Source: an uncultured Christensenella sp. (GTDB lineage: Bacteria > Bacillota > Clostridia > Christensenellales > CAG-917). Taken from it: DNA of 64,000 nucleotides. The stretch is taken from assembly GCA_910584155.1 (NCBI GenBank), contig CAJTYG010000006.1, positions 199 through 64,198 on the forward strand, in the 5' to 3' direction. Made by a program: the position numbers and the translations under genes. The notes beneath the pieces are model-generated. The model was not told where the DNA came from and searched no databases. It worked only from the letters and a program-made list of their open reading frames with translations. Shown one piece after another: positions 1 through 64,000 of the stretch (positions are counted from its first letter, which is position 1; every line of letters starts with the position of its first letter).

Positions 1-783
1 CTTTCTATGCCACAGCTCGTGAGCAAAGCTTATCAGGTCCTGCGAGCGCTCTAATTGCCCTGCCAAAAGGATAGCTTGCTCTGTATATTCGTCAAGCAGT
101 GATTGGGCTTTATCTTTACCTATTACGCCGACTATCGAGACATCGTCGTCTAAAAGGTCATCTGCGAGCTGAAACGCCAACCCTATACACGTTGAAAACT
201 CTGTAACTATATCGAGCTTATCTGCATTTGCTCCTGCGCATACCGCACCTGCTCTGAATGAGCCTCTTATGAGCGCAGCAGTTTTTTTGTCGTACATATC
301 GAGCCACTGTTCCATAAATCTGCAGCCCGCAAGCTCTGCCGACTGTCCGTATACCATATCCATAGCGGCTTTTGCAATTTCGTATGCGGCTTCATTTTTG
401 CTTTTTAGCGCCTGATCCATAGCGAGCGTCAAAAGTCCGTCGCCGACGAGCAAAGCGGTGGCGCAGCCGAAGCGCTTATGCACGGAAGGTTTTCCTCTGC
501 GCATATCGTCGTTGTCCATCTCGGGCATATCGTCGTGCACAAGCGAATAGCTGTGCACAAGCTCAACGGTAGCGGCAAGCGGAAGAATATCATCTATATC
601 TGCGTTGCCGCCTACAGAAAGCGCCCCGAAGTATACGCAAAGCGGACGGATACGTTTGCCTCCGTCCAAGCTTGCATAGCGCATTCCCTCGCCCGTCATC
701 CCCCCACAATCGGACAACAATTTTGAAAAATATTGCTCGAAGCTACGCAAAAAATCTTCTCTGCTTACATTACTTATCAACAT
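1..783 (-). CDS. ispA: polyprenyl (farnesyl/geranylgeranyl) diphosphate synthase; 3' end runs off the window
   Basis: Hand translation of the minus strand from the ATG at 783 gives ...LVHDDMPEMDNDDMRRGKPSVHKRFG... (first DDxxD motif) and ...FQLADDLLD... (second DDxxD). Lies downstream of xseA-xseB as in Bacillus. Confidence 0.85.
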   Translation of the reverse strand, partial: MLISNVSREDFLRSFEQYFSKLLSDCGGMTGEGMRYASLDGGKRIRPLCVYFGALSVGGNADIDDILPLAATVELVHSYSLVHDDMPEMDNDDMRRGKPSVHKRFGCATALLVGDGLLTLAMDQALKSKNEAAYEIAKAAMDMVYGQSAELAGCRFMEQWLDMYDKKTAALIRGSFRAGAVCAGANADKLDIVTEFSTCIGLAFQLADDLLDDDVSIVGVIGKDKAQSLLDEYTEQAILLAGQLERSQDLISFAHELWHRK

Positions 784-837
784 AAATTGATGTTTAATAT
801 AAAAATAATACTATATAAACTATCCGTTTTGAAAAAG

Positions 838-1056
838 TCAGTCTATATCAAACTTTTCCGTAAGGTTGTTTATATCGTCCACAAGTATAGACAGTTTTCC
901 CTTTTCGGTCTTGAGCGTTTCGATACAGACCTTGCTAAGCTCGATACCACGCTCAAATGCTTTGACGGCCTCGTCAAGCGGAATGTCGCTTTCAAGCTTT
1001 TTGACTATGCCCTCGAGTTCGCCGAGCGCTTCCTCAAATTTTTTCATTTCTGCCAT
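838..1056 (-). CDS. xseB: exodeoxyribonuclease VII small subunit
   Basis: 72 aa helical protein (MAEMKKFEEALGELEGIVKKLE...), 12 nt downstream of xseA. Confidence 0.9.
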   Translation of the reverse strand: MAEMKKFEEALGELEGIVKKLESDIPLDEAVKAFERGIELSKVCIETLKTEKGKLSILVDDINNLTEKFDID

Positions 1057-1068
1057 ATACTTTTCTCC

Positions 1069-2280
1069 TTATTTGCTGCTATCAGAATTGCCGACAACGA
1101 TCTCTTTTACCTCTGCTTTGATAGCGCCGTCGCCGCCTGTAGCGACTATACAGTCGCCGACCTTTAAGTCCTTTACGCTGCTTAATGTCCTATCGCCGAG
1201 CTGCAGACGGAAATATCCTCTCTTCAATGTTTTTAACGGGCTTAGCTTATCAAGTGCGTCGATAGCCTTTTCCGCTCTTGCGTCTGCGACGTCCATTTTG
1301 CGCAAAACGCAGACCTTTGCGTTTTGAATGAGCCTTTCCACCTTACGTTCTCTTGCGGCATAAAAAGAAGTGGCTACACTTTTGAGCCTGCCGAAGCACA
1401 GTTGAGCCTTACCGCTTGCGCTTTTGTATGCACGCACTGCATCCAAGCTGAGGCGGCGCATATTATACTTGACCGTGTCGACCATAGCATAATAATCATA
1501 TGCGACCAACTCGCCTGCTGCGGTAGGTGTAGCCGCACGTGCGTCGGCAACAAAATCGCAAAGCGAAAAATCTGTTTCGTGCCCAACAGCCGACACGACA
1601 GGCGTCGACATATCGTAGACCGCCCGTACAAGCTCCTCATCATAAAACGGCGCAAGATCTTCAAGCGAGCCGCCGCCTCTTGCTATGATAATTACGTCGT
1701 AGCCAAGCAAGTCGACACGCCTTAGCACGCCTGCGATATCGTGTCCCGCACCCTCGCCCTGCACACGCACGTCTCTTAAAACTATGTTTATGACAGGATT
1801 TTTCTTGCGGATAGTGGTGACAATATCCCTTATGACCGCACCTGTTTTCGAGGTGACGACAAGCACGTTTTTGGCGTATTGCGGAATTGCCTTTTTATGC
1901 GCCTCGTCAAATATACCCTCCTGCTGAAGCTTTGCCTTTAAGCGCTCGAATTCCAAAAACAGCAGACCTTTGCCTATAGGTTGAATTGAACTCACCTGTA
2001 GCGACAGTCTGCCGCCCTTAACATAATAGTCGAGATTGCCTCGTACGATTACGCTTTCGCCGTCCTTTGGATTGTAGGTCTTTGCGCCGTAAAAGCATAC
2101 GCAGGAAATCTGCGAATTTTTGTCCTTAAGAGTAAAATATGCGTGCGGACCGCTATATTTGAAGCCCGACACCTCGCCGAACACATCCAGCCCTTTAAAA
2201 ATGGGTGCGTCGATACACGCCTTTATCGTGGCGTTGACCTCCGTGACGGATAGGGTGTTTTCCATATTCAACTCTGACAT
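1069..2280 (-). CDS. xseA: exodeoxyribonuclease VII large subunit
   Basis: 403 aa with an N-terminal OB-fold-like region and a conserved core (IIARGGGSLEDL). Conserved nusB-xseA-xseB order. Confidence 0.9.
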   Translation of the reverse strand: MSELNMENTLSVTEVNATIKACIDAPIFKGLDVFGEVSGFKYSGPHAYFTLKDKNSQISCVCFYGAKTYNPKDGESVIVRGNLDYYVKGGRLSLQVSSIQPIGKGLLFLEFERLKAKLQQEGIFDEAHKKAIPQYAKNVLVVTSKTGAVIRDIVTTIRKKNPVINIVLRDVRVQGEGAGHDIAGVLRRVDLLGYDVIIIARGGGSLEDLAPFYDEELVRAVYDMSTPVVSAVGHETDFSLCDFVADARAATPTAAGELVAYDYYAMVDTVKYNMRRLSLDAVRAYKSASGKAQLCFGRLKSVATSFYAARERKVERLIQNAKVCVLRKMDVADARAEKAIDALDKLSPLKTLKRGYFRLQLGDRTLSSVKDLKVGDCIVATGGDGAIKAEVKEIVVGNSDSSK

Positions 2281-2321
2281 AATTAAACGGATATAAAAAT
2301 TATTTCTTTAAGCAGAAAGCT

Positions 2322-2717
2322 CTATTCAATGCTCTTTGCTATCTTTGCAAGCACGCCGTTGATAAACGAGCCCGACTTTTCCGTGCCAAATTTTTTACCC
2401 AGTGAGACAGCCTCGTTTATGATGACTGCAACGGGCGCAGTCTTGTGCAAAAGCTCGTATGCGGCGACAAGCAGAATTGCGTAGTCGGGACGGTACACTC
2501 TTTCCAGCCTATAACCCGAAAGGTTGCTTGAAATGAGCGAATTCAACTGCTCGATTTCCTTTACGATGCCGTAATAAGTTTCGTTCACGTAGTTTTTGTC
2601 GTCCTCGTCAAGCGATTCGTCCAACAGCAAAAGCTCTCTTGTACCGTTGTTAGGCAAATCGTAAAAAGTGAACTCGAATACCAATTTAAATACGTCTTCT
2701 CTTGCAATTCTTCTCAT
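2322..2717 (-). CDS. nusB: transcription antitermination factor NusB
   Basis: 131 aa, with ...AILLVAAYELLH...VVINEAVSLGKKFG... typical of NusB. Confidence 0.9.
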   Translation of the reverse strand: MRRIAREDVFKLVFEFTFYDLPNNGTRELLLLDESLDEDDKNYVNETYYGIVKEIEQLNSLISSNLSGYRLERVYRPDYAILLVAAYELLHKTAPVAVIINEAVSLGKKFGTEKSGSFINGVLAKIAKSIE

Positions 2718-2719
2718 AA

Positions 2720-3034
2720 CTATTGATCAATACTCACGCTGATGACGTGCACGTTGACGGCGTGCACCTTATATTTTGTCGCACGCTCTATCTGCAGCTT
2801 GACGTTTTCCTGCAAAGCGGCGACGGCAACGGGCACGGTATAGCCCTGCAAAATATTTACAAACATATCCACCGTGACTTTTTCGTTTGGCAAAAAGTAC
2901 ACCGACACTGCATTGCGTGCCTTTTTTGCGCCGGGGAGGCTTACGCCTTCCACATCGCCGACGGCGTCGGACGCAAGCGACGATATGACCTTTGCAAAGG
3001 TGTCGAGATTTTTAGAATACGTCTGCTTTGCCAT
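2720..3034 (-). CDS. Asp23/Gls24 family alkaline-shock/envelope stress protein
   Basis: 104 aa. The size, sequence pattern and position immediately upstream of nusB match the Firmicute yqhY-type gene. Confidence 0.75.
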   Translation of the reverse strand: MAKQTYSKNLDTFAKVISSLASDAVGDVEGVSLPGAKKARNAVSVYFLPNEKVTVDMFVNILQGYTVPVAVAALQENVKLQIERATKYKVHAVNVHVISVSIDQ

Positions 3035-3202
3035 ATTTCCTCCAAAAGCTTAGCGGTTTATGGTATTATAACACAGGCAAAAAATTATTTCAATAAAAAT
3101 AACCGATTAGACTGCGCCGATATGATTTATTTTGAAAGACAAAAAGGCGGTTTCCCGCCCTTTCGTCAAACAAATATTTATGTCATGCGCGCAATGTTCT
3201 TA

Positions 3203-3709
3203 TCAAACGTAAGCTATGACCTTTACGTCATTGGGATCGCAAGCCATTTCGCTGACGACTGCCGCCTGAATTTGGTTTGCTTCCGCACCGCTCAATTCCG
3301 CTTTGCCCACGACAACGCTTATCACTCCGTCGCCTATCGTGACGATAGCGTCCTCAAAGCCCTTGCCTTTGATGGTGGTCTCAAGCGCATTTTCCTTTTC
3401 CATACGCTTTATGAGCATCATTTTTTGAGCTTCTGCCTCAGTTTTTGCGCTCTCGGAGCTTGCCTCTGATTTTACGATAGCGTCAAGCCACAGAAATTCC
3501 GACTCTCTCGTAGCGTCTCTGTCGCTGCGTGCCGCCGCAAAGAAGGTTTGAGTGACTGTTGGGCTGTTTACGTTATTGCCTGCGTTGTTTGCACTGCCCG
3601 TCAACTTGTCGTTTAACACAAAGTTGAGCACGCCCGTGGTGACCAACAGCACTACCATAACCGACAGCACGAGGATCTTTTTGGTTTTTGCCTTCATTTT
3701 TATTTTCAT
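3203..3709 (-). CDS. spoIIIAH: stage III sporulation protein AH
   Basis: 168 aa with an N-terminal TM anchor and a YscJ/FliF-like C-terminal domain. Last gene of the spoIIIA operon. Confidence 0.8.
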   Translation of the reverse strand: MKIKMKAKTKKILVLSVMVVLLVTTGVLNFVLNDKLTGSANNAGNNVNSPTVTQTFFAAARSDRDATRESEFLWLDAIVKSEASSESAKTEAEAQKMMLIKRMEKENALETTIKGKGFEDAIVTIGDGVISVVVGKAELSGAEANQIQAAVVSEMACDPNDVKVIAYV

Positions 3710-3730
3710 ATATTCCTCCTATATGGTTTT

Positions 3731-4135
3731 TTATTTACGACTGTATACGTTTACTACGTTTCTGCTTACGCCCAAAGCGGTCGCCGTCGCCTCGAGAAGC
3801 CTCAGCCTCACCGTTATATCGTCCGCCCCGTCCGCTATGACAAGCACGCCCGTGATAGTGCCGTCCGCAGAGGTTATCATCGCTTCCACCTTGCCTGCAC
3901 CGTCTATGTTGCTTAGTATCGCACTCAGTCTCTGTTCGTCCGACGTCATCACGCTGCCGACCGTTTGCGTGCTTCCTGCGCTCTTTGCCGCCGTCACAGT
4001 AGAATATATGATAAGTGCAACGGCAATTATGAATATCACTACGATAATTTGCAGGTTTTTTATTCCCTTAAGCTTTTTTATAAAGCCCTTAGCCTCAGTC
4101 TTTACGCTGTCCTTGCGCTCGTCGCTAACTTCCAT
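3731..4135 (-). CDS. spoIIIAG: stage III sporulation protein AG
   Basis: 134 aa, single TM, conserved C-terminus ...GVLVIADGADD...; operon position fits. Confidence 0.8.
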   Translation of the reverse strand: MEVSDERKDSVKTEAKGFIKKLKGIKNLQIIVVIFIIAVALIIYSTVTAAKSAGSTQTVGSVMTSDEQRLSAILSNIDGAGKVEAMITSADGTITGVLVIADGADDITVRLRLLEATATALGVSRNVVNVYSRK

Positions 4136-4159
4136 ATAGCACTCTCCTTTAAATGATAT

Positions 4160-4621
4160 TTACAACAGCCTCACGGTTATGACATCCGCACTGCATTTAA
4201 ACCGCTCGCAAAGCAATATTTTAATATGCGCCGCAACGTCGTCCTCGACGTCGTGCTTAAAATTGAACACGCTCACCTCTATGCTGCCGAGCGTAAGCGG
4301 CGACTTTTCGTCCATAGTAATTTTTACAGTAGTTTTATATCCGTTTTGCGCAAGCAGCTTTACTGCGTCGCTCTTTAAGCTGTCCGCATAAATTGCATAG
4401 GTGGTGTTCACATATTCCTCGTCAACCTGAAACTGCGAGGCGTCGTAGTCAAGCTTCCAATCCTTGTTGAGCAGATTAGGCAGAGGAGCTGCGATGACAA
4501 ACACAATCAACAGCGAAAACGCACCCTTTACATACTTTGCGGTCTGCCCCTCGGGCAGCATTATTTCAAGCAGTATTCCAAGGCATATCACGCCCACAAT
4601 AGACATTATCCAAACGCCCAT
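4160..4621 (-). CDS. spoIIIAF: stage III sporulation protein AF
   Basis: 153 aa with two N-terminal TM helices; operon position fits. Confidence 0.75.
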   Translation of the reverse strand: MGVWIMSIVGVICLGILLEIMLPEGQTAKYVKGAFSLLIVFVIAAPLPNLLNKDWKLDYDASQFQVDEEYVNTTYAIYADSLKSDAVKLLAQNGYKTTVKITMDEKSPLTLGSIEVSVFNFKHDVEDDVAAHIKILLCERFKCSADVITVRLL

Positions 4622-4629
4622 ACGCCCTC

Positions 4630-5889
4630 CTACAAGCCCATATTGCAGCTGCCGATAAGCAGCATAAGCAGTATGTAAAACAAAAACGAAATGCCTGCGA
4701 GCGCCGTGATGAGCAAATTCATATTGCCTGCCACCGTGTGCAACAAGCCCGACATACGTGTATCGCCTATGGGCTCGACTATAGCGGATGTGAGCCTCAA
4801 TGTGAGCGTAAATATCACCACCTTTACAAGCGGAAACAGCACTACGCCTATCAGTATCACCGCTCCCGTATAGCCGACGGCGTTTTTTACGAGCACAAGC
4901 GAGGTGCTCAGAAGGTCAAAGCCGTCCGACAGATAGCCGCCAAGCACGGGCACATAGCTTGACAGCGCAAATTTTGCGACGTTGAAGCCGAATTTATCCA
5001 CAACTCCGCCCGTAATACCCTGCACTGTCAAAAAGGTGGCAAACAGCCCGAATACTATGCCTATCAGCCACGTGGACGCCGACTTTATCACCTTTGTGAG
5101 CTTGTCGAGCTTTACGTTTTTGGATATGTTTCCAACAACCGAAAACACTATCGTGGCTATAAAAGCAGGTACAATTACTGCTGTTATAAGCCTCATCATA
5201 AAACCGCTGAGCACCGCCATAAGCGGCGTGTACGTAGCAACCGTCGTCGCACCGCCGAGCATACTTAAAAGCGTAAGCAGTATCGGGAATATAGCTTTTG
5301 CAAAGCCCGTCAGCAAGAGCACAGTGTCCGTCACCGTGCTTATCACGCTGCCTATGCCCGTCATAAGCACCACTATCACCGCACAGTAGCAGACGATGTG
5401 CACCACCTCGGCAGTAGATGCGCCGCTCATTCCTATAGTAAGATTGCCGAGCATATTTTTCAGCAGGCATATCACGATTATAGTGATGAAGCTTGGCAGA
5501 AAGCCCGCAAAGTATTTTCCGAGCGTGCCCGCAAGCAGATTTAGCAGTCTGTCGAAAAAGTCGTTTGCCTGCCCGTTTACAAGCGCCTTTAAAGTAGCCT
5601 TGGCATCCGTGATATTCAAGGCGTTTTTTTCCTGCTCGCCGAGAGAGTCTATAAACTTTTGAAAATCGGACAAATCCAGCCTGTCAATAGCGTCGTTGAC
5701 GGCTTCGGACAATTCCTTGCGCACCTCTTCCTCGCTCTTGCTTTCGTCTGCATACGCAACCTTATTGCACAGCATATCGCAGACAAAAACGGCAAGCAGC
5801 ACGGCGAGCACCGCTATGAGCGCAAGCACGGTCTTTACCCTTTTATGCGGCTTTGGCAAACTGAAAAGAGGCTTATTTAAACATCTCAT
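4630..5889 (-). CDS. spoIIIAE: stage III sporulation protein AE
   Basis: 419 aa polytopic membrane protein with a signal/TM segment and repeated TM bundles; operon position fits. Confidence 0.85.
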   Translation of the reverse strand: MRCLNKPLFSLPKPHKRVKTVLALIAVLAVLLAVFVCDMLCNKVAYADESKSEEEVRKELSEAVNDAIDRLDLSDFQKFIDSLGEQEKNALNITDAKATLKALVNGQANDFFDRLLNLLAGTLGKYFAGFLPSFITIIVICLLKNMLGNLTIGMSGASTAEVVHIVCYCAVIVVLMTGIGSVISTVTDTVLLLTGFAKAIFPILLTLLSMLGGATTVATYTPLMAVLSGFMMRLITAVIVPAFIATIVFSVVGNISKNVKLDKLTKVIKSASTWLIGIVFGLFATFLTVQGITGGVVDKFGFNVAKFALSSYVPVLGGYLSDGFDLLSTSLVLVKNAVGYTGAVILIGVVLFPLVKVVIFTLTLRLTSAIVEPIGDTRMSGLLHTVAGNMNLLITALAGISFLFYILLMLLIGSCNMGL

Positions 5890-6281
5890 ACGTTCACCAA
5901 AGCGGACACAACGTCTACAAGCGCCGTTACTATAGAAATGCTCATCAAAAATATCACTATTTTCCCGCCGAATTGCAGCTTTTGCGCAATGGAACCGCAG
6001 CCTGCGTCCGTTGCGACCGACGATGAGTATTCCGTAAGATAGCCTATGCCTATAATTTTTAGCACGGCAGTGAAAATTCCGTCATCTATCCCGCTCTTTT
6101 GCACAATTCCGTCAAATGCGAGTATGACGTTTTGCAGCGCCGACAGCATAGTGATGACCATAACTACGCCCGTAGCAATGGTTGCAAACACGGCAAACTC
6201 CGGCTTTGCGGTCTTAAGCAGCGAGACCACTATGACGCCGATGATAGCAATTCCGACCAACTTGAAAATCATAGCCGTCAA
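5886..6281 (-). CDS. spoIIIAD: stage III sporulation protein AD
   Basis: 131 aa membrane protein. 4-nt start/stop overlaps with both neighbours. Confidence 0.8.
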   Translation of the reverse strand: MTAMIFKLVGIAIIGVIVVSLLKTAKPEFAVFATIATGVVMVITMLSALQNVILAFDGIVQKSGIDDGIFTAVLKIIGIGYLTEYSSSVATDAGCGSIAQKLQFGGKIVIFLMSISIVTALVDVVSALVNV

Positions 6282-6481
6282 TATAGCGACAGTATGGATT
6301 TGAGGGTGTCAAACAGTCCGCCGAGCATATCTATGACAAGCACCGCAACTATTATCAGGCCTGCAAGCGTGGCAAAGGTAGCGATCTCGTCCCTGTCGCT
6401 TTTTTTGAGTATCACGCACACGATCGCCGTAAGCAGCCCTATGCCTGCAATTTTTAAGATTATATCCGTATTCATTGTCAC
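6278..6481 (-). CDS. spoIIIAC: stage III sporulation protein AC
   Basis: 67 aa protein with two TM helices; operon position fits. Confidence 0.8.
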   Translation of the reverse strand: MTMNTDIILKIAGIGLLTAIVCVILKKSDRDEIATFATLAGLIIVAVLVIDMLGGLFDTLKSILSLY

Positions 6482-6482
6482 C

Positions 6483-6989
6483 TCACGCCAAAATCAACAT
6501 TATCGCTATGCCGAGCAAAGCGCACAGCTTAAAAAACATTCCCCCAAGCTTTTTGCTTTCTTCCTCGCACTTATTTCGCTTTTTCTCAAAAATATCCCTG
6601 TAGTATTCCACAAACGAAAGCTGATCGTTTAGGGCGCTTTTGCCGTCGCCGCAAAAAAAGGATATGACCTCTTTTTTTTCATCGCTCTTAAGCTTTGAAA
6701 TATTTACGTTTTCGAGCACGTAATCAAAGCTTTTGCCCTGTTTTTTGAGGTCTATGCACTCGCTAAGCACCTTTTCAAACTCCCCCTTTCGCCCTGCTGT
6801 AAAGCGGCTTGCTATGTCGGGTATGGGGGTTTTGTTCAGCGTAAGCTCGCTTGACATAGCCTGCACATATTCGCAGGCGGACTTGTAGAAAACCGCCCTG
6901 TCACGGTAACGCCTTTTTATGAGCAAGCCGATATAACAGCAGATGAGCGCAAGCAGTCCGCCTGCAATAAGTCGCAATATATCGCTCAT
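6483..6989 (-). CDS. spoIIIAB: stage III sporulation protein AB
   Basis: 168 aa with TM helices at both ends flanking a soluble helical domain (GspF-like architecture). Confidence 0.8.
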   Translation of the reverse strand: MSDILRLIAGGLLALICCYIGLLIKRRYRDRAVFYKSACEYVQAMSSELTLNKTPIPDIASRFTAGRKGEFEKVLSECIDLKKQGKSFDYVLENVNISKLKSDEKKEVISFFCGDGKSALNDQLSFVEYYRDIFEKKRNKCEEESKKLGGMFFKLCALLGIAIMLILA

Positions 6990-7852
6990 AAGCGCAAAAT
7001 CTCCTTCACGCTGCCTACAGGGTGCTTTTCAAGCACCACCGCCACATCAAAAACGTCCGTCAACTTTTTATATACGGAGTTTTCTATCGCAGCCACGCTG
7101 TCGCCGTGCACGGACGCTATCACATTCACGCCGCAGCGTATAATGTCGCAAACAGCGCTTATCTCATCGTCCCTGAAAAGCTCGTCGGTGATGAGCACGT
7201 CTGGGTTCATCGCCCTGATACAGTTTTCATAAGCAACGGTCTTAGGCACGCCGCTTATGACTTCGGCGTCGCCTATATCGAGGCTCGGTACCCCATTTGA
7301 AACGCAGGCAAGCTCATAGCGCTCGTCTATCAGCACTACGTTTTTATTTGCGGATATGATGCGTGCAAGCTCTCTTAGCGCCGTGGTCTTTCCTCCCGAC
7401 GGGGGCGAAATTATCAGCGTATTTTTTACGGCGAGCGTATCTTTATCGTATATTTCCTGCAAAAATGCGTCCGCTGCGGTGTATATCTGATGTGGCACAC
7501 GTATCGTGAGATAGGATACGTTTTTAAGGTTTATCAGCCTGCCCCTGTCCGATACGCCCTCGCCGCCCACGCCTATGCGCAGGCGCTTGGACGGTACGTA
7601 GCCCTTTATCATCTCGTCGCTGACGGAATACGGCGACAGATTTGTCGCACGCAAAATAATGCCGTCAATATCCTCCTTTGTGACGATATATGCTCCGCCC
7701 GCAAGACGGGGATATATGCGAGGCTCGTTTTTTGACGTTGTCATAAGCAGCAGCCTTCTTCCGACACGCAGTCTTATTTCGGTGAGTTTCTCCACCTTTA
7801 CGCTGTCGGCAATTACCCTTGCAAGCACGCCTGTGATCAATCCGTCAAACAT
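6986..7852 (-). CDS. spoIIIAA: stage III sporulation protein AA (secretion-type ATPase)
   Basis: 288 aa with Walker A ISPPSGGKTT. First gene of the operon and overlaps spoIIIAB by 4 nt. Confidence 0.85.
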   Translation of the reverse strand: MFDGLITGVLARVIADSVKVEKLTEIRLRVGRRLLLMTTSKNEPRIYPRLAGGAYIVTKEDIDGIILRATNLSPYSVSDEMIKGYVPSKRLRIGVGGEGVSDRGRLINLKNVSYLTIRVPHQIYTAADAFLQEIYDKDTLAVKNTLIISPPSGGKTTALRELARIISANKNVVLIDERYELACVSNGVPSLDIGDAEVISGVPKTVAYENCIRAMNPDVLITDELFRDDEISAVCDIIRCGVNVIASVHGDSVAAIENSVYKKLTDVFDVAVVLEKHPVGSVKEILRL

Positions 7853-7980
7853 ATTAGACTATATGAAAACGCCTCTTCGCATATCGCAAAGAGGCAAAAT
7901 AAGACAAAATCTGTGTTTATAAATTATCTGAAATAAAAGACGGCAAAAGCATTTATCTTGCCTTTGCCGCCGTCGGATTT

Positions 7981-8733
7981 CTATTGATATTCAACCACGT
8001 TGACCCACTTCATAAGCAGCTCACATTCCTCTTCGTTGCCCTTGACAGATTGAGAAGCCGCCACAATAGGTATCCACTTTTGGACATACTGCTTTGCAGT
8101 GTCGCTCTTTTTGCAGAAGGTGTCGAGATAATACTCTGCCGCTTCGGTGTCGCCATCGAGGCAGAACAAAAGATATGTACGTGCGACGTCTGCCGAAGCG
8201 TTTCCCTGCGTTGCGTGCGACCAGTCGATGATATACGGCACGTTGCCCTTTGCAATGATGATGTTGGACGGGTTAAAATCGCCGTGGCAAACCTTGTTGT
8301 GTTTGGGCATACCCTCAAGCCTTGTATGCAGCTCATAACGTATGGTAGCCTCAATTTTGCTTGCGGAAATTTTGCGGTTCATCTTATCCTTTAGCTTAGT
8401 GAGCAGAGGCGATTTTTTGGTGTGTACTTCCATCTGCAAATCGACAAGCATATCGATGTATTCGTGCTTCTTCTCGGGGTGTTCCTGCATAAGCTGAGCA
8501 AGAGTTTTGCCCTTGATATATTCCGATACGATAGCCCATTTGTTGTCTTCGACCACGGTGACTTCAAGCACCTTTGGGATATTCAAGCCCGTTTCCTCAA
8601 TTCTTGCCTGATTGAGAGCTTCGTTAAGCACGTCCGCTTTGGAATATTCCGGATCAAACACCTTGATACATTTGTCGCCATCGCAGTAGATGGTTTTTTT
8701 GCTTCTTTTTGCTATGACTTTGTCAAGCTTCAT
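7981..8733 (-). CDS. aminoglycoside/choline-kinase-family phosphotransferase
   Basis: 250 aa with catalytic loop HGDFNPSNIII and metal-binding IDWSHA, typical of the APH/ChoK fold. Confidence 0.7.
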   Translation of the reverse strand: MKLDKVIAKRSKKTIYCDGDKCIKVFDPEYSKADVLNEALNQARIEETGLNIPKVLEVTVVEDNKWAIVSEYIKGKTLAQLMQEHPEKKHEYIDMLVDLQMEVHTKKSPLLTKLKDKMNRKISASKIEATIRYELHTRLEGMPKHNKVCHGDFNPSNIIIAKGNVPYIIDWSHATQGNASADVARTYLLFCLDGDTEAAEYYLDTFCKKSDTAKQYVQKWIPIVAASQSVKGNEEECELLMKWVNVVEYQ

Positions 8734-8903
8734 TTCCCTTACTCCTCATTAAATTTTTGATACAGACGAATGTCCGCAAACTATGCGTGCAAATTTAAAC
8801 TTTGACGCACGGTTTTAACTAATATAATACTAACACGTATACTTGTCTAAGTCAATGCCGAACTTTTCCAAAAATCGGAATTATAATGCTTTATTTACAA
8901 TAT

Positions 8904-8939
8904 AAAAAACAGCGCAAATAGCCTCAGCTATCTGCGCTG
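8904..8939 (-). terminator. rho-independent terminator after efp
   Basis: 13-bp stem (cagcgcaaatagc / gctatctgcgctg, one mismatch). The plus-strand A-run at 8904-8909 is the U-tract on the minus strand. Confidence 0.7.
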
Positions 8940-9011
8940 TTTAAACTCTTACTTAAACGGTTGTCTGCAAAATATGATATAAAATATCAAATTTATTTTG
9001 GCACTGTACCG

Positions 9012-9575
9012 TTACACTCTTGACATATACTCGCCTGTACGGGTGTCGATTCTGATAGTATCGCCCTCGTTTACAAACATAGGCACTTGCAGCTCGTAGC
9101 CTGTTTCGACGGTTGCGGGCTTTGTGGAGTTGGTGGCGGTGTTGCCTGCGACTGCGGGCTCGCAAACGGTGATGAGCAGCTCGACAAAGTTTGGCGGTTC
9201 CACAGAGAATGCATCGCCTTGGAAGAATTTGACCGTTACGGACATATTTTCCTTGACAAAGTTGAGTGCGTCCTCGACCTGATTTTTATTGAGCGGGATC
9301 TGCTCGTATGTCTCTGCGTCCATAAAGTAATAAAATTCGCCGTCGTTGTAGAGATATTCCATCGTCTTTGTTTCGATGTGAGCAAGCTCAAATTTTTCGG
9401 TCGGGTTAAAGGTTTGCTCCAACACAGCACCTGTAACGACGTTTTTCATTTTTGTACGAACAAACGCCGCACCCTTGCCCGGTTTGACGTGCAAGAAATC
9501 AACAATAGTCATAATCTTGTTGTCGTAGAGGAAGGTGATGCCCTTTCTCAAATCGCCTGCCATAATTTGTGCCAT
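9012..9575 (-). CDS. efp: elongation factor P
   Basis: 187 aa, ...[20 protein letters not shown]... signature. Confidence 0.95.
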
Positions 9576-9669
9576 AATAATATTCTCCTAAATATATATT
9601 TGTGTTGTTTGCGTCAAAATGCGCCCTTACGCTTATATATTAGCACTGTATTGCGCATTTTGCAAGCGT

Positions 9670-10368
9670 TCATCTGTTGATAACGATAAGCTCTGTGGAA
9701 TGTCGGCTCACAGGACCGTCCTGCCCCACGATGACCATATCCTCTATGCGCACGCCCATCTCGTCGGCAATATAAATGCCCGGCTCTATGGTGATGACCA
9801 TATTTTCCTCAAGGACGTCAACGCTGTTTTTGCCGATACGGGGCGACTCGTGCACCACCTTGCCCACGCCGTGACCTGTGGTGTGGATAAAATACTGTCC
9901 GAAGCCGTTTTGCTCGATATAGTCTCTGCAAACCTTGTCTAAAGCCTCGCCGCCTATGCCGACCTTTGTAGCCTTTACGCCAAGCTTTTGAGACTGATAA
10001 ACGATGTCGTAAATCTGCTTTTGCTTGTCGCTTATCTCGCCGAATGCAAACGTGCGGGTGAAGTCGGAGCAATAGCCTTGATACACCGCCCCCATATCTA
10101 TGGTGACTAACATTCCCTTTTCAAGCTTTTGGTCGGTGGGAACGTGGTGCGGCTCGGCGCCGCCCTTTCCAAAAGCTACGATAGTATCGAAGGACAGACC
10201 GCTTGCACCCTGCATAAGCACAAATTCCTCAATGAATTTGGCAACGTCGATTTCGCTGTCGCCCTCTTTTATCGTGTCGAGTACTGCGTCGTAGGTATCG
10301 TCTATTATTTGCGCCGCACGCACCATCAAGCTGATTTCTTCTTTGTTTTTGACAATTCCGTTTTCCAT
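9670..10368 (-). CDS. M24 family metallopeptidase (Xaa-Pro peptidase catalytic domain only)
   Basis: 232 aa with pita-bread motifs ...TIDMGAVYQGYCSDFTRT..., ...HTTGHGVG..., ...ITIEPGIY..., ...GVRIED.... Upstream of efp as in Bacillus yqhT-efp. No N-terminal creatinase-like domain. Confidence 0.8.
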   Translation of the reverse strand: MENGIVKNKEEISLMVRAAQIIDDTYDAVLDTIKEGDSEIDVAKFIEEFVLMQGASGLSFDTIVAFGKGGAEPHHVPTDQKLEKGMLVTIDMGAVYQGYCSDFTRTFAFGEISDKQKQIYDIVYQSQKLGVKATKVGIGGEALDKVCRDYIEQNGFGQYFIHTTGHGVGKVVHESPRIGKNSVDVLEENMVITIEPGIYIADEMGVRIEDMVIVGQDGPVSRHSTELIVINR

Positions 10369-10390
10369 AATACCCTCAATTCAGGTAAAT

Positions 10391-12016
10391 TTATTTTGCG
10401 TATTCTGCGTGACGCACTTCTCTTATGACGTTGACCTTGATCTGTCCGGGATACTCGAGCTCGTTTTCAAGCTTTTCCGCTATCTCTTTTGCAAGGAACA
10501 CGGTGTTTGCGTCGCTGACACGCTCGGGCTTGACCATAACTCTGATTTCTCTGCCCGCCTGCACCGCAAAGGTCTGATCCACTCCGTCAAACGATTTTGC
10601 GATTTCCTCAAGCTTTTCGATACGCTTGACATAGTTTTCAAGCGATTCCCTTCTCGCACCGGGACGTGCGCTTGAAATAGCGTCCGCCGCCTGCACTAAT
10701 ACTGCGTCTATGGTAGTAGGCTCGATGTCGTTGTGGTGAGCCGCTATTGCGTGTATCACGTCGCCGTTTTCACGGTATTTCTTTGCGATTTCCACACCCA
10801 ACTGAATGTGAGTGCCCTCAAGCTCATGGTCGACGGCTTTGCCGATGTCGTGCAACAATCCCGCTCTCTTTGCGATACGTGGATCTATGCCGAGCTCCGA
10901 CGCCATGACCGACGCAAGCGAGGCGACCTCGATGGAATGCTTGAGCACATTTTGTCCGTAGCTTGTGCGGTATTTAAGACGTCCGAGAATTTTGATGACT
11001 TCGGGGTGCAAGCCGTGCACGCCTACCTCGAATGCGGCTTCCTCGCCCGCTTCCTTTATGCCTGCCTCGACCTCACGTCTCACCTTATCCACGATTTCCT
11101 CTATACGTGCGGGGTGGATACGTCCGTCGGTGATGAGCTTTTCAAGCGTCAGCCTTGCCACCTCTCTGCGCACGGGATCGAAGCTTGACAGCGTGATGAC
11201 GTCGGGCGTATCGTCGATGATGAGGTCGACTCCCGTCGCACTTTCAAGCGCACGGATATTTCTGCCCATTCTGCCGATTATCCTGCCCTTCATCTCGTCG
11301 TTTGGCAATGCTACGACTGATACGGTATTTTCGGTTGCGTGGTCCGCAGCGCAGCGTTGAATTGCTTGAGAAATGATGTTTTTGGCTTCCTTTTGCGCAT
11401 TTTCCTTAGACTCGGCAATGATAGCCTTCGCCTCTTGCGCAGCGCTCTTTTTTACGCCGTCAAGCAGTGCCGATTTAAGCTCCGCCTCAGCTTCCTCTTT
11501 GGTCATGCCGGACACTCTTTCAAGCTCCTTCTGCATATTTTCCTTTGAGTGGCTGAGCTCCTCCTCGATACCTTTTAATCTTTCTTTTGTTTCTTCGTTT
11601 TGCTTTTGGACACGCTCGGCATCCTCGATTTTTTTGTCAAGCGACGCACTCTTTTTGTCTATCTGATCCTCTTTTCTGTCCAAAGCGGATTCCTTTTGAG
11701 CAAGTCTGTTTTCAGTACGCTGCCAATCCTGTTTGCGCTCCTTTGTTTCCTTTTCAAAGTCGTCACGCATTTTGTTCATTTGCTCTTTTGCGTCGAGCAA
11801 ACCGTCCTGACGAATGTTTTTTGCTTCTAATTTTGCTTCTTCGATGATTCTTTCCGCTTCGCTTTTGGCGCTATTGATTTTGGTCGTCAGATATTTTTTA
11901 TAAATAAAATAGCACGACACCGCACCGAGCACCAAGCCTATCACTGCAACGCCGACTGCAATGCCGACGATACCGCCGTCGCTGATTGCGGAAAGCAATA
12001 AACTCAATCCGGTCAT
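10391..12016 (-). CDS. rny: ribonuclease Y
   Basis: 541 aa with an N-terminal TM helix, a coiled coil, a KH domain ([15 protein letters not shown]) and an HD domain (LLHDIGK). Confidence 0.95.
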
Positions 12017-12255
12017 TTGGGACCTCCGTATATATAATCAAAACTGCACGGTGAAAACGCCGAAATCAAAAAATATAATCGTTTATATCTATACACGGCG
12101 CAGAAGCGCCATTAAACTAAAACAATCTATATAAACACTTTATGGTTTTCACAGTTATAGTTTTGTCTTTGTAATTATATAGTATTTTAAACGTTTAGTC
12201 AATAAATATGTAAATAGTTTATTATATATATTATATAAATATTAAAATAAATATC

Positions 12256-12289
12256 AAAAATACAAAACGCCCCGTGTATCGGGGCGTTT
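12256..12289 (-). terminator. rho-independent terminator after recA
   Basis: aaacgccccg / cggggcgttt stem with a 5-nt loop, followed on the minus strand by a U-rich tract. Confidence 0.8.
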
Positions 12290-12314
12290 AAATATTCTGT
12301 TTAATGTTTGCTAT

Positions 12315-13313
12315 TTATAGCTGCTCTCTCACCTTTGCGTCTATTTCGGCAAGCACCTCGGGATGCGCTTCGAGATACTCTATGGTCTTATCTCTGCCCT
12401 GTCCGATCTTTTCGTCGTTGTAGCTGAACCAGCTTCCGCCCTTTTGGACGATACCCTTTGACACCGCAACGTCAAGTATGCACGCCGTGTTGGAAATGCC
12501 CTTGCCGTACATTATGTCAAATTCCGCCGTTCTGAAGGGAGGTGCTACCTTGTTTTTGACTATCTTTGCGTTGACGTGGTTGCCTATGACGTCGGCGCCG
12601 TCCTTGATAGCGTCCTTTTTGCGGATATCTATACGCACCGATGCGTAAAACTTGAGTGCCTTTCCACCCGTAGTCGTCTCTGCGCTGCCGTAAAATACGC
12701 CTACCTTTTCTCTTAGCTGATTGATAAAGATGATTGTGCACTTGCTCTTTGATGCCACCGCAGTGAGCTTACGAAGCGCCTGCGACATTAGTCTTGCCTG
12801 CAAGCCTACGTGGCTGTCGCCCATATCGCCGTCAATTTCCGCCTGCGGCGTGAGCGCTGCGACCGAGTCCACAACGATTATATCAACTGCGCCGCTGCGC
12901 ACAAGCGTTTCCACAATATCGAGCGCCTGCTCGCCGTTGTCGGGCTGCGCAATATACAGATTTTCTATCTGTACGCCGAGATTTGCCGCATAAACGGGAT
13001 CAAGAGCATGCTCAGCATCGATAAATGCCGCCGTTCCGCCCGTCTTTTGCACCTCTGCCACACAATGTAGCGCAACCGTAGTCTTACCCGAGGACTCGGG
13101 TCCGTAAATTTCTATTATCCTTCCCTTTGGTATGCCGCCTATACCAAGCGCAACGTCAAGAGTAAGACAGCCTGTGGAAATAGCCTCCACCTTTTGCGCA
13201 GTTTCCTCGCCGAGCAACATTATCGAGCCTTTGCCAAACTGCTTTTCGATTTGAGCAAGAGCGTCTTGCAAGCTTTCAGCTTTGGTTTTGGGCTTTTCAT
13301 TTTCTTTAGCCAT
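12315..13313 (-). CDS. recA: recombinase RecA
   Basis: 332 aa with Walker [10 protein letters not shown]; canonical RecA sequence throughout. Confidence 0.97.
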
Positions 13314-13377
13314 AGTAAATCTCCTTTATATCACGCCCGATGGACGTCTTTGTTGTATTTATTATATGATAGGTTAT

Positions 13378-13412
13378 GCACCGTTTTCGGTACATCGTAC
13401 CGTTTGCGGTAC
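13378..13412. promoter_or_regulatory. two tandem 16-bp palindromes (GCACCGTTTTCGGTAC, ATC spacer, GTACCGTTTGCGGTAC): candidate operator over the recA promoter
   Basis: Read directly from the sequence. A perfect minus-strand TATAAT lies at 13361-13366, so site 1 covers the expected -35 position. Confidence 0.4.
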
Positions 13413-13416
13413 TAAA

Positions 13417-14115
13417 TCAAAAATTCCATATCTTGCCCTTAAGATAGCGCAAAAGATAGAACAACGCCATATTTGTCGCACATCTGCGTATATGGTTGCG
13501 GTTTCCCGTGAAATGCTCTTCAAAGACGATAATGAAGTCGCCCGCACCCACTCCGATGTACACCAGTCCGACGGGCTTACCCTCGTCGCCTGTAGGTCCC
13601 GCAAGTCCCGTAGTAGCGACGCCTATGTCTACCGGCGCTTTTGTGATGCCCTGCACCATTTCATATGCGGTCTGTCTGCTGACTGCGCCGTAATTTTCTA
13701 TCGCATATCTGCTTACGCCGAGCCTTGATATTTTAGCTTCCGAGTTGTAGCATACTATGCCCTCGTAAAAGTGCTTGCTTATGCCGTCCACTTCCACTAT
13801 TCTCGAGCATACCTCGCCGCCCGTGAGGCTTTCCGCCACGCCGAGCACTCTGTCGCTTACCTTTAGCTCACGCCCGACAAGCTCCTGCAGGCTTGCGTCC
13901 TTTGCACTGTACACCTCGTCCTCAAACAGATTGTACACCTTGCAGCGCACTGCGTCAAAAGCGTCCTTAGATATGCCGTCCGCCGTCATTGTGATTTTTG
14001 CGTCGAGGCAGTCCTCCTCGACCTCGAACGTGACGCCCTCGCCCTCGCAGCTTGCAAGACGTTCTAAAATTTCACAACTGTCAAGTCCGCAGATTTTTAC
14101 TATCTCGTTTATCAT
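13417..14115 (-). CDS. cinA: CinA-family protein (PncC-like nicotinamide-nucleotide amidase domain)
   Basis: 232 aa with ...AESLTGG... and ...ATTGLAGP... motifs. Conserved pgsA-cinA-recA order. Confidence 0.85.
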   Translation of the reverse strand: MINEIVKICGLDSCEILERLASCEGEGVTFEVEEDCLDAKITMTADGISKDAFDAVRCKVYNLFEDEVYSAKDASLQELVGRELKVSDRVLGVAESLTGGEVCSRIVEVDGISKHFYEGIVCYNSEAKISRLGVSRYAIENYGAVSRQTAYEMVQGITKAPVDIGVATTGLAGPTGDEGKPVGLVYIGVGAGDFIIVFEEHFTGNRNHIRRCATNMALFYLLRYLKGKIWNF

Positions 14116-14756
14116 AAGTTTTTATTTTCGGCGGCGCTTTGCTCTGCCGCACCGTCATCGGAAAACACGTGCTTATTTTTATAGATATATCTAATGCCGC
14201 TGAACACCGCAAGCACTGCGCCTATATAAAACAACACCGTACCTATCCAGCCTATCACGACGTGCAAGCCCGCAAGCATAAGCGCATTGACGGACACGTC
14301 GAGAAACACCGTTTTGATCTTGCCGTAAATATCCGCCGCCAAGACAAGATTTTTTCTTGCGGCAATGCTGCGGAACACGCTTATCAAAAGCTCTCTTGAG
14401 AGTATCAGTCCGCTAAGCAGAGCGATGACCACCCCGTTGTGCAGGTATACGCCGCCTAAGGTCAATCCGTCCTGATAAAGCACTATCAAAAACAGCATTA
14501 TCACGATTACCACCTTGTCCGCAAGCGGATCGAGCAGCTTTCCGAGGTCTGACACCGTGCCCGTTTTGCGCGCTATATGTCCGTCAACAAAGTCGGTCGA
14601 ACAGCATATGGCGAAAAGCGCCGCCGACACGATAAGGCAGGACAAATACACAGTGTATTGAGATTTAAAGCTCTCGGCAATGATAAAAACTATGATCGTC
14701 GGGATTATCAAAAGAATACGCAGTATAGTGATTTTAGTTGCCAAAGTCAATTTCAT
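14112..14756 (-). CDS. pgsA: CDP-diacylglycerol--glycerol-3-phosphate 3-phosphatidyltransferase
   Basis: CDP-alcohol phosphatidyltransferase motif DFVDGHIARKTGTVSDLGKLLDPLADK. The ATG at 14756 follows a GGGAGAG RBS; the ORF is open up to 14771. Confidence 0.9.
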   Translation of the reverse strand: MKLTLATKITILRILLIIPTIIVFIIAESFKSQYTVYLSCLIVSAALFAICCSTDFVDGHIARKTGTVSDLGKLLDPLADKVVIVIMLFLIVLYQDGLTLGGVYLHNGVVIALLSGLILSRELLISVFRSIAARKNLVLAADIYGKIKTVFLDVSVNALMLAGLHVVIGWIGTVLFYIGAVLAVFSGIRYIYKNKHVFSDDGAAEQSAAENKNL

Positions 14757-16056
14757 TTTCCACTCTCCCAAATAAATCTACGCCGTCGACAGAAGTGATT
14801 TGCACCTGATAAAACTCGCCGATATTTACCTCTGCTTCAGACGTAAAATATACAACGCCGTCAATATCGGGCGCCTGCGTCGACATTCTGCCCACAAACA
14901 TCTGTCTGTCATAATCTATCCCGTCATATATAACAGTGACGGTTTTGCCTACAAACGAGCGGTTGCGCTTTTTTATGACCTGCTTTTGCAAATCTATCAG
15001 CCTGTTTGCACGCTTTTCCTTTACAGCCTCGGGCAGATGTCCGTCGAGCCTGTCGGCAGGAGTGCCCTCCTCTCTCGAATATGCAAAGAAGCCCGCATAA
15101 TCGAGATTGCCTTCCTTGACAAAGGTCATAAGCTTTTTAAACGCCTGCTCGCTCTCATCTGGGAAGCCGCATATAAACGTTGTGCGCAGGGTTATGCCCG
15201 CACGCTTCACCTTATCTACGATAGCCCGTGTAGCCGCCTCGTCGGTGCGCCTGCCCATTCGCTTGAGCACGCCGCTGTCGATATGCTGAAAAGGAATATC
15301 CATATATTTGACTACCTTCGGTTCGTTTGCGATAAACTCTATCAGCTCGTCGTCCACCATTTCGGGCTCAAGATACAAAAGCCTTATCCACTCAAAATCA
15401 AGCTGCTCGAGCGCACGCACAAGCTCAAAAAGATGAGGCTTGCCGTCAAAATCTATTCCGTATCTCGTGACGTCCTGCGCAACGAGAATAAGCTCCTTTA
15501 CGCCGTCGTCGCTTAGCGCCTTTGCCTCTCTCAACAAATCCTCTAACTTTTCCGACTTATATCCGCCACGTATGCTCGGTATAGCGCAATATGTACAGTG
15601 ATTATTACAGCCGTCGGCTATCTTCAGATATGCGTAGTGATAAGGCGTAGTGAGCACTCTTTTGTCAAAAAAAGCGTCCTTGCAGGCGGTGTTTACCACT
15701 CTGTCGCCCTCGCTTATCCTCTGCACCGTGCTTGCTATCTCATCATAGCTGCAAACGCCGAGAAAAGCGTCCACTTCGGGGAATTCCGCCTTAAGCTCGT
15801 CCTCATATCGCTGAGCAAGGCACCCTGTAACTATAACGTATTTCACGCCGTGCTTCTTCTGTTCCGCCGCCCAAAGTATCTCGTCGATGGATTCTTCCTT
15901 AGCCTTGTCTATAAATGCGCAGGTGTTGACAATCAAAATGTCCGCTTCTTCTTGAGACGACACGATTTCGTGCCCGCATTGTGTGAGCCTTGCAAGCATT
16001 TTTTCGGTGTCCACCCTGTTTTTATCGCAGCCGAGCGAAATTGCGCCTATCTTCAT
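14734..16056 (-). CDS. rimO: ribosomal protein S12 methylthiotransferase
   Basis: 440 aa with an N-terminal MTTase domain, radical-SAM CNNHCTYC and a C-terminal TRAM-like domain. Confidence 0.9.
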   Translation of the reverse strand: MKIGAISLGCDKNRVDTEKMLARLTQCGHEIVSSQEEADILIVNTCAFIDKAKEESIDEILWAAEQKKHGVKYVIVTGCLAQRYEDELKAEFPEVDAFLGVCSYDEIASTVQRISEGDRVVNTACKDAFFDKRVLTTPYHYAYLKIADGCNNHCTYCAIPSIRGGYKSEKLEDLLREAKALSDDGVKELILVAQDVTRYGIDFDGKPHLFELVRALEQLDFEWIRLLYLEPEMVDDELIEFIANEPKVVKYMDIPFQHIDSGVLKRMGRRTDEAATRAIVDKVKRAGITLRTTFICGFPDESEQAFKKLMTFVKEGNLDYAGFFAYSREEGTPADRLDGHLPEAVKEKRANRLIDLQKQVIKKRNRSFVGKTVTVIYDGIDYDRQMFVGRMSTQAPDIDGVVYFTSEAEVNIGEFYQVQITSVDGVDLFGRVENEIDFGN

Positions 16057-16676
16057 AACGTCACACCCGCCGGAAGCAAATCCATTGACAGCACTTTCGC
16101 TGCCTCATTGCAATCAACGTTCACCTTAAAGGTCGGTATATCGCTATCCGCTTTCGTAAATATGCCCGCATTTTCAAGGTCACGAAGCATATTTTGAACG
16201 TCGTGCTCATTCATATCAAGATACTGGCAAACATCCTCTGCCGTGATATACTCTACACCGCTTGCCGCCGCATAATAGCCATATCTTATTATCACTGCAA
16301 GCCAGTGATAGCGGTTGAGTTCACGTGTTACAAATCCGTCAAAAGCGTCGGACGGCCAATTTGCAATACCGTCACGGCTGAATTTTTCTAATTGTTCCGC
16401 TGTCACATTCACCGTAAATTCGTCGTTGTTATCCTCATTTACCGTTATAAATCCAAGCTCTTGAATTAGCCGATAAATATATGCCGCTTTAGGATAACCA
16501 AACAGCATTTTTCTTGCGATAAAAGTTAGCGAAAACGGATATCTGTCAGACTTTTGCAAATATAAACCCACTGTTTTTGCTATTGTTTCCGAAAGTGACT
16601 TTTTTTGCTCATCTATCATTTCGGCAACAAAAGGTATGTCAAAAAAACTGTGTAAATTCACGCTGCTATCAATCAT
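16053..16676 (-). CDS. hypothetical protein containing an FtsK-gamma-like winged helix
   Basis: ...FIARKMLFGYPKAAYIYRLIQELGFITV...VNVTAEQLEKF parallels the FtsK C-terminus ...MQRKLGFGYPKAAKIHDQMQEMGFMS...VNITREQLRML. The ATG at 16676 overlaps the ftsK stop (ATGATTGA), and the stop overlaps the rimO start. Confidence 0.6.
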   Translation of the reverse strand: MIDSSVNLHSFFDIPFVAEMIDEQKKSLSETIAKTVGLYLQKSDRYPFSLTFIARKMLFGYPKAAYIYRLIQELGFITVNEDNNDEFTVNVTAEQLEKFSRDGIANWPSDAFDGFVTRELNRYHWLAVIIRYGYYAAASGVEYITAEDVCQYLDMNEHDVQNMLRDLENAGIFTKADSDIPTFKVNVDCNEAAKVLSMDLLPAGVTL

Positions 16677-19600
16677 CGCCGTCCTCCGTATCTTGCTCGG
16701 CAAGCATTCTGAGCTGCTCACGTGTGATATTGACAATCATACGTTTTTTGCCGCTTCCGTCGTCGCTCATGAAGCCCATTTCCTGCATTTGGTCGTGTAT
16801 CTTTGCCGCCTTTGGATATCCAAAGCCAAGCTTTCGCTGCATATATGAAATGGACAGCGGCGAGTTATTGTCCTCTCTAAGCTCTATGCCGAGCTCGAGC
16901 GCACGCAAAAGGTCTTGCGAAATGCCGCCCTTATCTCTGTTTTTTGATTTTTCTTCCTTCTCGTCGTCATCGGGCTCTTCATCCTTAAAGATAGCGTCCT
17001 TGACGTTTTCGTCAAAGTAGCTGTCGTTGTGCTCTTTGATATACTCAACGACACGGTGCACCTCTTCGTTGGATATGAATGCGCCCTGCATACGCTCGGG
17101 CAGCGACGAGCCGGGTGTGAGATACATAAGGTCGCCAAAGCCGAGCAGCTTTTCTGCGCCTACAGTGTCGATGACTGTGCGGCTGTCGTAGTTTGAAGTG
17201 ACCTTAAACGCAATACGGCTGGGCAGATTGTTTTTGATAGTGCCACTGATGACGTCCGTCGACGGACGCTGTGTGGCAAGCACGATATGGATACCCGTTG
17301 CACGTGCAAGACGTGCGATACGGTTTACGCTGTCCTCAACAGCCTTTTTACCGGTTGACATAAGGTCGGCAAACTCATCGACGATGATGATGATACGTGT
17401 CATCTTTTCAAAGCCGTGTTTGGATACGTCCGCATTGTAGCTTTCGATATCCCTGTAGCCCACTTCCGCAAAATATTTCATACGGCGCTCCATCTCCTGT
17501 ATGGACCAGTTGAGCGCACGGATAGCCTTGTCCGTATCGCAGATGATTTCGTCCATAAGCAAATGCGGGATACCTGCATACATTGTCATTTCGACTCGCT
17601 TTGGGTCTACAAGTATGAGCCTTACATCGTCGGGCGAAGCCTTATACAGCAGGCTGACTATGAGCGAGTTTATACAGCAGCTCTTGCCTGCGCCCGTTGC
17701 GCCCGCAATGAGCACGTGCGGCAGCTTTCTTACCTGCGCAACACGGCTTGCGCCGTACAGGTTTTTGCCGACCGCAAACGAAGCGGGGTCCTTTTCCCTG
17801 TTAAACTCGGGCGACTCTATTATCTCGCTCAGCGTGACGATACGTCTTATCTTATTCGGCACCTCGACGCCGACTGCGTCCTCGCCAGGGATAGGCGCAA
17901 TTATACGCACGCTGTCAACCTCCATCTTCATTGCGATGTCGCTTTCATATCCGCAAATTGAGCTGACCGTCTTGCCTCTTGGCATTTCCACCTTCAGCTT
18001 ATAAAGCGTAAAGGTTGGACCGACCTTGATTTCTTTGACCTCACATTTTATGTTGAATAAGCCGAGAGTTTTGATGAGACGGTCCTTTTTGAACTCGTAA
18101 TCCTCGTTTTGATCCTCCTCGGGCTTAGGCGGATCGAGCAGGCTCACGGGAGGCGCAGCATACGGACGGCGTGGCGGCACGGGCTTTTCCTCGATATGCT
18201 CCATACTGACCTGCACGACCTTTTTTGAGGGCTGTTTTCTGACCTGTCCCTCGTCGATAACACCTCTGTTCTGCGATGATTTGACCTTTTCTTCACGCAT
18301 AGCCTGAGCCTCAAACGGTCCCATAGAAGGCGTTTCCTTGATAGCCTGCTTTATGTTTTGTATGCGTGACTGCATTTCCGCACTTTCCTTTTCCTTTGCG
18401 GACTGCTTTGCTATATCCGTCGTGGCTTGAATTTCGCCTCTCGACATAGGCGCACCCGTCACCTGCTGCTTTATCGGCAGAGGCTCGCTGGGCACGTCGC
18501 CGCCCTGCGTCGGGTTTGTATCGACATATGCGGGACGCTCAAGCGTAGGCTTTGACATCTCGTATCCGCCCTTTGCAGGCGCAGGCTTTTCCGTCTCGCC
18601 GTTTACCGCCGTACCCGAAAATGCGTGCGGTACAGTGCCCTCTTTTATGGACGTGTAGCCGGAATGTTCCACATCGGCTATAGTCTTAGGCTGATTTGGA
18701 CGCACAGTTTCCGTGCTTTGAGCGGCTACAACGGGCACGCTTTGCACGGGCGCCGCCTGTATCGGCTGCACGGGCGTCTGAGCAGCGGTATCCTGCACTG
18801 CGCCTTGCGCAGGCTTGACGGTGACGATAGGACTTATTTTAATTTCGGGCTTTTCATAGACGGTTTCGGTGATATAGTCCGGTTCCGCAGCGGAAGCCGA
18901 GGCACGGTTGATCGCTCCGAGCATACCCGTATTTACGGCGCTTTCCGCCTTTCTGATAGTAGAATTTATAGCGTCCGCACTGTCTGGACGTCTTATCACC
19001 CGTGTAGGCTCTACGACCTCTTTTTTGACGGGCTCGCTATTTTCATCGCCGTATTCCGACTGAATGGGATTCTGCGCAAACGTGCGCTCTCTGTCGGCAA
19101 TAAGCTCATAAAAATCAAGTCTTTGACCTGTCTTTGGCGGCTGCACGCTCTCAACGGGAACAATGGGCGGCTGAGTATTATCCTCGCCCGCACGGTGACG
19201 GCGGATGAAGTCTTCACGCATAGCCTCGGTCGTAGCGTCCGCCCCGAATCTTGCCCTTGCCTCGCCTCTGCGCACTGCGTCGTATGACGGAGAGACGTTT
19301 GTAAGCGCACCTCTCGGATTGTTTACGGTCTCGTAGCGTGACATCACCTCTGCGCTCGGCTCGTCGCCAAACAGAATATCTCTTGCAAGACCACGTGAAG
19401 AATATGCGTCCGCATTTGCTCTTTTTGCGCCGTTTTGAACGGGAGGCGCAAGCACCTCGTCCTCATAGCCGCCGTTTTGGTTGGGATAAAGAGGATTGAA
19501 CGACTGTATGGGCGCATAACCCTCAGCGCCCTTTGCACGTCTGAAGCCTTTTCTTTGCGGCATGGGATCGCCTGCGACGTCCACGACGTAAAGCGAGCCC

Positions 19601-20268
19601 TCGCCTTGAGTATCGAGCTGTGAAAAGTCCGTGATGACGGGTGCGTCCGCAGCCGTGATACGGTGAGTTTCACGTGCCTTTGCCCTTTCCGACGAACGTT
19701 CACGCAAGGAACGGTCATTGTTTTTTGCACGTCTTTGCTTTTCAGGCGCAGCGGAATAAGTCACGTTGCGGCGAATTGACGGGAATATCGCAAAAAACGC
19801 CAGCACGATGAACGCCGCACACGCAACTATGAGTGCGCCGACGCTTGTGATGACCTTCATCAGCGGGAACGCCGTAAGACCGTACAGCATTCCGCCCGCC
19901 GTATTCGTATTGTAGTAGCACGCAAGCAGATAACTGCCGTAATTTGCTCCGATTATCACCGAGCTCGAGGTGTAGATTTGCAAGGCATAAATGCCGAGCA
20001 CCAATAAGCCCACGTAAAACGCCGCCCTTGACAAACGCATTCTCACTCTTATGCCAAAGGTAAGCGCAACGCCGAGTATGACACCCGCCACAGAATATCC
20101 GTAGACCGCCAGCCCGAAAAAGCCGACTAAAAAACCGCTTACCGCCCTCCCTACGCCGCCGAAAGCGCCGACTGCGCACAAAAAGCAGAACAGCGAAAGC
20201 ACGGTCAGGACGACGCCTGCCGCAATTCTACTGCCTGTATGTGCTCTTGCCTGTCGAGTATTAGCCAA
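16669..20268 (-). CDS. ftsK: DNA translocase FtsK/SpoIIIE
   Basis: 1199 aa with N-terminal TM helices, a low-complexity linker of about 500 aa, a motor domain with Walker A GATGAGKS, and a C-terminal gamma domain. Confidence 0.95.
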   Translation of the reverse strand: MANTRQARAHTGSRIAAGVVLTVLSLFCFLCAVGAFGGVGRAVSGFLVGFFGLAVYGYSVAGVILGVALTFGIRVRMRLSRAAFYVGLLVLGIYALQIYTSSSVIIGANYGSYLLACYYNTNTAGGMLYGLTAFPLMKVITSVGALIVACAAFIVLAFFAIFPSIRRNVTYSAAPEKQRRAKNNDRSLRERSSERAKARETHRITAADAPVITDFSQLDTQGEGSLYVVDVAGDPMPQRKGFRRAKGAEGYAPIQSFNPLYPNQNGGYEDEVLAPPVQNGAKRANADAYSSRGLARDILFGDEPSAEVMSRYETVNNPRGALTNVSPSYDAVRRGEARARFGADATTEAMREDFIRRHRAGEDNTQPPIVPVESVQPPKTGQRLDFYELIADRERTFAQNPIQSEYGDENSEPVKKEVVEPTRVIRRPDSADAINSTIRKAESAVNTGMLGAINRASASAAEPDYITETVYEKPEIKISPIVTVKPAQGAVQDTAAQTPVQPIQAAPVQSVPVVAAQSTETVRPNQPKTIADVEHSGYTSIKEGTVPHAFSGTAVNGETEKPAPAKGGYEMSKPTLERPAYVDTNPTQGGDVPSEPLPIKQQVTGAPMSRGEIQATTDIAKQSAKEKESAEMQSRIQNIKQAIKETPSMGPFEAQAMREEKVKSSQNRGVIDEGQVRKQPSKKVVQVSMEHIEEKPVPPRRPYAAPPVSLLDPPKPEEDQNEDYEFKKDRLIKTLGLFNIKCEVKEIKVGPTFTLYKLKVEMPRGKTVSSICGYESDIAMKMEVDSVRIIAPIPGEDAVGVEVPNKIRRIVTLSEIIESPEFNREKDPASFAVGKNLYGASRVAQVRKLPHVLIAGATGAGKSCCINSLIVSLLYKASPDDVRLILVDPKRVEMTMYAGIPHLLMDEIICDTDKAIRALNWSIQEMERRMKYFAEVGYRDIESYNADVSKHGFEKMTRIIIIVDEFADLMSTGKKAVEDSVNRIARLARATGIHIVLATQRPSTDVISGTIKNNLPSRIAFKVTSNYDSRTVIDTVGAEKLLGFGDLMYLTPGSSLPERMQGAFISNEEVHRVVEYIKEHNDSYFDENVKDAIFKDEEPDDDEKEEKSKNRDKGGISQDLLRALELGIELREDNNSPLSISYMQRKLGFGYPKAAKIHDQMQEMGFMSDDGSGKKRMIVNITREQLRMLAEQDTEDGDD

Positions 20269-20388
20269 AATTTACCTTCCGTGTATTTATATTTTTATAG
20301 TATCAGAAATTATAACATACTTACAGTTATATTTCAAGTATAATATACCTAAATTGCCGCTAATTTAAAACCGCTTTTAAAATATCAT

Positions 20389-20424
20389 AAAAAACTGCGC
20401 CGCCCGCAAAAGCGAGCGCCGCAG
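20389..20424 (-). terminator. terminator after the M16 peptidase gene
   Basis: GC-rich imperfect stem ctgcgccgcccgc / gcgagcgccgcag. The plus-strand A6 run is the U-tract on the minus strand. Confidence 0.6.
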
Positions 20425-20443
20425 CAATAACAATATGCGTGAC

Positions 20444-21706
20444 TTACGCCTTTAAAACCTTTAGCACGTCTATGTCCGTCGAGGGGGATACGAGGCTTGC
20501 GCAAGCCTTGTCGATGTCGAAGATGTATCTTGCCGCATTCAAAACATCGTCCTTACTCGTGCCGTCGATTGCAGAAATGCGTGCGTCAAAATCATAAAGC
20601 TCGCCCGTCTGAATGGCAAACGTACCGAAGGTACGCATCATAGCCGAAGTGCTTTCCTGCCCCAACACAAGCGACGTTTTGAGTTGCTGCTTGCCCTTTT
20701 CAAGCTCCGCATCGGTAACGCCGTCGCTGACGAGCAGGTCGATTTCCTGCCTTATCGCCCTCACCGCCTTTTGTACGCTGTCGGTATTTGTCGAGGTATA
20801 TATCACATAAGCCCCGTTGTTTTCGTATGTGGACGGATATCCGACTATGGTATAGCACAGTCCAAGCTTTTCACGCACGCTTTGGAAAAGCCGTGAGGAC
20901 ATTTCCATGCTGAATATCACGCTCATAAGCTGCACTGCAACGGAGCGCTCGTCGTTGAAGGCGTATGCAGGGAAAGCAAGCGCAATGTGCGCCTGTTCTA
21001 TCTGCTTTTTCTTTTTTGTGAACGAGCTGTGATTTTGAGCGGTGGCAAGCGGCGAATGAGCGCACTTTTTCACCTTGCCGAATTTATCCTCAAAGTGTCG
21101 TTTTACAAGTTCTATCGCACTCTTTTCGGAAATATTGCCCGCAATGGACACCACCGTATTGGACGGCGTATAGTGTTTTTTATGATAGTCCTTTAAGGTG
21201 TCCGACGTCATTGAAGCAAGCGTTTTTTTGCTGCCGAGAATGGGTTTTTCAAGCGGATTGTCTTTAAAAAATGCCGTGAGCAATCTTTCCATACAAACGT
21301 CGTCGGGAGTATCCTCGCTTTCGTTGATTTCCTCTATGACGACACGTCTTTCACGCTCGAGTTCGGCTTCGTCAAAGGATGGGTTAAAATAAATATCGCT
21401 CAAAACGTCGGCGCATTTTTCTACGTTTGTATCAATGGATACAGTATAAAAACAAGTATAGCTCTTTGACGTAAACGCATTTATCTGCGCTCCTATGCTG
21501 TCTATTTCGTTGACGATATCAAAGCTGCTGCGGTTTTTGGTGCCTTTAAAGACCATATGCTCAATAAAATGCGAGATGCCTGCTATCTCGGGCGTTTCCT
21601 TGACAACGCCCGCCCCCACAAATACACCGAGCGCAACCGAGCGCACGGCGGTGTTCCGCACCAAAACGAGTTTCAATCCACTTTCAAATTCAATTAGTTT
21701 TTGCAT
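20444..21706 (-). CDS. M16 family zinc peptidase (insulinase-like, MlpA/YmxG type)
   Basis: HxxEH motif HFIEHMVFKGT. Likely start is MQKLIEF at 21706, although the ORF is open to 21769. Same neighbourhood as Bacillus pnpA-ylxY-mlpA. Confidence 0.85.
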   Translation of the reverse strand: MQKLIEFESGLKLVLVRNTAVRSVALGVFVGAGVVKETPEIAGISHFIEHMVFKGTKNRSSFDIVNEIDSIGAQINAFTSKSYTCFYTVSIDTNVEKCADVLSDIYFNPSFDEAELERERRVVIEEINESEDTPDDVCMERLLTAFFKDNPLEKPILGSKKTLASMTSDTLKDYHKKHYTPSNTVVSIAGNISEKSAIELVKRHFEDKFGKVKKCAHSPLATAQNHSSFTKKKKQIEQAHIALAFPAYAFNDERSVAVQLMSVIFSMEMSSRLFQSVREKLGLCYTIVGYPSTYENNGAYVIYTSTNTDSVQKAVRAIRQEIDLLVSDGVTDAELEKGKQQLKTSLVLGQESTSAMMRTFGTFAIQTGELYDFDARISAIDGTSKDDVLNAARYIFDIDKACASLVSPSTDIDVLKVLKA

Positions 21707-21754
21707 AGTATTATTGTAACACATAGTTTGCGGTCTGCAAACATATTTTGTAAT

Positions 21755-22474
21755 ATGAAAGAAAGACATTTCCGTTCAATTTGGGCAAATTTTGTCATAG
21801 TGGTGACACTGATAACCACATTCGGCATTGCGGTTGCGGTCACGTTCCCTACAAACGTACAGGCGCAGACGGTAAACAACGCCATTTATGAGGGCGACAA
21901 GGACGGCAAAAGCATTGCGCTGATGTTCAACGTATATGAAAATGCGCCTAACGTGGAAAAAATCGCACAGATACTTGACAGCTACGGCTTTAAGGCGACG
22001 TTTTTTGTAGGCGGCAGTTGGGTTGCAAAAAAAGCAAATACCCTGCTGAAAATTGCGTCAAGCGGCTTTGAGATAGGCAATCACGGATACCTGCATAGGG
22101 ATCACGCAAAGCTTACGCTTGCCCAAAACACAGAGGAAATCGTGCTTACCGAAAGGCTTGTCGACAGCATTTTGGACACCCTGCCCGACTACAAAAACTG
22201 CAAGCTGTTCGCACCGCCGAGCGGCAGCATAGGCAACGTGATGTTTGAAGCCTGCAAGCAGCTCGACTACAAGGTGATAATGTGGACAAGGGATACCATA
22301 GATTGGCGTGACCACGACGCAGAGGTGATATACGAGCGTGCGATAAAGGACGTCAAAGCAGGCGATCTGATACTTATGCACCCCACCGACTGCACCGTAG
22401 AAGCCCTGCCGAGAGTGCTTGAATATATCAAATCAAAAGATTTGTCTGTGGATATAGTGAGCAATGTAATATGA
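21755..22474 (+). CDS. polysaccharide deacetylase (NodB family, YlxY-like)
   Basis: N-terminal TM/signal segment, then NodB-type motifs (...GNHGYLH...). ATG at 21755 (MKERHF...). Divergent from the M16 peptidase gene. Confidence 0.8.
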   Translation: MKERHFRSIWANFVIVVTLITTFGIAVAVTFPTNVQAQTVNNAIYEGDKDGKSIALMFNVYENAPNVEKIAQILDSYGFKATFFVGGSWVAKKANTLLKIASSGFEIGNHGYLHRDHAKLTLAQNTEEIVLTERLVDSILDTLPDYKNCKLFAPPSGSIGNVMFEACKQLDYKVIMWTRDTIDWRDHDAEVIYERAIKDVKAGDLILMHPTDCTVEALPRVLEYIKSKDLSVDIVSNVI

Positions 22475-22486
22475 TAGCCAATGCGG

Positions 22487-22520
22487 TTTGCCTCTCGAAA
22501 TTATCGAGAGGCAAATTTTC
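22487..22520 (+). terminator. rho-independent terminator after the deacetylase gene
   Basis: tttgcctctcga / tcgagaggcaaa 12-bp stem, 5-nt loop, then TTTT. Confidence 0.8.
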
Positions 22521-22552
22521 ATTAGATATAGTATTTTTTTAATAATACAAAT

Positions 22553-22744
22553 TTAAGATAAAGTTGACATAGCTTTTACTGTAATAATAAAAGTTTGTCC
22601 GTTTGACATACTATATACGATTTGATTGTTTTTATATTTCAAATCACCTACAAAGCAATCTCTTAACATCGAAGCTAATTCTATTGTTAATTGATTTTCG
22701 CTGATTTCTTCATTTTTTGCTACTGTTTGTTTTGTTTCGTTCAT
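22553..22744 (-). CDS. small hypothetical protein (63 aa)
   Basis: ORF in an AT-rich insert, divergent from the XRE gene. No recognisable motif. Confidence 0.35.
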   Translation of the reverse strand: MNETKQTVAKNEEISENQLTIELASMLRDCFVGDLKYKNNQIVYSMSNGQTFIITVKAMSTLS

Positions 22745-22801
22745 TGATAATTCCTCCGATAATTTACATAGTCAGCTGCAACTTACTTTACTTATATTAT
22801 A

Positions 22802-22849
22802 ATGTCCCATTTTCATAATTACAAGCATTTACTTGCGCATATGGGACAT
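22802..22849. promoter_or_regulatory. 9-bp inverted repeat ATGTCCCAT ... ATGGGACAT in the divergent intergenic region (candidate XRE operator)
   Basis: Arms at 22802-22810 and 22841-22849. The left arm abuts a plus-strand TATAAT at 22798-22803. Confidence 0.35.
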
Positions 22850-22884
22850 AATCGTTGTCGAAAAAACACTTTTTTAGGGGAATT

Positions 22885-23316
22885 ATGTCTTATTTTTCAA
22901 ATGCGTTAAAAGAATTGTTAGATGAAAGCAAAATGGACTTTAAAACTCTCGCAACAGAGGTCGGTATAAGCGCAAGCCGTATCACTGATTATATGCGAAA
23001 CGATAAACTTCCGAATATGGAAAATTTAATAAAAATAGCCGACTATTTCAACTGCTCTACAGATTTTCTTTTAGGCAGAGAGTATGCAAGCACTGATAAA
23101 ACATTTTGCACACCGCCGCCGTTTTCACAAAGGCTACAGTATCTTAGGAAGCTTAAACAATATAAACATATAGATATTTACGGCAAAGGCGGCATAACCA
23201 AAAGCAGATATTTTGATTGGCTAAACGGAAGCCGTCAACCGTCTGTCGATAATTTGCTTCAGCTTGCCAATATTTTCGATTGTTCCGTAGACTTTCTGAT
23301 AGGCAGAGAAAAGTAA
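22885..23316 (+). CDS. XRE-family transcriptional regulator with two tandem HTH domains
   Basis: Two repeats of the HTH_3 pattern (...LATEVGISASRITDYMRNDKLPNMENLIKIADYFNCSTDFLLGRE and ...GITKSRYFDWLNGSRQPSVDNLLQLANIFDCSVDFLIGRE). ATG at 22885 follows an AGGGG RBS. Confidence 0.75.
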   Translation: MSYFSNALKELLDESKMDFKTLATEVGISASRITDYMRNDKLPNMENLIKIADYFNCSTDFLLGREYASTDKTFCTPPPFSQRLQYLRKLKQYKHIDIYGKGGITKSRYFDWLNGSRQPSVDNLLQLANIFDCSVDFLIGREK

Positions 23317-23334
23317 GTTTAAAACTATATATTA

Positions 23335-23377
23335 TTATAAAAAAACAACCCCTACTGCATTTGCAATAGGGGTTGTT
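23335..23377 (-). terminator. terminator after pnp (may also stop the convergent XRE gene)
   Basis: aacaaccccta / taggggttgtt stem, followed on the minus strand by a long U-tract. Confidence 0.8.
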
Positions 23378-23390
23378 ATTTAAAGTGTTA

Positions 23391-25505
23391 TTACGCTTTT
23401 CTTACAACTTCTTTAAGACGAAGGTCTACTCTGTGCTTTTCGTCGATTTTGATGACCTTGACGATGACTACATCGCCGACATTGACAACGTCCGTCACAC
23501 GGTCTACACGCTCGGTGGAAAGCTTTGAAATGTGTATCATTCCGTCCTTGCCCGGTGCGAAGTTTACGCTTGCGCCAAACTGTCCCTTGTCGTTTTCCAT
23601 TATCTTTGTGACAATGCCCTCGTATACGTCGCCAATCTCAACGTCACGCACGATGTTCTCAATGATAGTGCGAGCCTTTTTGATAGCTGCGTCGTCGTTG
23701 GATGCAATAAACACGCCACCGTCGTCGCTGAGGTCGATTTTTACGCCCGTATCCTCGATAATTTTGTTGATTGTCTTTCCGCCCTTGCCGATGATGTCGC
23801 CGAGCTTGTCGGGATCGACGTTAAACGACACAATCTTAGGCGCCCACTTGCTGAGCTCATGACGGGGCTCGGGCAAAACTGCAAGCATCTTGTCGAGTAT
23901 TTCAAGTCTGCCCTTTCTTGCCTGCTCAAGCGCACGGGTGAGGATATTTTCGTCAATGCCCTTGATTTTTATATCCATTTGGATAGCCGTGATACCCTTT
24001 GTCGTGCCTGCGACCTTAAAGTCCATATCGCCGAGGAAGTCCTCAAGTCCCTGTATATCGCTGAGCACTGCGACCTTGCCGAGCTCCTCGTTTTTGATAA
24101 GTCCCATAGCGATACCTGCGACGGGCGCTTTGATGGGCACGCCTGCGTCCATAAGTGCGAGTGTGCTGCCGCAAACGGATGCCTGTGAGGTGGAGCCGTT
24201 TGAGCTCAAAATGTCGGACACTGTGCGGATAGCGTACGGGAATTCTTCCTCGCTTGGCAACACAGGCTCGAGCGCACGCTCTGCAAGTGCGCCGTGACCG
24301 ATTTCACGTCTGCCGGGGCTCTTGAGCGACTTTGCCTCGCCTGTAGAATAGCCGGGCATATTGTATTGGTGCATATATCTCTTGTAGTAATCGTCGTCAA
24401 GTCCCTCAAGTCTTTGAGCCTCGGAAATGGTGCCAAGCGTACAGGTCGTCATTGCCTGCGTCTGTCCTCTTGTAAAGATAGCGCTGCCGTGCACTCTCGG
24501 AAGCATACCGACCTCGCACCAGATAGGACGTATTTCCGTGAGGCTTCTGCCGTCGGGACGTACGCCGTTGTTCAGTATCTTTGCACGCACCTTCTCTTTC
24601 TTGAGATAGTAAAGGCTGTCAAGGATAAATTTGACCTTTTTGGGCACGTCGTTAAACTGATCAGCAAAGTGTGCGAGCACGTCCTCGTTGAGGGCGTCCT
24701 CTCTCTGCTCTCTCTCGTATCTGTCAAACGCCTCGAGCACGAAGTCCATCTTTTCGTTTGCATAAGCACGCACTGCTGCGTCGATATCCTCGGGAACGTG
24801 CTCGAGCTCTATATCAAGCTTCTGCTTGCCGACCTCGGCCTGTATGCCCTCGATAAACTCGACAATCTTTTTGATTTCCTCGTGACCGAACATGATTGCG
24901 CCAAGCATTTCCTGCTCGGAAATCTCGTTCGCACCCGCTTCGACCATCATTATTGCGTCCTTTGTGCCGCTGAGGTTTAACGTAAGCCTTGTCTTTGCAC
25001 GCTGCTCCGCATCGGGGTTGATGACATACTCGCCGTCGACTAAGCCCACTACGACCGAACCCGTAGGACCTGCCCACGGAATGTCCGATATGCTGAGCGC
25101 AACCGATGAGCCTATCATTCCAAAAACTTCGGGCGGAATGTTTGTATCCACCGACAGCACCGTTGCAATGACCGTCACGTCATTGTATATTCCCTTTGGG
25201 AACAAGGGGCGGATAGGACGGTCGATAAGGCGTGAGGTAAGGATTGCTTTATCGCTCGCTCTGCCCTCTCTCTTCTTAAAGCCTCCGGGGATCTTGCCTA
25301 TTGCGTACATTTTTTCCTCATAGTCTACGCTGAGAGGGAAAAAGTCCATTCCGTCACGGGGTTGCTTTGACATCGTAGCGTTGACCATAACTACGGTATC
25401 GCCGCAGCGCACTATGCACGAGCCGTTTGCCTGACCGCAATATGCGCCTGTTTCAACAACAAGCTCTCTGCCGCCGATAGTTGTCTTAAAAACTTTTCTT
25501 TCCAT
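23391..25505 (-). CDS. pnp: polyribonucleotide nucleotidyltransferase (PNPase)
   Basis: 704 aa with two RNase PH domains, a KH domain and a C-terminal S1 domain. Confidence 0.97.
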   Translation of the reverse strand: MERKVFKTTIGGRELVVETGAYCGQANGSCIVRCGDTVVMVNATMSKQPRDGMDFFPLSVDYEEKMYAIGKIPGGFKKREGRASDKAILTSRLIDRPIRPLFPKGIYNDVTVIATVLSVDTNIPPEVFGMIGSSVALSISDIPWAGPTGSVVVGLVDGEYVINPDAEQRAKTRLTLNLSGTKDAIMMVEAGANEISEQEMLGAIMFGHEEIKKIVEFIEGIQAEVGKQKLDIELEHVPEDIDAAVRAYANEKMDFVLEAFDRYEREQREDALNEDVLAHFADQFNDVPKKVKFILDSLYYLKKEKVRAKILNNGVRPDGRSLTEIRPIWCEVGMLPRVHGSAIFTRGQTQAMTTCTLGTISEAQRLEGLDDDYYKRYMHQYNMPGYSTGEAKSLKSPGRREIGHGALAERALEPVLPSEEEFPYAIRTVSDILSSNGSTSQASVCGSTLALMDAGVPIKAPVAGIAMGLIKNEELGKVAVLSDIQGLEDFLGDMDFKVAGTTKGITAIQMDIKIKGIDENILTRALEQARKGRLEILDKMLAVLPEPRHELSKWAPKIVSFNVDPDKLGDIIGKGGKTINKIIEDTGVKIDLSDDGGVFIASNDDAAIKKARTIIENIVRDVEIGDVYEGIVTKIMENDKGQFGASVNFAPGKDGMIHISKLSTERVDRVTDVVNVGDVVIVKVIKIDEKHRVDLRLKEVVRKA

Positions 25506-25539
25506 AAATATTTCTCCTGTTCTGGGAATTCCGTCATTC

Positions 25540-25882
25540 CCGTATTTTTTAATTGTTGCTTATAGGGGATACGTTTTACACTTTAACGAAAGCCCCCTCT
25601 TTCCGGTCTCGCCGGTATTTCTCCCCCGCTCGAATAAGTCAGTATATCCGTTCTAACTATACATCGCTCGTGGGGGCGACAATCGGCACTCGTGAACAAC
25701 TGCCGTCCTTTTGTTATGCCACTCGGTCGCAAGCAATAAAACAACACTGCTTGCTTCCTTGTACCTTCCGTCGCACTTCGGCGCTCACTTTGCCGCCTCG
25801 CCCTGCGAGGCGTGTTCTAAACTTCGTAACAAGTGTTTGTCGTGTACACGCCCGTTAAAACAGAGTATGTGACATTCAGCAT
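25540..25882 (-). ncRNA. candidate structured RNA: long pnp leader or independent sRNA, family unknown
   Basis: About 340 nt between the rpsO terminator and the pnp RBS with no credible ORF. GC-rich with many local hairpins and four G5/C5 tracts that could pair alternately. Confidence 0.35.
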
Positions 25883-25913
25883 CAAAAGAGTGCGGAAAAA
25901 AATCCGCACTCTT
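25883..25913 (-). terminator. rho-independent terminator after rpsO
   Basis: gagtgcgga / tccgcactc stem with a 7-nt loop, then UUUU on the minus strand. Confidence 0.85.
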
Positions 25914-25919
25914 TTTGTT

Positions 25920-26183
25920 TTACTTTCTCAATCCAAGCGAGTTGACGATTGCACGGTATCTTTCGATGTCCGTATCCTTAAGATAGTTGAGCAAGCTTCT
26001 TCTGTGACCGACCATCATAAGCAGACCTCTGCGGCTGTGATGATCCTTGTGGTGTACCTTGAGGTGCTCTGTAAGCTCCTGAATTCTCTTTGTAAGCAAT
26101 GCTATCTGCACTTCGGGTGAGCCAGTGTCGCCCTCGCTGCGAGCATACGTTGCGATGATTTGCTGCTTTGTTTCCTTATCCAT
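25920..26183 (-). CDS. rpsO: 30S ribosomal protein S15
   Basis: 87 aa, ...[29 protein letters not shown]... canonical S15. Confidence 0.97.
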
Positions 26184-26403
26184 TGATTTTACCTCCTTCG
26201 TTGGATAAATAATTCGCTTTAAACCAAGTAAGGACGTGGAGATTGACCAAACCTCGTTTAAAGTACGTTAGTTATATTATCACAATAAAAATATAAAGTA
26301 AAACGATTTATTGAAGATTTTTATAACTTTATAAGTATATACTAAATAAATATCGATAATGTTGTTGTTTTGCAATAACCGTTAATGTTATTCAATATAC
26401 GTT

Positions 26404-26898
26404 TTATTTCTTACGGACTAATTTGTCCTTAAACACTTCCTCAAATTCCTCGATTGTACCATCGCATATCCAATCTTTCTGACAAGCCAACCCGCTATGC
26501 TTCCAGCGTTTGAAAGAAAACAAGTAGTATTCTCCGCAGTCTATGACACTTGTTATCTTAGAAAAACCGTACTCATATTTTTCCTTTTTAGTTTTATATA
26601 CAAAATAAGCGTCGTAAATGCTTATGGTAACGACGTCGTCCCATACGTTTCTGTAAGTTTTATCTATACTGCTCTTTGACAGCAACGTAGCAAAAAAGAT
26701 TGACCACAATATACCCCATAACACAAGCATAAACAGCACCGCCAATAATTCCCCGATAGATTTCGTCACCGCAAAACCTATCATAGTAGCAAAACAGAAA
26801 ATTACTACTACGACTACTATCTGCACAAGCGATTTACAAATTTCTATACGTTGCGCTTTTATTATCTTTTTTGAACGTCTGCCTTTAAATTCGATCAC
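26404..26898 (-). CDS. YcxB-like membrane protein (two TM helices plus a small C-terminal beta domain)
   Basis: 164 aa in an AT-rich segment. Call rests on TM topology and C-terminal domain pattern only. Confidence 0.5.
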   Translation of the reverse strand: MIEFKGRRSKKIIKAQRIEICKSLVQIVVVVVIFCFATMIGFAVTKSIGELLAVLFMLVLWGILWSIFFATLLSKSSIDKTYRNVWDDVVTISIYDAYFVYKTKKEKYEYGFSKITSVIDCGEYYLFSFKRWKHSGLACQKDWICDGTIEEFEEVFKDKLVRKK

Positions 26899-26941
26899 TT
26901 TATATTCCCCACCATATTAGCTTCAAATTTAGTATATTTAG

Positions 26942-27454
26942 TTAGCTTTTTTGCTTTTTAATAAACACAACTTGGTCGTATTTTGCAGAATAATATATCG
27001 ACACGTTATCGCCCGCAAGTTTTCTCATAGGAACGTTATTGTCAAGACCTCTATGAGAGTATTTGCTCTCTTTTATGTATTCAATGCCGTCTATTTCAAA
27101 CTTTACTCTCAATGCAAGTGGGTTATTATTGAAAGCATATTCGACAGGAATGTTTATAACCTTTGCTTCCGCTTCTACAAAATCATCTTGCCATATTTTG
27201 ATTTCTTTACGTCTTTTATTATCTCTTACAAGCACGACAACATACATTATAGGGGCAAAAATACCAATAATTGCCCATCCAAAACAAGCCATAATTTCAT
27301 CCTTAGTCGAATTAAACTCAAATACTCCTATACCATAACAAACGCCTAAGGACACTGCCAGCGCAATCCCAAAAATAATACCACCCCAAAGCAGACATTT
27401 CATCGGCTTATTTAGCAGATATCCGTATTTTAGCGACGCTACAACTTTTTTCAT
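26942..27454 (-). CDS. hypothetical membrane protein (DUF3592-like architecture)
   Basis: 170 aa with two TM helices followed by a soluble beta-rich C-terminus. AT-rich. Confidence 0.45.
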   Translation of the reverse strand: MKKVVASLKYGYLLNKPMKCLLWGGIIFGIALAVSLGVCYGIGVFEFNSTKDEIMACFGWAIIGIFAPIMYVVVLVRDNKRRKEIKIWQDDFVEAEAKVINIPVEYAFNNNPLALRVKFEIDGIEYIKESKYSHRGLDNNVPMRKLAGDNVSIYYSAKYDQVVFIKKQKS

Positions 27455-27467
27455 ATATTCCCCACTT

Positions 27468-28889
27468 TCAATGACACGAAGTGTCCCAAAATTTACATTG
27501 TCTTTCCAACATCAAATCAATGCTTTTTATGTATTCTAACGGCTCTTTGTAGTTTGCGCAGCGTGTGATAAGATTTATCTTGCCATCAAATTTTTTGGAT
27601 ATTCCGTTTGCACCGTTCGCTATGATAGAGGTGTCCTCTTCCATTATATCGATGTTGTAAAGACATTCTTTGTCGGGCTTTGCGTAGCCCACGTTTTCAA
27701 GATTGCCGCTCGTATATTTTTGCCTGTACATATAATATGGCACATAGCCTGCTTCGGTCAGTTTTTTATAGGCATAATCTACCATTTTGCTTGCGGTAGC
27801 GCAATCGGTGTTGTCATATCCGCCCTGCCTCAACTGCGAGCCTTTTTTGAGATACAGCGTATGTACGGTGATATTTTCAGGCGCAAGTGCGACCGCCGTA
27901 TCAACACTGAATTTGAAATCGTCAAAGGTCTCGTCGGGCAGCATCGCTATCAAGTCCATATTGACGTCAAGCTTGCCCTTTGCAAGCGAATATGCGTTGA
28001 CTGCGTCGCCGACCGTGTGCCGTCTGCCTATCCTTTCAAGCGTTTTTGCGTTGAAGGTTTGCGGATTGACGGATATGCGTGTCACGCCGTGCGACAGCAA
28101 AACTTCTATGATTTTTTTATCTATCGTATCGGGTCTGCCCGCCTCGACGGTAAATTCCTTTGCGCCGAAATGGCAGTGCTTCAGCACCTCGTCAAGAAGC
28201 TCCGCCCCAATAGAAGTCGGCGTGCCACCGCCTATGTACGTCGCACGTATCTTCCACCCTTTGCGCTTTATCAGCTCGTGCGTCTGCTCAAGCTCACGTA
28301 TAAGGCACTCTACATAGGGCGCAACAAGCTTTTTCTGCTTGTCGAGCGGCAGGCTGACAAACGAGCAATATGCGCATTTCGTCGGGCAAAACGGAATGAA
28401 TACAAACACGTCGTATTCGTTGTCCGCCTTTTGTCGAAGCGGCGACTGCACCTCAACTATCTTTTCTATCAAAGCGACCTTTTCGAGGCTTACGCCGTAG
28501 TCGTTTACAAAAACCTCTCTTGCCGATTTGCCATAATATTCCCTGTCGTTTTGAATTTCCGTATACAGCTTTGTCGGGCGTATGCCGGTAAGGCAGCCGT
28601 ACGGCAGCTTCACGCCCGTCAAAAAGCAGAGCGTGCGATATATTGCCACCTTAAGCCACCGCTTTTCCACACGCTTGCGCATGAGGTCGTCATACATGCC
28701 GAACGGAAAATAAAAGTTTTTGTTAAAGCCGTCATATTTATCCGATTTTACGCTCACCCAGAATGAAGTTTCTCTCGCCTCATAGTCCACCGCCAAAGAT
28801 AGGTCTTCATTCGTTGCGCCCTCAAAGAGGCGAATGAGCTCCGTCAAATCGTTTTGGTATTCTTGCTTAGTCACGGAAAAATCTATCAT
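27468..28889 (-). CDS. hemZ: radical SAM coproporphyrinogen-dehydrogenase-like protein HemZ
   Basis: 473 aa with radical SAM motif CPTKCAYCSF and a HemN-like C-terminal region. Confidence 0.8.
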   Translation of the reverse strand: MIDFSVTKQEYQNDLTELIRLFEGATNEDLSLAVDYEARETSFWVSVKSDKYDGFNKNFYFPFGMYDDLMRKRVEKRWLKVAIYRTLCFLTGVKLPYGCLTGIRPTKLYTEIQNDREYYGKSAREVFVNDYGVSLEKVALIEKIVEVQSPLRQKADNEYDVFVFIPFCPTKCAYCSFVSLPLDKQKKLVAPYVECLIRELEQTHELIKRKGWKIRATYIGGGTPTSIGAELLDEVLKHCHFGAKEFTVEAGRPDTIDKKIIEVLLSHGVTRISVNPQTFNAKTLERIGRRHTVGDAVNAYSLAKGKLDVNMDLIAMLPDETFDDFKFSVDTAVALAPENITVHTLYLKKGSQLRQGGYDNTDCATASKMVDYAYKKLTEAGYVPYYMYRQKYTSGNLENVGYAKPDKECLYNIDIMEEDTSIIANGANGISKKFDGKINLITRCANYKEPLEYIKSIDLMLERQCKFWDTSCH

Positions 28890-28946
28890 TTTTTATCCTT
28901 AGCGGCTTAATGAAATTATTGTAACATAATTAAGACTGCAATGCAA

Positions 28947-29609
28947 TCAGTCTGCAATATCAAAATCGCCCTTTTGCCACATCACGGGATTGTGCTTTCT
29001 TTCATATTCGAGCGTAGACGGCTCGCCGTGTCCCGACAGCACCTTAAAGTCGCCCTGCAGTCTGAAGAGCTTATTCACTATTGAATTTTTAATTTCCGCA
29101 AAGCTTCCGTCATAAAAGTCTGTTCTGCCATACGAATTTAAAAACAGAGTATCGCCTGTAAAGAGCATATCTTCAAGCTTATAGCATACACCGCCCTTTG
29201 TGTGTCCCGATGTGTGGATAACATTGACCTTCACCCCTGCGACGGTTATAGTCTCGCCGCCGTTTAAAAGTATATCGGGCACAAACGGTTCCACCTTAGC
29301 CCCGACCGCAAACCCCATATTCTTATACGACGAGATTTTGTCGACGTCATCTTTATGTAAAAACACGCAGGCGGCTTTATTTTCGCATTGCGGAGCAACT
29401 CTCAACAGCTCGGCAACAGCGCCGATGTGATCGAAATGTGCGTGCGTCAAAAGTATTGCGTCAAGCTTTGCGCCGACAGAGTTTAGCGTTTTCACTATAA
29501 TCTGCGCCTCGCCGCCGGGATCCACCACAAACGCCAAGCCGCCGTTTACGACTACATATGTGTTAGTGCTCATTTGAGAGGTTATCAACCTGATGACTTG
29601 CACGGACAT
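28947..29609 (-). CDS. MBL-fold metallo-hydrolase
   Basis: 220 aa with THAHFDHIG zinc motif. Confidence 0.85.
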   Translation of the reverse strand: MSVQVIRLITSQMSTNTYVVVNGGLAFVVDPGGEAQIIVKTLNSVGAKLDAILLTHAHFDHIGAVAELLRVAPQCENKAACVFLHKDDVDKISSYKNMGFAVGAKVEPFVPDILLNGGETITVAGVKVNVIHTSGHTKGGVCYKLEDMLFTGDTLFLNSYGRTDFYDGSFAEIKNSIVNKLFRLQGDFKVLSGHGEPSTLEYERKHNPVMWQKGDFDIAD

Positions 29610-29705
29610 TTTGCCCCCCCTTTGCCAAAACTTCTATAAAATAGCGTGTTTTGTAGAATAGTTTTACAATATTTTATTGTTTTTAGAATACTATTGCTTA
29701 TATTT

Positions 29706-31856
29706 TTATCTTCTTACGTCCAATATTCCGTTTATACTGCGCAGCTTCTTCACAAGGTCTTCAAGCTCGTTTACACGCTTTATTCGCACGCTTATGACAA
29801 TTTCACCAAGCCCGTCACTCTCCGTCCTTGCGCTTGCGGAGGTTATTTCAAGCTTTGCGCCCGAGATATAGGACGTGATAGCCGCAAGCAAGCCCGACTT
29901 GTTTTCGCACTTCATTGTAAGCGTCACGTTGAAGTATTCGTTGCCGTCGTTATCCCAACTTACAGGTATCAATCGCTCATCTTCCATTCCCTTGACGTTG
30001 GGACAGTCCGCACGGTGGACGGACACCCCTCTGCCCCTTGAAATGTAGCCCACTATGGGATCACCGGGTATAGGCGAGCAGCACTGCGCCATACGTACTG
30101 TAAAGTTTGCGTTGCCATTGACAAGCACGCCACTTTTTGAGTGATGTGTTTGAGGCTTTTGCTCGGGCTTCTGCACAAGCTGATCTATTGCTTGCAAAGC
30201 GGGCGCTTCCTTTTTGAATGCCTCTATGATTTTTGACATGACTTGATTTGTTGTCAGTCCGCCGTAGCCTATCTCGGCATACAGGTCTTCTTCCGTATCA
30301 AGCCCGTGTCTTTGCAAAAAGCGCAGCATCATATCGTGCGTCATTATATCGCCCAGAGCATATCCCCTGCGCTTTGCCTCTTTTTCAAGCATATCCTTGC
30401 CACGCTCGATATTTTCGTCCCGCTTTTCCTTTTTGAAGTACGCTCTGATTTTTGAGCGTGCCGAAGCCGAACGCACAAATTTGAGCCAATCGAAGCTCGG
30501 TCCCTTGGACGTGGGCGAAGTGATGATTTCCACAATATCGCCGTTTGCAAGCTTTGTGGACAGCGGCACTATCTTTTTGTTGACCTTTGCCCCGACGCAT
30601 TTGTTGCCTACCTGCGAGTGTATTTTGTATGCAAGGTCAACGGGCGTAGAACCGACAGGCAAGCCGTGCACGTCGCCCTTTGGAGTGAACACAAACACCT
30701 CGTCGTCAAAGACGTTGATTTTGATTGCGTCCATAAACTCCTTTGCACCGTCGATATCCTTTTGGGCGTCCATCACTTCCCTGAGCCATCTGACCTTGTT
30801 GTCAAGGTCGCTGTCGTTGCCCGTAGTGCCCTCTTTATACTTCCAGTGCGCCGCAATGCCGTATTCGGCAATTCTGTGCATCTCATATGTTCGGATCTGT
30901 ATTTCAAACGTTTCGTTAAAAGGCGTGATGACCGTCGTGTGCAGCGACTGATAGTTGTTCGCCTTTGGCATTGCGATATAGTCCTTAAATCTGCCGGGGA
31001 TAGGCTTCCACATCGTGTGTATTTCGCCAAGCATCGTGTAGCAGTCCTTGACGGAATCCACTATGATACGCACGGCAAGCAGGTCGTAGATTTGGTCTAT
31101 GTCTATATGCAGATTGTGCATCTTTTTATAAACGGAATAAAAATGCTTCGGTCTGCCGTTGACCTCGCCGTTTATTTCCATTTCCTTAAGCTTTTGCTGT
31201 ATTTGTGCGCAAATTGCATCTAAAAAACCCTGTCTTTCACTGCGCTTTGCATTGACGGCCTCGCTGATATACTTATACTCGTCTGGCAACAGATATTTCA
31301 TAGAAAGGTCTTCAAGCTCGCACTTGAAAAACGAAATTCCAAGACGTCCCGCAAGCGGCGCATAGATATCGAGGGTTTCTCTTGCTATCCTCTGCTGTCT
31401 GTCCGCAGATATATACTGCAGCGACCGCATATTGTGCAATCTGTCGGCAAGCTTGATTATTATGACACGCAGGTCCTTTGCCATTGCGATAAATATCTTG
31501 CGGAAATTTTCTGCCTGCGCTTCCTCTCTGTTTACAAACTGCAATTTATCAAGCTTTGTCACACCCTCGACAAGCTCGACTATTTCGCTGCCGAAGACCT
31601 CTTTCAGCTCATCCGACGTTACAGGCGTATCCTCAAGCACGTCATGCAAAAATGCGGCTATCACCGTCGAGCTGTCAAAGCCGAAATTGGACAAAATCTC
31701 AACTACGGCGCAAGGATGAGTAAAATAGTCCTCGCCGGAGCTTCGCTTTTGTCCTGCGTGCGCAGTCTTTGCAAAATCGTATGCCTTTTTGATTTCGGCA
31801 TACTTATCGGGATAAGTTTTTCTGAGTTTTACAAGCAATTCTTCCATATCAGACAC
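29706..31856 (-). CDS. relA: bifunctional (p)ppGpp synthetase/hydrolase
   Basis: 716 aa with HD hydrolase (FLHDVLEDT), RelA/SpoT synthetase, TGS and ACT regions. Confidence 0.95.
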   Translation of the reverse strand: MSDMEELLVKLRKTYPDKYAEIKKAYDFAKTAHAGQKRSSGEDYFTHPCAVVEILSNFGFDSSTVIAAFLHDVLEDTPVTSDELKEVFGSEIVELVEGVTKLDKLQFVNREEAQAENFRKIFIAMAKDLRVIIIKLADRLHNMRSLQYISADRQQRIARETLDIYAPLAGRLGISFFKCELEDLSMKYLLPDEYKYISEAVNAKRSERQGFLDAICAQIQQKLKEMEINGEVNGRPKHFYSVYKKMHNLHIDIDQIYDLLAVRIIVDSVKDCYTMLGEIHTMWKPIPGRFKDYIAMPKANNYQSLHTTVITPFNETFEIQIRTYEMHRIAEYGIAAHWKYKEGTTGNDSDLDNKVRWLREVMDAQKDIDGAKEFMDAIKINVFDDEVFVFTPKGDVHGLPVGSTPVDLAYKIHSQVGNKCVGAKVNKKIVPLSTKLANGDIVEIITSPTSKGPSFDWLKFVRSASARSKIRAYFKKEKRDENIERGKDMLEKEAKRRGYALGDIMTHDMMLRFLQRHGLDTEEDLYAEIGYGGLTTNQVMSKIIEAFKKEAPALQAIDQLVQKPEQKPQTHHSKSGVLVNGNANFTVRMAQCCSPIPGDPIVGYISRGRGVSVHRADCPNVKGMEDERLIPVSWDNDGNEYFNVTLTMKCENKSGLLAAITSYISGAKLEITSASARTESDGLGEIVISVRIKRVNELEDLVKKLRSINGILDVRR

Positions 31857-31868
31857 CCCACCAAAAAT

Positions 31869-34172
31869 CTATTGCAGTCCTTTTGCCACTCTGTATGCTA
31901 CAGAGCTGTTGAGATCCACTGATTTTCTGTCTATTATCAGCGCACCTCTGTCGCCTATCTTTACAAGCTCAAGCTGTTTGAATATCATCATTGCAAGCAA
32001 AAACACGCTTTCGGACGTTTTGCACCTTTCCAAAACCGCCAGATAAAGCGCATGCAGATTGCTTGCCCGCACCTTTGAAGCCGCAATGCTCGCCAGCGCC
32101 TTATATATTGCACGCAGCTCGTCGTCGGAAAACTCTATGCGGTCGGTTTTAACCTCGCCGAGCGCTACGACACGCTCGCTTTCAATGCTGTTCAAATAGC
32201 CTTTTGAAAGCGGTGCACCTGCAATGACGGTGCAACTATAATAAGCAAAATCAAAATCCTCGCTCGGACACACTATCACGCAGTTGCGTGGATTGAGCTC
32301 CTGCGTTTTGCCTATAAACACAGGCATTTCGCTTATAGCATTGCTCTTTTTACAGATATCATTATATTCGTCGGCAGAAAAGCATACGACAACCGTGCCG
32401 AACGGCGAATTTTTTAACATATCTTCCACATTCTGTAGGCTTATATCTTCAACACCTCTGTTACCTGCAAAATTGAGATGATAAAGATTTAGCATACGTG
32501 CTTCTTCCCTGCTCATCTCAACGGTTTTGAACGCCGCCGATTTTATGATCCCCTGCGCAGTAAGAGTGTTGCGAAATTCGTTTATGTCAAGCGATACTTC
32601 CAAATCAAGCTCGCCAGTCTTTGCGGTAAAGCTGTCCGCATAGTTGTAAAAGCCCAATATGTCGATATTCTTCGTACTGCATTTAACGTGGTTAGAATAT
32701 CCGATTTTGTCAAATTTAAGTCCTTTTGCGCTCAGCAGGAAGTTTGGACGTGCGTTGCCGTATCCAAACGGCTGCATAAGCTCAAGCTCCTTTGCAAAGC
32801 TTAAAAAATCAAAATCAAGCGGAAGCTTCATTTCACAGCGTATGTCGGGAATAAAATCCTGCGCTGTGTGCGTCGAAAGTACAATATCATTCGCCTCATG
32901 TCTGAAAGCCTCAAAGCTGCATATATCGAGGCTGACGCCTGCCGCCTGTGCGTGTCCGCCAAAGGACGTAAAGTATTTTCCGAGCCCGTTAAACAGCTCA
33001 AAGATATTGACGGACGGTATACTACGTGCCGAGCCTTTTAAGCTATTACCGTTTTTTGAAAACAGCACTGCAGGACGTTTGAATTCCTCAACAAGCTTTG
33101 ACGCCGCAATGCCCAAAACGCCTGCTTCCCAATTTTCGCTGTACAGCATAATTATGCCGATTTTTGCAAAATCTGCGCCGCATAGCTGTTTTTTTGCGTC
33201 TGCAACAACATTCTCGCAAAGCTCTTGCCTGAGTTGATTATCTCTGATAAGCTCTTCGGCAAGAGTTTTAAGCATAAAATAGTCGGTTTCCAAAAACAAA
33301 TCGACCACTTTCATTGCGGAATTAAGTCTGCCCGCAGCATTCATTCGTGGCGCAAGCCTAAACATTATGTTTTGCGAGCTTACGCCGTCGTTGCCAAGCA
33401 GCATTTTTATGCCCTTGCGAGGCGCAGTTAGCATTTGGCGCAAGCCGAGATATGCAATTATCCTATTGTCGTCAACAAGCGGCACGACATCCGCAATAGT
33501 GGCAATCGCAGCGATATCGGCATATTTTAATGCCTCTTGTCTGCCTGCAAGCGCTTCTACAAGCTTCAAAGCCACGCCCGCACCGCAATAATCGCAAAAT
33601 CCGTGCCTGCCTATTTTTGGATCGAGCACAATGCATTTGGGGATTTGTTCCTGCGGCTCGTGGTGGTCGGTGACGATGACGTCAATGCCCTTGTCGTTTA
33701 AATATTCCACTTCACCGACTGCGGTTATGCCGCAATCAACGGTGATGACAAGCGACGGGCGCTTTTGCGGGATAAGCCTTTCAAGCGCACCTATCGATAT
33801 GCCGTAGCCATCCTTATTTCTGTCGGGAATAAAATAAGTCACCCTTGTTTTGTCTCTGAGATACAGCATAAGGATAGACACTGCGCATATGCCGTCGCAA
33901 TCGTAGTCGCCAAAAATCAGTATCTTTTCGTTGTCCTCTATCGCCCTTTGCACACGCTTAACCGCCTCCGCCATTCCGTCAATATCAAAAGGCGAGGACA
34001 TATTGTCCGCACTCGGATGAAGATACGTATAAAGCCCGTCTTCCCTTAAACCTCTGCCGAGCAACAAACGCACAAAATCCTCGGATATTCCGAGTGATTT
34101 TGCAAGGCATTTTTGCTGCTCGTCAAGCTTAAAAGCGTCTGTTTTTACTACGTATCGCATATCAATTCCCAA
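31869..34172 (-). CDS. recJ: single-stranded-DNA-specific exonuclease RecJ
   Basis: 767 aa with DHH motifs (FGDYDCDGI, VTDHH) and a DHHA1 domain, plus a long C-terminal extension. Confidence 0.9.
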   Translation of the reverse strand: MGIDMRYVVKTDAFKLDEQQKCLAKSLGISEDFVRLLLGRGLREDGLYTYLHPSADNMSSPFDIDGMAEAVKRVQRAIEDNEKILIFGDYDCDGICAVSILMLYLRDKTRVTYFIPDRNKDGYGISIGALERLIPQKRPSLVITVDCGITAVGEVEYLNDKGIDVIVTDHHEPQEQIPKCIVLDPKIGRHGFCDYCGAGVALKLVEALAGRQEALKYADIAAIATIADVVPLVDDNRIIAYLGLRQMLTAPRKGIKMLLGNDGVSSQNIMFRLAPRMNAAGRLNSAMKVVDLFLETDYFMLKTLAEELIRDNQLRQELCENVVADAKKQLCGADFAKIGIIMLYSENWEAGVLGIAASKLVEEFKRPAVLFSKNGNSLKGSARSIPSVNIFELFNGLGKYFTSFGGHAQAAGVSLDICSFEAFRHEANDIVLSTHTAQDFIPDIRCEMKLPLDFDFLSFAKELELMQPFGYGNARPNFLLSAKGLKFDKIGYSNHVKCSTKNIDILGFYNYADSFTAKTGELDLEVSLDINEFRNTLTAQGIIKSAAFKTVEMSREEARMLNLYHLNFAGNRGVEDISLQNVEDMLKNSPFGTVVVCFSADEYNDICKKSNAISEMPVFIGKTQELNPRNCVIVCPSEDFDFAYYSCTVIAGAPLSKGYLNSIESERVVALGEVKTDRIEFSDDELRAIYKALASIAASKVRASNLHALYLAVLERCKTSESVFLLAMMIFKQLELVKIGDRGALIIDRKSVDLNSSVAYRVAKGLQ

Positions 34173-34266
34173 ATCGATCGCTATATTTGCAAAAATTTAT
34201 AAATCGGCTACAATAGTGCCGATTTATAAATTTGCGCCCCTACTTTTCAAGTAAGGGCGTGCTAAA

Positions 34267-35427
34267 TTATTTCTTTTTAAATGTGGTGTTTTTCTTTTTG
34301 TATTTGTACAGCTTTTGCGGCTGCTGCTTTGCAGGCTTCTTAGCTGCGTCGTATGCGGGCTTAGTCGTGTCGACGACCTTAGCAACCGTTTGCTCCTCGC
34401 CGTCCTCATCCTTTTCATAGGTGACAGCATGACGCTTTGCATACTTCTCTTTGGTCTTGTCAAAGGATGCGCTCATCGCCGCCCACAACGGCGTTGCAAG
34501 GCAGACTGACGAGAACATACCTGCGACCAAGCCGAGAATGATCGGCACACAGAACTCTCTTATGGAATCGCTGCCCAGTATCGCAAGGAATATGACCGTA
34601 ATCATTGTCGTAAACGTCGTATAAACCGAACGTGTGAACGTCTGACGAACAGCCAGATCGCCTATGCCGTTGTAATCGATATTTTTCTGCCCTTTGAGAG
34701 GCTTGAGAGACTCACGGCAGCGGTCAAAGATGATGATGGTATTGTTGATAGAGTATGCAATAATGGTTATCATTGCCGCAACATACGAACTGTTGATCTG
34801 CACTCTGCAAATTATTGTGAGCGCAAACATTATCACGACGTCGTGGATAAGAGCGATGATTGCAGCAAAGCCGCTCATCAGAGTAAACCTGATGATAATG
34901 TAGATGAGAATGATGACGACCGATACCGCAAGAGCTATGCCCGCCTTTGAAAGCAGGTCCTGTGCGGCGGTTGCACCGATAGACTCATAGGTGACAATGC
35001 CGTTCTTTTCAAACAGATTGTCTACTGCATCTCTTATCTCTTTGTTGAGATTATTGATTTCCGTATCGTCTCTCGATATATTTTTATATCTGAAGGATAT
35101 AGCGGATCTTTCAACGGTGTTTGCCTCCTGCACCTGCGCATAGCTTACCTTAACGCCGTGCTTTTCTATTTCGGCAATTATCTTATCTCTGTTTGCGGCA
35201 TAATTTTCGTTTATTGCGTCCTCGCCGAGCGTAACGGTGATAAGCGTGCCGCCCTCAAAGTCGATACCTATGCCGACCGCATCCGTAAAGCTACCGCCTG
35301 TAACGCCGAGTGCGATGACTATGACGAGTGCGATGACCACAATCACAAACGGCACTGCACCAAACCATTTAGCGTATTTACTGACGCTGAAGTTGTTGCA
35401 AAGGTTGCGGAAATTATTGTTTTTCAT
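34267..35427 (-). CDS. secF: protein translocase subunit SecF
   Basis: 386 aa with six TM helices in the SecF pattern. Ends in a lysine-rich tail (...KKPAKQQPQKLYKYKKKNTTFKKK). Confidence 0.9.
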   Translation of the reverse strand: MKNNNFRNLCNNFSVSKYAKWFGAVPFVIVVIALVIVIALGVTGGSFTDAVGIGIDFEGGTLITVTLGEDAINENYAANRDKIIAEIEKHGVKVSYAQVQEANTVERSAISFRYKNISRDDTEINNLNKEIRDAVDNLFEKNGIVTYESIGATAAQDLLSKAGIALAVSVVIILIYIIIRFTLMSGFAAIIALIHDVVIMFALTIICRVQINSSYVAAMITIIAYSINNTIIIFDRCRESLKPLKGQKNIDYNGIGDLAVRQTFTRSVYTTFTTMITVIFLAILGSDSIREFCVPIILGLVAGMFSSVCLATPLWAAMSASFDKTKEKYAKRHAVTYEKDEDGEEQTVAKVVDTTKPAYDAAKKPAKQQPQKLYKYKKKNTTFKKK

Positions 35428-35429
35428 AA

Positions 35430-36797
35430 TTATGCCTCCTCCTTTGCCAAAGACTTTAATGATTTTTCTTCTGCCTCGTGTTCCTCATCTCTCTTGAGTC
35501 CGTACAGTTTATTGTTGGTGCTGTTGAGAGGCACAAAACACTTGAGGATAAGTCTTGTTATTACAAGCGACGTAAACATTGAAAGAATGATACCTATAAA
35601 CAGCGTGACTGCAAAGCCGACGATAGAGGCGGAGCCCAATATCCAAAGCACTACAGCGCCGATAAGAGTCGTGACGTTTCCGTCGATGATTGCTGCGATA
35701 GAACGCTTGAAGCCGTCCTTGATTGCCGTTTGAATGGGCTTGTTGGAATGCTTGTATTCGTCCTTGATCCTTTCAAATATAATGACGTTTGCGTCGACTG
35801 CCATACCTATTGAAAGCAGGATACCTGCGATACCCGGCAGGGTGAGCTGTACCCACGGCAGCATTGCGCAGAACCACAGCAGCAGCACGATATAAACGCA
35901 AAGCGCAATATCTGCGGCAAGTCCCAACCCACGGTAAACGAGAAGCAGGAACACAAAGATGATAGCCACGCCGACGATACCTGCGATAAGTGCGGTATTT
36001 ATGGAATTTTCACCGAGAGTTGCGGATATATTTCTCACCTCGGTCTGGCGGAGCTGAACGCCGAACGTACCCGACTGCAAGCGTGTCGCAAAATCGAGCG
36101 CTTCTTGATAGGTGTAACCGTCCTGACCGCTTGTGATGATAGCCGAGCCGTTTGTGATTGTCGAGTTGACGTTGACTTGAGTATAAGGCTCGCCGTCGAT
36201 ATAAATATAAATCGTCTTATTGAGATAGTCCTTAGTCACTTCCGCAAACTTTGTCGTGCCTGCCGAATTGAACTTGAGCCCGACCGCATAGTGGCTGCTT
36301 TCGTCAAGAGTGACGTATGCCGACTCGAGGTGGGTACGACCGACGATGAGATTTTCCGCATTGACGTCGTTTTCGCCCTTGAACTCGAGCGTAGCGGGAC
36401 GACCGATGAGGCTCAAAACCTTTTGCGGATCATCCACGTCCGGCACTTCCACACGAATGGTAGTGTTGCCGTTGCTGTTGGTGCCCTTTGTCACCGTTGA
36501 TTCCGTATAGCCCTTTGACACGAGCAGGCTTTGCAGCGAGCTGATAGTGCCGTCTACACGAGTGTCCAAATCGTCGAATTCGTCGGGAAGAACCTCAAAG
36601 ACTGCTGCCACACCGCCCGACATATCAAGACCGAGCTTGATCGTCTTGGCGTAGCCCGTATAGTCATAGACAGTGTTTGCAATCGGGAAAGACACGACTG
36701 CGAAAACCGCCATCAAAATGATGAAGATGCCTATGACGGATAAGACGATGATTGATTTCTTTTTGTTCACAGGATGAACCTCCATATAGTAAAACAT
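35430..36797 (-). CDS. secD: protein translocase subunit SecD
   Basis: SecD periplasmic domain plus a TM bundle. The likely true start is the GTG at 36770, 6 nt after GGAGGT. Confidence 0.9.
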   Translation of the reverse strand: MFYYMEVHPVNKKKSIIVLSVIGIFIILMAVFAVVSFPIANTVYDYTGYAKTIKLGLDMSGGVAAVFEVLPDEFDDLDTRVDGTISSLQSLLVSKGYTESTVTKGTNSNGNTTIRVEVPDVDDPQKVLSLIGRPATLEFKGENDVNAENLIVGRTHLESAYVTLDESSHYAVGLKFNSAGTTKFAEVTKDYLNKTIYIYIDGEPYTQVNVNSTITNGSAIITSGQDGYTYQEALDFATRLQSGTFGVQLRQTEVRNISATLGENSINTALIAGIVGVAIIFVFLLLVYRGLGLAADIALCVYIVLLLWFCAMLPWVQLTLPGIAGILLSIGMAVDANVIIFERIKDEYKHSNKPIQTAIKDGFKRSIAAIIDGNVTTLIGAVVLWILGSASIVGFAVTLFIGIILSMFTSLVITRLILKCFVPLNSTNNKLYGLKRDEEHEAEEKSLKSLAKEEA

Positions 36798-36925
36798 ATA
36801 TATTATAACTATGTAACATAATTAAGTCAACAAATAACTGCCTTGTATTAGCAAATTTTAAGCTATTTTTGCAGTATTTTCTTCTCTTCGGGCATAGGTT
36901 TGGCGCAAACGTCATACTCTTTGGT

Positions 36926-37324
36926 ATGGAAAAATCAATAAACTTTAAAAACGATTTACTCGATGTGCTCAAAGCAGTGCTGTTTTCGACACTCATCTCG
37001 CTGGGCTTGGTGCTTATATTTGCTATCATCATCAAATTTGCTTCACTGCCCAACAACGTGATATTGCCCGTAAATATCGCAATAAAGATTCTGTCCGTTC
37101 TGGCAGGCACGCTGATAGGCTTCAAAAATCTGTCCAACGGCTTGCTGAAGGGGGCAATAACCGGCTTGATATATATGCTGTTTACGTTTTTTATCTTTGC
37201 CGCCCTATCTGCGTTCAAAGACGTAAAATTCAGTTGGATAGACCTCATAACCCTGCCCGTCGCAGGTGCGATAGCAGGCATACTGACGGTAAACGTAAAA
37301 GGACACCGCAAAAACAGAGCATAA
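36926..37324 (+). CDS. small polytopic membrane protein (TIGR04086/YrzE-like)
   Basis: About 132 aa from the ATG at 36926 with 3-4 TM helices. It is the only plus-strand gene in this block. Confidence 0.6.
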   Translation: MEKSINFKNDLLDVLKAVLFSTLISLGLVLIFAIIIKFASLPNNVILPVNIAIKILSVLAGTLIGFKNLSNGLLKGAITGLIYMLFTFFIFAALSAFKDVKFSWIDLITLPVAGAIAGILTVNVKGHRKNRA

Positions 37325-37352
37325 AAAAATGCGCACCGCATATGCGGTGCGC
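37325..37352 (-). terminator. terminator after yajC
   Basis: Perfect 22-nt palindrome GCGCACCGCATATGCGGTGCGC, followed on the minus strand by AUUUUUUU. Confidence 0.85.
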
Positions 37353-37369
37353 AAATTGGTTTTGCCTTA

Positions 37370-37855
37370 TTATTTACGGCCCTTGCCAAACGGATCGTCA
37401 AGCTCCTCGACTGATGACTCCTCTTCCTCTGCACTTTCCTCTGCAGCGGGCTCGTCGTCAACGACTGCAGGGTCCTCTGTCACAGCAGGTGTTTCTTCTG
37501 TCTGAACGGACTGTGCAGGCTCCGCAGCGGGTGCGGGAGCGTTTACGTTTTCAAGCACAAAGCCGACCGCTTTTCTGTCGATTACGATAAGCGTAGGATT
37601 GCTCTCTGTGCCGACGTTGATGATAAGCGTATTGTCGCTGTTGACCTGCGTAATTCTGCCGACTATTCCGCCGACTGTCATAAGCTTTGTGCCGACTGCA
37701 AGCGAATTCATCATTTTTTGTTGTTCCTTCTGACGCTTTTTTTGAGGAACGATCGTCAGGACGATCATAAGGACAAGCACGACGGCTATGATAACCCACA
37801 TGATCCAGTTGTTGCCCTTGTCGCCGTCTGCTGCAAGTAGATAGTTTAAAAACAT
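37370..37855 (-). CDS. yajC: preprotein translocase subunit YajC (with acidic C-terminal extension)
   Basis: 161 aa. TM helix plus ...KKRQKEQQKMMNSLAVGTKLMTVGGIVGRI... core, then an E/D/A/P-rich tail of about 65 aa. Confidence 0.9.
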   Translation of the reverse strand: MFLNYLLAADGDKGNNWIMWVIIAVVLVLMIVLTIVPQKKRQKEQQKMMNSLAVGTKLMTVGGIVGRITQVNSDNTLIINVGTESNPTLIVIDRKAVGFVLENVNAPAPAAEPAQSVQTEETPAVTEDPAVVDDEPAAEESAEEEESSVEELDDPFGKGRK

Positions 37856-38115
37856 AGTTGCTCCTTTATATTTTGGATATTGAAATGCGTTTTTACACGA
37901 TTACTTTGCTATCATACACTATGCTAAAAAAAATTGCAACCATTATTGAAATATTTAAAATATTAAAGCTGTTTTAATATTGTTGCGAATAAATAATATA
38001 CAAAAAATATAAGCGCACAATTTGTAAATCGCACGCTTATTTTGTCTATTTGTATGAAATTGCGAATAATTATACAGATGTATGATTTTTGCTTTCGATG
38101 CGCAAAAGCATAATA

Positions 38116-39222
<1,107 letters not shown>

Positions 39223-39373
39223 TCACCATTAAATATTTAATTGCAATTTATTCCATTTATCACTGTTTCTTTTTAGAAGCAAGCAAGAGCAGGAAGCCAA
39301 GCGCCGACCGACGGGAGCTTACAAATACGTAAGTGACCGAGACGAAACGACGGCTGACGAACTATTGCGACGC

Positions 39374-40414
39374 TTATAGAAAGAAACAGGCATCGCCGAA
39401 TGAAAAAAAGCGATATTTTTCATTCACTGCGGTTTTGTAAATTTCCAACGTCTTTTCCCTGCCTGCAAATGCCGATACGAGCATAATGAGCGTGCTTTCG
39501 GGCAAATGGAAGTTTGTGATGAGCCCTTTTACGCACTTAAAGCGATAACCGGGATAAATGAAAATATCCGTCTCACCCTTGCACGGTCGCACGTATCCGT
39601 TTTCGTCGGCAACCGTCTCAAGCGTGCGGACGCTCGTCGTACCCACGCATATGACACGCCTGCCCTCTTTGACGGCTTTGTTGATTTTATCTGCGTTTTC
39701 TTCGTCAATCTCATAGTATTCGGTGTGCATCTTGTGGTCGAGTATGTTTTCCTCTTTCACAGGTCGGAAAGTGCCGAGACCGATATGCAGCAGCACTGTT
39801 GCAAACTCAACGCCCTTAGCCTTTAGCTTATCTATAAGCTCGGGCGTAAAATGCAGTCCCGCCGTCGGGGCGGCAGCCGAACCGTCTATTCTGCTGTATA
39901 CAGTCTGATATCGCTCTTTATCCTGCAGCTTTTCCTTTATGTACGGAGGCAAAGGCATATTGCCAACTCTGTCGAGGATATCTTCAAAAACGCCCTCAAA
40001 TTTGAATTCCACAGTTCTTGAGCCGTAGTCGCCCACTTCCGTCACCACTGCGCTAAGACCTTCGGCATAGTTTATCACGCTGCCGAGCCTTGCCTTGCGT
40101 GCGGGCTTCATTATGGTTTCCCAATGGGTGTAGTCGATGCGGCGAAGCAAAAGAGTTTCCAAAACGCTCTCATGATTTTCCACGTGACCGAAAAGACGTG
40201 CGGGAATAACTCTCGTATTGTTGACGACAAGCAAGTCGCCCTCTTTCAGATAATCGGCGATATCGTAAAAATGCCTGTGATAAATTTTATCGCAGCTTCT
40301 GTCATATACCAAAAGCCGTGAGCTGTCACGTGGCTCGACGGGAGTCTGCGCAATGAGTTCTTCAGGCAGATCATAATAAAAATCGTGTGTGGTCAAAGTT
40401 TGTTTTTCTTGCAT
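39374..40414 (-). CDS. queA: S-adenosylmethionine:tRNA ribosyltransferase-isomerase
   Basis: 346 aa, canonical QueA (...FYYDLPEELIAQ..., ...AAPTAGLHFT...). Confidence 0.95.
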   Translation of the reverse strand: MQEKQTLTTHDFYYDLPEELIAQTPVEPRDSSRLLVYDRSCDKIYHRHFYDIADYLKEGDLLVVNNTRVIPARLFGHVENHESVLETLLLRRIDYTHWETIMKPARKARLGSVINYAEGLSAVVTEVGDYGSRTVEFKFEGVFEDILDRVGNMPLPPYIKEKLQDKERYQTVYSRIDGSAAAPTAGLHFTPELIDKLKAKGVEFATVLLHIGLGTFRPVKEENILDHKMHTEYYEIDEENADKINKAVKEGRRVICVGTTSVRTLETVADENGYVRPCKGETDIFIYPGYRFKCVKGLITNFHLPESTLIMLVSAFAGREKTLEIYKTAVNEKYRFFSFGDACFFL

Positions 40415-40468
40415 AATAAGTGTTTTAAGCAGTATTTTGGTTTGTTAAACTTCGTATTTTGTTAAAAC

Positions 40469-41509
40469 TCAGTCTATATAGGGCTTGTTTAAATGCTGAT
40501 ATGCGTTTTTGGTGCACATTCTGCCACGTGGCGTGCGTGTGATAAATCCGAGCTGTATCAAAAACGGCTCTACGACGTCCTCGATGGTGGACGCTTCCTC
40601 GCCCGTAGCTGCGGCAAGCGTATCGAGTCCTACGGGACCGCCGCCGAATTTATCTATAATCGCCTCGAGCACAGTCCTGTCCGTAACGTCAAGCCCGAGC
40701 TCGTCCACGTCCATAAGCGTGAGCGCCTTTTTTGTGACGGCAAGGTTTATGACGTCAAGCTTTTCGTACTGCGCAAAATCACGCACACGGCGCAAAAGAC
40801 GGTTCGCTATACGGGGCGTGCCTCTGCTTCGCTTTGCAAGCTCCAGCGCTGCGTCGGGGTCTATGGCTATGCCAAGTATCTTTGACGAGCGGGTGACAAT
40901 GCTTACAAGCTCCTCTGCAGTGTACATTTCAAGGCGGAGCATCATTCCAAAGCGGTCACGCAACGGACTTGACAGCATACCTGCCCTCGTCGTTGCGCCT
41001 ATAAGCGTAAAATGCTTCAGCGGCAGACGTATGCTTCTTGCCATAGGACCTTTACCCGATACGAAATCGAGCGAAAAATCTTCCATTGCGGGATAAAGCA
41101 CTTCCTCTATATTTCTGTTTAAGCGGTGTATTTCGTCAATAAACAGTATGTCGCCCTTTTCAAGATTTGTAAGTATTGCGGCAAGGTCGGCGGCACGCTC
41201 TATGGCAGGTCCGCTTGTGACACGGATCTGTGCGCCGAGCTCGCAGGCGATGACGTGCGCAAGCGTAGTTTTGCCAAGACCGGGAGGTCCGTACAGTAGC
41301 ACGTGATCGAGAGCGTCGTTTCTTTCCTTTGCGGCGGTAATATATACATCGAGGTTCTTTTTTATTTTGGACTGCCCCACATATTCGCCCATAGTATGCG
41401 GACGCAGCGAGTTTTCCGCCTCGTCGTCCTCTATGGTGCGACTGCTCATCAGTCTGTTTTCAACGTCGAAGCCGTCGTTGTTATCCTTTGAAAACTGTGA
41501 TTTTATCAT
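40469..41509 (-). CDS. ruvB: Holliday junction helicase RuvB
   Basis: 346 aa with Walker [10 protein letters not shown] and the RuvB C-terminal winged helix. Confidence 0.95.
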
Positions 41510-41530
41510 ATCTTCCTCACTGTCGCAAAA

Positions 41531-42115
41531 TTATGCAAGCCGCTTTAAACAGTATGCTATGATGTTTTCAACGCCGCTCACCTGCTTTTGCGCCTCGCTT
41601 ACGGCACGCACTGCGTCGGTCTTTGCAATACCCAAGGACTCGAGCGCAAATACTGCGTCCGCAAGATCGCTGTCCAAAACCGCACCGTTTGCAACCGTAT
41701 CCGCCCCTGCGACGTCCTCCGCTGCGACCTCACGCAAATTCAAAACGATAAGCTCGGCTGTCTTTTTGCCAAGTCCCTTTATCTTGCAAAGCGTTTTGAC
41801 GTCGCCGCTTGCGATAGCCACCGTAAGCGTTTTAAGGTCGTAGCCGCCGAGTATCTGCATTGCCATTTTGGGTCCTATACCGCTTATATCGATAAGGCGC
41901 AAAAACAGCTTTTTTTCTTCCTCTCTCGAAAAGCCGTACAACGACATCTCGTCCTCACGGACATAAAGATAGGTGTAAATTTTTACTATTTCGCCCGTGT
42001 CTACGTCATAAAGCGTATTGCCGCTGACGCCGATGTCATAGCCAATCCCGTTGTTTTCAAGGACAATGCCGCAAGCGGACTTGCCCACTATCTTACCTGT
42101 AATATAACTGTACAT
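41531..42115 (-). CDS. ruvA: Holliday junction DNA-binding protein RuvA
   Basis: 194 aa with an OB domain and HhH motifs (...ISGIGPKMA..., ...KGLGKKTAE...). Confidence 0.95.
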   Translation of the reverse strand: MYSYITGKIVGKSACGIVLENNGIGYDIGVSGNTLYDVDTGEIVKIYTYLYVREDEMSLYGFSREEEKKLFLRLIDISGIGPKMAMQILGGYDLKTLTVAIASGDVKTLCKIKGLGKKTAELIVLNLREVAAEDVAGADTVANGAVLDSDLADAVFALESLGIAKTDAVRAVSEAQKQVSGVENIIAYCLKRLA

Positions 42116-42124
42116 ATCTCACCT

Positions 42125-42622
42125 TTATCTTATCTTAAACTGTGCCTGCAGGCGGCTTGTCTGCGCATGGCAGAGCGCAACCGCAAGCGCATCGGCAGCG
42201 TCGTCGGGGCGAGGCACGCTTTTAAGCTTCAAAAGCGCCTGCACCATATGCTGCATCTGCATTTTATCCGCCGCACCGTAGCCCGTTATCGCCTGCTTTA
42301 TCTGATTGGGCGTATACTCGTACACCTCGTCCTCGAGCCTTTTGACTGCGGTGAGCAGTATCACCCCTCTTGCCTCGGCGACAGGAATGCCCGTAGTGAT
42401 ATTCTTGCTGAAAAACAGCTCCTCAATAGCGATGTTTTCGGGCTTGAACGTATCGATAAGCTCCGCTACACCGCTTTCTATCTGCGTAAGGCGTGCGGGC
42501 AAAGTACATTCCTTAGGCGTTGTGACAACGCCGTAATCGACAACTCTGAAGTTGCCGTGCACCGCTTCTATTACGCCGTAGCCCATCGTCGCAAGACCGG
42601 GGTCTATGCCGAGTATTATCAT
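42125..42622 (-). CDS. ruvC: crossover junction endodeoxyribonuclease RuvC
   Basis: 165 aa, MIILGIDPGLATMGYGVIE... RNase H-fold start. Confidence 0.95.
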   Translation of the reverse strand: MIILGIDPGLATMGYGVIEAVHGNFRVVDYGVVTTPKECTLPARLTQIESGVAELIDTFKPENIAIEELFFSKNITTGIPVAEARGVILLTAVKRLEDEVYEYTPNQIKQAITGYGAADKMQMQHMVQALLKLKSVPRPDDAADALAVALCHAQTSRLQAQFKIR

Positions 42623-42623
42623 A

Positions 42624-43697
42624 TCAGTCTGTCAAAATGCTGTTTTCGTTTTCAAAATCAAACAGCATAACCTTTTCTATTTTGGGCAGAGTGCAAACCC
42701 TGCTTTTTTTGACGGCGCTTTCAACGCAAATGCCCGATACGGTATGCAAAATATATCTACCGTCCTCAAACACCGCATAGGCTACATCTTCTAAACGCTC
42801 GCCGTCATCTGCAAAATCGCAGGCGTGCCAGCCAACGTATATCTGCTTATTTTCATAGCCGTAGGCTATTTTACCGATAAACGCACTGCCGTCAAGCCTA
42901 TATTCGTCGGACGGCTTGTTTGGAGTTTTCACACCGAGCACCACCGTAAGCTTGCCGTTTTCCGCCTCGAGCCGTGCCCTTTCAAAGTAATAATGCCTGT
43001 CTGTCGCCTGCGCCGCCCATATATTTGACGGAGCGTCGTATATGCGTTTTGCGCTGTCAAGCTGTTTAAGCTCGCCGCAGTGCAAAACAGCTATCCTGTC
43101 CGAAATTGACAACGCCTCTTTGAGGCTCTTTGTGGAATATATCACGCTTACGCCCGACTTTGCTATCTCAAGCAAAATGGGCATAACCTCGCCCCAAAGC
43201 TCGTCGGCTTCCTCACGGCTAAGTCCGTCCGTGATGTCGTCAACAAGCAGCGCTCTGTACTTGCGCAGAAACAGCCTGGCTATCGCAAGCCTTTTTATGT
43301 CTATGAGCGGCATTTTGCGCACCCTCTCATACAGGCACGCAACTATGCCGAGACGCTCGGCGCACTCCTTGACCTTTTTGTCGATATCCGCCTTGTCGTA
43401 GCCTCTTATCATAAGCGGATAGGCAAGATTATAATAAAAGCTGCGGTTTTCAAATACCGCAAGGTCGTCAAAAACCATAACAACGTCATCGGGACGCTTT
43501 GCCACGCTGTTGCCGTCGATGAGCACCTTGCCGTCGCAGTCCGTCACGCCTGCTATCACCTTTAAAAGCGTGGTCTTGCCGCTGCCGTTATCGCCGAGTA
43601 ATGCGACAATTTCGCCGTCGGCAACACACATCTCGGTTGCGCCGAGTATGCGTGCACCGTACAGATATTGCTTTGTGACTCCCTCAAGCTCTATCAT
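42624..43697 (-). CDS. orphan ABC-type ATPase with degenerate signature and Walker B motifs plus a MalK-like C-terminal domain
   Basis: 357 aa. Walker A GDNGSGKTT is intact. The signature position reads MPLIDIK instead of LSGGQ. Walker B reads LLVDDI (D in place of the catalytic E). No permease gene nearby. Confidence 0.7.
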   Translation of the reverse strand: MIELEGVTKQYLYGARILGATEMCVADGEIVALLGDNGSGKTTLLKVIAGVTDCDGKVLIDGNSVAKRPDDVVMVFDDLAVFENRSFYYNLAYPLMIRGYDKADIDKKVKECAERLGIVACLYERVRKMPLIDIKRLAIARLFLRKYRALLVDDITDGLSREEADELWGEVMPILLEIAKSGVSVIYSTKSLKEALSISDRIAVLHCGELKQLDSAKRIYDAPSNIWAAQATDRHYYFERARLEAENGKLTVVLGVKTPNKPSDEYRLDGSAFIGKIAYGYENKQIYVGWHACDFADDGERLEDVAYAVFEDGRYILHTVSGICVESAVKKSRVCTLPKIEKVMLFDFENENSILTD

Positions 43698-44275
43698 CAG
43701 AGTATATCGAGCGACGAGTTGAACCCGTCCATAAAATTGTCAAGGAAGTATCCAAGCTCGGGATAGTCCACCCTTGTCTCGTCAAGCACCTTCTGCAAAC
43801 GCCCGAAGGCCTTGTCAAATTCACTGTTGCCAAGCAACCTTTCCTCAGCGCACTTGACGTACGCCGACAGTTTGTCGGCTATCTTCATTATTTTGTATTC
43901 CTCGCTGCTCTCGTCGGGCTCTATGTAGTCCTGATAAGTCGTGCGAAGCTCCTCGGGCATAGATTCAAGCAATCTCTCGTTTATCGCCTGCTCTATCTCG
44001 CTGTACGCCCCCTTTATCCCTGCGTTGTAATACTTTACGGGCGTAGGCAGATCGCCGCTGACGACCTCGGCAGTATCGTGATAAAGCGCAAGCGAAGCGA
44101 TCTTGTCCACGTTTACGTTGCCGCCGAAAAGCGTATTGCGGATGATGCCGAGCGCCTGCCCGAATATGGCGACCGATGCCGAATGCTGCATAAGGTCCTC
44201 TTTGATGTTTGAGCGCATCAAATTCCACCGCTGAATAAGCTTCATTCTGTTCATAAAAGCGTAAAACGTATACAT
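43697..44275 (-). CDS. HD-domain 5'-deoxynucleotidase (YfbR-like)
   Basis: ...HSASVAIFG...LYHDTAEVVSGDLPTPVK... HD motifs. ATG at 44275; the ORF is open to 44344. Confidence 0.8.
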   Translation of the reverse strand: MYTFYAFMNRMKLIQRWNLMRSNIKEDLMQHSASVAIFGQALGIIRNTLFGGNVNVDKIASLALYHDTAEVVSGDLPTPVKYYNAGIKGAYSEIEQAINERLLESMPEELRTTYQDYIEPDESSEEYKIMKIADKLSAYVKCAEERLLGNSEFDKAFGRLQKVLDETRVDYPELGYFLDNFMDGFNSSLDIL

Positions 44276-44373
44276 ATCAAACCTCTTTATCGCATATTTG
44301 CAAAGCCTCTTTGCAGCTTTAGTATGCAACAGGCAGTGTACCAAAAACGGTACGCTGCCCGAATGTCCGCATA

Positions 44374-45765
44374 TCAGATGATATATTTATCGCTCTTTTT
44401 GGGAGCATTTTCAAGCTCTGCCTTTTTCGCCTCGTAGCCGTGTCTGTCAAACATCGCATAGGTTGCGTTTTTGCCTTCCTCGACGCCGGGCTGATTGAAC
44501 GTATCGATGTTGAGCATCTTGCCGCAATATGCGGTTTCAAGCTGGAAGAACATCAACAGTTGACCTATCGTGCGTGCGTTCACTTCGTCAAGCAGAATGG
44601 TTCTGTTCATATGCTTCGAGCGTGTAAGCGCATATTCCGTCGCCTTGCGCTCGGTGTTGATAAGCTCGCTCATCGTATGTCCGCAAAGGAAGTTTACATC
44701 CGCAAATTGCTCCGCACCGTCGGCTATAACAACGTCCTTTCTGAATTTTTCGACGCCGATGATGGTGATGACCTTGTCAAACGGACCTTCCGTATACAGT
44801 TGCACCTGCGAGTGCTGATCTGTCACGCCAAGCGCCTTGACGGGGGTTTGTCCGACGTGCACGGTCTTGCCGTCAAAATCGACAGCCTTGCCGAGGCTTT
44901 CGCCCCAAAGCTGACAGTACCAGTCCGCCATAAGCTTGAGCGAATCCGCATAAGGCATCATAACGGATATGTTCTTGCCCTTTTGCGACATCGCTATGTA
45001 CTGCAAGACTGCAGCCATAAGCGCAGGGTTTTTGTATGGATCGGAGCCGTTGCACTTTTTGTCCATCTCGCTTGCGCCTATCAGAAGTCCGATTATATCT
45101 ATGCCGAGCACTGCCGCAGGCAGCAGTCCTACGGGACAAAGCTCGCTGAAACGTCCGCCAACTCCGTCGGGAATGAAATACGTCTTAAAGCCCTCTTCCT
45201 TTGCAAGCTTTATAAGGTTACCCTTGCTCTCGGACGTAGTTGCAATGATGTGCTTTGCCCAGTCCTTGCCGCATTTTTTCTTCAAAATGTCCGTAATGAT
45301 GAGATATTGGCTCATCGTTTCGGAGGTTGCGCCGCTCTTTGTAACTACGTTGAACATAGTTTCGGCGGGATCTATCACATCGAGCAAAGCCGCCATTCTT
45401 TCGGGGTCGACGTTATCTTCTACATAAAATCTGACGCCTCGCTTGTCCTCGTCAAGCTCGTTGTATCTGAGATGGCATAGCGCATTGAACACCGCCATAG
45501 GACCGAGTGCGCTTCCGCCTATGCCGAGCACGACAAAGTTTTTAAACTTTGCACGCACTTCCGCCGCCGTAACGATGATGTCACGCACGATTTCCTCTTG
45601 ATTGTACGGAAGCTCCGACCAACCCATCCAGCCCGTGCCTCTGTTTTTCTCAAAATAGGTGTAGGCGTCCTCCGCTTTTGCCTGAACGGCGGATATCTCT
45701 TTTTCGGAAATACCCTCGTCGCCGATGTAAGCGTCCATCATATTGTTGAAATCAAATTTGATCAT
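44374..45765 (-). CDS. pgi: glucose-6-phosphate isomerase
   Basis: 463 aa with SIS-domain PGI motifs (...GIGGSALGP..., ...SKSGATSET...). Confidence 0.9.
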   Translation of the reverse strand: MIKFDFNNMMDAYIGDEGISEKEISAVQAKAEDAYTYFEKNRGTGWMGWSELPYNQEEIVRDIIVTAAEVRAKFKNFVVLGIGGSALGPMAVFNALCHLRYNELDEDKRGVRFYVEDNVDPERMAALLDVIDPAETMFNVVTKSGATSETMSQYLIITDILKKKCGKDWAKHIIATTSESKGNLIKLAKEEGFKTYFIPDGVGGRFSELCPVGLLPAAVLGIDIIGLLIGASEMDKKCNGSDPYKNPALMAAVLQYIAMSQKGKNISVMMPYADSLKLMADWYCQLWGESLGKAVDFDGKTVHVGQTPVKALGVTDQHSQVQLYTEGPFDKVITIIGVEKFRKDVVIADGAEQFADVNFLCGHTMSELINTERKATEYALTRSKHMNRTILLDEVNARTIGQLLMFFQLETAYCGKMLNIDTFNQPGVEEGKNATYAMFDRHGYEAKKAELENAPKKSDKYII

Positions 45766-46550
45766 TTTGCTCCTCCGATAAGGTTTTTTAGATATTTGAC
45801 CGACTGCGCCACTTCATCGTAGCCGCCGTAATTTTTTGCATATTGCTCTATCATAAGAGGTCCGTCATATCCGTAATCTTTAAGCCTCTCAATCAGCTCT
45901 TCAAACGGAAATACGCCCTGCCCGACCATTGCGATATTGCCGTCCTCTGCAACGTCGCTGACGTGCACGTTTTTTAAGGTATCGCCCATAACGTCAAGAT
46001 ATTCACGCCAATCGTAGCCGGACTGCCTTGCCTGCTTTATATCCAGAACACAGCCGCAATTTGGCGAATATTCTTTCATATCCGCATAAAACTGCGGAGC
46101 GTTGAACGTCGCCCAATGTACGTTTTCAAGACACAGCGTTATGCCGTACTCGCTTGCTATTTCGCCAAGCTCACGCATACGCCTGCCCACCCATACGGGA
46201 TCGAAATACGAGCCTTTTTTAAGCCTCGAAAGCCCGTGAAAGGTATACACCCTTGCGCCGAGCTGCCTGCCGACCGCAAGCACACGTCTGAAGGTAGCTT
46301 CCGCATCGCAGACGGTGCGTGGCGCAAGATTGAACAACTGCGGCTCGAATTGTGTATTGAGCGAGTGGACGGAATATACGTCAAGCGTGCCCTTTCTTTG
46401 TATAAGCAGCTCGCCGAAAGAGGGCTCGTATTCGCTTTGAGTTGTCAAAAACACCTCGCAGGTCTGCCCTCCGCAACGTTGAATGACCGAGAACGTATCC
46501 TCGGTCAATTCTTTCAAAAAAAACGTAGCTGTCGATATGCCGACAAGCAT
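45762..46550 (-). CDS. sugar phosphate isomerase/epimerase (xylose isomerase-like TIM barrel)
   Basis: About 262 aa from MLVGISTATF... at 46550; the ORF is open to 46577. Overlaps the pgi start by 4 nt. Confidence 0.7.
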   Translation of the reverse strand: MLVGISTATFFLKELTEDTFSVIQRCGGQTCEVFLTTQSEYEPSFGELLIQRKGTLDVYSVHSLNTQFEPQLFNLAPRTVCDAEATFRRVLAVGRQLGARVYTFHGLSRLKKGSYFDPVWVGRRMRELGEIASEYGITLCLENVHWATFNAPQFYADMKEYSPNCGCVLDIKQARQSGYDWREYLDVMGDTLKNVHVSDVAEDGNIAMVGQGVFPFEELIERLKDYGYDGPLMIEQYAKNYGGYDEVAQSVKYLKNLIGGAK

Positions 46551-46551
46551 A

Positions 46552-46884
46552 TTACTCCTCGCCGTCCTCATACACATTCGGAGCGCCCTTTTTATCCTTG
46601 CCCCAAATGTCCTTTTGCTTTCTCATCTGTCCGAGAAGCCTCGGAATGACCGTATCCACGTTGTCAAACGGAGAATCCGAAACAGCTTCCGCACGGTAGG
46701 TCTGTCCACGTGTGACGACCACAAGGTCGGTCGTATAAACCTCGTTTTCCAAAGTGACGGTAAACTTCACTTGAGCATCGTCGTCACCCGACAAGCGCCT
46801 TGCAAGCTTAGCGCACTTCTTTTCCGTGACGGATTTCAGCGAATCGCTTGGGCTGTAGTTTTTGCCGTAAATTTCAAGTTTCAT
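46552..46884 (-). CDS. raiA: short ribosome-associated inhibitor / hibernation factor (RaiA/YfiA-type)
   Basis: 110 aa, MKLEIYGKNYSPSDSLKSVTEKKCAKL... S30AE-family N-domain. Lacks the long-HPF dimerisation domain. Confidence 0.8.
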   Translation of the reverse strand: MKLEIYGKNYSPSDSLKSVTEKKCAKLARRLSGDDDAQVKFTVTLENEVYTTDLVVVTRGQTYRAEAVSDSPFDNVDTVIPRLLGQMRKQKDIWGKDKKGAPNVYEDGEE

Positions 46885-46950
46885 AGCAAGCCTCCTCGTT
46901 GTTTTTTGTTTATTATATTATAACAAATATCTTTTATATATTCAATAAGA

Positions 46951-46987
46951 AAACAAAAAAACCGTGAATTTTTTTATTTCACGGTTT
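46951..46987 (-). terminator. rho-independent terminator after clpC
   Basis: aaccgtgaa / ttcacggtt stem, followed on the minus strand by U7. Confidence 0.85.
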
Positions 46988-47022
46988 ATCCTTTCATTTT
47001 GGCATTTAAACCCTGTTTTGCG

Positions 47023-49542
47023 TTAAATTTTGCTGAATACAAGCGTGTTATCCACACAATCTACTCTCACCCTGTCGCCGTCGCCATATTCGCCTGCGAT
47101 GAGCATTTCGCTCAGCTTATCTTCAACAAGCCTCTGTATCGTGCGGCGCAGAGGTCTTGCTCCGTACTGTGCGTCATAGCCCTCGTTTACGATATATGCC
47201 TTTGCGTCAGCGGTTATTTCCAAAATCACGCCACGCTCGTCAAGACGATCGATAAGCGCCTTGAACATAAGATTTGCAATGCGTACAAGCGCTTCCTTGG
47301 CAAGCTTTTCAAACACGATTATCTCGTCTATTCTATTGATGATTTCGGGCTTCATATAGCTTTTAAGCGCCTGTATATGTTTTTCCCTGTTGCGTTCGGT
47401 CTCGTTTTCAACACTGCTTTCCGCCGCACCGAAGCCGACGTTGCTCTGTGCCTCGGCAGCCTCTTTTGCGCCGATATTGGATGTGAGAATTATCACCGTA
47501 TTTTTAAAGCTTACCGTACGCCCGTGGCTGTCTGTAAGCACGCCGTCCTCAAGTATTTGCAGCAGCAGATTGTATATGTCGGAGTGTCCCTTTTCTATCT
47601 CGTCAAACAGCACGACGGAATACGGCTTTCTGCGCACCTTTTCGGTGAGCTGTCCGCCCTCTTCATATCCAACAAGACCGGGAGCCGAGCCGATGAGGCG
47701 GGATACGTTTTCCTTTTCCATATATTCGGACATATCTATGCGGATAAGCATATCGTCGTCGCCGAACAGCGTGCCCGCAAGCGCCTTTGCAAGCTCCGTC
47801 TTTCCCACACCCGTGGGACCTAAGAATATAAACGAGCCCACAGGACGCTTTGGATCCTTCAGCCCTGCTCTTGCACGCTTGATAGCTCTTGCCACTGCGC
47901 AGCACGCCTCGTCCTGTCCTATCACTCTCGCCTGCAACGCACTCTCGAGGTTTACGAGCTTTTCACTTTCACCGCTCGTCAGCTTGTTTACGGGGATACC
48001 CGTCCAACTGCCCACGATATCGGCTATATCTTCCTCGTCGACGACAAGATTTGCATTGCTCTTTTTAGCTTCCCATTCAAGCTCCGCCCTTTGCTTTTGC
48101 TCGGCATATTCGTCACGCAACGCCTTGAGCTTGATACACTTGTCAAACTGCTCTCTCTTAGTCGCCTCTTTAAGCTCGAAATCGGCTTGCTTTAGCTTCA
48201 AGTCCAAATCTCTTATTTCCTGCGGCGTTGTAAAACCGTATATCTTCTTTTTTGACGACGCCTCGTCAAGCAGGTCTATCGCCTTGTCGGGCAAGAATCT
48301 GTCGGGCACATATCTGTCCGACAGTATGACCGCCGCCGATATAGCCTCGTCGGTTATCTTCACGCCGTGGTGCTTTTCGTATTTTGTGCGCAAGCCCTGC
48401 AAAATTTCGATAGCCTCGCTTGCGGTCGGTTCTTCCACCAAAACGGGCTGAAAGCGGCGTTCGAGCGCACTGTCCTGTTCAAATTGCTTGCGATATTCCT
48501 CAAGCGTGGTTGCGCCTACGGTTTGCAGCTCGCCCCTTGCGAGCATAGGCTTCAAAATGTTGGCGATGTCAAGTCCGCCGTCGCTTGCGCCCGCTTTCAA
48601 AATGGTATGTATTTCATCTATAAACAAAATCACGTTACCCTTTTGCTTGATGCCGTCAAGCATACTCTTCAGCCTTTCTTCAAAATCGCCTCTGTATCTC
48701 GTGCCCGCAACCAGCGACGTAAGATCCAACGAAAACAACGTTTTATCCAAAAGCGCATCGGGCACTGCGCCCGTCACAATAGCCTGCGCAAGCCCCTCGA
48801 TGACCGCAGATTTACCTACGCCCGGCTCGCCTATGAGCACGGGATTGTTTTTTGTGCAGCGACACAGCACCTGTATCACCCTTTCCGTTTCCTTACCTCT
48901 GCCGATGATGGGATCGAGCTTCCCCTGCCTTGCCTTTTCAGTGAGGTCTACGCCGAATTTGAGCAAATCGAATTCGCCGTCCTTCTTTTCCTCCTTGGGT
49001 TGGCTTTGCGTGGCGTATTGCGGACTGTAGCTTATTCCGTTTAAAACTTCGTTTACGCTTCTGCTTTGATTTCCGTCCGACGGCGTGCAACAGCTCTCTA
49101 CTTCGGACACGCATAGTGCGCCGCCGTCTATCCTGCTTGTTATCGCATTGTAGGTGAGCTTTTGCAGTTGTACAGGTTCCACGCCGAAGCTGCGCAGTAT
49201 GTCGCAGGCGACCGAGCTTTCGTTTTCAAGCAGGGTGTACAAAAGATGCTCGGGCTCAACGACGCCGAAGCCTATCTTCTGCGCCACGTTTGCCGCCGCC
49301 TCTACGGCAAGACTCGCACGGGGCGACAGTCTCACGTCGGCAGTCGGCGGCGTAGGCTTAAAAAACGTCAGAACTAAGCTCGGGCTTAAGCCGCACTGCT
49401 CAAGCAGCTCATGCGCATCGGTGCCGCCTACGCAGACAAGCCCGTAAAGCAAATGCTCCGTGCAGATGAGCCCTGCCGTCCTTACCGCAAGGTCGCTTGC
49501 GGTTTCCAACACCGCTTTGGTCAAATCGGAATATACTATCAT
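47023..49542 (-). CDS. clpC: ATP-dependent Clp protease ATP-binding subunit ClpC
   Basis: 839 aa with N-terminal Clp repeats and two AAA+ modules (GEPGVGKS, GPTGVGKT). Confidence 0.95.
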   Translation of the reverse strand: MIVYSDLTKAVLETASDLAVRTAGLICTEHLLYGLVCVGGTDAHELLEQCGLSPSLVLTFFKPTPPTADVRLSPRASLAVEAAANVAQKIGFGVVEPEHLLYTLLENESSVACDILRSFGVEPVQLQKLTYNAITSRIDGGALCVSEVESCCTPSDGNQSRSVNEVLNGISYSPQYATQSQPKEEKKDGEFDLLKFGVDLTEKARQGKLDPIIGRGKETERVIQVLCRCTKNNPVLIGEPGVGKSAVIEGLAQAIVTGAVPDALLDKTLFSLDLTSLVAGTRYRGDFEERLKSMLDGIKQKGNVILFIDEIHTILKAGASDGGLDIANILKPMLARGELQTVGATTLEEYRKQFEQDSALERRFQPVLVEEPTASEAIEILQGLRTKYEKHHGVKITDEAISAAVILSDRYVPDRFLPDKAIDLLDEASSKKKIYGFTTPQEIRDLDLKLKQADFELKEATKREQFDKCIKLKALRDEYAEQKQRAELEWEAKKSNANLVVDEEDIADIVGSWTGIPVNKLTSGESEKLVNLESALQARVIGQDEACCAVARAIKRARAGLKDPKRPVGSFIFLGPTGVGKTELAKALAGTLFGDDDMLIRIDMSEYMEKENVSRLIGSAPGLVGYEEGGQLTEKVRRKPYSVVLFDEIEKGHSDIYNLLLQILEDGVLTDSHGRTVSFKNTVIILTSNIGAKEAAEAQSNVGFGAAESSVENETERNREKHIQALKSYMKPEIINRIDEIIVFEKLAKEALVRIANLMFKALIDRLDERGVILEITADAKAYIVNEGYDAQYGARPLRRTIQRLVEDKLSEMLIAGEYGDGDRVRVDCVDNTLVFSKI

Positions 49543-50927
49543 TTATCCTCCGCAAGGATACGTCTGACTATTTGCGCACGGATCTTATCCCGTTCCGCCA
49601 CGCCTATATCCTTGTTGCTAATCTCAAGTGATGAGGAGCATTCCTCAATTATCCTGTTAAGCACGCCCGTGCTTTTTATGGGCAGAATGCCCAAAATAAC
49701 GCCCAGCTTCACGTCTACGACAAGCTTCATAAGCTCCTGCGACGTAAGGGTGTATGCATTTGTCAGCACGCCGTAGCTTCTGCCTATGTCGTTGAACATC
49801 GCCGAATTATCCTCGCTCACAAGCCTCTCGAGCGCAACTCTTTCACAGTAACACAGTTTTATCACGGCTTGTTCAATCTGCTTTATCGTATCTGTTTCGC
49901 TCATTCCGAACGTGCGTGAATTTGAAATCTGATACATATCGTAAGCAAACTCGCTACCCTCGCCGAAATATCCTCGCACGGCAAGCCCGTAAGCCTCTTT
50001 TATCGTTTTAAGTGCGTCGTTTATAGCCCCCGTACGCCTCAAAGCAGGCAAAAACAGCATTTCGGACGCACGCATGCCCGTGCCGACGTTTGTCGGACAG
50101 GCGGTGAGATAGCCAAACTGTCTGTCATATGCAAGCTCAAACTGCTTTGCAAGCTGTGCGTCATAGCTTTTTAAGCGTTTATAAGCAGTGTTTAAGGCGT
50201 GTCCGTCCACAACGCACTGCTCTCTGATATGGTCCTCCTCAAAAACCATTATAGACATCTGCGGACGGTTGCCCTTTTCTATTATAACTGCGCCGTTTTG
50301 ATTGTTATTTGCAAGCGGCAATGAAATAAAGTGGCGTTCTAACAGCACCTTTTTTTGCATATCGGACAGGCTTGCCATAGTATGTACACCTGCCTCGAAC
50401 ACGCCCTTTGCCGCTATCTCGGCGCCCTTTAGCAGCGCTAAGGCACGCACGTCCTTATTGCGCAGCATATGCGGAAATTCAAGTCCGTTGACATTTCTTG
50501 CAAAGCGCAGCCTTGACGACACTACGTTGTCCCTTACAAGGTCGTCCGCACTGCACTCGTCCGCCGTCTTAAAGCCGTCCTTTGTCTTTCCCTGCGCTTT
50601 TTTAAACGGCACTCTCTGTATAAAAATATTTTCGCTGCCCTGCGTGCGCATTATCGCATCGCTTGCAAACGCTCTCATCGTGCGATAGCAGTCGGGACAG
50701 CCAAAGAGCATCGTTTTTTCAAACTGCTCTGCGGTATAGCCGCACACGGGGCACTCTCTGCCCCTGCGTGCAAGACGTCGCTTTGCTTCCTCATGGGGCA
50801 AAACTCCGCCCTTCACGGCACGGCTGTAGCACGCCTCACAGTAAGCGTACTCGACTGCCTTTCCGTTTTCTACGATGCGCTCTATCCTTTCTGCCGCACC
50901 GCCGCATATATCACACGACCTTTGCAT
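49539..50927 (-). CDS. mcsB: fused McsA-like zinc-finger domain plus protein arginine kinase McsB
   Basis: 462 aa. The N-terminal ~100 aa carry two CxxC...CxxC pairs (CDICGG...CEACY; CPVCGYTAEQFEKTMLFGCPDCY). The remainder is an ATP:guanido phosphotransferase domain. Overlaps clpC by 4 nt. Confidence 0.85.
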   Translation of the reverse strand: MQRSCDICGGAAERIERIVENGKAVEYAYCEACYSRAVKGGVLPHEEAKRRLARRGRECPVCGYTAEQFEKTMLFGCPDCYRTMRAFASDAIMRTQGSENIFIQRVPFKKAQGKTKDGFKTADECSADDLVRDNVVSSRLRFARNVNGLEFPHMLRNKDVRALALLKGAEIAAKGVFEAGVHTMASLSDMQKKVLLERHFISLPLANNNQNGAVIIEKGNRPQMSIMVFEEDHIREQCVVDGHALNTAYKRLKSYDAQLAKQFELAYDRQFGYLTACPTNVGTGMRASEMLFLPALRRTGAINDALKTIKEAYGLAVRGYFGEGSEFAYDMYQISNSRTFGMSETDTIKQIEQAVIKLCYCERVALERLVSEDNSAMFNDIGRSYGVLTNAYTLTSQELMKLVVDVKLGVILGILPIKSTGVLNRIIEECSSSLEISNKDIGVAERDKIRAQIVRRILAEDK

Positions 50928-50934
50928 ATTGATT

Positions 50935-51798
50935 TTAAATCGTCTTTAAATACTGTCTGAATTCGTCCCGCAGGTTTTCGTCTCTCAAGGCAAACTCGAC
51001 CGTAGCCTCGAGATAACCCTCTTTGTTGCCTATATCGTATCTGCGCCCCTCAAACTCGTATGCGCACACGCCCTCGCTCTTTGCAAGCAGAGTAATAGCG
51101 TCCGTGAGATATACTTCGCCGTTGTCGGATATAGGCGCCTTATCTATTGCGTCGAATATGCTCGGCGAAAGTATAAATCTACCGAGCGATACGAGCTTGC
51201 TCGGCAAAGCGCCCTTCGGCTTTTCCTCTATGCCCTTCACCTCGGTGAGTCTGTCCGAAATGCTCTCGCCCGTTATCATAACTCCGCAACGGTGCGCAAC
51301 CTCGTCTGGCACGCACTGACAGCCGACTATGCTCTTTCCGCCTGCGCTCTCGTATGCGTCTATAAGCTGCTTTGTGACCGGTGCGCCGTCGCCCGTATAG
51401 ATAACGTCGTCGCCAAACAGAACCGCAACAGGCTCGCCCTTTGCAAAGCTTTTGCCTATCCGCACCGCCATTCCGTTGCCGTTCATCACCTTTTGCACCG
51501 CAAACTTTATCTTTGCGCCGTAATCACGGTTGGCAAGCGCAAAGCTTTTGTCGTCCTTTCTGTCCGCAAGCAATGCGTTTAAAGGCTCGTTTGGCTTAAA
51601 CAGCTTTTTGATATATTGCTTTTGCGGCGACAGAATTATCAATATTTCTTCAATGCCCGATCTGACAGCCTCGTCGATTATGTGCGACAAAGCAGGTGTG
51701 TCTATGATGGGCAGCAGCTCCTTTGGCAAAACCTTTGTCACAGGCAAAAACCTTGTTCCAAATCCTGCGCAGGGGATAATAGCTTTTTTTACTGACAT
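50935..51798 (-). CDS. galU: UTP--glucose-1-phosphate uridylyltransferase
   Basis: GFGTRFLPVTKVLPKELLPI motif. ATG at 51798 follows a GAGGGAAGGA RBS. Confidence 0.92.
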   Translation of the reverse strand: MSVKKAIIPCAGFGTRFLPVTKVLPKELLPIIDTPALSHIIDEAVRSGIEEILIILSPQKQYIKKLFKPNEPLNALLADRKDDKSFALANRDYGAKIKFAVQKVMNGNGMAVRIGKSFAKGEPVAVLFGDDVIYTGDGAPVTKQLIDAYESAGGKSIVGCQCVPDEVAHRCGVMITGESISDRLTEVKGIEEKPKGALPSKLVSLGRFILSPSIFDAIDKAPISDNGEVYLTDAITLLAKSEGVCAYEFEGRRYDIGNKEGYLEATVEFALRDENLRDEFRQYLKTI

Positions 51799-51880
51799 TA
51801 TTCCTTCCCTCATTATTTACAGCCGTACAGCGAAAACGTCCCGTTTTCGGTACCGCCGCTGTCATATAGTATATTTATAA

Positions 51881-52867
51881 TCACTTGTTATATCCGTTTT
51901 TGTGCGTGGAATGCCATTTCCAAGCCGAGGATATTATGCTTTCAAGGCTGTCATACTGCGGCTTCCAGCCAAGCTCTCTCTTGATTTTTTCGCTTGAAGC
52001 GACCAAAGTGGCAGGATCGCCCGCACGGCGACCTTCGACGCTGCGCTTGATGGAAAGCCCCGTGACCTTTTCGGTCATATCGATGACTTCCTTTACGCTG
52101 AAGCCGTTGCCGTTGCCGAGATTGTAGTGCGTTGATTTTCCGCCGTTTTTGAGGTAATCGAGCGCACGGATATGTGCGTCGGCAAGGTCGGTGATATGGA
52201 TATAATCACGCACGCACGTGCCGTCGGGCGTGGGATAATCGTCGCCGTAAATGCCTATGTGGTCTCTCGTGCCGTTTGCCACCTGCAATATGATGGGGAT
52301 AAGGTGCGATTCGGGGTTGTGAGCCTCGCCTATCTCGCCGCTTCTGTGAGCGCCTGCCGCATTGAAGTAGCGCAGCGCCACGTATTTAAGCCCGTATGCC
52401 TTGTCATAGTCCTGCATAAACTGCTCCATCATCAGCTTTGTCTGACCGTACACGCTCGTGGGGTTTTGAGGACTATCCTCGGTGATGAGCCCGTCGCCGC
52501 AGTCGCCGTAGGTCGCAGCAGAGGACGAAAACACAAGATATTTCACATTTTCTGCGATCATAGCGTCAAGCAAAGCAAGCGTGCCTGCGACGTTATTGTG
52601 ATAATACTTTGCAGGGTTTGTCATGCTTTCGCCGACAAGCGAATAAGCCGCAAAATGTATGACGGAATCCACTTCATATTCCCTGAAGGTTTTACGCAGA
52701 AGCTCCACGTCAAAGATGTCGCCCTTGACAAACGGAACGTCGCTCGGTACCGCCTCGATATGTCCCGTGACAAGGTTGTCATAAACTACAACGCCTATGC
52801 CCCTCTCTTTGAGCTCTCTTACGCAATGAGAGCCGATATAGCCTGCACCGCCTGTAACCAAAATCAT
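51881..52867 (-). CDS. galE: UDP-glucose 4-epimerase
   Basis: 328 aa with GGAGYIGSH Rossmann motif and YGQTK catalytic YxxxK. Confidence 0.92.
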   Translation of the reverse strand: MILVTGGAGYIGSHCVRELKERGIGVVVYDNLVTGHIEAVPSDVPFVKGDIFDVELLRKTFREYEVDSVIHFAAYSLVGESMTNPAKYYHNNVAGTLALLDAMIAENVKYLVFSSSAATYGDCGDGLITEDSPQNPTSVYGQTKLMMEQFMQDYDKAYGLKYVALRYFNAAGAHRSGEIGEAHNPESHLIPIILQVANGTRDHIGIYGDDYPTPDGTCVRDYIHITDLADAHIRALDYLKNGGKSTHYNLGNGNGFSVKEVIDMTEKVTGLSIKRSVEGRRAGDPATLVASSEKIKRELGWKPQYDSLESIISSAWKWHSTHKNGYNK

Positions 52868-52948
52868 AAATTACACTCCTTGTGCGGCGGCAAATTGCGG
52901 AAATAATGACCGCAAATACACGCACGCCCGCACTATAAATAAAATGCT

Positions 52949-54244
52949 ATGAAATATTATATACTTCAACCTGTTGTTTTGCAAGCCAAAAATGTGTATA
53001 ATAATGTCGTGGACAAAACAATTTTGCATTGCGACCTAAACAACTTCTACGCCTCGGTAGAACAGAAGCTGCATCCCGAATACGACGGGCTGCCGCTTGC
53101 CGTTTGCGGAAATCCCAAAATGAGGCACGGAATAGTGCTTGCAAAAAATCAGCTTGCAAAGCAGGCGGGCGTGCAAACGGGCGAAGCAATTTGGATATCA
53201 AAGCAAAAATGCCCCGATATCGTCTTTGTTGCGCCGCATTTCAACGAGTACGTAGCAATATCGAAAAAGGTTTTTGACATCTATACTTCCTATACGGACA
53301 GAGTGGAAAGCTTCGGTATAGACGAATGTTGGCTTGACGTGACAGGCTCAAAAAACCTCTTCGGCGACGGGAAGACTATCGCCGACGAGCTTCGCAGCAG
53401 GATAAAGCAGGAGCTTGGGCTGACTATATCCGTCGGAGTATCCTTTACAAAAACGCTTGCAAAGCTTGGCAGTGACTTGAAAAAGCCCGATGCAACCACC
53501 GTCCTCGACAGGCAAAGCTATATGCAGCGGATAGGCAATATGTCGCCGTCGGAGCTTATTATGATAGGCAAACGCACGGGACAAAAGCTTGAAGCGCTGA
53601 ATATCCACACCATAAAACAGCTTGCCGAAGCAGACAGACAAATGCTGCGCTACCACTTCGGCGTGATTGCAGACAATATGATAAACGCAGCGCTCGGCAT
53701 AGAGACTGAAGAAGTCAAAAAATATTATGAGCACCGAGTGCCCAAAAGCGTATCCAACGGCACTACAACCCCACGTGATATCAACGACAAAGAGGAAGCG
53801 AAAATAGTAGTATACGCTCTGTCCGAAATGGTTGCGACACGGCTTCGCAAATACAATCTCGTCGCAAACGGAATTTCCTTTTCCATAAAGGATCCCGACC
53901 TGAAATGGGTATCAAAGCAAGCCCCTCTCGAGTTTCCCACTTCAAGCGCAAACGTCATAGCGGAAAAGGCTATGGAGCTGCTCATCAAAATGCACAGGTT
54001 TGACACGCCGCTTAGAGCTATCACCGTCGGCGCAATACGTCTTAGCAGCTCTGCCGAAATGCAACTGAGCATATTCGATCCGCAGGACGACAGACAAAGC
54101 AAGCTTGATAAGAGCATTGACAGAATAAGAGATAAATACGGCTACAGCGCAGTAAAAAGAGGCATTTTGCTTGACGACGAGCTCACCGTCAATCTGCACG
54201 ACGACGATGATTTCAGACCGTTTCATCAGTCAAAAACTACATAA
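52949..54244 (+). CDS. dinB: Y-family DNA polymerase IV
   Basis: 431 aa with ...ILHCDLNNFYASVEQ... and ...SIDECWLDVTG... motifs. Confidence 0.9.
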   Translation: MKYYILQPVVLQAKNVYNNVVDKTILHCDLNNFYASVEQKLHPEYDGLPLAVCGNPKMRHGIVLAKNQLAKQAGVQTGEAIWISKQKCPDIVFVAPHFNEYVAISKKVFDIYTSYTDRVESFGIDECWLDVTGSKNLFGDGKTIADELRSRIKQELGLTISVGVSFTKTLAKLGSDLKKPDATTVLDRQSYMQRIGNMSPSELIMIGKRTGQKLEALNIHTIKQLAEADRQMLRYHFGVIADNMINAALGIETEEVKKYYEHRVPKSVSNGTTTPRDINDKEEAKIVVYALSEMVATRLRKYNLVANGISFSIKDPDLKWVSKQAPLEFPTSSANVIAEKAMELLIKMHRFDTPLRAITVGAIRLSSSAEMQLSIFDPQDDRQSKLDKSIDRIRDKYGYSAVKRGILLDDELTVNLHDDDDFRPFHQSKTT

Positions 54245-54550
54245 TACAAAAAAAAATTTACATAATTGAAACACGTATCGTGTCTACACGTATCGTATTT
54301 TATATGTATTTCGTGTACAAATCTCAGTTTAAAAGCGTCAAAGCACAATATTTATGGATAGTTTTCCACAAGCAGCACTAATTAGGCTCATCATATAAAA
54401 CCTAGTACACGCATGGTGTATTTATCGATTTTGTACAGGTTTGATACAAGTGTATATTAAAATAAAATACTTCTATTATATTTACATTAAAACAAATTTT
54501 TGCTATCCTAATTGTGGCTTGCAAAACGGCAGGTCAAAGGCTAACGAAAC

Positions 54551-56272
54551 ATGATCGCAAATCAGATTTTATCTTTAACGGGCGTAAGCGCCACAGATAT
54601 AGCATCTTCCCTGCTGATATTGCTTGCAGGTATAGGCGTTTTTCTCATAGCCTGCAAGATGATGAGCGCCAACCTTGAATCGCTAAGCTCAAACAAGCTC
54701 AAAGCTCTTTTTGCAAAGACCTCAAAAAGCAAGCTCATAGGCGTAGGTATAGGCACGGTCGCAACAGCCGCAATACAAAGCTCGGGCGCAACCACCGTTA
54801 TGGTCATAGGCTTTGTCAACGCAGGCATCATGACGCTCATGCAGGCGGCAACGATAATCTTCGGCGCAAACATAGGTACGACCGTCACAGGTCAGATAGT
54901 GGCTTTGGGTATGTTCGGCACAAACAGCATATCCACAACAATAGTTTTTTCGGCATTTGCAGGCATAGGCGCATTTATAATGCTCTTTACAAAAAAGGAC
55001 GTCATTCAAAAAATAGGCGGAATTCTTGCAGGCTTCGGTATGCTGTTTGTCGGCTTAAATATGATGAGCGGCTCAATGGAGGACTTTGCAAACCTTGACA
55101 GTGTAAAAAATTTCCTTGCTTCCATATCCAATCCCCTGCTGCTCGTGCTCATAGGCACAGTGCTGACTGCGATAGTACAGAGCTCGTCGGTGATGACGTC
55201 TCTTGCTATAACGATGGTGTTTACAGGGCTTATAACACTCGATCAAGGCATTTATCTCACGCTCGGCTCAAACATCGGCTCCTGTATGGTCGCTATCATA
55301 GCAGGCATAGGCAGCAGCACAAACGCAAAGCGAACGGCGCTTATTCATCTCATTTTCAACGTCACGGGCGTGGTGATATTTATGCTCATAGGCATGATAA
55401 TGCGTGAGGCGTCACACCATGCGGTCACATTCGGATTACTGTTTGAAAAGATGTTCCCAAATGCGTTGAATACTCAAATGGCTATGTTCCACACGATATT
55501 TAACGTGGCGACGGTCATACTCATTTTGCCGTTTACAAATCTGCTTGTAAAGCTTGTTACAAAGATAATTCCCGACCGCAAAAAGAAGCAGGACGCAAAT
55601 GCGCCGCATCTGTATTATATAGACGAGCACCTGCTATCCACTCCCCCTATCGCCGTGCAGCAAACCAAAAACGAGATAGTAAATATGGCGGAAATCGCAA
55701 TGCGCAACTTTACGCTTTCCTGCGACACCGTATGCACGATGAATTTTAAGGATATAGAAACCTTCCGCACAAACGAAAATCAGTTGAACTTTCTCAACAA
55801 AGAGCTTGTTCGCTTTATCATAAAGCTGACAAAGCTTGAAATGAGCGACGCAGACCGCACCTATCTATCGTCCGCACTGCATTCCATAACCGACCTTGAG
55901 CGCATAGGCGACTATGCTGAAAATATCATCGAATATGCCGAAAGAATGTCGGCAGCAAACGAAGCGTTTTCAGAGGACGCCATTGCCGAAATAAAGGATA
56001 TGCAGCTGCTTATAGACGAACTGTATCAAAAGGTGATGAAAGCATACGTCAACGGCGACAGAACGTCTTTAAACGAGGCGTATGAAATAGAGGAACAAAT
56101 CGACGACTTCACCGAAAAAATGCAGGAAGGTCACATCAAGCGTATGGACGAGGGCGTCTGCACGTCGGATATAGGCGCACAGTACATGTCGCTTGCGTCA
56201 AATGCGGAGCGTGTTGCAGACCACTTCATAAACGTCGCAAAAACAATAAAAGACTATGCGGTCAAAGGATAA
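54551..56272 (+). CDS. Na/Pi cotransporter family protein with C-terminal PhoU-like repeats
   Basis: 573 aa with the NptA-type duplicated TM core (QSSGATTVM / QSSSVMTSL) and two PhoU-like helical repeats. Confidence 0.88.
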   Translation: MIANQILSLTGVSATDIASSLLILLAGIGVFLIACKMMSANLESLSSNKLKALFAKTSKSKLIGVGIGTVATAAIQSSGATTVMVIGFVNAGIMTLMQAATIIFGANIGTTVTGQIVALGMFGTNSISTTIVFSAFAGIGAFIMLFTKKDVIQKIGGILAGFGMLFVGLNMMSGSMEDFANLDSVKNFLASISNPLLLVLIGTVLTAIVQSSSVMTSLAITMVFTGLITLDQGIYLTLGSNIGSCMVAIIAGIGSSTNAKRTALIHLIFNVTGVVIFMLIGMIMREASHHAVTFGLLFEKMFPNALNTQMAMFHTIFNVATVILILPFTNLLVKLVTKIIPDRKKKQDANAPHLYYIDEHLLSTPPIAVQQTKNEIVNMAEIAMRNFTLSCDTVCTMNFKDIETFRTNENQLNFLNKELVRFIIKLTKLEMSDADRTYLSSALHSITDLERIGDYAENIIEYAERMSAANEAFSEDAIAEIKDMQLLIDELYQKVMKAYVNGDRTSLNEAYEIEEQIDDFTEKMQEGHIKRMDEGVCTSDIGAQYMSLASNAERVADHFINVAKTIKDYAVKG

Positions 56273-56278
56273 GATATT

Positions 56279-56869
56279 ATGACGCTGCCTCTTACGTTGG
56301 CGCTTGCCACCAACAACAAACACAAGCTACAGGAAATCCGTTCCATTCTTAACGGTCAGTTTGAAAAGCTGCTTTCGCTTGAGGAATTGGGCATAAACGT
56401 AGATATCGAAGAAACGGGCGCTACCCTCACGGAAAATGCCCTTATAAAGGCAAGAGAAATAGTGAAGCTCACAGGTATGCCCGCACTTGCGGACGATACG
56501 GGGCTTATGGTCGACGCACTCGACGGTGCTCCGGGCGTATATTCGGCACGCTACGCAGGCGAGGAGCACAACGACAAGGCAAACAGGATGCTGCTTCTCA
56601 AAAATTTGCAAAACGCAAAAAGCCGTTCCGCCCACTTTGCCACAGTCATCGCACTCTGCTATCCCGACGGGACGTATCTTCTTGCCGACGGCAAGGTCGA
56701 GGGCGAGATAATATTTGAGGAAAGAGGCGAAGGCGGTTTTGGATACGACAGCATTTTCTACTCGCACGAGCTCGGCAAAACTCTTGCGGAAGCTACGCCG
56801 GACGAAAAAAACTCGGTCAGCCACAGAGGCAGAGCATTGCGAAATATGCTCAAAATGCTGCAAAAATAG
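56279..56869 (+). CDS. rdgB: non-canonical purine NTP pyrophosphatase (RdgB/HAM1)
   Basis: 196 aa with ...ATNNKHKLQEI..., ...DDTGL.VDAL.G.PGVYSARY..., ...FGYD.IF.... Confidence 0.92.
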   Translation: MTLPLTLALATNNKHKLQEIRSILNGQFEKLLSLEELGINVDIEETGATLTENALIKAREIVKLTGMPALADDTGLMVDALDGAPGVYSARYAGEEHNDKANRMLLLKNLQNAKSRSAHFATVIALCYPDGTYLLADGKVEGEIIFEERGEGGFGYDSIFYSHELGKTLAEATPDEKNSVSHRGRALRNMLKMLQK

Positions 56870-56872
56870 CCT

Positions 56873-57337
56873 ATGCGTACTATAGTTGCATTTTCAGACA
56901 GTCACCACGCCACCCTGCCGCAAAAGCTTCTGGACGTGGCAAACGAAGCCGATTTCGTATTCTTTTTAGGCGACGGCAGTATGTCGCTTGACGATTTGCT
57001 TTTCCATAAAAATCTAATTATCGTAGACGGCAACTGCGATCCGCCATGCTTCGGCAATGAAAAGATGATAGAAGTCGAGGGAGTGAAAATTCTGCTTACG
57101 CACGGGCATATATACTCTGTAAAACGTGATTTGTTGCCGCTCGCACTGCACGCAAAGGAATTAAACTGTCAGGCAGTGTTCTACGGGCACACGCACCAAG
57201 CGGAAATATCCGAATATGACGGTGTAACGCTCATCTGCTCGGGCTCGCCCTGCTACCCGAACGGAAATTTTGCCTCATACGCTTACGCCGTAGCGCACGA
57301 CGGAAAATTAACCGCTAAAATCGTAAACATAACTTAA
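56873..57337 (+). CDS. YfcE/MJ0936-family metallophosphoesterase
   Basis: 154 aa with SDSH, GDG, THGH and GHTH motifs. Confidence 0.88.
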   Translation: MRTIVAFSDSHHATLPQKLLDVANEADFVFFLGDGSMSLDDLLFHKNLIIVDGNCDPPCFGNEKMIEVEGVKILLTHGHIYSVKRDLLPLALHAKELNCQAVFYGHTHQAEISEYDGVTLICSGSPCYPNGNFASYAYAVAHDGKLTAKIVNIT

Positions 57338-57343
57338 ATTTTG

Positions 57344-57372
57344 TTGACATCAATGCCTGAATATGATAATAT
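57344..57372 (+). promoter_or_regulatory. sigma-A-type promoter for the tRNA operon
   Basis: TTGACA (57344-57349), 17-nt spacer, TAATAT (57367-57372), about 55 nt upstream of the first tRNA. Confidence 0.6.
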
Positions 57373-57425
57373 TTTCAAGCATCAAATAATAAATCACTCA
57401 AGTGCCGCTTCGGCAATGCAGTTAT

Positions 57426-57499
57426 GCGGGTGTAGTTCAATGGTAGAATCTCAGCCTTCCAAGCTGATTGCGTGGGTCCGATTCCCATCACCCGCTCCA
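57426..57499 (+). tRNA. tRNA-Gly (anticodon UCC), CCA encoded
   Basis: Cloverleaf folded by hand. Acceptor gcgggtg/cacccgc, anticodon loop cuUCCaa, 4-nt variable region, T-loop reads UCCGAUU (non-canonical C55). Confidence 0.85.
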
Positions 57500-57531
57500 A
57501 ACCACTTCAAGTGGACAGCCGATTGGCATTT

Positions 57532-57608
57532 GAGCCTGTAGCTCAGCAGGATAGAGCAACGGCCTTCTAAGCCGTGTGTCGGGGGTTCGAATCCCTTCAG
57601 GCTCGCCA
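57532..57608 (+). tRNA. tRNA-Arg (anticodon UCU), CCA encoded
   Basis: Acceptor gagcctg/caggctc, anticodon loop cuUCUaa, T-loop ttcgaat. Confidence 0.88.
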
Positions 57609-57611
57609 GAT

Positions 57612-57689
57612 GGTGGATATAGCGCAGTTGGTTAGCGTGCCAGGTTGTGGCCCTGGAGGTCGTGGGTTCGAATCCCACTATTCACCCCA
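57612..57689 (+). tRNA. tRNA-His (anticodon GUG) with encoded G-1, CCA encoded
   Basis: Extra 5' G opposite discriminator C, anticodon ...gttGTGgc..., T-loop ttcgaat. Confidence 0.88.
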
Positions 57690-57791
57690 CAGCTCAACTC
57701 ATTGCACTCCAATGGGTTGAGCAAAAAATTTAAAATAACACAGTCAATGCCTTGCTTTTTTTGACGACAAGTGTTATCATAGCTTGCAAAT

Positions 57792-57866
57792 AGGGGTATC
57801 GCCAAGCGGTAAGGCATCAGATTTTGATTCTGACATTCGTTGGTTCAAATCCAGCTACCCCTGCCA
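57792..57866 (+). tRNA. tRNA-Gln (anticodon UUG), CCA encoded
   Basis: aggggtatcgccaagcggtaaggc... typical Gln D-arm, anticodon loop uuUUGau. Confidence 0.88.
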
Positions 57867-57869
57867 AAC

Positions 57870-57945
57870 GACTCACTAGCTCAGCAGGTAGAGCACCGCA
57901 CTTTTAATGCGATGGTCCGGAGTTCGAATCTCCGGTGGGTCACCA
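57870..57945 (+). tRNA. tRNA-Lys (anticodon UUU), CCA encoded; integration target of the island
   Basis: Acceptor gactcac/gtgggtc, anticodon loop cuUUUaa, T-loop ttcgaat. Confidence 0.9.
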
Positions 57946-57948
57946 AAA
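57936..57948 (+). repeat. attL-like direct repeat TGGGTCACCAAAA (tRNA-Lys 3' end)
   Basis: Identical 13-mer recurs at 63002-63014. Confidence 0.7.
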
Positions 57949-57990
57949 CCCAACCTTATTCGAATACCGATTAGGTTGGGTTTTTGTTTT
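57946..57990 (+). terminator. terminator hairpin immediately after tRNA-Lys (island-borne)
   Basis: cccaacct / aggttggg stem, followed by TTTTTGTTTT. Confidence 0.7.
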
Positions 57991-58303
57991 GCCTATCTTC
58001 ACTATAATTGTATCAGTCATACCTTTTAATGTATTGAAATTCTTATTTTATAGTATAAAACTTTTTACTTCATAATACCCTCCACTTTTGCCTTACGTCA
58101 GTCCAATCGTAGCACAGTTCTCTGAGATGTCAACGGCTCATAAATTTGCTTTGGTTTTATGTCAAAGTATTTTTATTATTAGCGCAAATTTCTTCCATTT
58201 TGTTGACATCTCAATATTGATATACTCAATTTCCTGCTATTGAGCCAAACCCTGCTTCGATGTCCTTAGCCGCAAGGCAAATCAAAAATATGGAGGTTCA
58301 AAA

Positions 58304-58669
58304 ATGGACTACAAAATTTTAAAAGAAAAAATATCCTCGGATAACGTGCTTGCTATGGCAGAGCTCATTGCTCTTAATGAAACAAAGTATCTAATCGGCT
58401 ATATGGGCAGCCGTATGCAAAAGATTTATGCATACTTATATGCTGATAGAAAGCATAAAAACGAAGCACATTATGTACAAAGCGACGCCTATGATTTGGT
58501 ACAGGGATGTGCAGTATTTCTATGTGAAAGCTGCAATATCACGTGCGGTTTCTGTAAGCTGTTCGCTTGTCACCTTTGCATTTTTATCTCGCCATTCTTT
58601 CTGAATAGCATTGAAAGCCCTGTCTATGCTCAATTGGTTTTGACAAAACGAATTGCAAACTTCCTCTAA
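58304..58669 (+). CDS. hypothetical protein; probably only the N-terminal ~70 codons are genuine
   Basis: The N-terminal part looks protein-like. The C-terminal half is Cys/Phe-rich and antisense to a better-looking minus-strand ORF. Confidence 0.25.
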   Translation: MDYKILKEKISSDNVLAMAELIALNETKYLIGYMGSRMQKIYAYLYADRKHKNEAHYVQSDAYDLVQGCAVFLCESCNITCGFCKLFACHLCIFISPFFLNSIESPVYAQLVLTKRIANFL

Positions 58670-58720
58670 TCCTCTGAAAAATTGCGGTATTTGTGCCAAA
58701 TCTATATGTATTTCCTGCAT
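58520..58720 (-). CDS. small helical hypothetical protein (66 aa) immediately downstream of the LRR gene
   Basis: The ATG lies 1 nt after the LRR stop codon. Composition is balanced and helical. Confidence 0.35.
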   Translation of the reverse strand: MQEIHIDLAQIPQFFRGLEEVCNSFCQNQLSIDRAFNAIQKEWRDKNAKVTSEQLTETARDIAAFT

Positions 58721-58721
58721 A

Positions 58722-60068
58722 TTATTCTCCCTTTTTTCTTCTTTTTACTTTGCATCTCTTTGGAAACGTATCTTTTATATATTTAAAATCATGCGGAACA
58801 CTTATAGTTTTTAAATAAGGACAACTTGAAAATACTCCTCTTTCAATAGCCATTTTGCTATTTAAAATAATTACACTCGTAAGCCCGCAGCAACCTTCGA
58901 ACGCCTTATAGCCTATGCTCGTCACGCTGTCGGGAATTGTTATGCTCGTTAGCCCGCTGCAGCCATCGAACGCCCTATCGCCTATGCTCGTCACGCTGTC
59001 AGGGATGGTTATGCTCGTCAGCCCGCTGCAACCATAGAACGCCCGTTCGCCTATGCTCGTCACACCGTCAGGAATAGTCACGCTCGTCAGCCTGCTGCAA
59101 CCTTCGAACGCATAAGAATCTATGCTCGTCACGCTGTCGGGAATCGTTATGCTCGTTAGCCCGCTGCAACTTTCGAACACACCATTACCTATGTTCATCA
59201 CGCCGTCGGGAATAGTCACGCTCGTCAGCCTGCTGCAACCGTTGAACACACCTCTACCTATGTTCATCACGCCGTCGGGAATAGTCACGCTCGTCAGCCC
59301 GCTGCAACCTTCGAACACATAAGAATCTATGCTCGTCACGCTGTCGGGAATCGTTATGCTCGTTAGCCCGCTGCAATCTCTGAACGCACTATTACCAATG
59401 CTCGTTCCACCTGTTATGATTACCTCTTTTAAACCGCTTGGAACATAGTTTAAATTATCACGATAATTTTTTGCTCCGAATATATATCCAAAGTGTGTAT
59501 CAGTCGTATCATCTTTTGTTGCGCCAACAAACGGTATCGTTATGTTTGTAAGTCCGCTACAACTAGAGAACGCACTATCACCTATGCTCATCACACTGTT
59601 TGGGATCGTTATGCTCGTAAGCCCACTGCAACCATAGAACGCCCACTCGCCTATGCTCGTAACGCTGTCGGGTATCGTTATGCTCGTTAGCCCTGTGCAA
59701 CCATAGAACGCTCGCTCGCCTATGCTCGTAACGCTGCCGTCTGTTGGAATAACGCTATTTTTGCACCCTAATATAAGGGTTTTGGTTGCGGTTCCTATAA
59801 GGCAGTTATTTGCACTATAATATGTTGAATTGCCTTGTGCAATAGTAATGCTTGTAAGCCCGCTGCAACCATAGAATGCACCGGAGCCAATGCTCGTTAC
59901 GCTGTCGGGGATAGTTATGCTCGTTAGATTACTGCAACCATAGAATACCAAATTGCTAATGCTCGTCACGCCATCGGGGATGGTTATACTCGTAAGCCCG
60001 TTGCAACTATAGAACGCCCACTCACCTATGCTCGTAACGCTGGCAGGAATAACCAGATCCTTTACCAA
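58722..60068 (-). CDS. BspA-type leucine-rich-repeat protein, probably 5'-truncated
   Basis: About 17 tandem repeats of roughly 23 aa (SITIPDSVTSIGxxAFxGCSGLT). No signal peptide. The reading frame stays open upstream to 60127 with no ATG; the listed start is a TTG. Confidence 0.6.
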   Translation of the reverse strand: MVKDLVIPASVTSIGEWAFYSCNGLTSITIPDGVTSISNLVFYGCSNLTSITIPDSVTSIGSGAFYGCSGLTSITIAQGNSTYYSANNCLIGTATKTLILGCKNSVIPTDGSVTSIGERAFYGCTGLTSITIPDSVTSIGEWAFYGCSGLTSITIPNSVMSIGDSAFSSCSGLTNITIPFVGATKDDTTDTHFGYIFGAKNYRDNLNYVPSGLKEVIITGGTSIGNSAFRDCSGLTSITIPDSVTSIDSYVFEGCSGLTSVTIPDGVMNIGRGVFNGCSRLTSVTIPDGVMNIGNGVFESCSGLTSITIPDSVTSIDSYAFEGCSRLTSVTIPDGVTSIGERAFYGCSGLTSITIPDSVTSIGDRAFDGCSGLTSITIPDSVTSIGYKAFEGCCGLTSVIILNSKMAIERGVFSSCPYLKTISVPHDFKYIKDTFPKRCKVKRRKKGE

Positions 60069-60113
60069 CTCGCCGTTAAGATATAAGTTGTGTGCATAAG
60101 ATAATGGATTTGC

Positions 60114-60902
60114 ATAATAACCACAGAATTATTTAATAAAGTACAAGAAAAAGTTAACGCAAACAAATTTGGCAAACAAAGCCTTAAAACCGATTATTTG
60201 TTACGTAAAAAAATAAAATGCGGCTATTGTGGAGAGCCCATAAACGGCGAAAGCGGAACTACTAAAAATGGCACTAAATTTTATTATTACAAATGTATAG
60301 GCAGAAAAACACATAGAACGAATTGCACTAAATCTGTTATACGCAAAGACGTTTTGGAAAATTTAGTGATAGAAACAATTATCACTGTATTAAACAAATC
60401 CGATATAAAAAGTAAGATAGTTAAGGAACTGCTTAAACGTCAGGAAACACAGATGACATCTAACACAGAATTAAGCATATTAACTAAACAACAAAAGCAA
60501 GTTGAAACGGCGTTAAACAACCTTGTAACAGCCATAGAGCAAGGAATAATATCCAACTCAACCAACAAGCGATTACAAGAATTAGAGCAACGACAGGCGG
60601 AATTAGAGCGGCAAATACTAATAGAAAAAAGCAAAACCGTTGTAAAGCTTACGGAGCAAGACATACTCGCCTATTTTGAACAAGCATTACGATTAGAGCC
60701 TAAGTTGCTGATAAACTTTTTGATAAAAGAAATAGTGCTATATGATGACAAGATAGAGATATACTTCAACAGTCCTACACCGACAAGTCCGGATGAAAAT
60801 TCGGGCTTTTCTTTTTATTTCGAAACGACATCTATTATACAGAACTTGCTTTGCAAAGATAAGTCTTATATACAGGAGATTAAAGTTGCTTTATTTTTAT
60901 AA
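60114..60902 (+). pseudogene. large serine recombinase, C-terminal fragment only (zinc ribbon plus coiled coil)
   Basis: ...ELFNKVQEKV...LLRKKIKCGYCGEPINGE...FYYYKCIGRKTHRTNC... followed by a coiled coil. The N-terminal resolvase catalytic domain is absent. The frame opens only at 60105. Confidence 0.7.
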
Positions 60903-60990
60903 TGACATAAAAACTTGCATTTAATGCTATTTGGTTGATAGATTTTACATTGTGAACCTGCTCATATAAAAAATAATTGAAGGTATTAAT

Positions 60991-61590
60991 ATGAAAAAAT
61001 TTATCATCAAACAAAACAAATATCTTAAACAAGACATAATTGGATTTTACAATTGCGATTACATCGGATACCGACAACCAAATAATCCTGACTTTATCAA
61101 TCACTTAAAAAATATGTCCAACCAACTTGATGAACTTGATCTTGTAGATGATTTTATTGAAGTTATAACCCGATTCACACACGATTGCCACGAAATACTC
61201 TCAATCACTCGGAATATGATTGTCTGTGTCGTTCCGAGATCAAAAAACGAAAAAAGCTACAATCAAAGTCAACGCTTGTTTAAGAATGCTATTTCTTGCG
61301 CAGTTAATAATATGCATATAGAAAATGGTGTTGATACTATCAAAAGAGTAAGGAACTCAAAAACAACTTATAATTGGAGATTATCGAATAACACGGGCAA
61401 AATGCCTTATCCGGGAATAACCAAAGACACATGCGAAATAAACGAAAGCGCAATACGTAACAAAACCGTACTGCTTGTTGACGACATTTATACAAAAGGT
61501 GTAAATGTGGCAGAAGATTGCATACAAACGTTACTTGATTTAGGCGCAAAAGATGTTATACTTTACGTAATTGCTAAAACAAAGGAATAA
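60991..61590 (+). CDS. ComF-type phosphoribosyltransferase-fold protein
   Basis: 199 aa with PRPP-binding loop VLLVDDIYTKGVNV and ComF-like ...VVPRSKNEKSYNQSQRLFKNA.... Confidence 0.75.
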   Translation: MKKFIIKQNKYLKQDIIGFYNCDYIGYRQPNNPDFINHLKNMSNQLDELDLVDDFIEVITRFTHDCHEILSITRNMIVCVVPRSKNEKSYNQSQRLFKNAISCAVNNMHIENGVDTIKRVRNSKTTYNWRLSNNTGKMPYPGITKDTCEINESAIRNKTVLLVDDIYTKGVNVAEDCIQTLLDLGAKDVILYVIAKTKE

Positions 61591-61592
61591 CA

Positions 61593-62429
61593 ATGTACAC
61601 CCTCACCGCACTAAAAATTTATACTGCTATCTGCAATGGTATAATCAAATCCCGCTCATCCTTTTGGCGTGATTTTTCAAGCGTTGATAAAATAAACGAT
61701 TTAGATCTGGATTGTTCAAAAAGCGAACAATCAATAGTAAATGGTAGATTTAATATAACGTGCTGCTTTGATAATGACTTCCCCACTATCGACGAGAGTA
61801 TTCCACAGAATGATAGACCGTTTTTGTTCATATATAAAGGCAACTTAAATTTGCTAAATGACATTTCAAAAAATATAGCAGTCGTAGGAGTCTTAACTCC
61901 CGACGAAGACATCACCCGCCGAGAACAAAATATTGTCACTCAACTTGTCAAAAATGATATTTGCATAGTAAGTGGATTGGCAAGAGGTTGCGACAGCATT
62001 GCTCACAAAGCTTGTTTGAAAAATGGCGGAAAGACCGTTGCATTTTTGCCTTCGACGATAAATTCGATATACCCTGCCGAAAACACTTCACTTGCAGAAA
62101 GCATAGTAGAAAACGATGGACTTATAATAACCGAATATGCAACTGAGTCCACAAATTATAAAGAAAATATTGCACGGCTTATCGAGCGAGACAGGCTGCA
62201 AGCTATGTTTGCAAATTCCATCGTTTTAATCGCAAGTTATCGCAAAGGAGACGGAGATAGCGGAAGCAGACACGCTATGCTTAAAGCCAAACGCTACAAC
62301 AGAAAAAGACTCGTTATGTTCAATAAATCTACCGACGAAGGCAATCCGCTTTTCGGACTTAATGAGGACATGATAAAAGACGGGACAAAGATATTAACCC
62401 ATTCAAGCATAAAGGAATTACTTAATTGA
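61593..62429 (+). CDS. DprA/Smf-like (SLOG Rossmann) protein
   Basis: 278 aa with ...NIAVVGV..., ...SGLARGCDSIAHKACLKNGGKTVAFLPS..IYPAEN..., ...GLIITEY..., ...ERDRLQAMFANSIVLIAS.... Starts 2 nt after the PRTase stop. Confidence 0.75.
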   Translation: MYTLTALKIYTAICNGIIKSRSSFWRDFSSVDKINDLDLDCSKSEQSIVNGRFNITCCFDNDFPTIDESIPQNDRPFLFIYKGNLNLLNDISKNIAVVGVLTPDEDITRREQNIVTQLVKNDICIVSGLARGCDSIAHKACLKNGGKTVAFLPSTINSIYPAENTSLAESIVENDGLIITEYATESTNYKENIARLIERDRLQAMFANSIVLIASYRKGDGDSGSRHAMLKAKRYNRKRLVMFNKSTDEGNPLFGLNEDMIKDGTKILTHSSIKELLN

Positions 62430-62965
62430 AATATATAGTAGACTTAGATGACACGCTTGTTAATACAACTGAATTGAACAACGACGCTTACAACTACGCC
62501 TTAAAAAAATACGGATATTGTCCTATAGAAACAGATTTACGAATAACCAGAAACGATTTGCAATCATTGACAAAATTGCAAGAGATAATCAACATAAAAC
62601 AATACTATTTCTCTGAAAAATGGTTGCCGTACAGAGTTATTATTAACGATACTTTACTTGGCAAAATTAAACGACAAAACAAATCCGATTGCTATATATG
62701 GACAAAGGCTGATAAATATCGTGCGGAATTCATTTGCAAATATTGTAATCTCAACAGATATTTTAGCAAAATAATATTTGATAAAAAAACAAATATCAGT
62801 CAATCCATCTCATATTTAGGCAGTATTATGCACGATGATATGCTAATTTATGAGAATAATATGCAATTCTTTGCCAATTCCAGCTCTCAAATTGTAGATA
62901 CAATAAAAAACAAATATTTTAATATCAATGGATACTTTATCAGCAATAAAAATCAAACAACCTAA
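62426..62965 (+). CDS. HAD-superfamily hydrolase/phosphatase
   Basis: 179 aa with motif I DLDDT at residues 6-10. The TTG start overlaps the DprA-like stop (TTGA). Confidence 0.65.
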   Translation: MKYIVDLDDTLVNTTELNNDAYNYALKKYGYCPIETDLRITRNDLQSLTKLQEIINIKQYYFSEKWLPYRVIINDTLLGKIKRQNKSDCYIWTKADKYRAEFICKYCNLNRYFSKIIFDKKTNISQSISYLGSIMHDDMLIYENNMQFFANSSSQIVDTIKNKYFNINGYFISNKNQTT

Positions 62966-63001
62966 CTCAATACTAAATATGTATTCGAATTAGGTTATTA
63001 T

Positions 63002-63014
63002 TGGGTCACCAAAA
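63002..63014 (+). repeat. attR-like direct repeat TGGGTCACCAAAA (displaced tRNA-Lys 3' end)
   Basis: Identical to 57936-57948 and followed directly by a terminator hairpin. Confidence 0.7.
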
Positions 63015-63040
63015 ACACCACAAAGAGTGGTGTTTTTCTT
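63011..63040 (+). terminator. probable original tRNA-operon terminator, displaced by the island
   Basis: acaccac / gtggtgt stem with a 5-nt loop, then TTTTT. Confidence 0.65.
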
Positions 63041-63143
63041 TACATCCGGAGATTTCACAATATTTTATATTATGCCCACACCTTGTGTGACGAACTCATT
63101 TTCGGACTGCAATATAATTTAATACACGCTGACTGAATATTGT

Positions 63144-63593
63144 CTATTTGTACACTGAAATTAACGCCCCACAGTAATCTTCAAAAAATATGCCGCCAAT
63201 CTCTTTGTCTTCAAAATAATAATCAAATTTTATTTTATTGGAGTTGACCACCACGGATATAACGATACAATCGCCAAACGTACCGTAATAACTGTTTATT
63301 TTTACTTCGTCCGTAGTTATATTTGGATATTCTTTTTTGCTATTAAACTTCTTTTTAAATGCATTTTTTATGCTTTTTTGAGACTTTTCACTGAGTGCAT
63401 CAAGATTTTGGATAGCAGTTGTGCCATTCCAACCGTCGGCTATTTGCTGCAGATCTTCAACGCTAAGCCAACCTTGCTCGTATGCTTGCTCTAATGTATA
63501 GAGCTTGCCTTCATCATTATTGCAACCGTAAAGCAGACCGCCTAAGCATATCACCGACATCAATACGCATAATAATAACGCAGATTTTTTCAT
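63144..63593 (-). CDS. putative lipoprotein
   Basis: 149 aa with signal peptide and lipobox ...GGLLYGC. AT-rich. Confidence 0.55.
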   Translation of the reverse strand: MKKSALLLCVLMSVICLGGLLYGCNNDEGKLYTLEQAYEQGWLSVEDLQQIADGWNGTTAIQNLDALSEKSQKSIKNAFKKKFNSKKEYPNITTDEVKINSYYGTFGDCIVISVVVNSNKIKFDYYFEDKEIGGIFFEDYCGALISVYK

Positions 63594-63878
63594 AGCCGCA
63601 CCCTCTCAAAAATATCTTATAAATAGTATATTTTATCTATTAAGCAATGTCAATATCGATTTAGCATGCGCAGACCTTTGAGATTCAAGACATATACCAT
63701 GCTTATACTTGTCGAATTTTGTTGATTTTTTGCTACCTTTGTCGAACACGAAATTATTTGCCGAAAAGGCTTGCTATATGTCATTTAGAGTGATATTTTG
63801 TAAGTGTCTTCCAATAACTCCTTTAATGTGTAGAGAAATAGCGGCGTCAATTTGGCGTCGTTATTTCTTTTTGCACTA

Positions 63879-64000
63879 TTATTCATCGCTTTTAGCACTA
63901 CACTCTTGCAGCTTAGCAACCGCCCATCGCAAAAACTCAGCTTTCTTCATACCTGCAGCAGCAATAGCTGCACTGATGCGCTCATATTCATCGGGCAAAA
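63879..64000 (-). CDS. partial CDS; ribbon-helix-helix / MobC-like C-terminus (5' end outside the window)
   Basis: Hand translation gives ...LPDEYERISAAIAAAGMKKAEFLRWAVAKLQECSAKSDE*, resembling RHH relaxosome accessory proteins. Confidence 0.35.
   Translation of the reverse strand, partial: LPDEYERISAAIAAAGMKKAEFLRWAVAKLQECSAKSDE

Follow-up and report, generated by a model that had tools for sequence, protein, structure and literature searches.

The three-gene cassette analysed here is probably a toxin-antitoxin or abortive-infection module of the ShosTA family whose toxin is split over two genes. Gene 1 is of the ShosT type and gene 2 of the ShosA type, so the pair is the known ShosTA system (DprA-PPRT); the original prediction had related the two genes to it, and both PADLOC models match (ShosA PDLC03961, 9.5e-50; ShosT PDLC03962, 1.4e-10). 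Gene 3 encodes a HAD-family protein that is a conserved partner of this pair and not a chance neighbour. The gut-Firmicute ShosTA represents a new layout of a known two-protein system, split and permuted, and does not amount to a new kind of defence. Three of its features appear to be new, namely the stand-alone HAD gene, the DxDxT nucleophile kept in it, and a ShosA that lacks R139.

Organisation of the cassette and its genomic setting

The ORF listing of the window, that is, the whole 64-kb stretch of DNA analysed, returned the three genes on one strand with exactly the coordinates and sizes predicted (Table 1). The toxin-type and antitoxin-type genes are adjacent and co-oriented, in the order T-A-HAD. 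A consensus scan of the leader suggests a promoter that matches at 9 of 12 positions, and reading the junction directly placed the ribosome-binding site before the ATG of gene 1. The 3' end of gene 1, AAGGAATAA, is followed by a 2-nt gap (CA) and the ATG of gene 2; the latter ends in ...AAGGAATTACTTAATTGA, where the TTG start of gene 3 overlaps the TGA stop (TTGA). Both the gap and the overlap were thus read directly, in agreement with the coupled arrangement originally described, and all motifs quoted for genes 1-3 were found in the translations.

Table 1 Features of the cassette and its surroundings in the window.
Feature	Coordinates	Strand	Description
tRNA-Lys	57870..57945		End of a five-tRNA cluster
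Large serine recombinase remnant	60198..60902	+	5'-truncated; only the C-terminal zinc-ribbon and coiled-coil part
Intergenic leader	60903..60990	+	Gene 1 ribosome-binding site GAAGG (sequence read); weak promoter-like site at 60950-60977 (consensus scan)
Gene 1, shosT-like toxin gene	60991..61590	+	Stand-alone PRTase, 199 aa
Gene 2, shosA-like antitoxin gene	61593..62429	+	DprA-like Rossmann protein, 278 aa
Gene 3, stand-alone HAD phosphatase gene	62426..62965	+	179 aa, TTG start, subfamily-IA-like with helical cap

The GC content is 0.33-0.35 across 60-63 kb, whereas most of the window lies at about 0.45-0.52. The recombinase remnant matches Pfam Zn_ribbon_recom (1.3e-12), aligns with positions 297-447 of 542 in CcrB and with positions 372-579 of 651 in a PHROG integrase, and marks a decayed integrative element. 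A search at the island for an att-type direct repeat of the tRNA-Lys end found none, so the proposed tRNA-Lys island rests on composition, position and the recombinase remnant; the AT-rich stretch beside the tRNA cluster was confirmed, but not an att-like duplication.

This setting bears on whether the cassette serves mainly for addiction, stabilising the integrated element or the island, and contributes nothing significant against phages in its host. We consider this quite improbable. Its place beside a recombinase remnant on a low-GC insertion would suit such a role, as would the original report of ShosTA as a toxin-antitoxin pair (Kimelman 2012, as cited in PMC9122126) and the content of the 7.4-kb island, on which Pfam and PADLOC recognised no other defence gene. 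However, the ShosTA of E. coli protects against T7 and lambda (PMC9122126, PMC11961720), and the neighbours of relatives of the locus, a heterogeneous set with integrases and serine recombinases, often match defence models (AbiLi, AriA, SoFic, IetA, CARF-HEPN and a retron RT). Moreover, addiction and anti-phage roles are not mutually exclusive.

Gene 1 and gene 2 belong to the ShosT and ShosA families

[quoted passage not shown] Its PRPP loop, VLLVDDIYTKG, contains the acidic pair D164/D165, which is invariant across 43 homologues and takes the place of D331/D332 of E. coli ShosT, two residues essential for toxicity in E. coli (PMC11961720, PMC12961424). The structure model of gene 1 (pLDDT 92.6) has the ShosT entries 8zvd, 8zvc and 8zvb as its top PDB fold matches, and hhalign against the E. 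coli-type ShosT family gave a probability of 92% (E 6e-7), with D164/D165 aligned on D331/D332. The broad ShosT model PDLC03962 also matches the crystallised type of E. coli ShosT (1.8e-53). Searches of PDB sequences with gene 1, by phmmer or by profile, did not retrieve ShosT, and neither did a search with a fused relative; the link therefore needed fold search and profile-profile comparison, and at the level of sequence the similarity of the PRTase to E. coli ShosT is remote.

Gene 2 is placed by database searches: in addition to the PADLOC match, which covers residues 25-263 of 278, it matches Pfam DNA_processg_A (PF02481) at 1.5e-40 and the PDB entries of ShosA, 8zva and 9vzo, at 1e-16, and shares 32% identity with E. 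coli ShosA across 175 aa. The N-terminal extension of about 90 aa, described as unique in the original prediction, was overstated, as the PADLOC profile aligns from residue 25 and the Pfam profile from residue 52; the N-terminus is common to a fusion relative (P0231). In E. coli ShosA, an N-terminal SAM-like domain lies ahead of the Rossmann fold (PMC11961720). Two arginines of E. coli ShosA, R139 and R234, bind ssDNA and are both needed for antitoxin action, which R139E abolishes (PMC12961424). The R234-equivalent (R199, in ERDRL) is invariant in the window-type ShosA lineage, whereas the R139-equivalent is Leu in the window protein, and 69 of 75 lineage members have Thr or a hydrophobic residue there. 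Since R139E inactivates the E. coli antitoxin, the mode of action of the window ShosA may differ.

The same two folds could also point to an island-borne transformation module, in which a ComFC-like PRTase and DprA act on incoming ssDNA with an unrelated phosphatase alongside. In its favour, ComF (7p0h) is the third-best fold match of the gene 1 model, and gene 2 contains a DprA domain. Nevertheless, gene 1 scores only 20.8 bits against NCBIfam ComF (TIGR00201; cut-off 233.55) and gene 2 only 113.3 bits against the DprA equivalog (TIGR00732; cut-off 191.15), the ShosT and ShosA profiles fit better, and the conserved DprA arginine is lost. Additionally, the genomic context is variable and mobile, with no competence family among the 25 commonest Pfam families of 121 neighbouring genes. 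Family cut-offs and context thus rule out a competence module, which we find hardly credible, in line with the original expectation that the locus does not serve DNA uptake.

Gene 3 is a conserved partner of shosTA

Gene 3 is, as predicted from its sequence, a canonical and catalytically intact HAD phosphatase. It scores 25.8 bits against Pfam HAD_2 (gathering cut-off 23.8), so that Pfam and PADLOC searches together back the PRTase, DprA-like and HAD assignments first made for the three genes. All four HAD motifs are present (I, DLDDT; II, T93; III, K121; IV, E143/N144), and D6, D8, T10, T93, K121 and E143 are invariant or nearly so in 42 homologues. The structure model (pLDDT 94.4) shows a Rossmannoid core with a helical C1 cap, and its best fold matches are HAD-IA phosphatases. 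An exhaustive HMMER search found a small family of 478 representatives that keeps a cap signature (NNDAYNYAL, RITR, KQxYF and WLPYR); the best PDB sequence match of the family profile, a weak one (E 0.005), is a nucleotide (XMP) phosphatase. A scan of viral contigs found no member of the family. PADLOC holds no model for gene 3.

Our census covered 80 genomic loci that encode a gene-1-like PRTase, 74 of which could be judged and 6 not. Wherever the contig permits, a ShosA-like gene follows within a few bases of the PRTase. Of the 74 judgeable loci, 64 have a HAD gene or domain of the gene 3 family: in 44 it lies downstream of shosA, in 18 it lies upstream of shosT, and in 2 it is fused to the PRTase. 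One further locus contains a HAD remnant, and nine keep shosT and shosA without the HAD, which is hence not strictly required. The ShosA-to-HAD junctions are tight, 37 of 42 falling between -17 and +4 nt, and the HAD-bearing loci span Bacillota, Bacteroidota, Spirochaetota, Pseudomonadota, Patescibacteria and one archaeon. A scan of metagenome contigs gave six HAD loci, of which five are clear, all with ShosA immediately upstream, and one (L091) is decayed. The family is also fused to either partner: HAD~PRTase fusions occur among the HMMER representatives (P0355, P0366 and P0346), the first two of which share the fused form with the relatives L078 and L080, while P0231, P0352 and P0253 carry the HAD at the C-terminus of ShosA.

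These data effectively refute the reading of gene 3 as an unrelated passenger downstream of a two-gene ShosTA, to which we assign next to no probability. The missing PADLOC model and the loci without a HAD would be compatible with a passenger, but not its retention across many phyla, its cyclically permuted positions, the overlapping junctions or the fusions to both partners. The co-occurrence of PRTase and HAD expected among homologues was found.

The phosphatase had initially been seen as an extra, translationally coupled component. Its coupling and conservation are upheld by the census and the junctions, but it is not an extra part that creates a three-component system, since E. coli ShosT is HAD-fused and relatives of the locus fuse the same HAD family to the PRTase. 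In the crystallised E. coli ShosT, an N-terminal HAD-fold hydrolase domain is fused to the PRTase domain (PMC11961720, PMC12961424), and this N-terminal domain is a HAD-like pyrophosphatase (PMC11961720); relatives of E. coli ShosT likewise match Pfam HAD_2/Hydrolase. Because E. coli ShosT already combines HAD and PRTase, the third component here is a known architecture re-partitioned. The fused proteins of the window type align with E. coli-type ShosT in collinear fashion over 227 columns (probability 93%), which reach from HAD motif IV through the PRTase. However, hhalign found no detectable homology between the window HAD family and the N-terminal domain of E. coli ShosT or its family (probability 0.1-0.2%), ShosT is absent from the top 50 PDB fold matches of the gene 3 model, and searches of PDB sequences with gene 3, as single sequence or profile, did not retrieve it. 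In view of the negative hhalign result and the fold ranking, we make no claim that the two HAD modules are directly homologous, only that they share superfamily and architecture, which the collinear alignment of the fused forms supports; the description of gene 3 as a split-off ShosT domain is based on this common ground and on the fused relatives in Bacteroidales, and direct similarity plays no part in it.

Proposed mechanism of the split ShosTA

By analogy with the E. coli system, from which toxicity, antitoxin action, an anti-phage role and the HAD substrate are read across, we propose the following scheme. The three genes would form a single operon with coupled translation, located on a small integrative element that has decayed. 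The gene 1 PRTase toxin would bind PRPP and transfer or consume its phosphoribosyl group on some acceptor, as proposed for E. coli ShosT, and thereby disturb purine and nucleotide metabolism and DNA replication. Gene 2 would act as the DprA-like antitoxin ShosA and neutralise the toxin; in E. coli, ShosA does so without binding the toxin, via ssDNA binding, dimerisation and RecA-dependent repair. Gene 3 would be the stand-alone counterpart of the HAD-fold domain that is N-terminal in the ShosT of E. coli and of some Bacteroidales relatives of the locus, and most likely aids the PRTase reaction by removing a phosphorylated product: PPi, as the published model has it, or else the product's 5'-phosphate. 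A signalling pathway, which the original prediction had also raised, gained no support.

Alternatively, the locus would still be ShosTA, but with the HAD on the antitoxin side, where it would dephosphorylate and so detoxify an aberrant phosphoribosylated ShosT product and serve, beside ShosA, as an enzymatic co-antitoxin. This we judge rather unlikely. The commonest arrangement in this lineage couples the gene to the 3' end of shosA (44 loci), and fusions to the ShosA C-terminus exist in some relatives; its full catalytic set and conserved substrate-selecting cap are those expected of a small-molecule phosphatase, and its best PDB sequence match, although weak, is the XMP phosphatase. Furthermore, a ShosA without R139 could need an additional neutralising activity, and in E. 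coli ShosT the hydrolase-site mutation R56A reduced toxicity only marginally (PMC11961720). Yet the same HAD family is fused to or lies directly upstream of the PRTase in 20 loci, the fusions may merely mirror adjacency, nine loci keep shosT and shosA without it, and the sole biochemical data, from E. coli, indicate PPi hydrolysis that drives the PRTase reaction.

A bolder proposal, to which we give a small but real chance, is that ShosTA in the large, mostly uncultured lineage of the window is a three-enzyme nucleotide pathway and not a two-protein type IV toxin-antitoxin system. The PRTase might then yield a phosphoribosylated product on which the catalytically intact, cap-bearing HAD acts specifically, to turn it into a toxic nucleoside or to detoxify it. 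ShosA, in which the DprA arginine required for ssDNA binding in E. coli is lost, might act otherwise, e.g. by nucleotide binding. If so, the degenerate N-terminal domain of E. coli ShosT would be a relic, and its published role in PPi removal would not be ancestral.

Under the ShosTA reading that we prefer, functions are naturally separated in this lineage, where the PRTase, the DprA-like protein and the HAD are three polypeptides. Since they are separate and the HAD keeps the catalytic aspartates lost in E. coli, the activities can be deleted, purified and assayed one by one; both mechanistic papers (PMC11961720, PMC12961424) ask what the physiological substrate of ShosT is and what its hydrolase domain does. 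In most members of this branch, tools that model ShosTA as two genes will overlook the third, conserved gene, and the arginine replacement in ShosA warns against extending the E. coli antitoxin mechanism to the whole family. The finding thus refines a known system and adds no new class of immunity.

Comparison with known systems

The closest known system is the ShosTA of E. coli APEC O1 and P2-like prophages (PDB 8zva-8zvd, 9vzo), which has the same parts: a DD-loop PRTase toxin, a DprA-like antitoxin and a HAD-fold module. There too the genes are adjacent, co-oriented and on mobile elements, and the PADLOC ShosT and ShosA models match both systems. The gene order differs, being T-A-HAD in the window and A-(HAD~T) in E. 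coli; the original prediction had rightly called it reversed, as the E. coli/P2 prototype runs shosA then shosT. The HAD is fused within E. coli ShosT, whereas here a gene of its own encodes it, with a helical cap and canonical DxDxT; throughout the E. coli-type ShosT family the motif reads 'VIF(S/G)xxDV', without the nucleophile Asp. The two HAD modules could not be aligned, and the relationship between the PRTases is remote. ShosA is also shorter in the window, at 278 aa against 327-349 aa for the E. coli type, and has no arginine at the position of R139; it stops about 15 residues past the profile match, and nothing in it aligns with the C-terminal tail responsible for the instability of E. 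coli ShosA.

PsyrTA (RqlHI) likewise combines a DprA-like antitoxin with a toxin that has a C-terminal PRTase. Its matches are weaker than those of ShosTA: PsyrA matches gene 2 at 4e-19, and PsyrT matches gene 1 at 4.3e-5, only at positions 606-685 of 689. PsyrT fuses a large N-terminal helicase to the PRTase, which gene 1 lacks. In L040 and L046, two relatives of the locus, a gene-1-like PRTase does carry a fused UvrD-type helicase, and ShosA and the HAD come next. ComFC and DprA of natural transformation share the two folds, type I PRTase and DprA Rossmann domain, but differ in the missed family cut-offs, the lack of competence context and the replaced ssDNA-binding Arg. Finally, HAD subfamily IA phosphatases and pyrophosphatases (BT2127, as cited in PMC11961720; PDB 3sd7, 2ah5 and 7ef6) have the core, C1 cap and four motifs of gene 3 and are the source of its best fold and sequence matches, whereas the gene 3 family is narrow, tied to shosTA and distinguished by a cap signature of its own.

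Locus organization and genomic setting

The three genes lie on the same strand at exactly the coordinates and sizes of the original prediction, and their AT-rich setting is likewise evident, with a GC content of 0.33-0.35 over 60-63 kb where most of the window has about 0.45-0.52. Direct reading of the junctions confirmed the proposed tight coupling. A GAAGG site precedes the ATG of gene 1, the final codons of gene 1 contain an AAGGAA site followed by a 2-nt gap to gene 2, and gene 3 has an AAGGAA site of its own 10 nt ahead of its TTG start, which forms a TTGA overlap with the gene 2 TGA stop.

Features of the insertion, its neighbours and selected relatives
Feature	Position	Strand	Description
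Ham1-like gene	56279-56869		upstream of tRNA cluster
Metallophosphoesterase gene	56873-57337		upstream of tRNA cluster
tRNA cluster	57426-57945		Gly-Arg-His-Gln-Lys; directly upstream of low-GC insertion
tRNA-Lys	57870-57945		last of five-tRNA cluster
BspA-type leucine-rich-repeat (LRR) protein	58722-60068	-	448 aa; 69-nt (23-aa) repeats
Large serine recombinase remnant, 5'-truncated	60198-60902		C-terminal zinc-ribbon and coiled-coil part only
Gene 1	60991-61590	+	199 aa ORF
Gene 2	61593-62429	+	278 aa ORF
Gene 3	62426-62965	+	179 aa ORF, TTG start
84-nt element, copy 1	63697-63780		L081:11272-11355
84-nt element, copy 2	about 64543-64626		just past window; L081:12118-12201
PRTase and ShosA-like in one protein	L043:2484-4115; L054:5995-7635		about 545 aa
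Helicase-PRTase proteins	L040:1684-5349; L046:2860-6615		1221/1251 aa
Decayed module copy	L091:3300-4010		AT-rich metagenomic contig

On L081, a longer contig of the same organism, the insertion occupies about 7.4 kb between the tRNA cluster on one side and spoIVA, an aminotransferase gene and der on the other; about 1.4 kb of it lies beyond the window end. Its cargo comprises the BspA-type LRR gene, the serine recombinase remnant, which is devoid of the catalytic resolvase domain, the three genes and a few small ORFs; a search for an att-like repeat of the tRNA end found none. In the related locus L013, shosA is followed downstream by a resolvase-domain ORF and then by another ORF that has a zinc-ribbon-like motif. 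The LRR protein is 379 aa long in the otherwise identical contig L082, and this length difference suggests repeat-number variation. The two copies of an 84-nt intergenic element, which carries repeated TTGTCGAA motifs, are 73% identical.

Assignment of the three genes

PADLOC assigned gene 1 to ShosT (PDLC03962, 1.4e-10) and gene 2 to ShosA (PDLC03961, 9.5e-50), the toxin and antitoxin of the ShosTA (DprA-PPRT) anti-phage system, while no PADLOC model matched gene 3. The DprA-like nature of gene 2 was borne out by this match and by Pfam DNA_processg_A (1.5e-40), together with the solved ShosA chains 8zva and 9vzo (1e-16), and that of gene 3 as a HAD hydrolase by Pfam HAD_2 above the gathering cut-off. 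The score of gene 1 against Pfam Pribosyltran fell under the cut-off; its AlphaFold model is confident (pLDDT 92.6) and, among PDB folds, best matches the crystallised ShosT entries 8zvd, 8zvc and 8zvb, with ComF and PurF just behind.

The latter fold similarity and the DprA domain also bear on the alternative that the genes are a ComFC/DprA transformation module. Gene 2 scored 113 bits against a cut-off of 191 for the competence DprA equivalog, and gene 1 scored 21 against 234 for ComF, both wide misses. No competence families occur in the 25 commonest Pfam families of 121 genes neighbouring relatives of the module. The nearest flanking genes of 80 such loci nearly all differ from each other; phage integrases, serine recombinases, AbiEii-type ATPases, Fic/Doc and ResIII are among the families that recur, and PADLOC matches among the 121 neighbours include AbiLi, AriA, SoFic, IetA, CARF-HEPN, retron reverse transcriptases, PDC-S02/S04 and a type II methyltransferase. 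By their sequence matches, the PRTase and DprA-like components place the locus in the ShosTA family, with a different architecture.

The HAD gene as a conserved partner of the pair

Homologues were gathered for gene 3 (109 clusters) and gene 1 (148), and ORF calling with HMM searches yielded a census of 80 genomic loci encoding gene-1-like PRTases, from Christensenellales MAGs to Bacteroidota, Spirochaetota, Pseudomonadota, Patescibacteria and one Methanosarcinales MAG. The HAD gene lies downstream of shosA, as in the window, in 44 of the 80 loci, directly upstream of shosT as a separate gene in 18, and is fused to the PRTase N-terminus in 2 (L078 and L080; about 400 aa); it is a truncated remnant in 1, absent in 9 and cannot be judged in 6. 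The predicted co-occurrence with the PRTase-DprA pair thus held in 64/74 judgeable loci. Within a few bases downstream of the PRTase, all long-enough loci carry a ShosA-like gene, the sole exceptions being decayed copies; the ShosA-to-HAD junction falls between -17 and +4 nt in 37/42, and essentially all HADs keep the DxDxT motif. With the HAD profile as query, an exhaustive HMMER search returned a small family of 478 representatives, including HAD-PRTase (P0355, P0366, P0346) and ShosA-HAD fusions (P0231, P0352, P0253), and from this HAD side ShosA lies immediately upstream in 5/5 clear metagenomic loci. HAD-shosT-shosA, shosT-shosA-HAD and the E. coli shosA-(HAD-shosT fusion) represent a single gene order in three cyclic permutations.

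Several variants were also observed. In 2 loci (L043 and L054), the PRTase and the ShosA-like protein, toxin and antitoxin, form a single chain, and the HAD is a separate upstream gene. In L040 and L046, the gene-1-like PRTase forms the C-terminus of a protein that begins with a coiled coil and includes a UvrD-type SF1 helicase, with ShosA-like and HAD genes next; judged from the encoded domains, this is a PsyrTA-like hybrid retaining the HAD. The decayed copy in L091 has the PRPP-loop DD changed to SD, has lost shosA and retains the HAD only as a remnant. In P0305 (380 aa), a HAD-family member, the C-terminal fusion partner is not a PRTase but an unrelated domain of about 220 aa with no Pfam match; here the HAD may be paired with another effector.

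Comparison with E. coli-type ShosTA

ShosTA of E. coli APEC O1 has been characterised (PMC11961720, PMC12961424). ShosT toxicity needs PRPP binding, being abolished by D331A/D332A and R285E, and is lowered only marginally by the hydrolase-site mutation R56A. ShosA is a DprA-like homodimer and neutralises the toxin without binding ShosT, by a route that needs ssDNA binding (R139, R234) and RecA interaction; its disordered C-terminus destabilises it, so that host shut-off by T7 Gp0.7 frees the toxin (PMC11961720, PMC12961424). A P2 hotspot was the setting of the DprA-plus-PRTase pair described by Rousset et al. (PMC9122126). All three papers are silent on a hydrolase encoded by its own gene, and text searches of the literature found no further mechanistic work on ShosTA.

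We aligned 75 ShosA-like proteins from the census with E. coli ShosA. The R234 equivalent (ERDRL) is invariant, whereas the equivalent of R139 (the DprA G-S/T-R arginine), on which both ssDNA binding and antitoxin activity depend in E. coli (PMC11961720, PMC12961424), is L, I, V or T in 69/75 and Leu in the window (L101); as aligned, the antitoxin no longer has one of the arginines that E. coli ShosA requires. The window ShosA stops shortly past the Rossmann domain, no part of it aligns with the destabilising E. coli tail, and in some relatives the HAD is fused exactly at this point.

The reversed order originally noted is correct, since the E. coli-type locus recovered from a P2-like phage (OM475433.1) runs shosA then shosT. 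E. coli ShosT is matched both by the PADLOC model specific to it and by the broad PDLC03962, which also matches gene 1. In profile-profile comparison with 34 E. coli-type ShosT proteins, the gene 1 family aligned over 125 columns (probability 92%, E 6e-7), pairing D164/D165 with D331/D332. The window HAD did not align with the E. coli-type HAD module (probability 0.1-0.2%), and ShosT was missing from the 50 best fold matches of gene 3's confident model. The fused window-type proteins are collinear with E. coli-type ShosT over 227 columns (probability 93%), covering the HAD motif-IV region, the linker and the whole PRTase, and many E. coli-type relatives have precomputed Pfam HAD_2/Hydrolase matches. 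Motif I is the informative difference between the two families: it reads VIF(S/G)xxDV, without the nucleophile aspartate, throughout E. coli-type ShosT, whereas the window family retains DxDxT, T, K and E/N and a conserved helical cap. On the sequence data, the HAD could act either as a toxin helper or as a detoxifier. In the window, the hydrolase is a separate, apparently catalytically competent gene coupled downstream, and the mechanism is most likely that already published, the two activities of the toxin being split over two polypeptides.
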